Source of the DNA: Phallusia mammillata
Lineage: Eukaryota
Reading direction: 5' to 3'
Assembly: GCA_965637545.1 (NCBI GenBank)
Contig: OZ281496.1
Span: forward strand, 27,590,001-27,654,000
Length of the DNA stretch: 64,000 nucleotides
Each line of letters begins with the position of its first letter. Positions within the stretch are counted from its first letter, which is position 1. This document shows, piece by piece, positions 1-64,000 of this stretch. A program made the translations under genes and the position numbers. The notes below the pieces were generated by a model. The model was not told the origin of the DNA, made no database searches, and worked only from the letters and a program-made list of their open reading frames with translations.

Positions 1-12800: not shown

Positions 12801-15800
12801 TCCCAAAACATCCGTTTTATTGCATAGCCAACCCCTCCAGGTGGTATATTGTAGTATTAGCAAATATTCTGGTTTGTGACATGTTTTAGTTACTAGTAAA
12901 ATAAAACAAATTGGGAATTGAAGACCAATTGAGGTGACTTTTAGGTACCTTGATGTCGTAGTCCTGTACAAACGCTTGGTAACTTCTTGCATTAAAAATT
13001 GCCAGTATGAAATCAGGATGTTCTTCCTTAGCTTCAAGTGCAGCTTGGAAAAATGGGTCCTTGGCTGTTTTGCAAGCTCCACAGTCTGTACAACAGCAGT
13101 TAATTATATGTTAAGGTAGAGATAAGGTAAAAGTTCAAAGACCTTATGTAAGATAAGGTAAAAGTTAAAATTGCAACGAGGTCAAAAAAAATTGAAACCA
13201 CTGTGAAAAATCAGTACTCGGGATAACATTGACCAGTCCAGGTCCATTTTAACTAAAGTCTGTTTGCGTTTGATAGATTTTGGATTCCTTGCCTAACTAA
13301 ATCGTTTTGGTAATAATAAAGTGTTAAAACGTTTTTAATACAAAACTATCAACAAAATACAAAACAATTTAAAGCTCGTTTCAACATTTACTAGGAGAAT
13401 AGAACATCACGAAAGCTTCTTTGGATTCGGACAGAAACGTTTCAAAGTTATCAGGATCCAGTGACGTCACTTCTTTAGGCTTAGTCAGATTGACGTCATC
13501 GTCCTCGGCCTTGTGGTCTCGTGGTTGTTGAGTCTTCGATTGGCCAGAAGAACTAAACATGGCAGCAAAAGGAAAATGTGCATTCATTCGAGAACAAGTT
13601 TATTTTAAGACTTTTACCCATCGTAAAATGCGACGACGCCTTCAGTGGTACGTGGTCCTCGATACACTTTGTCGAATTTGCCGTTTCTGCAAATAAATTT
13701 AAGTTTTTTTGCTTGTTTATTTTCAACAAGTTAACATTATTTTCTGTGCACAATATATTCGCTCTATTGTCAAATCCAAGTATCATTGACCGCCAAAGTT
13801 TAGAAATGTCTCAACTTATTTGGTTTTCCAAGCAAACAAAGAATACAAACATATGACGTCTTAGAAGTCACGACCAAATTAAACTTTTAGTGCCAACACA
13901 ACAAAAATGTTAAGAAGCGGTGTAACTTGTCATATTCGGCAAAGCATGTTTGATTTTACATAAATCAGGTCTAGAACAGTAAGGGTCGTATTACCGAAAT
14001 AAGTGTATGAAATTTTATCTATAATTTTATTGTACTACCTGAAACAAATCAATGTTGGGAACCCGGTGACGTCATATTTCTTCATCAGCTTTTTCGCCTT
14101 CTCGCCATTAATGGCCGCTAGCTGTGCTGAAGAGCCCTTTTCTGACAGAATGTCAGCAGCTTTGGCGAAGTCAGGCTTGAAGCGTTTGCAGTGTCCGCAC
14201 CCTTATAAAACAAAAACAAAGCAATCTTAGCCATTAAGACCAAATTTACCACCTTTTTACTGACACAAATCAGTAGTTATAGAAAGGAATTTTTAAATCC
14301 AATTTTTTTAAATTAAGTTTTGATGCACAAGTTAAGTTGAAAAAAATTGAAATACATATTAATCCATTTCGTTTATTTATTTCCAAATTCGTAAAACCAT
14401 CACCATAATTACTAGGGATGGGCCAAGCCGAGCCAGAACCCGAGTACTCGGTACCGAGCATCGCTGTTTTTGATGCTCGGTGCTCGGCCGAGCAGTTGCA
14501 CAAACTGACCCGAGCGTTAAATTTGCATATTCATGCCCCGCTAACATACGTAACTAGTGTTCTAAAGGGTATCCAAGAAAAAAAACGAATGATTTTTCAA
14601 ATGTATTAGATGGTGGGAAAACGCGTTCTTTATGGGCATGTACAGCTCAATAAAACACCGCCGGTGACCGGGGATTTTTTGTGACGTCATAATGCACCGA
14701 GCATTAGAGTGAGATGCTCGGTGCTCGACCAAACAGAACATTTGCAGTTTTGGCACATCCCTAATAATTACAGTGCTACCATTGTCAATAAATTTGTATG
14801 GAACTATACTCAGACAGAATGACTTAATAATTAACCAAAACAGCACCTTGTATGTCCACATATTTAGCATAATATTTAACAGACCTCCGTATTTTATACA
14901 AAGCTTTTAATAGCCTTGGGGTATCATGATTTAGACCGCTGTGAGTTAAAGCAAATTCAACCTTAAATTGCAATACACATAACGTTAATGTATTGTTATT
15001 AATTTGTTTCCATAGCCAATGTTAAATATCTTACAGTCCGTATAAAACATAACCATGACTTGGTCATGTTGCTTAATAAACTTTTTGAAGGATTTTCTTC
15101 TCAACTTTGTCACGTTACTACTGCTGGTGTCCCATCCCTCATCCGACTTAGGCTTGGCGATAAAAGTTGGCCTATAAAACAACACAAATTTTTTTACTAT
15201 AAATCAAGACTTTTAACAATACGAAAAAGATTGTGTTTCTCCAATATATCAAGCACAAATTACTTTTTCATAAACTTTACAATATCTTCAGTTGTCGGTT
15301 TTCCATTATACGGATATTTGAAGAATCCCTTACGGAAATATGCATAAAACGGATGTGAGGTGATGTCGTATTTCTTCTTCAGCTTTTGACCTACATTAAA
15401 ACAATAATTTCGACCTTAAAAACTATCGGAAACGGCAGATCGACCTACAAACGAACTGTATGTAAGTTATATGCAGATGAATCCGGTTAAACGCATCACC
15501 AATTTGCCCAGTCATTATGCATTTAGGTGGATTCGTCTGTATTACCACGAACATTTATTAGGTCGTGTTCATGCGTACAAACCCTCACTCGTATAAATCA
15601 CAATATGCTATAGACGTGCAATTGAATTTTTATACGAGTGTGCCACGTTTGTCTGCAAAGAAGCGGTAGATATCCCTGTATATACGCTCTACCATCAGCG
15701 TTAAGAATATTTCTAATTAATATTTCAAAAAGCGTACTGTAAGTAAATGTATGGGGGTTGCTACTTATAACTTTAACCTTTAGCCAGATTGACTGCAGCT

Positions 15801-18800
15801 AAAGTAGCTTCTGGTCTCTCGTTGTCCAATATCTTTGCGGCCTCTTCATACATCTTCCGCTGTTGGTAGCAAACTGAACTGGCTGAAAAACAAACATCTA
15901 TGATATAGCGAAAAACTGTTATAATGAAGCAAAAAAACTTTTAAATTATTCTGTTTTTTATTGTTTGGGCAACCGAGTAACCATACAGAAGCTCAAAAGG
16001 GTGCCAAAAAGGTGCGGTTGGTTTCTAGGTTTTCAAGTGGAGTAGGTATCTGAACTCATCTGATAATAATACGGCCTTTGGTTGAAAGTAGCCAGTAAAA
16101 AATGAGTGGCTGTCATTGTTATACAGGTTTCAAGATGTTTATACTTTATTCAACATAAATAGTAAAACAATACAATTTCGAATAATGTGACTTACTGTCT
16201 GAGTAGAAGACAACTAGCATGTCTTCTTGGTCTCTGGCAAACGCATCAAATCCAATATCCTCTAAATGATAAACATCTTCGGCAGATTCCTGCATTGACC
16301 AATCAGGATTAGGACGTTTCGATTCGGGTTTCTTGGGGCTAAAATCACAGACAATGTTATAGAATACGCTTAATCACTTCACATGGGTTCGAACCCCACC
16401 ACAGGTTAGATTTATATAGAGTAGACTACGCCTTGCTATATGGGAATGCTTATAGTGACCGGCTGATTCGGTATAACGCCTTCAATATGCCTAGCATACT
16501 GTGATTTACATATTAGTGTGCCGTGATCGCTGGTCTGCATGAACGCTTCAGGGCTGATCCCAGCTACGAATTTAGGTTGCGAAAGTATTTAAATCAAACC
16601 AGATGAAAATCTTACTTTCTTAGGAAAGCCATTAGATCTTCTGTAGCACGGGATTTGGTATATTCGAATCGTTTCACTCCTCTCTCATACCACAGCAAGG
16701 TTGGAGTTCCCATTTCAGGTGTCCACATCCGGTAAATGTCGCTGCCATGCACGTCGCTGTCAATTACTGCCAGCTCGACCCCAAGCTGTTAAAACAGGTT
16801 GACAATAGTAAAGTCACGAAATGTGTTTGATTTTAAATGAGATTTTTGTAATACAGTAAAGCCAATGGCAGGTAACTGCGAAGAAATCCTGAATATACAA
16901 CAATCGAAAAATCTAGCAGAAAATGACCTAGGCTATTTTCATGTACTTAAATATATGTTATGTATCTGTCGACGACTATGAGCCGAATTTGGCGATTTGA
17001 TTTTGTGTATATTAAAGCAATAAAAATACTAACTTTGACAGATTTGGCGAGGCATGGATTTTCAGTTTGTTAATCCCAACAACTGGAGTGCTGTTTTTTG
17101 ATCAGTTGTTTGTAGCCAATTATTTTGTGATTCCGTGTTTTATATTTACATTAGGGTCAAATAGTGCTGTTAACTTATAGACGTTAAATTAAATGTTCAA
17201 GATGCTACCTTTTCGTCTTTTGCTTGCTTTGCAGTATCGGCGAGATGTTGTCGTATTGACTGGCAGTTCGGGCACTCAACACTGTACGCGGTCACCAGAA
17301 CCCGGGGATGTGAATGTACAAAGTTGCTCCATGTACTGCCTGAATACAACAATATAGGCTTGTTCCCAGAACTTGTTGACTGGAATTTGATGTGCATATG
17401 TAAACGTTATAAACTGCATGTATGGTGTATAGTCAGATATTCAGAATTGTGAAACCAATACTGTACTTGGTGATCTTGTGTAAAGACTTTGTGCGTGTAA
17501 GTGTTATATGAGTGTATATACAGCTAAATATTTAAGCTGTCTGCAGCCTAAATCTGCTCTAATAAGCTCTTTTAAATTATAATGAATGTCACATTAAAAA
17601 ATCAGAAAAAGTCAAAGACTGTCATTCCTGCGTGTGCTATAAAAAATCAGAAAAAGTCAAAGACTGTCATTCCTGCGTGTGCTATAAAAAATCAGAAAAA
17701 TCAAAGACTGTCATTCCTGCGTGTGCTATAAAAAATCAGAAAAAGTCAAAGACTGTCATTCCTGCGTGTGCTATAAAAAATCAGAAAAAGTCAAAGACTG
17801 TCATTCCTGCGTGTGCTATATTACTAAATCTGTAGTTGTTAAGCTACCTGTTAGTTTATGAAGTAGATCAGCATTAGGAATTCCATCCCAAAAGTCACTT
17901 TCGTTTCTCTCTGTTATTTTTTCGTCGGGCTCATCGTCTGCTAACGAAGCTTTTTCCATTTTCTCCAGGAATTCCACAAAATCCTTTTCCTGAAGATAAA
18001 TCAACGTAAACTGTAATTATAATTCTAACAAGTTTACTTTAGGAAACTAAACGCGTCTGAACTAGCTAGGAAATATACTGTGTTGTTCTGCTTGATGGTA
18101 ACTTAAGTACTGTATAACTGTTGTTGCATAAGTCCTTTAAGTTGTGATGATTTCTTTTTAAATGTTACCGATCAGCTAACAAATAACTGAAATTGGTAGA
18201 TTGGGAAAACATGAAATAAGGTGAAGTTGAAACGGCGGTCATAAAATTTGCTATATACAATGTTTTTGGCACTTAAGTTGATATTTTATATTCAATATTT
18301 CATGTATGTTACTGACTGGTCACTAAAGCGAAAACTTCTACAGCACAAGACATAAATTCCAGCTAACAATTCAAAATCGGTTTGGCTTCAACATATTTAT
18401 TCGCTTCATAGTAAGGCAATCGGGTACAAGGCATGACAAAAGTTCAATTTAAACAGGATTTCATTGATGTACTACTTCTTCTACACTCATAGTAAAGCAA
18501 ACAGCGGTAATATATAATTCCTACATTACATCGAAGTCTATATATTTCATTAAGTTTCACTTGAAGGCGGTTACATAAATATACATGTAGTGTATTGTGT
18601 GATGTACATACTATTATGCTATGTACGATAGCATGATTACTAAATTAAAATGTCGTCGCGTAGCTTACAGTTGTGGTCGGGCATAGAAAACGTGCTTATT
18701 ATTAAGGAAAAAATTTGAACTAGCTCGTTATTGGTACGTTAAATACGAAACAAGTGAACAGGTGTTCAGATACTAAATTTATATCGCAGTGAGATCCGTT

Positions 18801-21800
18801 TTTTGGCGATAATAGATGTAATGTACAGACAAAACCGGTTAATCGCAATTCGAATTTGTTCACCGTTTTGTCCCGATTAACCGGTTTAGTCTGTACACCG
18901 ATAACACATGGTTGTGTGGGGAAGTATATCGTGGTAATCACTTCCAGTTCTTATGACACACAGTTGTGACGTTATGCATGATGACGTCACTGTATAACGT
19001 GACGTTTTAAGGGCGTACGAGTAGTATGACGTAAGATAAAGCATTTTAAACATTAGAGACGCCTATGAAAAAGGTAATCGCGACACCGTTAAAGTAAATT
19101 TGATTCATTCATAAAAATGTAAGCATATAACGAGATAAATTCAACTACGAGTTTGCTTCACAAAAAAAGAAGTTTACAAGTGTTGGTTTTTTCAAAATAT
19201 TCTCTTTTATAATTAAGACTTCGATTTGTAGATGATTGAAACTATACGTAACAAAAATATAAATTTGGGCGCGTCACAAAAAATGATTGAAACTATAAGG
19301 CGGAAATTCATACAAAACTTTATTTCATATCACCGTTTTTTTAACCCTCTTTAGATTTCATACAAATTTGACTACACATAACAGTTCATAAACCTAGCAA
19401 AAATGTTAAGTATGGAAACAGTATGGAGTTGAAATATATGTTTGTATGTTGTTCCCAAACTAGGGCTTAAAAAACACTGGTTTAGATCAATTGCTTGCCA
19501 AACATTGCTTCAAGTGGGTCAAAAACATAATGTTTTCATCCCGTAACTTATCCTATAGGTATTTGCTAAGGGGGAAACATACGAAAATCACAATTGGGAA
19601 CGATTTTATGGCACATTGGTAAATGACCTTGGCGGTCAGGGTCATTAAGCACGTGGTAGGTTTAAATTTTGGCGCGAAAAGTTGAGGGGAATGCGGTTTA
19701 TTTACAAATGACATTTAAACGAAGGCCTGAGGTTAAAAAATGTAAGCATTTGATGATGAACATTTCATTTTAACCTCCTTACAACCAATACGTTTTTTTG
19801 TTCATTATTATTGTCATGTGTTCGCATTTATAATGCCAACGGTTTTAGATCAAGCTAGGTTTGTTACTGTAGGAGTACGAACATACGGTTGGCGTTTAAT
19901 TTGTTCTAAAGTCAAACAAAAAAAAACACTACAGAACATAAGGCGTATAGATATCAAGGCTTAATTTTAAGGCTATATACTAGAGGCTATTATTAAGGCT
20001 ACATCAAATTTTGACACCTTTAGCATGATGTCAAACAAACGAATTCATGTCCAAACAATCCAAAATGGGATTTTAGAAGATGTTTTCCAAATTAGCCTAC
20101 TGCATAGTAAGCCCTTAAAATTTGTTCATATGGTACCGTAACAGACTTTTCCTAAACCACAAGAAAAAAACCTAGCAGTGCTACATATAGAAAAAAGATG
20201 AATTCTGTCGATTTTTTTAAATACTACATTTCCAGCTAAACATTCTACAGCTCAGTCTTTGCCACTCCCGTTTTTTCGGACATGAAGTCGACGAAGTCCG
20301 GTTCCTGTTTAAACCGGTTTAAACCGGACCAACGGCAAAGATGGGGCATCCACACCACCGAAGCACAAAGCAACCGATCAGTTGTTTGTAGCAGTCACCG
20401 AAAAATAAAATAAAAACACAACTTGGTTAGTTTGACTATGATAATGATGGAAGTTTATTTGCTATTAAATAATGAAGTTTAGATATATAAGTTTAATAAT
20501 TCAATGGCTTTAATATGATGAGTTTTTTTTTTGTAGTTTCGTGTCCCAAAAGCAATTATAGATTCTATTCATTTAAATAGGATGATTTTTTTAATAAGCC
20601 CAAACTTGAAAGTCACGTTCATAATTTTTCAACTTCAACTCTTTGTTGAACATACAAAAACGTTTGAAAAACAGAATACAGTTCATCGCATAACTACGTT
20701 TCTGGCTTTTATTTGCAATTAACCGGTTTGTATTCGATGCCCTGGAGGATTTTCTTTCAAATGGCTACGATTGGGATTCCAGATCCTTATGCGATTAAGC
20801 GGAATATGCGGTTAACAGTTTTGTCTGCATATAGAAAAACTCATTTAAAGCAATTTTGGGGTTTGTATTCTAACTTATTAATGCCTCTAAACACTAAAAC
20901 TCAATCTTTTAGGTTGTTTTAGCTGTTTTACTACATTCTACATGATAAAGTTTAGAATAAGCATGTACTAAAAGACCAACTACATCTACTCGGATAATAC
21001 CGTACCTCTCGGCCACTTTGATACTTGGCGGGATTTTTCCCGTAAGACAAATAATAAAATGTGGGATATCCTTTGACGTCATAAACTTCGCAAGTGTCTT
21101 TACTCGTTGTACAATCTACAGCTCCAAACACCACCTAGTGGTAAAGAAACGTTTGTTGATTTATAGATAAGCAGTAGTAAAGATGTTAACATTACACATT
21201 AAAGTACATTTTTGACAAATATTTTTGCAAAATGTTGTTTATGGTGCAATTTTTACCTTTTTGTCTTCAGCAAACTTTGCTGCAGCATTCTGATATTCTG
21301 GTTTTGCTTTCTTGCAGTGACCACACCCTAAAAATAGCAAACATATTTCACATCTGTGGTCACTTTTTGGTTCAATAGTATTGTTAAATCAATTGCAGTG
21401 TATATTTTATTTCGATTGTTGGTTTCGGCCACAACTTCTATCTTGACACGATGCTTTGTTTCTAAAATACAATTTCGTTGTTATAGGAACGTTCACTGTA
21501 CCCCAGGCCTATTTAAGGCGAAATACTAAGCATTTCCATTTGGGAAAGCGCAGGCTAGAAAAAGCAGGGATGCGGTGGGATTCGAATCCTCGGCAGGAGT
21601 CTTTCCGGAATCCGCGCCCTGCTTACTGAGCTACGAAAGGCTTAGCTGTAAACCCATCAAAAGTCGAACCACAAGCACCGTTGCCTGCCTTGTGGGAATG
21701 TTTAAATATGAAAGATACTGGTTGGGTCAAAAAAACGCCTGGGACAATTTGTTGTAAAATTGAAATAGTTGCTGAAAATTATAATCAGAACAGCATGTCG

Positions 21801-24800
21801 TGTTTCAGATATTTAGGCTACAAATCCCATTTTCAAGGTTTATTTATTTTATAGGTTTGCTAAACAATGAAGTAAGGTTGTAAACGTTTATAGGGGACAT
21901 TTAGACTCAAAATACTTTTCAGGATTTAACTCTTTCATAGGCTTGAACCCTTTAAAGTACAGTGAACTTGATTATACTTACAGGGTGCATAGAACATTAT
22001 GAGGGCGTGCTTCTTCTTTTTCACTCCAGCCTTGAACGTTGCGTCATCGTAATGTACTACGTCACTCTCCACTTCTGTCCATGGCTTTTCAGGTGGCGGT
22101 GGTGGCTTCGCACTGGTTTTTACATTTCACAAATTTAACAAGAGTTTCACGAAAGATACGGCTAGTTGAAAGTGGATTGTAATTGTAACCTGCTTTCATG
22201 ACTTTGTATCATAATTTTGTGACATTGTATCATGATTTCGTGACTTAAAATCGGAAACCAAAATCGCATAGCCAAGGAGTGTGAAATTGTTTTAATCGCT
22301 TTTTAACACTTAAGCTATCAAATGGTATTTAAACATAGTCTTTTTCAGCGAGTTTAAAGCATAGACCAGGGCGGTCCAAGACTAAGTGAATGAAAGGCCA
22401 TATTAGGGGTTTAAATACTTCGCGGGTCGCACAGGAGAAACGCTTTTGTAGCTAAGGGCTAAAATTTCTGTTCTAATTGCCTTTATGTTTTAAGACCTAA
22501 ATATCATTACCGCTAAGCACATCTGCTAGCACTTAGTTACAACTGTTTCAAAGTTCCTGCAGGTGCCGATGGTTGCAACAAAGAGAATGTGTTTATGTTG
22601 TCACAAAGAATGGAAGCGTTCTTTCCGGCTCACAATGGATACCTTCTACTCGAGGAAGAGCGTATTATTTACTGCACTTGTTTCGATCGCGGGCGGCACA
22701 AAAGCTATGCTTTCAACCACCCTGACGGTTTAACATAGTCGATAATGTGCCGAAGGTGATCTTGGTACATGTAATTTTATAAAACATATAATTTTCTAAA
22801 ACTTGTTTATATGAGTCTGTAAATCTGATTTATAAACTGACAAGTAGGCTGATGTAATATTTTTTGTCCTCACATATGCGTGCTTATATCAGGTATTGAT
22901 TTTTTGTACGGCATCACGCCATCTCACAATCAAGCGTTTATAATTGGTACTTCACGAAATCAAATGTAACCAAAACCGGATACTGCTTGGCGAAGTGGTT
23001 CACGACTGTGCTATGCTATAATATGTTTCAAAAACAAGTTTGGAATAACTTCAAACCGCGTCTATGTGAAACTATCGTAACGTTTTTAGGTAATTGGTTG
23101 AAACAATATTTTTCAAATTTTTGGTAAAACGATATTTTTCTGAAGGTAAAAATGTAAAATCATAAGGCAACAGGGTATGCAAGGTGACCAAGCGTTTGGG
23201 CCTTTTAACATACACTCTATGTAAGTTTCGACTTGCCTGTTTGTTTGTTTTTCAATGAATATGTGCAGAGTACGAAATATAAGCGCTAAAGACTTGAATT
23301 CATAAATATGAAAACTATATTACAACCTTCAAAAACTTTTTTAACTTACTCTTTAATGTAGGCAATAATTCCGTCCTTGCTTCGGGTGAATGCTGACGAT
23401 GCATCGTACTTCTGTTCCCCGTTTTCGAAGTATATGATAGTTGGGTAACCGGTAACCTATAACACACGGAATAAATAATCACACAAAGTCACTGGTCTTA
23501 TAGGTTAACACAAATGCATTTTAGTACAGTGATTTAAAAGGTTTAACATATTACTGAAATTGCCTAATTTTACACTAATTAATTGACATGCACATTTGAG
23601 TGAAAAGAAAGACATTTTATGCGTTTTTAGCAGCTGTTGCAATACAACCCGGCGGAAAACGTCCCTTAAAAATAGTATTAAAAGCTATCAAGATACCTTA
23701 AAACGGTCGCCGATTTCTTTATATTTCGTGGCATCAAGCGCAGCCAGCATTTCTGGGGCCTCGTCCTCTTTCAGTTGAGTAGCAGCTAGATCCCAATCCG
23801 GCTTGAGTCTCTTACAATGTCCGCACCCTATAAAGCAAGCAAGTTTATTTCATATAAGTTGGCTATAAATAATACCCCTTAGTCCGCAAACCGGTTAAGA
23901 GTAAGCCCGAAGCATTTACTCGCTGCGTATTTAACATAAGACATACGAACTTTGTTGATGAAAATATGGATAATGTCGATTCTGTGCAATTATACATGAA
24001 TTTTGCAGAAATTCTAATGAACGGTTAAAAATGCTAGTGGGTTCACTGATACATAATGAATGCTTGAAAGATAAAAAAAAACAGATTTAAAGGAACGGTC
24101 CATCTTTACTTGGCGTTGAGAATAACAATTATATGTGTCATTATTCGTACTTTGGCCTTGGGCAAATTGCACGCCGACAATGACCGAACGCACGAAGCGT
24201 TAGAACGGTATGTTTATCGAAAATCAAAACAAACCACACAGCAGTACGCCCTTTGCCCACTAAATTACCAACGGTCAATTGTTGCATTAAAAAAGTCAAA
24301 CAGTAACACTGAACAAAAATCTTGATGACAGAACAAACTTATAAGATTTATGTGAAAATGTGTTAGTTGTCGTTGTCAATATTCACATGCTGGTTGATTA
24401 AACAGCTGATTAAATATGCAAAATAAGGCGTTAAAAGCAGGACATAATAATTATACAACAACTTTACCAGTTTTTACAGTTAAAACTGACTTACATGGGG
24501 CATAGAAGAAAACCATGACTTTTTCATTCTCAGCAATAAAGGAATCAAAGTTTTCAGCAGTCAGGTGATGGACATCATTTTCACTTTCTGCCCATTCGAC
24601 TTCCGCCTCTTTGGGTTTTGGCTCACTAGGGCTGAAGGTCACAATATACAGTCATATTAGTCAATGTTTAGTTACCAAGTTATGGTGCAAAAGTTAGAGG
24701 TACATGGTCCAATAAAGTGCATAAACACAATGGTTATAAAAACTATAGATGTAATATATTTAGGGACACATAAAATGTAAAAAGCAAATGGAAACTTGAT

Positions 24801-27800
24801 ACTTTTGGGGCCTCATAAAACACACTTCTCAACTCTTGTATTATTTACAAAACACACAGTATTTATGTTAAAGAATACTGCACAAAACAGAAAACATTAT
24901 TACATTAGTTGTAAGATAACACACCTTTTACATTTTTATAGACTACAAATATTTGACTCTAAATGAAATCTGTATTACATTATGTAAACTTACTCATTAA
25001 GCCAATCGATTAGTTCCTGTTTAGTGTGCCCGGCTGAGTATTCAAACTTTTGTTTTCCTTCACTGGAAATAAACAAAATGTGAACATGTAATAGGGTTTT
25101 GAGCGTCAGGATGCAAGAAAAGGGGCAAGGACAAAAAGAGGCTTACTCAAAGTAAATCGTCTTTGGAAAACCAGTAATGTTGTATTTTTCACGGATTGAA
25201 GCAGAATCTTTGTTGCCCTGAGCATCGATGCCAGCCATAATCTACAAACAAAAACATATTACATAATTGGCACCACACATTACTACTACAAATATTATGT
25301 GATGATTATGACTATTAAACTTACCACTTCACCTTTTTTTTCAGTTGCCACTTCAGAAAACACAGGCTTAAATCTCTTGCAAAAACCACACCCTGTAACA
25401 GAAACACTACTGTGAATGTAGGCATATACATTTAAAACACAGGTTTAACAATCTAGAAGTGGGTGAGTTGAGTTCATTTTGCCGGGCAAAACCGTAGCAG
25501 CACAATTATGCTAAAATATTCACCAAGCGGGATATAGCTGCGCAACGTTCAGACGCTAAAAAGCGCGATGAAGTTGAGGGCACAATTGGTGGACAGATGG
25601 TAGACACACTGCAGCTACACCATTACTACAAGTTTAAAAACATTCAAAACCTACAAGGTGCATAAAACATAACAAGCATGGGCTGGTTCTTTTTGATCAG
25701 TTTGTTCAGTTGTTTTTCTGATTCAATATGAACAACATCTTTCGCATCATCTTCCTCTTCCCAAGGACCATCTGATTTTGGATCCAATAGAAAAGCTTTC
25801 AGTGACTAGAAAAGTAATAAATCGATCTTGATTTACCAGTATTAAAAAACCATTGCAATCTTAGATATTGATCATAAACATATCGAGAAGATTTCATTCA
25901 AAACTTACACACAAAACTAAAACAGTAGTCTGGATGATTTTAAACAATTGCAAAAAATGTAATAAATACCGAATCACAAATGAAGCCTATCCTATATTCT
26001 AATTCAATACATATTTTATATTCTTTTATATATTTATATTCTAATTATATTCTAGTTCATTCTGTATTCTGGATAATCATGAGAAAAATCTTGATGAAAT
26101 GGAATTTCTTCATATACACCTGATAGCAATGTAATATAACACTACTAATATTTAATACATATTGGAGTGTAATATGAAACAGAATGTTATGATCTTTATA
26201 GGCCGACCTAGCTCACATACCTTGACAGTATATCTTCGATCATAAATTGAACTAAATTCTCCATCCTTGTAATGTTGCAACTGTACTGGGCTTGGAGCAG
26301 CTTTTTGCTTCTTACAAAGCTAAAAAAGTACATTGAACAATAACCATCAACCATGTTACATTGAACAATAACCATCAACCATAAAAAGCGCATGTTAGTA
26401 AAAAAATTCAGTGTACATCTCAGGACAGTGTACACTGTTTTGGTCCATCAGGGCAAGCGGTGTCAGGACATTGACCATATTGGTTAGTTTAGCCAGTACA
26501 TGACACTCAAGTTTGTTGGAAGTAGAAGGCTATCTTATAAGTAAAACAGTGTACACATTGTGTGTAGCGTAATTGCGATGTAATGTCTAAATCAGTAATT
26601 CTTAAACTGTGTGGCATGTCAGAGAGATTTCCTGGTGTGCCGCAAAATTGTAAAATCTCTATTTTAAAGTACAAACATTCAGTGGTGCTTCAGGACTTCA
26701 TGACAAAATATATACTGGTGTGCATATCAACCTTTCAAAGCTTATATTTTTGTTATTGGTAATAAAAAGCATCATTACCTATCACATTAAAGTTGAAAAT
26801 TACCATTTTTTAACCGGTCACGTCTAAAACTGCGGGCCCACTTGGATCACTTGGCCCGCTTGGCCCAGCACTTTATGCAATTGAAAAACTGCGGGCCCAC
26901 TATATCCAGTGCTTCATGCTTGTCGCGTCTCTTGCAGTATAAAAACTGCGGGCCTGCTATATCCAGTGCTTGTCGCGTCTCTTGCAAGGAAAAACTCCGG
27001 GCCCATAATATCCAAAGTGTTCGGCCAAGCGGGCCAAGTGAGCCAAGCGGGCCCGCAGTTTTAGACATGACCCTTTTTTAACAACTTTTGTTATGTTTAC
27101 CTGGGAAGTGTGCCACAGAAGAAAATTTTAGTTCTTCAATGCGCCACATGCTTAAAAAGTTTGAGAACCACTGGTCTAAATGCTTCTACATTAAAACCTT
27201 TACCTTTTTGCCTTCTTTTGTGCTACAGTCCACCCATGCCAATGTAGCAGTACCTTTCATTTCCGTAGCACATTCCCCATATACGTCGAATGATTTTGTA
27301 GCAGCATTCTCTGTCAATTATAATCAATTTAGGTATAAGATTGATATTGAAACCTGTGAAACCCATAACCTTACCATCATTGGCAAACATGACCATTACA
27401 TTTGTTTTTGTTCTCAAAAGTTTTTTGAAACTTTTTACTCCATCTATTTCTTGTATCCATTTGGTGTTTGCCTTGTTCTTCCCAGCATAGCAATAACTTG
27501 ACAATGTCTAAACACAATTTGTTTCAATTTTCATGTATTTTTGTAGCACCTAATCCAAGGACATTTATGACATGATTTCTTTTGTTTGGGCATGTATCAG
27601 TGTGGGATTCAGCCGGTTCTCACCGATTCTATAAAACCGTCTCACGAAATTTTATAAGATTAGCGAACCATTTAGCATGGTTAGTTATAGTTGCTGCCAA
27701 TGGACTTTTTGTAACAGAATCGACTGAAAAATAAGACTTTTGTGAGAGAACCGGCTGAGGAAAATTTGAACCCCACCACTGCATCTTATGTGAAAATTCC

Positions 27801-28030
27801 ATTTGGTATGAAAATTCCAAACCTGTAGTCAGGTTAGAAATAATAGCTAACAAAGTAATTATAAATCGGCAACTTTTACTTTTTTGTAAAACTTTTACTC
27901 TAAACTTTTTTGTAAAACTTTTACTCTAACAAATGTAAAAATGTATTAGTTTGTTGTTTAAATCCTACTAAAATGTATTGTTTTCACTTGCCAGAATTCC
28001 AATCACAAGGACGCTGCGATGAGGTAACAT
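9864..28030 (-). CDS. PDIA5: Protein disulfide-isomerase A5-like (PDIR), extended form with about 32 exons, nine a-type thioredoxin domains and C-terminal RDEL
   Basis: Signal peptide MLPHRSVLVIGIL|TLSSYCYA (28030-27992, 27507-27375). PDIA5-type N-terminal domain (KSFKKLLRTKTNVMVMF; TLAWVDC..EGKKLCKK..HYKDG). Trx sites WCGFC (~25390), WCGHC (~23825), WCGHC (~21325; linker PPPPEKPW...KKKKHALIMFYAP as in vertebrate PDIA5). Six further domains follow down to the last exon, 10015-9864, ending KRSTKRDEL*. Some internal exon edges are approximate. Confidence 0.88.
14413..14763. mobile_element. hAT (Ac-like termini) MITE in a PDIA5 intron
   Basis: TIRs TAGGGATGGGCCAA and TTGGCACATCCCTA; perfect 8-bp TSD ataattac (14405-14412 and 14764-14771); subterminal (GC)TCGG/CCGAG repeats. 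Confidence 0.88.
17595..17819. repeat. Minisatellite, 5 x 45 bp
   Basis: Unit taaaaaatcagaaaaagtcaaagactgtcattcctgcgtgtgcta repeated head-to-tail five times, with one substitution in copy 3; intronic in PDIA5. Confidence 0.95.
21568..21641 (-). mobile_element. tRNA-derived SINE head or tRNA pseudogene
   Basis: Minus strand GCCTTTCG-TAGCTCAGTAAG (A box)...GATTCGAATCCCACCGCA (B box, tRNA-Leu-like 3' end), with no proper cloverleaf. 19 bp are identical to 32181-32199. Confidence 0.55.
26593..27173. mobile_element. hAT-like MITE carrying a nested element
   Basis: Termini CAGTAATTCTTAAACT and AGTTTGAGAACCACTG; perfect 8-bp TSD gtctaaat (26585-26592 and 27174-27181). Confidence 0.85.
26815..27073. 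mobile_element. GC-rich foldback MITE with 9-bp TSD (Mutator/Merlin-like), nested in the hAT MITE
   Basis: About 25-bp TIRs cggtcacgtctaaaactgcgggccc and gggcccgcagttttagacatgaccc; 9-bp duplication ttttttaac (26806-26814 and 27074-27082); internal copies of aaaactgcgggcc. Confidence 0.75.
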
Positions 28031-29416
28031 TGTAAGGCTCCAAAAACCTTCCGGCTATGCTGTTTGAAAACTGACACAGACACAAACTGCTAAACTGCCC
28101 TATTCAACTTTTGTACACGTAAAATATCCTCGTTTAGTTTTAAATGAATTGTAATTAAAGATCCTAACCAAAATTTCTTGTTTCAAATCTTTCACTACGT
28201 TTAAATTGAACAACTTTAACAAAAGATTTGAAAACCGGTTTTATTTCACGTAAATTTGTATTCATCAGAGTGATGTAAGCATAAAACTTCCGGTTTTCGC
28301 GACACGTGTTTTCCCACGTTCGCAACACAAAAAAATACTTTCAATAAAATAGTATTAGCCGAAGTATGACAAAGTTATTAATATAAATTAGTAAATGAAA
28401 GTTCCCAAATCACCCAATTTAGATGAAAAGTACAATACACATGGGAGACGGGTTGCATGCAGGAAAAGATCTTTTTTCAATCCCAGATAAATTGAGTTTT
28501 TTAGTCAGAAAATACATAATTACCTATTTTATTTAAGTGTTTTGTCCCCTCAACAAAAAGTTTGAAAAGGGTTCGTTTCAAATGTTTAGTGTTGCTAGGG
28601 CCTGTAGGCCTATATATTCTTAATGAAAAGGTTTGTTTTATTCATAATCACCGACAAAACGCCTGGAAAACTAACTCTTTTACTTAATTTGTTTTGATGG
28701 TATTTTTTCATCTTTTCCCAATGTGATAAAAGTAGCAATAGCATTGCACGCCAAGTCCAAGGTGACTGTGGGCATGCTCGGACCTTGACTGTTTCACCAT
28801 TCCACCCACGTATTTCGACATAGCCTATACGTACAATCAAGTTATAGTCCTTTTCAAAACATTTTGGTTTCCAAAGTAGGTGAGGATCTGCAATATTACA
28901 ATAGAATCGGCCGCGAATGTTGACATATGTAATTTTATTTCTCTAATGCAAAATAAAGGGCGTTATTTACATTCACCATGCCAGCAATGGCATACGATAT
29001 GCTTCCGGTTAGGTTAAAACAACAACATATGTGCGTTCTTAAATGTCTTTTGTAATTAATTAGCTATAGTTTCTGTAGTCGGGACGTTATAACCCCACAG
29101 AGATCATAGCCTAGGCTAGGTGCAATGCGGGTAAATAAATGTGAAAAAGGCCAGACCGCAACTTTATTGGGCGTACGTACAGTAGCTCGTTTCAAACATT
29201 GCAAACAAATTGCGATAGAGATGTAAGGCGCATATACTTCGGTCGAAACTTAAAAGACATATATCGATTAAAAATGCGTTTGCGAACGAGTTCTGTGGAT
29301 AACACCATGACAAACTTAATATAATTGTGAAAGAAAATAGTAGATGATGGGTGTGTTTTTTGGTTAAATGATAGGTTATTCTGCTATTACAGTCTTGCTG
29401 TTGTAACGTGTATTCA

Positions 29417-32400
29417 ATGAGTTGTTTGACACTCCGTGCTAGTAATCAAACAGTCGACAGGGGTATATTTCTTGTTGTTATATTTCTTTGTGTGGTATCG
29501 CTGAACCTGGCTAGCGCAAGCAAGTTGTTGTTGGTCATTTTTGACGGAACTGGGTAAGTTTTACTTGTGATACTTCGCTCTTGTTTTATCGGGAATGATA
29601 GAAAATGTTTATAACTTAAAGACATCTTGAACTAAGTGGTGAAAAACACTAAACATTTCCTCAAAGATTTGTGTTGTTTTGTAGACATTACTATGCTGGT
29701 CACAAGGACCAGATACCGGCATTTAAACACCTCCAAGATAATGGAGTTTGGGCGAAATATATGAAGCCCCCTTTTCCAACCTATACCAACCCTTGTCATG
29801 AAACATTGGCCACAGGTAAACGCCATATGACTTTAAGCAGTTGGTTCTGTGATACGAAATACAAATTTGCATTTGCCTCTTGAGATTTTAAACTGCACTT
29901 GGGCTTGAAAGTTTTATGCTTGGCGACAATACAAGAGCAATTAAACAAAAAGTAACAAAGTGTATTACAAAAATGTTAACAACAGAAATTTCTTTTGTCT
30001 CAAATCTGTACATGAAGTGCTCGTGAAACATAAAGTAAACATGCTTTAACACGGTACATAAGTGCTGAAAACGCAAAAAAGTACAAAGTTTATTATTAAC
30101 ACAGTCATAGGCGAGTAGGCGGTGTGGCGCTGCCACCTTGGGTTTATACCACTGTATCAGTGGCTTATACAGCACGGTGGCGGCCACCGTGGATATTTTG
30201 GTTGGTTTGTAGCGATTTTGCACGAAACATCGTAAAATCTACAGAAAAACAGAATAGATTTTGCTTTGAAAACAAGCGTGTTGCCAAAAAAGTCACAAAC
30301 GTTCCTTAAAACCACAAAATTGTTTGTACCTTCATTATGACGTCAACTCCCAACTGTTTGCGCACAATGGTAATGTTTTGTAATAATGGTTATTTCGGGT
30401 GATACAAAGCAACAAACACTTGACGCAACATTTTTTGCACGTTGCTGAACCAACGATAAACGTTACAGCAATGTGTTCCAAAATATTTCAAATTTTTCGT
30501 TTCATTTCATTTTAAATAACGTTGCATTCTATTGGAAGTTTGTTGAGATTTAGGTTAAGGATCTCGTGGCTGAACGCATTAGTGACGTCACACTCAATGT
30601 GACGTCATAATTTTCGTTCGCCACATTGTATTTTCGTGAAACTTGGCGCCTATGAACACAGTTATGCGATAGAAAACGGTTAACTGGTGACAGTCAATAG
30701 ACTTTTTGTAACAGAACCGGATAAAAAATATGACTTTCGTGACAGAACCGACTGGCAAAAAAAGTTAATCCCACCACGGACTAAAACATATGTTAGCCTA
30801 TTGGCGGTTGTGATGTATATAGAACTACTTTGCTAGACATTATTTGGCTTTAAAAAGTGATCTGAATAAATTTATGGGTGTAGAATGATATGTTACCATT
30901 TGGCAGGTTTTGTACGTTTATTGTTTGCAAACAAGTGGCCAAAATAAAGTTAGAAACCTTTTGGTGAATGGGACAATATGGGATAAAACCTGTACGTTTA
31001 CATCAGTAATTTACAAAAATCACGACACTTGGCAGCAATAGACGATATCAGGGGCAAGGGCTCAAGTTAACGTGAACAAAATACAATACAATAATGCGGC
31101 CGTCAATAGTAAGGTTGTGGACCCTTGAGCTATAGGCGATAGTGTTTACTTTTGCATTGCAGGAAAGTTATAGTTGCAGCTACTCGAAAATAAGCTACTG
31201 AAACTTCTAAAAATGCTGACGGTTAATTATGGCTATCAGGGTTGGAGTAAAGGATTAGTATTTGCAGTAGAAGTTTAATTCTCTTTGTCAACCCATCCTA
31301 AAAGATAAACTAATGGCCATAACACTGCACTTTTATTGCGACCATTCTCGCACTATTTTCACAGGGCTTTATGTCGAGTCGCACGGCGTGACCACCAACT
31401 GCAAAATGAGTCTGAGTGAGCCACCGCCAGGTTTGAACTATTACCCGACATACTTGGATGATGAATGGTGGGATAAGGGTGGAGAACCGATATGGATAAC
31501 CGCTGTAAAACAGGTATTGGTGTCAGAGTCTAAGGAAAAGCAAAATTGTTCCTTGAAACATAAAAAATAAGCATTAGATAAAATAATTAGGCTACGCCAC
31601 GCCATTAGTGTATATAGTGTTTTCTTTTGGAAATTCCAAAAGTCTCATATTTTGCGAACAATATTTGCGTAACTTTGGGCCCTTTTGACAAATATCATTA
31701 CATTGATTGAAACCAAGATAAGCGGCATGAAAAAAAGATGATTTATTTTAATTTGCTTTCTAAATGTGGTGTTTAGAGACGTTTAGAAATGCTTTGTGTG
31801 TAACTTTTCCCTGTCCCAAAACCAAATTTCACGAGAAATTAGCAGTAGCTTATATCAGCCTGTGTTCAGATTAAAAAATGGTAAGCCTGTACATTTATTT
31901 AATTCCGTAAAGGGTTTGAAAAGCGGAGGTCACCATTATCCTGGGAGTTATGCAAAGATAGGGGGCCGAACAGCTACATTGCGTGTCCCGTTGATCCCTG
32001 AAACAGCGACAACTGAAGTAGGCTGGAGGAGTCACGTGGACAGCTTTATGTCATGGTTTACTGAACAGGGCTTGGACTTTATAGCAGCTTACTTTCCCCA
32101 CGTAAGTTATGTAGTAGCCTACATTTATTAACTTTGTGCAATTTAGTGGGCTATTATCACAGATTCGCCGGAATCAATCATGCGGTGGGATTCGAATCCA
32201 CTAAGTGCAGCATTTTCCTCATACACTCGACTATTTATTTTCAGCCAAAACAGTTTCAACGTAATTTAACCCAGTCACGAAATTAACCAGGTGTAAAATC
32301 TCGACTTTTGAATGAATAATAAAAAACGTAATAGGTTACCGATTAACTAATCACGAGAGGATAGCTAAAGCTCAACATTTTATATTTTTAAGCCAGACGA

Positions 32401-35400
32401 TCTCAGCCACATATATGGGCCCTGGTCCGAGATTGTCGCAAATGAAACAATGTCAAAAGTGAACAGGACAATTTTCTATCTGTTGGAGAAAGTGAAACAG
32501 TCTGGACTTCAGGATCAACTCGATATAATCATCACAAGGTTAATGTTGTTCAGTAAAAAAGCATAAGCCTACATAAAAACCAATAACAAAGTGTGATAGA
32601 TTTAAGTCCATACAAGCTATATACTCCACGATAAAAAGTTTTGGTAAGATTAACTTAGTTATGATTATCAATCCAAGTTAAATTTTGTTCGACAAACAAT
32701 GTTTCTGAAGTAAACATCCTGTCAAGCCGGAGCCATTGAAGACGCCATACCGAATCAAATCAGTCTCGCAAGCATTTCCACGGGGCAAGGCGTAGGCATA
32801 GCAAAATCTAGCCTCCACCAGGCCTGGCGAACTATAATTTATAGACGGGGTTGCCATCGACTTGAAACCAAAAATAAGGACAATCGAAAAATGAAATTTT
32901 CACACAAAACAAACGTTTTTGGACAAATCTTTTGCAGTTATACGAGCCATGACATATCATATGCAATATTTTGGCAGAAACAATCTGTTCCAGCCACTTC
33001 TTGTTCGTAGAAAATACTAAGTGCAACTCACAACAGCTCAGGTCTAGGTTTACTTTTACTTGTAGCGGGGATTTGACCAGTAATTGTTGAAAATAAGACA
33101 AAAGAAAGGCTCAAGTCAAAAATAAGGACATTTCTTAGAAATAAGGATAATAAACTTTTCTAAGACATAGCCCTTCAAAGTAAGGACAAATCTTAGAAAT
33201 ATGGACGGTATGGCAACCCTGTTTATAGATGATATCGTGATCGTTGGTCTACATCAGGGGTGGGCAAACTTTTCAGTGCAAGGGCCGCATTCAAAAGTTT
33301 TTAATCTTATCGGGCCGCATGGTATTTCACAAACGGCCGCCAATTGCTTGCTTGTTGTTTTGTTTTAAAACAACTGATGTAAAGGATAAGGTTTGTATCA
33401 TATATATACCATTTAAAGTCGCCTAAGATGCTCTGATTAAAAATCTAACTTGTGCACAAGTTTAACTGAACGGAGCTAACTGTTTATGACGTTATAAACT
33501 GTATTGTGGCGATTGCAGTGCCCGTTTTTTCGCATTGTTTGCACATAATAAGCGGATAAAAAGCCTGGCGCATATGGTTACTAGACTGGTAATGTTTTTT
33601 CCAGTCCCACGAAATCTGTTTTAGCAGTTTGAAAATCAAAATATTTAGCAAAATAGATTGCGGCCGCAGGTTGTGCACCCCTGCGCAAAATTATTACATA
33701 GTATATTTTCAGCTTTATGCAAATACGTTTGTTCATGATTGTACAAACAGTGGTTGAAACGCTACAATTGTAATTGTTTCAAAAAAACAAGCGTTTGTTG
33801 CAACAACGGCTGAACCACGTTTTTTGTTAATGAAGTCCTTGTGTCAAAGTTTGGGCGTCAACAGTGCAAAGTGGGCTGTATTTGAAAACGTGAATCGCTT
33901 TTACTTTTATCGAACGAAGAAATTGTGTCAAGTGACGATTTGCATAATAACGTGGCAGGCTAAAGCACGTGAAAAGTATCTGTGTTTAGTTCCAAAGTAT
34001 CGTACGGGTACAGATACTGCACATGGTATTGGTATCGGCAAGTCGCACCCCCGGTATTTTTAAAACTCTGCGCCTGTGCTCATAGTACTATTCAGCGTTA
34101 CTCGGAAACATTTGGCGGGCCGCATGAACTCCTTTGCCGGGCCGCATGCGGCCCGCGGGCCGTAGTTTGCCCACCCCTGGTCTACATGAACGTTTATTAG
34201 CTGTTTTTTAACTATTCACGAAACGCATGCTTCAAAGTTGCAATGTTTGATTTGGCTAAGATTACCATATCTGCAGGAGTAAAATTCCGGACGGTTTTAA
34301 TATCTTAGGCGACAAATACGTAATAAAGCATACTGTTACCAACTTCAACAGTTTAATTTTTGACAAAATAGCATTGCTATTACAGAGATAAGAGCGCAGT
34401 TTTGTTTTTTAATTAGGTTGCAAAACAGATTTATTATAGGATCGGTCCATTTAACAGATTACCATAGGCATATACAACTTTAAAGACGCAAAAATTAAAC
34501 AAATCGCTTTTAAATCATGATGGTAATTTGTTTTGTATGAATGTAGGTAGTTTCATACATTAAAAACAGTTGAACGTAAACTTTTGAGCTCCGCGGAAAT
34601 AGAATAGGAAAAACTGCTGCAGGCTACAAAACGCTAAAATTCCGGTGGTTAAAATCAGAGAGTCGAACCGGTTTATTTCTTTAACCGAACCGCCAATTAC
34701 AATTTTCGTAAAACCATTAAAAATGCAGTCTGTATTATATTTTGTCATTTTTTTCTTCAACTGCAAGATACGCGAGATGACAGCTATTAGGCTATAGGGC
34801 GTATCAAAAAAAAAAAAACAGTGCACGTTTAAAATTCTTTTGGAGTTTCCATGTAGATGATGGGTTGAATTCAAATTAAACGAAAGGGGTTTAGCCTAAT
34901 TTGCCCGAACCGGAACAAAACCTCAACCCGCAAACGTTTAAATGCTGGTGATATTTATAGGCTACATTAAAAATTAGCACATTCCCAATGATATCGTCTT
35001 TGCAGCGACCATGGGTTGGCAGAGGTGGACACAAGCATTACCGAAGATGAAGCTATTTCTGTGTTGAAACACGTCGACGCCAGCCAGCTCGACTATCTAT
35101 ACGTCATGGGAACAAACGCTTTTATCGAACCTAAACCAGGGCAACTGATGGAAGTGTACAGAAAACTGAAAGGTCGGTAGACTGGGCTTCGTCAAATGAT
35201 ACCTTTGCCGTTCATTGGATATTCCTAAGAGTTTCTTTAGAAGTCATACAATGCTGCGGAACAAAGTTTTTTTTAGTGCCATGGAGTCCTTTCAACTAGC
35301 GAATAAATTCAACTTAACTACATGTAAAGTTTTTGTGCAATATTTCAGTTCCAAACAGTCTTTTTTGCCGATTTTGATAAACCATTAATGTTGGCAAGTT

Positions 35401-36835
35401 GCAAGGCAACTATTGAGAAACACAACAGTGAGCCAGATTTATTTTGTTTTGCAGCGGCCAACTTAAAAATGGACGTTTACCTGAAAGACGAACTACCTGA
35501 GCGCTGGCATTTCAAACACGAGAGAGTCACATCGATTTTTCTAGTTGCACACAAAGGCTATAAAATATATGAGGTACAAATGCTCATGGATTGTTTTCGG
35601 GAGCTTTTTTTCAACCGAAACAAACCTCGTTTTAACACAGTATCACCTACAATAGTTTATATTTTTTGTGAAGCATGGCCATAGGATTGAAAAGTCATAA
35701 CCATTTTAGTTTGTCGGGCTGTAGTTAAATTATTATGTGTTGTGTTACCGTGAAGTGAGGATTAGTTTTGTTAACTTGATAAGTTTGATACTGAAACTAA
35801 GTTAACCAAGAATGTGGAGATGGTGTTTAGGATCTAGAAAAGAAAGTTGTTTTTAAAGATAAATTACTGGAAGATCATTATTTGTCATAACGAAAGTCCA
35901 TTTTTTCTCATAAACTGTAACAGGGTCAAATCAAGTAGTAAGTGCATTTCAAAAAATAAAATCGAAGACATGTAGGTCGCATTTAGTTGGTCGGCCGCTT
36001 TTTGTTTGTACAACCGACAACAAGCATCATTTTTTTTCAATTCTGAACTAAAAGGAAGTTGATTGAGACACCACGAGTATTTTAATGGTGTCGGAGCCAT
36101 GCGATTTTGTCTATTCCAGTAAGAAAAACTTGTCACAAGCAACAGTCACTATTTCTACAGATGTTTCCTGGTTATCACGATGAAAAGGGTCAACATGGAT
36201 ACGACAATAATATCAGCGACATGTGGGCAATCTTTTTCGCCTTAGGACCTTCGTTCAAGGTACAACAATACATTAACAGGATTTTTAAGCAAAATACTTA
36301 CACCAAATTTGCCAAGCATGTGCGAACTGGGACTCATAAATAAATTTGGTATTCAATCACAGAATCGCGTTTTTGCCTAACGTCGTCTATGCAACTCCAC
36401 TACTCTCTCGATTAGGCTACATCAGACAATATCTGCTTAAATACAAAAGAATTAACAGGCAAATCACAGAACCTATTTTGACTCAAGCTAACAATTGCTT
36501 CATATTACAATAACCGCCTTTATAGTTAGTTTGTAGACAAACTTTTCAAACAAAGGAATACAACTATTTATGTCATTACAACACAGGAAAACAATTTAGT
36601 TGTGAACAATAATAAAAGTCATAAGTGTCGGAAAGTCAAATGCTACAAAACACATTCTGTTTTAGAAAAACCTTATAATCGAAGGATTCGACTCGATTCA
36701 CGTCTACCCCTTAATGGCGCACTTGCTTGGATTAAATCCTGCTCCGAATAACGGGTCATTGCAAGTTCTTTCTCCAATTCTTGTAGAAGGACGACAACCA
36801 ATTTCCACAACCTGGTACATTTCATCAACAGTTCT

Positions 36836-36838
<3 letters not shown>
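29417..36838 (+). CDS. ENPP7-like ectonucleotide pyrophosphatase/phosphodiesterase (alkaline phosphatase superfamily), interrupted in its last exon by a LINE
   Basis: Phase-consistent exons: 29417-29553, 29685-29815, 31365-31513, 31913-32101, 32393-32538, 35006-35172, 35455-35573, 36161-36259, and 36666 onward. Signal peptide, then LLLVIFDG, FPTYTNPCH (catalytic Thr; PCH as in ENPP7), GLYVESHG, WW..GEPIWIT, PDDLSH, SDHG, GQHGYDN and VYPLMAHLLGLNPAPNNGSL. All canonical metal ligands are present; about 472 aa before the insertion. Confidence 0.92.
32846..33221. mobile_element. hAT-like MITE in ENPP intron 5
   Basis: Termini CGGGGTTGCCAT and ATGGCAACCCTG; perfect 8-bp TSD tttataga (32838-32845 and 33222-33229); subterminal aataaggac repeats. 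Confidence 0.85.
33255..34179. mobile_element. Non-autonomous hAT/Charlie-like element (925 bp) in ENPP intron 5
   Basis: Perfect 16-bp TIRs CAGGGGTGGGCAAACT and AGTTTGCCCACCCCTG; perfect 8-bp TSD gtctacat (33247-33254 and 34180-34187). An extra internal end-like motif (ggttgtgcacccctg, ~33670-33684) suggests a composite element. Confidence 0.9.
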
Positions 36839-36892
<54 letters not shown>

Positions 36893-36934
36893 TGATAAAT
36901 AATAAAATAGAGCGAAAAACGGTAACAAATTACA

Positions 36935-39900
36935 TCACACTTCAGTACATAACAGGCGACACCACTTTTTGCGGTAAGCAAGAAAGTTTCCACGTTTTTT
37001 TGATACATGACATTCTGATACACGTACTGAGTTAAGGAAGCGTACAAATCTAGATACCGTCGGTTTATTTTCACTGTATTTGCATTGGTAAATGACATAT
37101 CTGGCACATAACAACATACAGTTCACCAATTTATCGCCGGATCCACCATTGTGGACACCAAAAAGTAAGTTCACGGGAGGTAACGTCAGTGGGACTCGGG
37201 TTCTAGCACTAATCCATGCACAGACGTTTTCCCAATACAGTCTAGTTACATGACAAGAATAAAAAACATGGTAAACATTTTCTGTAGCATTTTTACAGAA
37301 TGTGCACAAGTCGGAGTCAATTTTCCCAAAGGAGTGCAATATTTGGTTGCACACGATGGCATTCAGATTTAATTTAATTTGAAAACTTCTCAACCTATTT
37401 TCAATAGTGGAATTAAAGTTGTTAATATATACTTCTCGCCACGGCATCTCAAAATTTATGAAAAGCTTGTTTTTCCAAAATTCTTGGGACTTAACTGGCA
37501 CGCGAGCCACGCTGTCTTGTAGCTTTGTGTAAATTGTTTTGACGCTGTTTGTGTCTTTAATAAAATTCAATAAATGTTCTGACTGAGTTGTTTGTGGGTC
37601 GATATAGTTTTCTGAGTCCCATTGCTCAGGCAGACTTGAAACAAGTTTTATAAATTGAATGAACTCTGCGTTATTAGCCTGAAAATTAAATTTTAACGCC
37701 AAGTTGTCGTAAGTTTCATACTCTCCTTCCTTAGTCAATAGGTGTTTATGTAACATTACGCCAGAGTCGATCAGGGGTTTCATACAGAAAGTTTTAGATT
37801 GGTACTTAATTTTTTTGTTTAGCCAAAGTGTCCTTTCTGTCGATTTTGTTTTTAGCAGATTTAAAGTGTGTATGCAACTGACAAGGGTGTGGCGCAGGGT
37901 TCTCAAGGGTAAAACACGTTTAACCTCGGCTCGATTGAGCGATATAGTTGCATTTAGAAAAGCGTTAACTCTTTGTCCCCTTAAGTATGGTGCCTCGATT
38001 TGCTTCCAATCAGCAACTACGCTTTCATCAAGAAGTTTTTGAAACCATTTAAGGTTTAGTGCCAGAATATAATTTTCTACATTAATCATTCCCGCCCCTC
38101 CCTCTTCGATACTTGCGCACAGTGTTGTTCGTTTGACCCTTTCCCATTTTGATCCCCATAAAAAACGGAACAGTATACGGATTAGTTGTTTCAAATATTT
38201 TGCTGACACTGTTACGGGCACAACGCAAAGTTTGAAAGTCAACATTGGCACCAGTAGGCTTTTAATTATTGTTACTTTCCCCAATAAGGAAAGACCCCTT
38301 GTCGACCACAGGTTTGCAATAACTTTGATCTTTTGCAGTATAGGTAAAAAATTGTATTCTAGCAATTTTTCATCGCTGCACGTCGTGGTTGGAATTACAA
38401 CCCCCAAATACCTAGTTTTTTCAGAAGGCCACAAGAGCCCGGATTGTTGCATCGGTTTGTGGCAACAAGATCGTTTGGAACCAACAAAAAATGCGTTTGA
38501 TTTGTTCATATTTATTTTGCATCCCGACATATCGCCAAACTCTGTGATTATACTTAATGCTTCGCGAAAATCATTATCGCTGCCGGAGAGAAACAAAACG
38601 GTGTCATCCGCAAACATGGAAACTTTAAATTCTTTGTCATGTACTTTTATACCTAAAAAGTTCCCCTGTCTTAACATTATTCCAAGGCATTCAATACTTA
38701 GAACAAAAAGCGTGGGAGACAGAGGATCACCTTGCCTCACTCCTCTTTCGACTTTAAATGGCGCAGATACAAAACTGTTATTAATTATTGCCGATGTCGG
38801 GTTTTGGTAAAAACATTTAACATATCTAATAATTGTTGGGCCAAAACCAAAAGCTTCTAATGCAGAAAACATAAAATCCCAACTTAACGTATCAAAAGCT
38901 TTGAATATGTCCAATGACAAAATTGCCCCTGGAATGTTTTGGTGGTCGGCACTGTCTATAATATCAAATAGAAGTCGAATGTTAGTACCAATATATCTAT
39001 TTGGTATGAAACCATTTTGGTCAGAAGAGATTACATGGTTCAAAACCGACCGTAATCTGTTGTTAACTGCTTTAGAAGCAATTTTATAATCAGCATTTAG
39101 TAGCGTAATTGCCCTATAACTACCTGGGTGAAGCGGGTCCTTATCCTTTTTGGGAAGAAGAGTTATAACAGCTCTGGACTGCGAAGGAGTCAAATTTCCA
39201 ATTTTTATCGAATAACTCCACGCCGCCGTAAAAAGACCTTTTAGGTTTTCCCAAAATGTTAGGTAGAACTCGGCGGGGAAGCCATCGAGTCCCGGTGACT
39301 TATTTTTGCCCATGTCTTTTAGTGCGTTTAAAAACTCGGTCTCCAGAATTTCAGTTTCTATTTTTTCCATGGCTTCTAGCGGAATTTGGGGAAGTCCCAA
39401 CGATGCTAGTTTAGACGCATTGATGTTTTTATGTTGGACTTTATCATCCCTTCTATACAGTTGTTCATAAAATTTCGCTAAGCTTTTCAGAATTTTTTCT
39501 TGATCTGTGAGGATTTCCGATCCAGAAATTAGGCGATTTATACTTTTCTTTTCACCCTGTCGTTTTTCCAGGTTTAAAAAGTATTTCGTATTTTTTTCTC
39601 CGTCTTCAGCCCAGCGAGTCCGACTACGGGTAATGGCGCTGATTGTTTGGCGCTTTAGAAGTTTATCTAGTTCGTTTTGAAGGGCAGATAAATTGTCGTG
39701 TAGTTGGTCACGTTCCGTACCCGTCGTGTTACAAACAGCATTTTGAATTGTGACGATATCCTTTTCTATTTTCGTTAGTTTGGCGCTGTTATTCCGTTTT
39801 TTTTCGGATGCATACCGGATTGTTTCCCCTCGGATCACAGCTTTTAAAGCGTCCCACATAACATGCGGATTGATAGCGGAATCTTGATTATCCGTTTTAT

Positions 39901-40738
39901 ACATGTCAATGAGGGATTTAATCTTTTCTATATAATTCAAATCGGTTAGGAAACTCGCGTTTAATTTCCAGTAACCCTTTCCACGTGGTAAGGGATTAAC
40001 GGCGACCTCTAGGGCGAGCATATAGTGGTCGGACATGGTCCCAGGAACAATGTCGACCTGTTTTACATTTTGTATTAGATCATTACCAAGTAAATAAAAA
40101 TCGATTCGAGATGCCACTGGGGGATTTTTCTGAACCCTTGAGAACTTTTTCAGCATTGGGTTTTTGTGGCGGAAGATATCTGTGAGGTTGAAATGATTAA
40201 TGTAACGTTGTAAGGTAGCTTTTGCTTTTTGGTTACTGTGGATTGATTTTCCGGTTTTATCTAGGTCTGTATTAATTACAAGATTAAAGTCTCCTCCCAT
40301 TATAATTGACGCGGTTGAAAATCCGTTAAGCGTGGCAAATAATTTTTCAAAAAAGTCTGGATCATCTTTGTTTGGTGCATAAACGTTTACCAACAATAGT
40401 GGCTGCGAATTGATGGTCGCTTCTATCATTATAAATCTACCGTCTACGTCTCGGTATATATTCGTTAAAGAGTAGGAAAGATGTTTGGCAAAGAGAATTG
40501 CGACCCCTCGACTATTGGTGCTTCCGTGTGCCCAAAACGCTTCACCGCCCCACTCCATTCCCCACAATTTTTCATTCTTCTCACAGCCATGTGTTTCTTG
40601 TAAAAATGCTACATGACATTTTTTACGGTGCAAATATTTAAATATAGTTTTCCTTTTTAGAGCTAGGTTTAAACCTCGAACATTGAGAGAATTAATTTTA
40701 AGAGCCATAAAATCTAAAGAGAGAGAGTGATATTTCAT
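36935..40738 (-). CDS. LINE ORF2: APE endonuclease, reverse transcriptase and C-terminal CCHC finger (1267 aa)
   Basis: Endonuclease motifs NVRGLN, FLQETH, NVYAPN, GGDFN, SRIDF and SDH. RT motifs KSPGLDG, YRAITLLNADYKI, LDIFKAFD, GVRQGDPLSP, FADD and YLG. C-terminal CTFC..ENVYHVFYSC. Confidence 0.97.
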   Translation of the reverse strand: MKYHSLSLDFMALKINSLNVRGLNLALKRKTIFKYLHRKKCHVAFLQETHGCEKNEKLWGMEWGGEAFWAHGSTNSRGVAILFAKHLSYSLTNIYRDVDGRFIMIEATINSQPLLLVNVYAPNKDDPDFFEKLFATLNGFSTASIIMGGDFNLVINTDLDKTGKSIHSNQKAKATLQRYINHFNLTDIFRHKNPMLKKFSRVQKNPPVASRIDFYLLGNDLIQNVKQVDIVPGTMSDHYMLALEVAVNPLPRGKGYWKLNASFLTDLNYIEKIKSLIDMYKTDNQDSAINPHVMWDALKAVIRGETIRYASEKKRNNSAKLTKIEKDIVTIQNAVCNTTGTERDQLHDNLSALQNELDKLLKRQTISAITRSRTRWAEDGEKNTKYFLNLEKRQGEKKSINRLISGSEILTDQEKILKSLAKFYEQLYRRDDKVQHKNINASKLASLGLPQIPLEAMEKIETEILETEFLNALKDMGKNKSPGLDGFPAEFYLTFWENLKGLFTAAWSYSIKIGNLTPSQSRAVITLLPKKDKDPLHPGSYRAITLLNADYKIASKAVNNRLRSVLNHVISSDQNGFIPNRYIGTNIRLLFDIIDSADHQNIPGAILSLDIFKAFDTLSWDFMFSALEAFGFGPTIIRYVKCFYQNPTSAIINNSFVSAPFKVERGVRQGDPLSPTLFVLSIECLGIMLRQGNFLGIKVHDKEFKVSMFADDTVLFLSGSDNDFREALSIITEFGDMSGCKINMNKSNAFFVGSKRSCCHKPMQQSGLLWPSEKTRYLGVVIPTTTCSDEKLLEYNFLPILQKIKVIANLWSTRGLSLLGKVTIIKSLLVPMLTFKLCVVPVTVSAKYLKQLIRILFRFLWGSKWERVKRTTLCASIEEGGAGMINVENYILALNLKWFQKLLDESVVADWKQIEAPYLRGQRVNAFLNATISLNRAEVKRVLPLRTLRHTLVSCIHTLNLLKTKSTERTLWLNKKIKYQSKTFCMKPLIDSGVMLHKHLLTKEGEYETYDNLALKFNFQANNAEFIQFIKLVSSLPEQWDSENYIDPQTTQSEHLLNFIKDTNSVKTIYTKLQDSVARVPVKSQEFWKNKLFINFEMPWREVYINNFNSTIENRLRSFQIKLNLNAIVCNQILHSFGKIDSDLCTFCKNATENVYHVFYSCHVTRLYWENVCAWISARTRVPLTLPPVNLLFGVHNGGSGDKLVNCMLLCARYVIYQCKYSENKPTVSRFVRFLNSVRVSECHVSKKRGNFLAYRKKWCRLLCTEV

Positions 40739-42096
40739 TTTTGCACTTGTACTCCAATATTAATGTCCCATTCATATTCTATGCCACATTCGCACAAAAA
40801 CGGTTGGCTGGGACTGATAAGACGAGACAATTTCTTACCACACTTACAATTAATAATTTTGCATCTACATTCTATGTTAGAACATTCTTGGCTCGTTGTC
40901 ACGTTCGGCAATAAATTAACGGTTTTACATAAACAAGTTAATGAAAACTTTTGGCACACAACACATTCAAATAAATTACCTTCCACTTGGAATTCCGGTT
41001 GGAAGTCTCTGCAACACGGCATCCATCTCATTCGATTGTTGCAGCCCGGGCACTGACACGTTTTCGTGTTTTCCTGGACCAGGAAGAGCTCTTCAATGCA
41101 GCATTTAATTGCTACCAAAAACTTTTTTGAGCAGCTCCAACATATAAACGTCTTTGATTCTTCAGTTAGATGCGCTTCTGCTTGGCACCCTGGACAGATT
41201 AGTGAAATAGTTTTCTCACAAAAGCTTTTGCTTTGTGGAAACTCCTCAGGGCTTCGTTCCAGTCTTTTCCTGCTGGCTGTTTTTAAAGGTGCCTTCTTGT
41301 CTTGTGGGGTGCTTGTCATCCCGCTTTCTGTTACAGGTAGGTTGCCCGAATCCTCGCGATTTTCCTGCTGGTCACCAACAATTAGGTCAGGCGCATTTGT
41401 TGTGATTTTTTGATTGCATTCGGCCACCTCAGGGCGAGTCGGGGAAGTGTTATCAGCGTTTGTACGCTGTCCAGTTTCCAACTGTTTTCCTTCTACAGTT
41501 CCAGTTAACACAGGAAAATCGCTTTTTCTTTGTGAACATTCAGCTTGTTTGTGACCTTCCTTACCACAGTATTTACAAGTGAAAACTTGACCGTTGTAGG
41601 TAACATAAAATTCGCAGTTTCCAATCCTTATATAGCTTGGGATAGGTTTTTTCTCCACATCTTCAGCATTCATAGTTGCGATGCGCATTCCAGATAGCAG
41701 CCCTTCTTTACCTTTTCTGTGTATTATTTTTAACACTTTGCCGTATCTATCAGAAAGTGCTTCAGCTAAAATTTCATTTGGAAACGGCACCGGCACCCAT
41801 CCAATCGCAACATTAATCCTGTCGCTTTCGTAAAGTTTAAGTTGTTTAACTTTACCTGACAACTTTGCATAAAGTTCAAGAATATTTTGTCGGCTTGTGC
41901 AAGTAACATCTATGCTGTTCCCTCGCATTTCAGCTATTCCAATGACTTTTTTTATTGAGAAATCCAAATTTTTCAAAATCTCGATTGCATCATGACGCTT
42001 GCATACATTTCCAGTTTTGAAGTTAAGACAATTCGGTCTTCTTAATCCTACCGCTGTTTTATTTACCGCCTGTGCGTAACTTGGTTTGTCCGCCAT
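40735..42096 (-). CDS. LINE ORF1: gag-like RNA-binding region, CCHC zinc knuckle, disordered linker and Cys-rich C-terminal array (453 aa)
   Basis: Knuckle CKYCGKEGHKQAEC (C-x2-C-x4-H-x4-C); position directly upstream of ORF2; the C-terminal ~150 aa carry repeated Cys pairs. Confidence 0.92.
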   Translation of the reverse strand: MADKPSYAQAVNKTAVGLRRPNCLNFKTGNVCKRHDAIEILKNLDFSIKKVIGIAEMRGNSIDVTCTSRQNILELYAKLSGKVKQLKLYESDRINVAIGWVPVPFPNEILAEALSDRYGKVLKIIHRKGKEGLLSGMRIATMNAEDVEKKPIPSYIRIGNCEFYVTYNGQVFTCKYCGKEGHKQAECSQRKSDFPVLTGTVEGKQLETGQRTNADNTSPTRPEVAECNQKITTNAPDLIVGDQQENREDSGNLPVTESGMTSTPQDKKAPLKTASRKRLERSPEEFPQSKSFCEKTISLICPGCQAEAHLTEESKTFICWSCSKKFLVAIKCCIEELFLVQENTKTCQCPGCNNRMRWMPCCRDFQPEFQVEGNLFECVVCQKFSLTCLCKTVNLLPNVTTSQECSNIECRCKIINCKCGKKLSRLISPSQPFLCECGIEYEWDINIGVQVQK

Positions 42097-42135
42097 TTTT
42101 TAGCTCCGCACTCCACGAGCGCAACACGTGAATCC

Positions 42136-42258
42136 TCAACAGTTCTGTTGGTCGCTTTTGTGTGTCTTGTTTTATTGAGCGCCCTCTGCCGGAGACAAAC
42201 AATGTCTAGAATCTATTCTCGACCAACGAAGAATGGAGGAACTAAAAAAGACGTTTAG
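42136..42258 (+). pseudogene. Displaced 3' remainder of the ENPP last exon (rest of the TM helix and the cytoplasmic tail)
   Basis: Removing the LINE and one TSD copy restores the frame ...TWYISSTVLLVAFVCLVLLSALCRRQTMSRIYSRPTKNGGTKKDV*, a hydrophobic helix followed by basic residues. Confidence 0.9.
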
Positions 42259-44166
42259 GATAACTAATTACTACTACACATCACACAAGACAAGTGGCTT
42301 TTTTAATTTTTTGGGTGTGTGTAACATTATCACTTTAAAAGTTCATTTTTTACTTGGGTTGAGAAACAAGAACCACGATCGTTTTTTGTCTTTAAATTCT
42401 TGACTTCAGACGCGGATTTTGTAGCGTTTAAAGGTAAATTGCAAAAATTCGTGCAAAGCAGGAGATGCTCTTTTGTAACATCACGTATAAACACTTTATG
42501 CACTTGTAACGTACAAATCATTTATAATGTAAATATGAACTTGACGTATGAAAAATAGATAACAAAACTAATTATGCTGCTTTTGTGGTCGTTAAAGAAC
42601 CAACCGAGCGCTATGTCTAACTAAACACTGCAACGTTTAGTGCCATAATTTTCGATCAGAACCTTTCTTCAAAAGTTTTCAATTTCTTTTTTCAGAACGT
42701 TTATTTGAAGGTTTCTAATTGCTTTAAGATTTCATGGCGACAGTTTCTTTTATTAAACTGGGCAATAACGTTTCCGTTTCCGTTCATGTTTACAGGCAGA
42801 ATGAATATACCATCAGCTAGCAAAATACACAGCCACCCAACAGGTCTGCATGAAGCTAGTAAAACCTTAACGACAAACTTTATGTACAATATTTCGCTTT
42901 TACGATCATTATAAAACATGAAAGGGTTTAGTCAAAGCTCACAAGAGGTTACACACCGCGCAACAGCTTATGCGAGCAAACGTCACTCCGTCAGAATGCT
43001 AAGTACGTGCAATCAGCTGTTTTCCGGAAAGTTTACGATAGACCGTCACGTGGTACGCTGCAGAACTGGGTATTTCCCAATTTCGTTAACCACGCGTGGT
43101 TCCAGTAAAAGCGGTTTATTATCGAACGTTGATTAAGCACAGCCCGCAAACATAAAGAAGATCTAAGTTTTAATCCTACGATGAAATAATTATTTAGGTT
43201 TTGCTTGAATCAATCTTATAAAATGGAATGTATAAAAAGCAAGTTATATTAACGCGGTAATATTTGATATTACTACCGTGGGTAGGCTGCAGGCAACACA
43301 ATGTTCAAAAGCTTTTCAGAGCTTAACGCTAATCTTTTAGAGGTAATACTTATTTGTTCATGACATTTACGATACAAAATATATAACACTAAAGTACATT
43401 TTTCGTAATCTTGGGGACTATTGACATAGGATACGACGTAATTCAGTATTTTAGTTAAAAAAGGTCCTTGGGAATTTTGTTGGAAAACAAAGATCAATTG
43501 ATGGCGCTGCATATTTATACTTATCATAGATGTAGCCCCTCTAACACGTTTATACGAAATAATCATATTTTAATTTGAGGTAAAATATCGAAGTGTTTGT
43601 ACCATTTTTGTGCATGCGAGTATTTTTTTAGGTAAAACTGTCAAATTATAAAGTCATAAATTGTTCATGCTTATGGTGCTGTGAACAGCTTTCTAACGAA
43701 TGTAATAGAAATTAACTGTATTAAAAAAACTTGAGCTTTTTTGGTATTTTACTTCACAAAATTAATAGTAGTTTCTTTTAAAATTTTATCCTTCCCTAAG
43801 TTTTAATGCTGAAGTACTTGCTTTCAAGGAAACATTGTTTTACCAACGTTTTTTTGAGTCAGTTAATACAAATTTGTTTGCGATATGTTCGTAAACCATA
43901 AACAAATGTTAACATGATCACGTGAGTTCAAAGGTCGTGTAACGCGCCAATCAACAAAAACATGCGCGAAATGTATTTTTGAGGGAAATCCTAAATATAT
44001 TTTCGGCATTGTTTTCCTAATCAAGTTTATCACAGGAATCCTGCTGCGTTTTATAGTTTTTTTAGCGTCATTAAACTGTAATCGTTTATGTCGTTTTCAC
44101 AAACCGGATTTGATCTTCAGGGAAAACAAAGATTTTGACTGGAAATAACTTACCCCTTCGTGAGTG

Positions 44167-47100
44167 ATGGACAACGGTAAGCATGTCAAATTAGATAGAA
44201 AACGATTCAAACAAACCAAAGGGGTTTAGACAGAAGCTAATAATATAACACATTTGCAGATCAGAAAACTTTTAAGGCGGAAAATGGGGTAAGTACAGGT
44301 TTTTTTGTGGCATTTTTTATGCAACAAGAGATACATCAGTGTTTAAATTGATTTCCAAGCTTTTTATATGGATCATTTATCCAAACGTTCACATTTACAG
44401 TGGTGATTCAAAACATGAAAATGTTGTCAAAACATATTTTTTATTTTAACAATTATTTGAAGTCAGTTGGGTCATCATGTCAACTATACAATGATTTGCT
44501 TTTTATAGGAAGATAGCACTACTTGTGATCATAAAAAGAGGTTTGTATAAGTCTAACTTTCAATACCTATGTATCACTGTTGAAATGAGAACTAATGCTA
44601 TGCAACAAAAAAAATTTTTTATAGGACAAGTAAGGAAAAGATGGATTGTACAGACAGCGGTATACCTGACATGACATCACAGGTAAAATAAAATAATTGT
44701 GCTGGTTAATAATAAATTTTCTTGATGTAAATTGACTGTACCTGTAATGATCTTTCTTTTGTTGTCACAGTCATCTGTTGACGGGAAGGTATCTGAAACT
44801 AGGACTCCAACAAGTTTGAGGTAATTAAAATATATAGTTTTGGAATCTTTCTTGTGTTTCGCTGCAATTAAATGGATGTTTGTAAGAATCTGATAAATTT
44901 ATTATACCAAAAAAATTTCACAGTACAAAACACTAAACCAGTTGCTGTATTTTATTATTTTACAAGACATATGTATTTCGCTTTCATAAGATTAGTCAGT
45001 GTGTGAAAAACACCACAAGTAGTAGCGAAATATGTTTGATTTAGTGTTTTTCACTTAGAACAGTGGTTCTTAACCGGTGCGAAATTTCTCACCAGTGGGA
45101 AATTCAGCGTATTCAGTGGGAAATTATGTAAGTCAGGAGTAACCAAACTCGGTCCAGTGGGTCGAATCCGGCTTCGAATTGACCGTTGAATGTTAATTTA
45201 CTGCATTTTTAGCAACAACATTAGATAAATTTCACCTGTTTTGACAAGACACATAAAAAATCAAATTAAAAAATCAAAAAAAAACGTTTGTTACATCACA
45301 GACATGTCTGAAAGCATTAATGCCTTAGTTATTGTGCGCGAATAAATGTCTTTCTATGTTGATTGTGATGCAATAATTGAGTTTTGCAAGCAGAAAAGAT
45401 TCAACATTCCACATATTTTTACTCTTTCACTGAAGCACTATTCAAACTAAATAGGATTGCAGCAAGCTTTTAAGATCCCAACCAAATCGCTTTACAAAAT
45501 TATTTCAATCAAAGTTAATGTAGAACACAAAACTCATCATAAAAATAACAGAGTGGGAAATTCGAACTTGGTGATCGACTTTAGTGGGAAACGATCCCAA
45601 AAAGGTTAAGAACTACTGACTTAGAAGTTTCTTGCAGTCGATGAATTAATGACATTGAATCACCACATTTCTCTGCTTTACTTAAAAGGAGGTTTCAAAA
45701 ATGAGTGCTTATACATGTAAGTTCGTTTTTTTAAAAGTTATCAGAAAGATTTAATCCATATATTAAAATGTAATTGTGATAAATTGTGTGGTATAAAGTA
45801 CAAACTACTGCAAAGTTATGTTGTTGCAGGTTTTCAGACACTATGCATGTTGTTACATTTTTTTGGCCAGAAGGCATGGTTTGGACAGGTATCTTGATTT
45901 TTTGCATATTTAGGTGCGCAAATATAAACCATACAAGCTAATCTTGACAGACCTACCAGAAATATTTACATGCAGGGTTCCCGCGCAATTTTCGTGTATA
46001 AATTCCATGACTTTTCCAAAACTTTTCAAGGAAAAAAATCAAATTTCCGTAACCTTATTCGAACAAAATCGAGCAATTCCCATTACAAAACTAGTAAAGA
46101 GGCTTTGGTAGATGCAGCCAATTTACCTCACTTGCAAGGAATATACATACGTTACGTAATTTAATATTCCCAACTCTATCTGGCATTTTCAGGGTAAAAC
46201 AGGTGTCAAATTCCATACTTTTTCAAGGACTTTTGCGAAAGTTGGCTTTTTTCAAAACTTTTCCAGGCCTTAAAAATACAAATTTAAATTCCATAACTTT
46301 TCCAGGTTTTCCATGACCGCGGGAACCCTGTACATGATTTGATGGTACAACAGTTTATAGGTTGTGTTTTAACACATTTAGTTTCTACTGAAAATATACT
46401 TTTTGCTTGGTAACAACCATTCTTATTTTTAGTCACCCTGTGGAGACCACCGACTTAATCGCACACAACACAATGGGGTAAATATCATAAAAAGATAATT
46501 AGGCAATTTTACAATTATTAACAAATCACAATAGTAGCTAACCTGTTTGACGACATGCGTTTAGTTTCCAACTATCATTCATTTCTTTAAAAGGTGAATG
46601 CACTTTTTTTCTCTGTTCCTAGGTCAAAATCAATTGCCATCAACACATCAAGTGGTTCTTCTGTAAATTTAGGCACTTTTACAAGCCATGGTCTAAATCA
46701 AACAAACAGTAACATCAAAAACCCACATTATACTGAAGGTAAACAAGACTAAACTATTGACTATTGACAGTAGGTTTAACCCTTGGTTTTAAAGAATTAG
46801 TATTGTTAAAATTTTGATTTTAATCACTGGATAATCACATTATGGTTATGGTATATAACACATGCTGGTTGGCTTTAGAGTTAAATGTACCTTAGAATTA
46901 ATGAAAGACAAAAAAGATGAAATTCTTGTTTTTACAGGCAATATTTCCACTGTAGTGCCTGAAACTCCAAGCACAAAAACATTCCAACCACAGGGGACTG
47001 TTCAAGAGATAGGTTAGTTTAACTTATTTTGTAAAGCTTGTTATTGCAATGGCTGCAAATATCATTTCCAATGGACCAAAGTCTGAGCTGTTAAATATAG

Positions 47101-50100
47101 TCCAACATACCATAGTAATAATAACGGGCGTTTTGCAGATCTAAATCTGTTACCAAATTGGGATCAAAATGTCTTTGACGGTTCAACATCCCTGAATTCA
47201 AATGCTTTAAACAGGAATTTGCATGACGGTAAGTTGAGAATTTGTATAGAGATTCCCAATGCACTAAAAACAAAACAAATTGTGTAGCAGGAAGACTATT
47301 TTTTAAACAAAGAAATATTCATTTAGTAAAGTCGCAAATTTAAGGAAAGTTACTGCCATTCCTATTGTTAAAAGCAAAGTTTATATTTTTATGTTTATCA
47401 TTAAAAGCAAAATTTTGATACTTTAGATTCCATGATTTTTGTGTGTAGAAAACAGTTTTATTTTTTTATCTGTAATATATTGGTGATACAATACCACCAC
47501 AAAATTTTAGTTACCAAGTTTTAACTTATTTTGCTCTCACTTCTGATCTTCAACACCGCACAAAAAATGCATTTCATTTTTAAATTCACTAATTAAACTA
47601 ACTATAAAGTTAGGTTAAATGTTTTTTGCAGAAGTAGCAAAGTGGAGTCCCCAAAATATTAGTGCTAGTTCTAGAGCACCTGGACAAGATGCCTTTTCCA
47701 AGATTTTAGATGCTGGTAAGACACCGTTTCAATACATAAGGCTCCTGTGACATAATAGGATTTTTAGCAATAAACATTACAAATAACAACATATAACAGT
47801 GATAACAAAACATTTAAAGCTCTAGTACAAATCTAAAAACACATGTCTAAGAAACCTTTTTGCGTGCTAAATAACACTGTTTTTTTTTGTTAGATGAACC
47901 TGTTATCATTGATTTGAAAAACAAAACAGCAGTAGGTTCAGAGAAACAACACAAACTGAAGTGGTATGTTTCAAAGTGTATTAATAACCCTGTGGCCTTT
48001 TCATACAACGCAGTGTTGTAGAAAAATAGGTGTTGATCTATTCCTAGTTATGGTTTAGTAGCTAGTAACTAATTACAGCCAAACAATCCATTTAACTATA
48101 GTTTAATGCTAGAGCTTAAGGCTGATACCGATTTTCAGTGGTCAAGTAAAACAACCAACATTTAAAGGCAATATTTTATTCATAGTAAAAGGCCTACACC
48201 TTTTAATGTACATAAAATATGAACTTATGCATGTGTGACATTCAAAACAAATTATTGGTAAAATATCGAATATGAGCCCCAATAATCGGTCAATTCCTAT
48301 TTAGTACACCTTTTTTTGTTACAGGGAGCTTGCACCAGAAAAGTATAAGGTACGAAATTTTTTAAAATTCATTGAGTAATGATTTTAAGCAATATTTTTG
48401 TTTAAAAAGGAACTGGAAAAGGATGGCACCTATCCTTATGTGGAGGAAAATGGCACTGCAGGTTAGTTTTAAAGCTGTTTGGGTGTCACAAAACACATTG
48501 AGACATAATTGCATGATTTGGTATACTTTATCTCAAAAACCCAAGTGGTTCAGTAACTGTTCTGACTCAACAAACGATTTTTTGCAAATGATAGTTCATG
48601 TCTTTTTTAAATGTTGGTCTGTGAAAAAGTAAACACAACTCGAAGTTATTTTTACTAATTAATTAAAAAAAAATATTAAGTAAAAATGTAAAGTTGTATT
48701 GAATAGTGGAGATATCAACTACTGAAGAACCAGCATCACCCAGGTAAGTTGCATCGTTAAACTAGGCCTCACCTCAATTAAGTGAACCTGTCGAATATCA
48801 TATTATCAGTAAAAAGACAGTCCATTAGCAACATGGAATCGATTTTTGATTGTGTAAACTGCCATGTCCTTCCAACAAACTGGAGTGTCATAATATGGCT
48901 ACACTAGCCCATACCACCAATGTGTTGTCACTAACTGTCCTGGTCAAACCTTAAAGTGCAAAACAATGTGCATTGTCTGCAGCTTACATATCCTGTTCTA
49001 ATTAAATACTTTCAGGTTTAAAACAACACTATAATATCATATACATGTTGTCATAAAAGCTACATAATCAACCTGACCTTTTGTCATTTAACAACCAAAT
49101 TAACATTCAATTCTTGGAACAGGAAATTAGAAGCTGAGAAGGAACATCAGAGCCCTGATGGTGACACAAACATTTCAGTATGTTGTAATTTTCAATTGTA
49201 TTTTGAGTCTGACATTCTCGATGCATGTATAATTGTTGAATCTCTTCTCTAGGATGAAGAAGTAGTTTTGAATGCAAGAGCATATCAAACCAATGATGGT
49301 AAGACATTTTATGTGATTTGTTTAAAAGTTGTTGTTTTTTTCAGACCAAATAATTATAGTCAACAGGCATATTAATGTTGGTGAACATAAAAAGGGCAGA
49401 GATATTCCCGTGAAAATCAGTGGGAAAAAACAAAATCTTTGTCCTTAGACAGAACATTACTGAACAAGTAAACCAGTGATCTTGAAACTAAGGCTAATAC
49501 TATCCCACTCTAAAAATCAACACACCTTGAACTAAAAAAAAGTGACTAACTAATTATTGAAAATACTACACATTCTGCCCACTGTTTGAACAAGTTGTGC
49601 ATGCACCCTCAAAACGTTTTGTTTCGAATTAGACTATGATAATCATAAGCACATTACCAATCTAAGGAATACGATCCTATTCAAAACCTGTTTTCTTTTT
49701 TTTTGCATCTTTTAACCAGCTTCCATGAGGATCTTTGCAAGGTAAATCATTTTAGCCCAACATCTCATGTCCATGCAAAATATCCAGTATTTTGCTTTGT
49801 TATTAAGCAGATCATCTGATTACTGCTCTGTCATCCCCAAGTTCACACCATTCACTAAAAAGCTTTGATATTGTTTTAGGAGTACAATTTCGGCCTGTAC
49901 ACAGACCTCCTCGCAACAGACGAAGAACACAAAATCACCCATATTCCAGATTACGGCAGGAACAATGTCAGGATGCACTGAGACAAAGAGTTTTTAATGG
50001 CAGGCCACTTCCCAGCAATTGTTTATGTGGGGTAAGTAAACTTATTTCATAGCAATAAGGCTTCATGCCTCTAAAATTTAGAGATTCAAGAAAGTTGAAA

Positions 50101-50536
50101 AATGCTGATTTTAATATGTTCATTGTGTGAGAAGTTTGTAGCTACAAATGTTCAAGGTTTTTACAAGCAGAAACCCTCAATGTATTTTTTGCAACAGGCA
50201 TTGGTGTCTAGAAACACACAGAGAGCAGAGATATGCACAACCTGCTACACTCCGATATGCAGTTCAGCAGAATGTCAAAGGAGGCACCTCACTTGTCGAG
50301 CTTGCTGTGAATGCAAACAGCGCTTCCATGCAACCCCACCACAAGCCATGGACACATGTGTGACATGTGATTCCGATATATGTTGGAGATGCAGACCTCT
50401 TTATCATCAGTGTCCCGTATTTTCTTGCTGTATGTGTTTGCGTAGATTTCCAAGGGCACATATGGGTTGGCTGTGTGACAACTGTGGGGGAAAAGTGTGC
50501 AGAAACTGCAACTCTTTTTACCATCAATGCCCTTAA
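44167..50536 (+). CDS. Uncharacterised protein A: small-exon-encoded disordered region plus three C-terminal AN1-like zinc fingers
   Basis: A phase-consistent chain of 16 GT-AG exons can be built. Exons start at about 44167, 44259, 44509, 44625, 44771, 46434, 46623, 46939, 47632, 47894, 48325, 48410, 48707, 49123, 49253 and 49880 (to 50031), followed by the final Cys-rich exon 50198-50536. The body is rich in S, T, E, P and Q. No family recognised. Confidence 0.7.
45061..45618. mobile_element. hAT-like MITE in a gene A intron
   Basis: TIRs CAGTGGTTCTTAACC and GGTTAAGAACTACTG; perfect 8-bp TSD acttagaa (45053-45060 and 45619-45626). Confidence 0.88.
45973..46330. mobile_element. MITE with CAGGGTTCCCGCG termini
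   Basis: TIRs CAGGGTTCCCGCG and CGCGGGAACCCTG; flanked by tacatg on both sides; internal repeats of (c)cat(g)acttttcca. Confidence 0.75.
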
Positions 50537-53089
50537 CGTTTGCAAGATGTTTTTGTACTGTTTGTTGGTTTAGAAAAGTTTTGATTGCTGAAATAGTAGT
50601 TATTATACTTATGATTTGCAAGTGTTCGCAGTGTAAAGTTTCTTCTATAGTTTTATTTGATGCTGTATTTGATTACAGGTCAACAATAACTTGCTTGTGT
50701 ATAATTTCTTTCTTAAACACATGTTTTTTACCTTTTATCACATTACTACAGGTTTCTCTCCATCATGGCTAAATGTATCGATTTTTGTCAAAAATCAGTA
50801 AAACAACGTTTTTACAAACTGACGTCACAGCCATTATCATGTTGCCTTAAAAACGCCTGCATATATTTGTGTTGCACATAAATTTGTACATACTCGTTTG
50901 AACGTGTACAAAATAAACATTGTATAAACTTGTGCATCATTTAGCAGTTCAAACAGCCAGCGCCCGCGCCCGCACCAATGCGTTTGTTTAATAATAATAA
51001 AAACGTGACATCGTCCATGCGTGACCTCAACCAATCACAGTCTAGCAAAAAGTGGGCGAAGAAGGGGGTGTGTACTCCCAAGTCCATAACATAAAAAATT
51101 GGCGCTGTTAAAATTGGTATTGTTATCACGAATCTGCGTGGTGTTGAAATGTATTCAACGGGCCAAGATAAACGGTTAAATGTAAATGACATTTAAATGT
51201 AAACAAAACGTACTACGCTCCAGAACGTCTTTTTGCGGTGGGTATGGCTTACGGCTTACGCAAATAGGTTTATCACAGTGACGTTAAACAGCGGTCGCTA
51301 AATTTGCGGTTATTAATGCGATACATATTATCGTCATCGAAATTTACACGTTGCCTGGATAAAACGTTATGCGGATTGCTTTATCAATCAACTGAATATT
51401 TCACATTTCATTTAAAGCGAACCGGTGCGCATCGAAATAATGGCAAAGTTAAAAAAATGTGTATGACAATTTTTATCAGCTGTATCACAAAAACAAATAC
51501 CCACATAAATCTGTTTTAGTTTTCCAAAATTAAAGCTTTGTGACGTAATTCGTTACGGGCGTTACGGGATTTAAGGAACTGAAACATTGTGATCAAACAA
51601 AGAAAGCTTTTCTGTCGGTCGGATACAGGTTACCAGCAGGTTTACCTTCGAAATCACGAATTTACATTTATCATAAACGGACTAAAGCAAGATTAGATAT
51701 TGTTGCAGCCTATGTGCTCTTAACATGAGCTAAAATTCCGATAGATAATGGTACTCTAGTAGCGCATCACAAAATACGCTTAAGGTGTGGGTCAGATTAC
51801 GTCACAGTCAGGTGATCGAAGTGTTTGTGATCGCATAATTCGTTAATTTGCAGAAATGAAAATAATAGGTATAGATAGAAAACACTTTTGACAGCAGTAA
51901 AAACTAAACAACTCAATTGTAGCGGCAGTTTACTTACATCAAACTAGAAAAGTAAAGTGTGGTTACGTCACAATCACCTGATCTGCAAAAGATTGCACCA
52001 CAAGACGCAATCCCCTTTTTTCAGTAATTTAAACCTGTCCAAATCATTGCATTTGCGTTGATTGCGTATTAAATGGTTTAATTTAAATGAAATACCTTTC
52101 TCATTGCGTGTTTATTTTTAAAAAATTACTAAAAATTCGTTGGGTCACAAAACAATGTTTTCAACCCTTTAAAATAGTGGTTCACAACCTTGGTTCAGTA
52201 GAATTTATATATACACCTTAAAAAAACAAATAAGGTCAAGAACCACTGGCTTATACAATGCCATTTAAAATAGTATTAAAATTTTAGGGATTTATTATAT
52301 TCAATTGTCTGGTAAACAAAGCAATAAGAATTTAAATTCAAAATCTTGAATTGGAAATATATTTTCTGCAGTTAGTCAACAATCGTTGTGTTGGACCTTA
52401 AAATAAAACAAATAATGTATTGCTGCCTGTGTAGGTCAAATTCTTGAAGTTGTAAAACTGCATATAATGTGACTTATCAGTTTTCAACAGGTTTTGCTGT
52501 GCATACTAAACGAAAATTCAGCTTATTTGTTGAATTTGTAAAACCGAGTGTGTCTTTTACAGTGGTTTGAATACATTGTGATATTGCACTTATAAGTTTT
52601 TCAAGATTTTAACATAATTTTACTCAACCCACTCTGTTGATAAGAATAACTACAGACAGGCTTTAAAAATAAACACTGGGTGAAGTACTGTTATACTTAC
52701 ATAAATAATGTATGGTGCGGAAGAACCTTATTTGCTAGTTGATAATGGCTCCAATCCTGAATCAAAACAACATTCATTGAACTGTTTTCTTGAAAAAAGA
52801 GAAAAACTTTTGGTTTCATGACTAATTTTGACCATAATCAAATTGAGCTTATAAAACCAAAAAACAAACTATTTACTAAAATGAAACTTACAAACCAACA
52901 TTGATTTGGAAATTGTCATGGTTAATCACAAAAAAACATTTGGTGTTGCTAAAACAAACAAAAGTTTTAGGAACAACAAAATTGTACTTTGTGTATTTTT
53001 AATGTAAAGTGTTTTGTTTTTTAGTATCTTAAGGCTTAAGATTACATGCTCAAATTTGGATGTAAAAAATTGCAACTAAAGTATCTACA

Positions 53090-56000
53090 ATGGCAAGAAA
53101 GCGTAAGTGTCCGGATGTTTTTTTAACAATAGCTAAGCTGTAATATTTGAAAATTTTTGCCTCAGGAAACAGCAGTTGTAGTTCAGATGAAGATTTTGAA
53201 AATGACACTGAATTGGTAAGAATGAAATATTAAAACAATCATTCGATTTTCCAATAAATAAAACAAAAACTGGTTTAGAAGTTCATGTTTTAGTCTTACC
53301 CTTCTGAAACGTCTGGAGGTTTGTAAGTGTGTATGGGTGTCCTGGTAACTTGTGCTAATTGCATGAACAAGTATTACTATTCTTCTCGGTCAGTTCTCAA
53401 AATCTGAAAATGAAACAAAACTTTGTTAAACCCATTATCTTGGTATTCATTCTCTGTTTTTTTCATGTAATTGTTCTTTATCCCATAAAACAACATAAAT
53501 ACTGTTTTGTATTGTAGTGAGGTAATATCTTTGGCATACATGGGGCCATTTTTTAAAAAAATAACCAGGGTCAGCAACCATTTTTATGCAATGAGTGCTA
53601 CATTACTTGTTAATTCCAAATGGTAATGACTTGGCCTGCCAACATTTTTGTGAGTAACAGTGGTTTGTTTCAGCTGACCTAAACATTGATCATGAAGCAA
53701 ATATATTTGTCCCATTTAGGCTGGATTTAAGACCATTGTGTTAAAACAAACCAAAAACAAGCTATGTAACAGTTAAAATATGCAACAAGCACTAAATGTA
53801 AACACATGCCAACCTTAACCAGCAGTGGTTGTCAACCCATTTGTGTGGTCTATAATTCTAAAATGGTTTCATTATGTGACAGGTAGATAATTATCTAAAA
53901 TTGGTATTGTAGAGTCGGACAAACTGTTGTGAGAACATGGTTTTTGTGGTGTTTTGTTTAATTTGGCATGCAAAAGTCTGGTGATAATTTTTTTGTTGTG
54001 TACTGCAACCCATAGACTTGGGAAACAACCATCTTGAATCTTTGGATATCCATTATTTGTCTGTCATTGCATGTTAACTAGATAATAATAAATCTTTGTC
54101 CAAATGAATAAACTGACCCGAAACGCAATGTTTTAAAAAAGGTTTCCTTTATTTGCTTGCTTACATTGAATAGATGTTGTGTGATAATACACAATAAGGT
54201 ACACAAATATTGTAAAAGTTAAACTGTTGTAAATGTAAAATATTGTTTATCTTATTGTTGTGCATTCTAGGGCTTTGATAGGAATTGTTCACCAACCAAC
54301 CCAAAACTCAGGTGATTGTTTATACAGAAAGTTAATTATTAAACCAACTTTATGGGAATTATGATATATAACTTATTTTAGGGCAAGTTCCAGTGATTTA
54401 GGTTTCGAGGAGACTATGTCTTGTACAGAACAGAGCTTTCAGAAAGTAAGTATATTTCCATGTTTGATATTTTGTTTTTTACAAACAAAAACAAATCTGT
54501 GAACTGTAAATACAGAGAACCGCGGTTGAACCAGATTCTGTTTATGCCTGATTTTTGACTAATCTAGAGAATAAATTCCCTTTTTAGCATATTATAATCT
54601 GGATTTTTTATGTTACAATAGCAAATTTGTACAGCAAATCACGTTGCAGTAACATGTTACTGTGTGCTGTTGCCTACTTTATAACGGGTTCAGGTTATCA
54701 GGATTTGTTGTGGTGTCAGGTTTAAACTAGACAGAAACATGTTTTTAAATTGGGTAAAACTTGTATTGCTGTGTGGCATAAACAAAACATGTTTTTCATG
54801 AGGCTTAGCTTCAGTTTGTGTGTGTATTTAAAAATACCTTGGTACCTTTGTTAGTATGGTTAGCAGCAGTGATTTTTAACCTTATTGTATAAAGACTCAA
54901 AGCAGAAATTAAATTCATTAAAGAGTTTTTTATTTGGAAAATGCCTTTTTATCATTTTATATGTAACCTTTTTCGTGAACAGTTAATATTTAAAGCTGAT
55001 TAATTGACTCATTTGGGTGGAAGAAATACAATCCCAATATGTCTGTACTATATTAATTTCATTGTAACTGTAGTTATTGAAAAAACCTGTTTGAAAGAAT
55101 TTGTGGTTTTGTGTACTTTTTATAATAACTTAAACCTTTTTTACCCAAGTTTAACTAAATCATATATAATATCCTTAAATATTTTTACATTTAAGATGGA
55201 TGAACAACCACATGAAAAAAACTATGATATCGGGTAAAACAAACAATTTTCAGTTACAGTACAGTTGTCTATTATACTTTAAATGGATTGTGTTTTGTCA
55301 ATAGGACTGCAGGTTATCCTGTCCTCACGGGTCATTCATCTACTAGTACATTCGGAAAACTACCTCCAAACAATAACCATTTTTCACCACAAGAAGGTTT
55401 TGCGAAAAAACACCAATGGCCTTTGCCTTTGCAAGGTAATTATATGTAATTTAATACATCAAGCTGTTCAGGATCAGGTGCTGGTTTTAATTAAGTAGTG
55501 TTTCATGTAAGAGAATTATAACAAGAGGAAATGTAATTAAGCTTTTAGATTTCACCACAGTTGTAGGTACCTTATTAAATCGAGACAACTGAATGCCTGC
55601 AAGGAAATACATTTACATTGGTAACTTTTTACATTGATTAAGTTGTGTTTTTTTTCTTTTAAGCAAATGAAAACCAAACTCGACAAGAAGTAAGAAAAGA
55701 AAATAACAAACCTCGACCTAAAAGTCAGGCACCAGAAGATGACAATCATCCCTATGAAGAAAATATCGTAGACAACATAGGTAAGATGCAAAACAGAAAT
55801 GAAAAAGATGGGCTAATTTGGGCCAATGACTGAGTTTTTGGTACAGAGCATTATTTGTTTTGATTTTCAGAGAAAAACATTTGCCAATATCTAAGGTAAT
55901 AGGCTTGCCATGTTAAACATATTTTTCTTTCTTGCACGAAATGTTGTGATGTAGTATAGTGTTAAAAATGTTGTGATGTAGTATACTAAAAATTTTGCCA

Positions 56001-59000
56001 AGGTCCAGGATCAATATCACAAAGCGTAGTTGTGGAAAAACTAGAACCACAAGCAACCGAAATTGAACGCAGAAAACCACCATCACAAGATGAAGGCATT
56101 GGTGAAAGTCAAAAAGTTATACCACCTGGTAAAAAGCTTGTTATATAAAAGAACAACAGATTGCAACACATAACTGCAAACAATGGACACTTACTGACTG
56201 TTACATACAAAATAAAAAGGGAAAAACATACTTTATTTACAAGCAACCATGCTGTTCATGCCCTTTTACAATAATTTTGTTTTGATTCCCTGTGTTTTGT
56301 TGCTAGTTTTTGCTTTTTTACACACAAGGATATGTGCATTTGTGTGTTGATTATAGTCACCTTCATCATGTTATCTTAGTAGAAGACACATCATGCAAAG
56401 CCCCCAAAGACCTTGAAGTAGACATACATGGAGAGGAGGGTCTGACTGAAGAACAAACATCGCCAGTCCCTCCAAGTAATTACAAGTGTTTCAGTTCAAA
56501 AACGTTTTGTTTCAGAGCTTATTTAACTAGTCTGAGTTTGAGCTAAAAGTAAACTGAAACTAATCATTTTAGGCACTGATAAGATAGAAAACTTGAAACT
56601 ACCACATTACTTGATGGCCTCTCATGACATGACTCCAAATAATTTAGAAGGTAACGATATATTTTCAGCAAATAAATCATGATATTTTACACTGCAAGTT
56701 TTATCTGAACAGAATTTCTTTGCAATAGATAACTTTATTTTTTTGTTTTTAGGGAAAATGGTAGGCGTTTAGGTAGTTTTGCCAGACCTTATTGCTTTGT
56801 CAATTCCAGCCTAAAAAATTTTGGACATATTTTATCATTTAGGACTTATTCAACCCACATTTGTTTATGAGCAGTATTTTTCACCATTACAGCCACTCCT
56901 AATGTCTGCCAAAAATGTAAGGATGATGATTTTGCTTTTCATTAAGCAAAATCATCAAAATGTGTTAAGCTTCAAGATGACTGTCGTTTGTTAAATTCAA
57001 GGTGAACTTAATTTTCTGTTGTAATATTTGCTTTTTATTAGAAGTATTTGTTGAAAAACAGTACAAACAAACAACTTATCTTTTCTAAAAAAGAACAAAT
57101 CAAAAGGTTCTTGTATTTTTTTGTATAATTCAACACTAGCAATATTCGTTACATTATTATAGCAATCATACAAAGAAGCTTTTGACTATTTAATATCACA
57201 AAAATAAATGACTGTTTATAATACTATGTGTCACTAATGTTGATTACAGTTTGATTAAGTGTAGATATGTCGCTTAAATTGACACAAAGGCTTTGTTGCA
57301 ACCATTTTTAAAGCCCCAAAAAATTGATTTAGATGCAGACAATGGAGATGAATTTATGTCACAGGAATCTGAACCAATGGTTGATATTGGGTCTAACATA
57401 AATATTTGGTAAGTAAAAAATTTTTTTATGAAGTTTCAGATCATGGGGAAAAATAAACACACAACGAAATACGTCCTAACTAATTTCAAATGTGCCCCAT
57501 CTTGGCATATTCTGTACCATGGATAAACAAACTACTAAAATTAATGAATGTTTCGAAGTGGTGTAATGCAACCAACTAGTGTCAAGTTGTACCCTTGTTA
57601 TTTTTACTTGGTTAGCTGAACAATAACACAAACGAATAGTCACTCCACCCGGGCCGGATAAGGCCATCACTCAACTGGCCTTTCATTAACAAACACATGT
57701 TGCAGTTACCAAATCATTTATCACAAAAAAGTGTGGTGTCTGTGCTCTAAATAGTATAAGAATGAGTTCCAATGTGGACATTTATTCTAGAAAGCAGGTA
57801 ATGTATACAGGTTTTGAATTTTGTACCTTGTTTTAACAGCTTTGAAAAAGTTCCAGGACAACTGAAGCCAATAGGTCAACAAAATATGTATGTGTGTTTT
57901 GTTTGTATTATATACTCCCACTGTGTGCTTTAATGTAAAAATACAAAAAGAGTTTATTGAAAACCAAAACTGACAAAAGTGTAAATGTAGGTTTGGTCAT
58001 ACTATAGATGAAGTTTCAGAATGCTTACATACAAGAACATAACTTAAAATGAGCTTACCTTTATGAACCAGTAAAGACCCCAAAAGACACTAAATGTATG
58101 TAGTATATGAACATCGTCCTCTGTTTTTTAGCATTGTACTCGCAGTGAGAGACTCTCAACCTGTTCAAATTGATATGGAGGTAAGTAATGTCTCATAGAC
58201 TTGTTTCACAAGCACAATTAGAGCAGAGACTAGCAAACTTTGTTAAGTATTTAAAGTTTTGCACACCAGTTTTAGGTTAAACATGGAATGTTTGGTAAAT
58301 ACAAACTTATCGCAATTCATCATTTACAATGTCGCTAATTTAGTAACATGCATAGATTTTACAAACCATCATTTAATTTGCCCAATTTAGGTTTAAAGAG
58401 CAATCAACAAAATATGACTGCAATAAATACATACTACACACTAACAATACAATTGTGTTTCTGTGTTTCCAGAAAAAGGCGGTCACTTTGTGTATATGTG
58501 TACACAACTTCTGCACAAGTTTAAGAAGTGCAAAAGTGGTGATATATATTTGACTTTATGTAGGTTGAAAATGGAGAAGTGGACAACGTGCACACAAGAG
58601 CTTTCATTCATAGTCCAACAACATATGTAGAACAAAACGATCAAGGCCAAGGAACAGTACCAATACCACAAGAAGAAATCGACAATGCTGAACCACTCAG
58701 GCAACAACCAAGGATGGTTCCAAGCTATGAAGAGATACATGGAAATCCACAACAAAGTCATATGGCAGCCAGCAGCACTGAAGCGAATATGGCTTCCAAT
58801 CAAGAACCACTCAGAACCAGTGAAGTCAACATTATACCACTTGAAACCCGTGGTGAATCTAATAATGGTATAGAATGCACTACTGTGCACCTGAACGTAA
58901 ATAAAACTACCTTTTATTGTGTATTTATAGTCCTGCAAGCAGCCCCAAGTGCTGACATTGAGGATGGTGTTGAAACAAACAGACTAGATGCAGAAGGCAG

Positions 59001-60448
59001 ACCAATCATTCCATTTAATGGCGATGTTGCTGTGCTGCCACCAGGGAGATTGTCCACAGATGAAGAGCCACTTCAACTTACTGTTTTGTCTATGAGCCTA
59101 CAGGATTTGGCCGCAGACACATCACAAAGTCATGACCTAAACTTGGCTGAAAATGTCAGTGTACCAGAGAGATTTCTTTCAGAAGAGAATCCTGCTACAT
59201 CAGCTGCACATGTTCTACAAACTCTTCCACCTTCTACCAACACCCAACAAAATTCGGAAACTGCAAACCAGAGCAACGGTCTAGACTTGCATCATGGAGC
59301 CTCCGATGCTGCAGTTGCAGTCGAGACAATACCAGTTCAGGTGGAAGAACAAGGTGAGGAATGGAGAACATTTTAACCAGCTAATAGTCATTTTTGGCGT
59401 GTATATGTAGAACTATATAACGTTTGGAAGCTGCTGTGAGTTGAAATAACCACAAAAGAGCACAGTTTTGAAACTAACCCTGTGTTTATTTATGCTGGGT
59501 ACCTTTTTTAACACCATGCTACTGTTTAGATATTGGAGTGTTTGTCCCATCAGTTTCATCTGTTGCCAGATTTGACCGTGGCTATTTAGAGCTTGCAAGT
59601 TATGGTAAGCATTAAGCAAATGAATTACATTCAAGCTTTCATAAAATCAAAATACAATAATGTTTTCAAATGTATGTATATGAGTTTATGTGCATTTTAT
59701 TGAAAGTAAGGAGGTGATTACTCCCAAATATAGTAAAACATAACTAAACCTTCACAATAATAATCGTTCTGTTGAAATAAATACAAAAATATGCTTCTTA
59801 GGCCACCCGGCACCACCCCAGTTGCAGAATTCTGCTCCACAACAACAGAATGTTCGGTGCGTAAGAGAGAACCAAATTGGCTGTGTATCCATATTTTAAA
59901 AAATTTGATTTGTACAATATTTTGTCTACAGTGCACAAATCGGATTACAGAGAAGTTTCCAAGACTACTCATTGCCGCAACACTGTGCTTGCGGTGTAAG
60001 TACAATGTTTCTTATTTTGATTTGTGCAACCAGACAATCATTGTATACCCAGACAGTGACTAAAAGCAATATGTAGAAACTGTTTACCACATTTACAGCA
60101 CTTGTTATCACTGTTTTAAATGGTTAACATACACTATAACATTGTACACTTGCACCGTAAAAAAAGGTTGGTTAAAGATTTAAAGGACTTTGTTGTGATT
60201 TGTGTTGTTTAAATATTTTACAGTTTCTAATGAATGGAGATGAGCCCCAAGAACGGTGCATAAGATGTACATTATGTCTATGTGTAGCTGAAATTGAAAA
60301 TGGAAACCACCATTGTCCATCTTTTCAATGTGTTGGATGTGCATACCAGCTACCTATACGCTTATTGTACTGGTCATGCCCCTATTGCCACATGTCTACG
60401 TGTCTGCACTGCTACCGATCATTTGACCATGAATGTCCACCCGGATAG
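53090..60448 (+). CDS. Uncharacterised protein B, paralog of A: long disordered multi-exon body plus two C-terminal AN1-like zinc fingers
   Basis: Starts MARK| (53090-53102), followed by many short acidic/Ser/Pro-rich exons (about 53166, 54271, 54381, 55196, 55306, 56003, 56379, 56573, 57332) and large exons within the 58579-59376 ORF. Penultimate exon 59932-59995 (...LPQHCACG), last exon 60224-60448. A few internal junctions (about 55870 and 57750-58180) are unresolved. Confidence 0.65.
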
Positions 60449-63331
60449 TTCATTTTAGATCATATGAAAGCACTGTAGTTTTTCATTACTGCATACGTCA
60501 AAAATTAGCCAAAACCAAAGAATTTATTCATGCACTGTTGGTGAAAAAAAATTTTAAACCACTGTCGACATTGTACAAAATTTGCCCTGCTGTCAATCAC
60601 TTTTTTGTAAGCAAGTGAACTAGTTTCAGTGCCATATTATAGCTTTTTTTGTTTTACTAAGCCAAATAAAAATAGACAGCATGAAGTATAAATACTTAAA
60701 AATATATATGTAGACATGATCAAATTGCTTTGTGATTGGTAATGGTTGTACTTGTAACTTGTAATGGCATGTGTAGCTGCATAAAAATGCAGTAATTAAA
60801 ACCTTGTACAGCATGTTTGTCTTAAATTGTTGTTGAAGGATTTGGGCAATTGTCTTAAAGCTACAAACATATGAAGAAACTAAAGACTAAAAATGCAAGC
60901 CATGTAATTAACAAATTAACACAAACCTACGAACACGACAATTACATTTTACACTAATTCCGGCCGTAAAATTCACAAAACTCCGAAAACGTTCTCACAG
61001 TACTTTTCGTTTTAACATGCACATTTGGTGTGACAATCAAAAGACAAAAATTCCTACCTTTAAAGCATCCCTTTTCCGTATTTTTGTGTTGTTTTGGCTC
61101 TATTAACAACTTCTTACTTGTTACAAGTTTAATTCCTGCACCCGAAAAACTTGCAACGATGCAGTCGATAACTCGAGATTCCCGCTTTCTTTTTTCTTGA
61201 ACTTGAACCTCACGTGACAAGCTGATTGAACGATTGAGACAAAAAGCATGAACACCCATTTTCGAAACAAAGTTTAGTGTTTGGCCACTTCACTGGTGTT
61301 TTGAGCTGTCCTAATATAACTTTAGTCACGATTCGTTTACATACAATTACATTGCAAATACCAAATACATAAACACATGATGTCGCCAAGCAAATATAAC
61401 GCAAACTACACAGCAACAGTTTTCGTTACCTATTCTACGTGACAATCTTACTGACCATAAAATTCTAACACATTTAAAAAGGCTTCAGAAACGACAAAAA
61501 CTACTTTATTAACGGACACCTTCTTCAATTTAATAATTCGGCACTACTTTGTACGTCACTTGACAACAACTGATCAAATTCACTAATTCAGCATGACACG
61601 AACTGTCCAACGACTTCTTTCTACGATTTCAACAACCTTGTGTCACATTCGCCTTTTTCAAATCCGATTACGTCAGTCTTGTGCAACATACAAGTTTGCA
61701 AATCTCAGAGGGGGGACTTTTTCAACTTCTAGCATGATTGTTTGTTAGTGACGTCACGACAATTGTTAAAAAGGCAATGACGTCACAATGTTCAAATAGA
61801 GGAGAAAGGACGCGCTGCTTAATTAATAAATATCATGGCCAATATAACCAGTTTCGGATTTAGCAAGAACGTTTAACTTTTTACTATTTTTAAATCGAAA
61901 TTATAAGTTTAATTAACTCCTTTCAAAAGTATTACCGCAAAACATTTTAGGATTGTGCGCAAACAATCTCCTAGGTTGGTGGAAAACCTGCTCAGAAAAA
62001 CTCTGTGAGATATTTCCCAAAATACACAAGATATCTAAAGAATCTTCAGAGGTACAAATGCACAGGAGATCACCGAACGAGCTTTTTCTTTTGGGCGGAG
62101 GGAGGCATGTCATTCCACCGCGACTTGCCTCTCTGCCCCAATTTGGGCTTCGTTTCGTTACAACCGTATTGTTTGTGGGTCTATATGACGTACAGCACCA
62201 ACATGACCAAACTAAATCAATTTCGTGACACCCATCGACCTGTGTTTTGGCCTTAAGATGACCGACACTACTTAGGCTTTGTTAAAAGTTGCTGCGTTTC
62301 ACCTTCACAGTTCCTACTCAGTTTTTCCATTAAGATATTTTCCCATAAAAAGAACGTTACAAGCGAGAACAAAAATTTATATTCTCAAATAGTATTTTAT
62401 AACTTGCATTTAGATACTTACTACAAAATACACATGACAGTTCAAAAACATAAAAGCAAATGTACCAAAGTACACTTAGTTCATTTGCACTAACGTTACG
62501 CTATCATTCACACAAGGCCAATTGAAAACCGCAATATAGCCTACCAGCAGAACCACATTATACAGGATGTGTGAAGCTATTATCAACCACTTCAAAATTG
62601 CCGAGTTCAATTAGCATTTTTTTCCTTGCACGGGAAACAATACAGCATGTTTGAAGAGACAACGCGACTGATAATAACGATCGAGTGGGTAAAGTTGGAT
62701 GCACAGAAAAAATACTGACAAAAAACGAAAAGGCTTTGCCCATTTAGTCTACATTTTAAACGTCATAGACGCTTTTGGAAACATGAACAAAAACGTCTAC
62801 GTCACACAAATCAACCAAAAAATACCCACAGTCACGGAATTAGTAGCAAATCAGACCACCGCATAATACACAAAAACTGATATCCTTCCTAGAAGCGGTG
62901 TCTGTTTGAAGTAGTTTTACGACCGTGAAACGACAATGCAGTTTCAGCGCGTTTAATCTGAATCCACAAACAGTGTACTCCATAATATTTCAACTTTGTG
63001 TGGCTATTTCCAGCTTGATGATTGTTGTATCGTGCAATGGTCTTGGTGTGTTTTTACTTTACCGTACGGAATAAACTCAATAATAATTGAAAAAAAGGAT
63101 ATGCTTCAATCCACAAGAAGTCTCTCATACGCAAAAAAATCTTCACGGCCAAGATTGACATTTTGAGCGGTGATCTCTGGAATAGAACACAATTAGTTCA
63201 TAAGACAAAGAAATGTATGTGAAAACGTATTCTCATGACGAGAAATTATAGTACACCATGGTCCACAAGAGAGGTGGCACTGAGTCAAAAGGGATTTCCA
63301 GCATATCCAAGCAGAAAAGCATAGCTAAAAA

Positions 63332-63406
63332 TCCAGCCGCGATGGGATTCGAACCCACGGTTCGGTGCAGAAAGACGCACACTCGGCAATTAGTCAACTA
63401 TCAGTC
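63332..63406 (-). mobile_element. tRNA-derived SINE-like fragment
   Basis: Minus strand ...GTGGGTTCGAATCCCATCGCGG (B box, tRNA-Leu-like 3' end), related to 21568-21641. No valid cloverleaf. Confidence 0.45.
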
Positions 63407-64000
63407 TGCAACATAGTTACAAAACAAATCAGTCAGGTGACGAACGCTTCATTTAGACACGAAAGATTTTAATATTTATTTTTGTGGACGGTATAAAAGC
63501 ACGTTACAGAAGTCAGCTTACAAAGTCGGTGACATCAAACTTTCTGCCAGAAGGTACAAACATAGGATAAATAGAATATTTACGTAAATTAAAATTAATT
63601 TTCAAAATGAGGGCTACATTTTGCAAGGCAAAATAACATTTAATGGCTTCGACAATTGTGTTTAAAAGTGGTACTTGAGGACAGAAAAAAACGGTTTTGC
63701 TGTTGGAACGACAGCACAACAGTCTTTGTCTTATCAACTTAGACAAACAAAACAGTTTACCGACGATGTGGTAAAATATTCTTACGCGAAAAGCTTGTCG
63801 CAGTATCGCAGTAACAAGTTAATGCACATTTTCTGGGTCTAGTTTTCTTGGTATGGTATCGTTGTTTGTAATGTTTTTTCGGTATAGTCGGTAGTTGTGT
63901 AAAACGAGCAACGATATCAACTAAAGGTAACATTTCACAGTCAAATCGACGAAGATCGGACGTCAAACAAAGTTACAATTAGGCACTAACCTCTAGCTCT

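What the first reader, a model, noticed from the sequence alone, without database searches (positions are those of the whole stretch)
36666..42258. A LINE cuts an ENPP7-like enzyme's transmembrane exon, and its antisense poly(A) supplies a poly-Phe replacement anchor, a stop and a poly(A) signal
Seen: the TSD tcaacagttctgtt sits inside the TM codons (...WYISSTVL|LVAFVCLVLLSALCRRQ...). On the inserted allele the ENPP frame reads into the 54-T run and gives ...WYISSTVL-F18-IDK*. The stop (36900-36902) overlaps an AATAAA (36901-36906) on the ENPP strand. All eight upstream exons and the catalytic residues are intact. Poly-Phe arises in any frame, so an error in homopolymer length changes only the residues after it. 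Known: ENPP4-7-type enzymes are held by a C-terminal hydrophobic anchor or GPI signal, and a stop in the last exon normally escapes NMD. Inference: instead of a knockout, this may be a ready-made retrotransposon-derived membrane anchor that deletes the cytoplasmic tail or converts it to a GPI-like signal.
Basis: partly seen in the sequence, partly recalled or inferred. Interest (0 to 1): 0.85.

Follow-up and report, generated by a model that had tools for sequence, protein, structure and literature searches.

The report
Young LINE insertion truncating an ENPP7-like gene
A recently jumped, still variable LINE sits in the last coding exon of a sea-squirt ENPP7-like enzyme gene and would swap its membrane anchor and tail for 18 phenylalanines; nothing shows that this protein is made or useful, so it reads as an ordinary insertion allele.

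Summary
A full-length L1-clade LINE (36839-42135, minus strand) has both ORFs intact and a 54-nt poly(A). It is flanked by a perfect 14-bp target-site duplication (36825-36838 and 42136-42149). It splits the transmembrane codons of exon 9 of an otherwise intact nine-exon ENPP7-like gene. On this allele the frame reads ...STVL-F18-IDK, then a stop at 36900-36902 that overlaps AATAAA at 36901-36906.

- The copy differs by 0-1 mismatch plus one gap from two other copies in the genome, so it is very young.
- Public contigs indicate a polymorphism. One DNA run breaks at both junctions, which fits the filled site. Two RNA-type runs each have one contig on both flanks, which fits the empty site.
- No ENPP transcript from the filled allele was seen. 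The RNA seen over the exon's right-hand part is an antisense spliced transcript.
- The lost tail ends in KKDV, a dilysine motif shared by the three other tail-bearing tunicate relatives, so losing it is probably not neutral.
- The gene has at least five paralogues, two of them with tail-less hydrophobic C-termini.

Most likely this is a segregating insertion allele that truncates or alters the protein, not an adopted anchor. This scan's earlier notes hold nothing similar on other DNA.

The parts
29417..36838 (+). ENPP7-like gene, exons 1-8 and the left part of exon 9. Exons: 29417-29553, 29685-29815, 31365-31513, 31913-32101, 32393-32538, 35006-35172, 35455-35573, 36161-36259, 36666-36838.
   Evidence: All borders are GT-AG and the frame is open. 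Three exons have ENPP7 (5TCD) as best PDB match. PF01663 hit over cut-off on exon 2. Catalytic positions are kept.
36825..36838 (.). Left copy of the 14-bp target-site duplication, inside the TM codons (S-T-V-L).
   Evidence: Identical to 42136-42149.
36837..36890 (+). 54-T run. It is the LINE poly(A) read on the ENPP strand and gives 18 Phe codons in the ENPP frame.
36900..36906 (+). Stop codon TAA (36900-36902) overlapping AATAAA (36901-36906) on the ENPP strand. Both come from the reverse complement of the LINE 3' UTR.
   Evidence: Other copies of the family show the same 3' end sequence.
36839..42135 (-). Full-length L1-clade LINE, 5297 nt including the poly(A). The last two 5' letters (42134-42135) are not shared with other copies.
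36935..40738 (-). LINE ORF2, 1267 aa, open. It has endonuclease, reverse transcriptase and a C-terminal zinc domain.
   Evidence: Pfam RVT_1, Exo_endo_phos and zf-RVT. It aligns end to end with human LINE-1 ORF2p, E 9e-108.
40735..42096 (-). LINE ORF1, 453 aa, open, no Pfam match.
42136..42149 (.). Right copy of the target-site duplication.
42150..42258 (+). Severed end of ENPP exon 9: the rest of the TM helix, a basic cytoplasmic tail ending in KKDV, and the native stop.
42242..44741 (-). Intron of an antisense (minus-strand) spliced transcript. It reads CT..AC on the plus strand. Its acceptor lies inside the last ENPP codons, and the exon runs leftwards over the insertion site.
   Evidence: Loose ends at 42243 in runs X4 and X9 match 44744 onwards. 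Dinucleotides checked.

Best explanation
This is a very recent, still polymorphic retrotransposition of an active L1-clade LINE into the last coding exon of one ENPP7-like paralogue of an ascidian.

Shown:
- The element entered by target-primed reverse transcription. It has a 14-bp TSD, a 54-nt poly(A) and a full-length 5' end with two extra letters.
- It lies antisense to the gene and cuts the C-terminal TM helix after ...STVL (residue 436).
- Read from the DNA, the filled allele encodes a 457-aa protein. Its last 36 residues (most of the TM helix plus a tail ending in KKDV) are replaced by F18-IDK.

Inferred: the allele is a change- or loss-of-function variant that is tolerated because it is new and because the family has several other members. 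It is not an evolved or adopted anchor. If the mRNA is made and ends at the AATAAA or at one of nine further hexamers inside the antisense LINE, the product would have a tail-less hydrophobic C-terminus. In the secretory pathway such an end is either processed as a GPI signal or sent to degradation. Either way the dilysine ER-retrieval-type motif is lost.
For: Structure.

Youth:
- 99.92% identity (1 mismatch, 1 gap in 5298) to a copy on another chromosome.
- 0 mismatches over 4234 nt to a 5'-truncated copy.
- 99.3-99.5% to four more copies.
- Each distinct insertion has its own 11-15-bp TSD and poly(A); two of the six copies share one TSD through a duplication.

Polymorphism:
- DNA run X3 has one contig ending 36 letters past 36825 and another starting 7 letters inside the LINE 5' end. 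That fits the filled site.
- In X4 a contig of depth 16.5 accounts exactly for the bins on both flanks (2.06+37.13=39.19, and 16.5x44/191=3.80).
- In X8 both flanks give the same depth (9.04 and 9.03). One contig on both sides fits the empty site.
- No placement of the 5311-nt skip has splice dinucleotides on either strand, so such a bridge is not splicing.

Redundancy: PF01663 exon hits cluster at several further places on three chromosomes, which I read as about six more genes. Two tandem paralogues on the same chromosome are about 38-78% identical exon by exon.

Tail function: KKDV in the window protein, and KHKGV, KPKLL and KFKGV in the three other tail-bearing tunicate relatives.
Against: - The empty allele is inferred from depth arithmetic, not read directly. 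The tool masked 36826-36906 and dropped one joint and three loose ends there.
- The samples are coded, so X3 may be related to the reference animal.
- All runs were contigs, which cannot show transcript ends or strand, so the lack of an ENPP transcript from the filled allele is not evidence of absence.
- The length of a 54-nt homopolymer in an assembly is uncertain, so the exit frame after the Phe run is uncertain.
Confidence: 0.8

Rival explanations
1. The filled allele is expressed, is polyadenylated at 36901-36906 and escapes NMD. It yields an active ENPP7-like enzyme held in the membrane by the poly-Phe stretch or by a GPI anchor added at a nearby small residue.
For: - F18 is far more hydrophobic than the native helix. 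Mean Kyte-Doolittle is 2.93 against 2.63, and the octanol-scale sum is -30.8 against -9.6 kcal/mol over 19 residues.
- The stop and AATAAA follow directly, in the last exon.
- The catalytic domain is intact.
- Two paralogues and most tunicate relatives end in tail-less hydrophobic C-termini. One paralogue shows an N-S-A, spacer, 17-residue hydrophobic pattern.
Against: - No transcript evidence was obtained.
- The insertion is too young and too variable to have been selected.
- The sequence after the hexamer is not GU- or U-rich, so the poly(A) site context is weak.
- From general knowledge: a 54-U tract can pair with the poly(A) tail, promotes slippage, and poly-Phe tends to aggregate.
- The conserved dilysine tail is lost.
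Confidence: 0.13
2. The allele is effectively null. Transcription through the antisense LINE is silenced, ends heterogeneously, or gives an unstable mRNA or protein. The gene is on its way to becoming a pseudogene, on a lineage that was already evolving fast.
For: - The window protein sits on a long branch, 1.32 against a median of 0.35.
- It differs at several positions invariant in nine relatives, for example Cys to Ala in the LMCHLLG motif and FDGF-W to FDGTGH.
- The ENPP strand has seven AATAAA and three ATTAAA inside the antisense LINE.
- In three RNA-type runs, coverage right of the site stops at the antisense acceptor 42243, so the native ENPP 3' end was not seen either.
Against: - All nine exons, the splice sites and the catalytic residues are intact, so the gene was functional until the insertion.
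- Nothing here measures the stability of the mRNA or the protein.
Confidence: 0.4
3. The junction is an assembly artefact: a LINE copy wrongly placed in the exon.
For: The family has near-identical copies that could confuse an assembler.
Against: - A perfect 14-bp TSD exactly at the two ends of a complete element with a poly(A) is the mark of real retrotransposition.
- In a run filed under another sample and study (X3), contigs end at both junctions. The right one carries LINE-side letters next to the TSD.
Confidence: 0.02

Closest known systems
Polymorphic or de novo L1 insertions into coding exons, as catalogued for human disease and mouse germ-line mutations (reviews PMC4859970 and PMC6466679; titles and abstracts seen only)
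   Same: Full-length L1-type element, TSD, poly(A), insertion in an exon, a gene product truncated or altered, and an allele still segregating.
   Different: The host is an ascidian and the target is an ENPP7-like paralogue. The element lies antisense in the last exon, so the host frame reads the poly(T) as Phe18 and meets a stop and an AATAAA at once. No phenotype or transcript is known.
Vertebrate ENPP7 (alkaline sphingomyelinase), PDB 5TCD
   Same: Best PDB match for three exons. It is a single PDE domain with the T-x-P-C-H nucleophile motif. It has an N-terminal signal and a C-terminal hydrophobic anchor, and ENPP4, 5 and 7 are type I membrane proteins (PMC8808174).
   Different: Identity is only about 37-42%. 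Tunicate ENPP7-like proteins form their own expanded clade. The window protein has a basic tail ending in KKDV, which the rat and Latimeria proteins lack. Substrate is untested.
GPI-attachment signals, as in ENPP6 (PMC8808174)
   Same: The filled allele would end in a long hydrophobic stretch with almost no cytoplasmic residues, preceded by small residues (S, T, G). That is the general layout of a GPI signal. Paralogues show the same layout.
   Different: No predictor or experiment was available. A run of 18 Phe is unlike natural signals. The spacer between candidate omega sites and the hydrophobic part is uncertain.
C-terminal dilysine (KKXX / KXKXX) ER-retrieval motifs of type I membrane proteins (own knowledge of COPI sorting)
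   Same: The native tail ends in K-K-D-V. The three other tail-bearing tunicate relatives end in K-x-K-x-x.
   Different: This rests on a motif match in four sequences. Localisation is untested.

Membership tests
ENPP / PF01663 phosphodiesterase, ENPP7-like branch | Match to the Phosphodiest domain over the curated cut-off | tested here: met
   Exon 2 (window 29701-29823) scores 36.4 bits against a cut-off of 23. Full-length relatives carry PF01663.
ENPP / PF01663 phosphodiesterase, ENPP7-like branch | Metal-binding Asp/His residues and the Thr nucleophile are conserved | tested here: met
   The alignment with rat, Xenopus, Latimeria and six tunicate proteins shows FDG, T-N-P-C-H, H-G-x-x-x-N, P-D-x-x-x-H, S-D-H-G and H-G-Y-D-N all present.
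ENPP / PF01663 phosphodiesterase, ENPP7-like branch | Closer to ENPP7 than to ENPP1-6 | tested here: met
   ENPP7 (5TCD) is the top PDB match for three exons and the only ENPP matched by exon 4. The nearest named proteins are all called ENPP7-like.
ENPP / PF01663 phosphodiesterase, ENPP7-like branch | Sphingomyelinase / phospholipase C activity | not testable with these tools
   Needs an enzyme assay.
L1-clade LINE | ORF2 with an APE endonuclease, a reverse transcriptase and a C-terminal zinc domain, collinear with L1 ORF2p | tested here: met
   Pfam hits. End-to-end match to human L1 ORF2p, residues 14-1261 against 9-1249, E 9e-108.
L1-clade LINE | Poly(A) tail and a variable-length TSD from target-primed reverse transcription | tested here: met
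   The window copy has A54 and a 14-bp TSD. The other copies looked at have poly(A) and 11-15-bp TSDs.
L1-clade LINE | Recent activity: several near-identical full-length copies | tested here: met
   Five full-length copies and one 5'-truncated copy at 99.3-99.9% identity. About 46 matches in all.
Exapted (domesticated) TE-derived coding sequence | Fixed in the species or conserved between species | tested here: not met
   Contigs of runs X4 and X8 lie on both flanks as one contig, which fits the empty site, while X3 and the reference are filled.
Exapted (domesticated) TE-derived coding sequence | A chimeric host-TE mRNA is expressed | tested here: inconclusive
   Only contigs were available and 36826-36906 was masked. 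No contig was shown to run from exon 9 into the T-run as RNA.
GPI-anchored protein | N-terminal signal peptide, plus a small omega residue, a spacer and a hydrophobic C-terminal end | tested here: inconclusive
   There is a hydrophobic N-terminal segment and a hydrophobic F18 end. The omega site was judged only by eye, with no predictor.
GPI-anchored protein | Release by PI-PLC | not testable with these tools
   Needs an experiment.

The most novel reading that the evidence does not exclude
The filled allele is expressed and gives an active ENPP7-like enzyme whose LINE-derived Phe18 end works as a membrane or GPI-attachment signal while removing a dilysine ER-retrieval tail. A single segregating retrotransposition would then move the enzyme from the early secretory pathway to the cell surface. 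That would be a natural one-step swap of anchor type, of the kind that separates tail-bearing from tail-less members of this tunicate family.
Probability: 0.1. Interest if true: 0.6.

Novelty: new member of a known kind. Interest (0 to 1): 0.3.

Why it matters
As it stands this is a clean example of an active L1-type element creating a structural variant in a coding exon of an ascidian. It is useful as a marker of ongoing retrotransposition and as a natural allele for studying an ENPP7-like paralogue.

Any antisense poly(A) in a coding exon becomes a hydrophobic poly-Phe stretch in every frame, and this family's 3' end then supplies stops and an AATAAA. That could in principle create tail-less hydrophobic C-termini.

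It would matter only if the isoform is shown to be made and membrane-bound. The conserved dilysine ending of the lost tail gives a concrete localisation test.

Tried and rejected
- Word-index protein search with exon 9: blank. The length filter excludes full-length proteins.
- Profile search with a backbone plus the ten exon peptides: blank. Almost all columns were mostly gaps and could not form a profile. This wasted the last such search, so the species' own annotated or transcript-derived protein was never retrieved.
- Exact-product look-ups for LINE ORF2 and for two small ORFs expected on the X4 contig: nothing on record.
- Scan of metagenome contigs for the empty-site junction: blank.
- Search of the assembly for a second haplotype copy of either flank: only the window itself.
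- Read laying: the junction stretch 36826-36906 was skipped as a repeat, and one joint and three loose ends there were dropped. The empty allele therefore rests on depth arithmetic.
- Search for minus-strand coding exons between 42.2 and 50.5 kb: none obvious, so the antisense transcript is left uncharacterised.
- Precise splicing-out of the LINE: rejected, because no canonical dinucleotides occur at any of the 15 equivalent placements.
- A cryptic donor at 36831 joined to the acceptor at 42142 would shift the frame (worked out by hand; the shifted frame is the one read).
- The LINE 5' end is not the host spliced leader reported for other LINE families in this genome. This was my own comparison from memory of the Ciona leader and was not tested.
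Full report
OBSERVATION

The stretch is as described. The 14-mer tcaacagttctgtt occurs at 36825-36838 and again at 42136-42149. Between the two copies lie 5297 nt. On the plus strand these begin with a run of T; the whole run is 54 T at 36837-36890, the first two shared with the duplication. On the minus strand the insert carries two open reading frames, of 453 aa (40735-42096) and 1267 aa (36935-40738). The long one has endonuclease, reverse-transcriptase and zf-RVT domains. It aligns end to end with human LINE-1 ORF2p at E 9e-108. This is therefore a full-length L1-clade LINE, antisense to the host gene, with poly(A) and a target-site duplication.

THE HOST GENE

I assembled nine exons with GT-AG borders and one open frame (coordinates under parts).
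- Three exons have human ENPP7 (5TCD) as best solved relative, and exon 4 matches no other ENPP.
- The nearest full-length proteins are the ENPP7-like proteins of Styela, Ciona and Clavelina, at 42-50% identity. This fits earlier notes that the genome is a sea squirt.
- The metal-binding and nucleophile positions are all present.
- With the insert and one duplication copy removed, the gene encodes 472 aa. It has an N-terminal hydrophobic signal and a C-terminal helix (ISSTVLLVAFVCLVLLSAL), followed by a basic tail ending in KKDV.
- As assembled, it encodes 457 aa ending STVL-F18-IDK. The stop is at 36900-36902 and AATAAA at 36901-36906.
- The other two exit frames from the T-run give Y-stop or a 48-residue extension.

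AGE OF THE INSERTION

The family is small and very uniform.
- The window copy differs from a copy on another chromosome by one mismatch and one gap in 5298 nt.
- It differs from a 5'-truncated copy by no mismatch in 4234 nt.
- It differs from four further full-length copies by 0.5-0.7%.
- Each distinct insertion has its own 11-15-bp duplication and poly(A); two copies share theirs through a duplication.

The family is, or very recently was, active, and this insertion is among its youngest.

POLYMORPHISM

Only assembled contigs of public runs were available, and the tool skipped 36826-36906 as a repeat.

In the DNA-type run X3 (another sample and study than the possible source of the assembly) the flanks have equal depth, 291 and 271.
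- The left contig stops 36 letters beyond 36825.
- The right contig starts 7 letters inside the LINE 5' end and carries the LINE-side letters aatcc next to the duplication.
- This fits the filled site and speaks against an assembly artefact.

In the RNA-type run X4, a 1370-nt contig of depth 16.5 lies on 36577-36824.
- That single depth explains the bin 36800-36999 exactly (2.06 from this contig plus 37.13 from a LINE contig gives 39.19; observed 39.2).
- It also explains the bin 42200-42390 exactly (16.5 x 44/191 = 3.80; observed 3.8).

In X8 the same arithmetic gives 9.04 on the left and 9.03 on the right.

One contig on both flanks means DNA without the LINE. None of the 15 equivalent placements of the 5311-nt skip has splice dinucleotides on either strand, so this is not splicing. 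The tool also reported that one joint and three loose ends in the masked stretch were dropped. I conclude, by inference rather than direct reading, that the empty allele exists in other samples and that the insertion is polymorphic.

TRANSCRIPTS

The contigs of X4 and X9 leave the reference at 42243 and continue with letters found at 44744. The skipped stretch, 42242-44741, reads CT..AC on the plus strand. It is therefore a canonical intron of a minus-strand RNA.
- Its acceptor sits in the last ENPP codons.
- Its exon runs leftwards across the insertion site and over exon 9.
- I found no coding exons for it. The neighbouring zinc-finger genes lie on the plus strand.
- In X4 and X8 nothing covers 42244-42390, so the native ENPP 3' end was not seen in these samples.
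- No ENPP-sense transcript of the filled allele could be shown or excluded.

PREDICTED CONSEQUENCES

F18 is more hydrophobic than the native helix. The stop lies in the last exon, so escape from exon-junction-dependent NMD is expected from general knowledge.

The AATAAA has a long U-rich stretch upstream but no GU-rich stretch downstream. The antisense LINE offers six more AATAAA and three ATTAAA.

A hydrophobic end with only two or three trailing residues is, from general knowledge of the secretory pathway, either processed as a GPI signal or degraded.

Both kinds of C-terminus occur in the family. The two tandem paralogues 185 kb away, and most tunicate relatives, end in a tail-less hydrophobic stretch. 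One paralogue shows an N-S-A, spacer, 17-residue hydrophobic pattern. Two Ciona intestinalis proteins, one C. savignyi protein and the window protein have a helix plus a basic tail. All four tails end in a dilysine pattern: KHKGV, KPKLL, KFKGV and KKDV. That is the form of the COPI-dependent ER-retrieval signal of type I membrane proteins (own knowledge). The tail is therefore probably functional and its deletion not neutral.

The tree does not resolve whether the tail-bearing proteins form one clade. The window protein sits on a long branch, 1.32 against a median of 0.35. It departs from relatives at several otherwise invariant positions.

MECHANISM AND RIVALS

The best reading is a young, segregating retrotransposition allele that replaces the last 36 residues. 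It was created by target-primed reverse transcription at ...ctgtt/ggtcgc. It is tolerated because it is new and because several further family members exist; I read the PF01663 exon hits as about six more genes.

Whether the allele is null, hypomorphic or mislocalised cannot be decided here. I give about 0.4 to an effectively null allele and about 0.13 to a stable poly-Phe- or GPI-anchored enzyme. Both are sub-cases of the main reading. An assembly artefact is very unlikely.

COMPARISON AND NOVELTY

L1 insertions into exons that truncate proteins are well known in human and mouse (reviews listed; only their titles and abstracts were seen). ENPP4, 5 and 7 are type I membrane proteins and ENPP6 is GPI-anchored (PMC8808174).

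What is particular here is the geometry. The element is antisense in the last exon and inside the TM helix, so the poly(A) complement extends the hydrophobic segment and the LINE 3' UTR complement supplies a stop and a hexamer. That is a neat but unselected accident, so this is a new member of a known kind. This scan's earlier notes hold nothing similar elsewhere in this genome.

LIMITS

- Runs and organism are coded, and all runs were contigs.
- The key junction stretch was masked by the tool.
- The species' own proteins and contigs seem to be withheld from the look-up tools.
- No GPI or TM predictor was available.

Noticed in passing
window 42242-44741 (minus strand), exon from 42241 leftwards: An antisense spliced transcript overlaps the end of the ENPP gene. 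Contigs of runs X4 and X9 join 42243 to 44744 through a canonical minus-strand intron. A minus-strand AATAAA lies at 42176-42181. In the filled allele this RNA would run into the LINE in sense orientation.
   Followed up: partly
window 42244-42255; relatives P0023, P0026, P0030: All four tail-bearing tunicate ENPP7-like proteins end in a dilysine pattern (KKDV, KHKGV, KPKLL, KFKGV). This suggests ER retrieval for this subgroup, while most other family members have tail-less, GPI-like ends.
   Followed up: partly
G000 C6:24596656-24601896 and C6:24705414-24710654 (L031, L032): Two copies of the same LINE 109 kb apart share identical flanks and the same TSD. The LINE was therefore copied there by a segmental duplication, not by two insertions.
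   Followed up: no
window 42097-42135 and copies L030-L034: Four full-length copies start at the same letters (TTCACGTG) and the fifth one letter in; the window copy's ORF1 ATG lies only about 40 nt inside. Each has 2-4 extra letters at the 5' junction. The 5' UTR is unusually short and begins with an E-box-like CACGTG.
   Followed up: no
window 29417-42258, protein alignment: The window ENPP7-like protein differs from nine relatives at otherwise invariant positions (Cys to Ala in LMCHLLG, FDGFRW to FDGTGH, EPD to HPD). It also sits on a long branch, so it may be fast-evolving or under relaxed constraint.
   Followed up: partly
window 41292-41368 and 39872-39938: LINE contigs of run X4 carry a 75-nt skip in ORF1 and small indels in ORF2. 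Variant copies of the family are therefore present or expressed in that sample.
   Followed up: no
window 1917-1988 (+): One tRNA gene, Rfam RF00005 at 67.6 bits.
   Followed up: no
G000 C2:9222914-9224186: A PF01663 match covers positions 1-201 of the model in one open frame, followed by a second match with stops inside (216.8 bits for the first). It may be an intron-poor or retrocopied ENPP-type gene, about 23-36% identical to the window protein.
   Followed up: no
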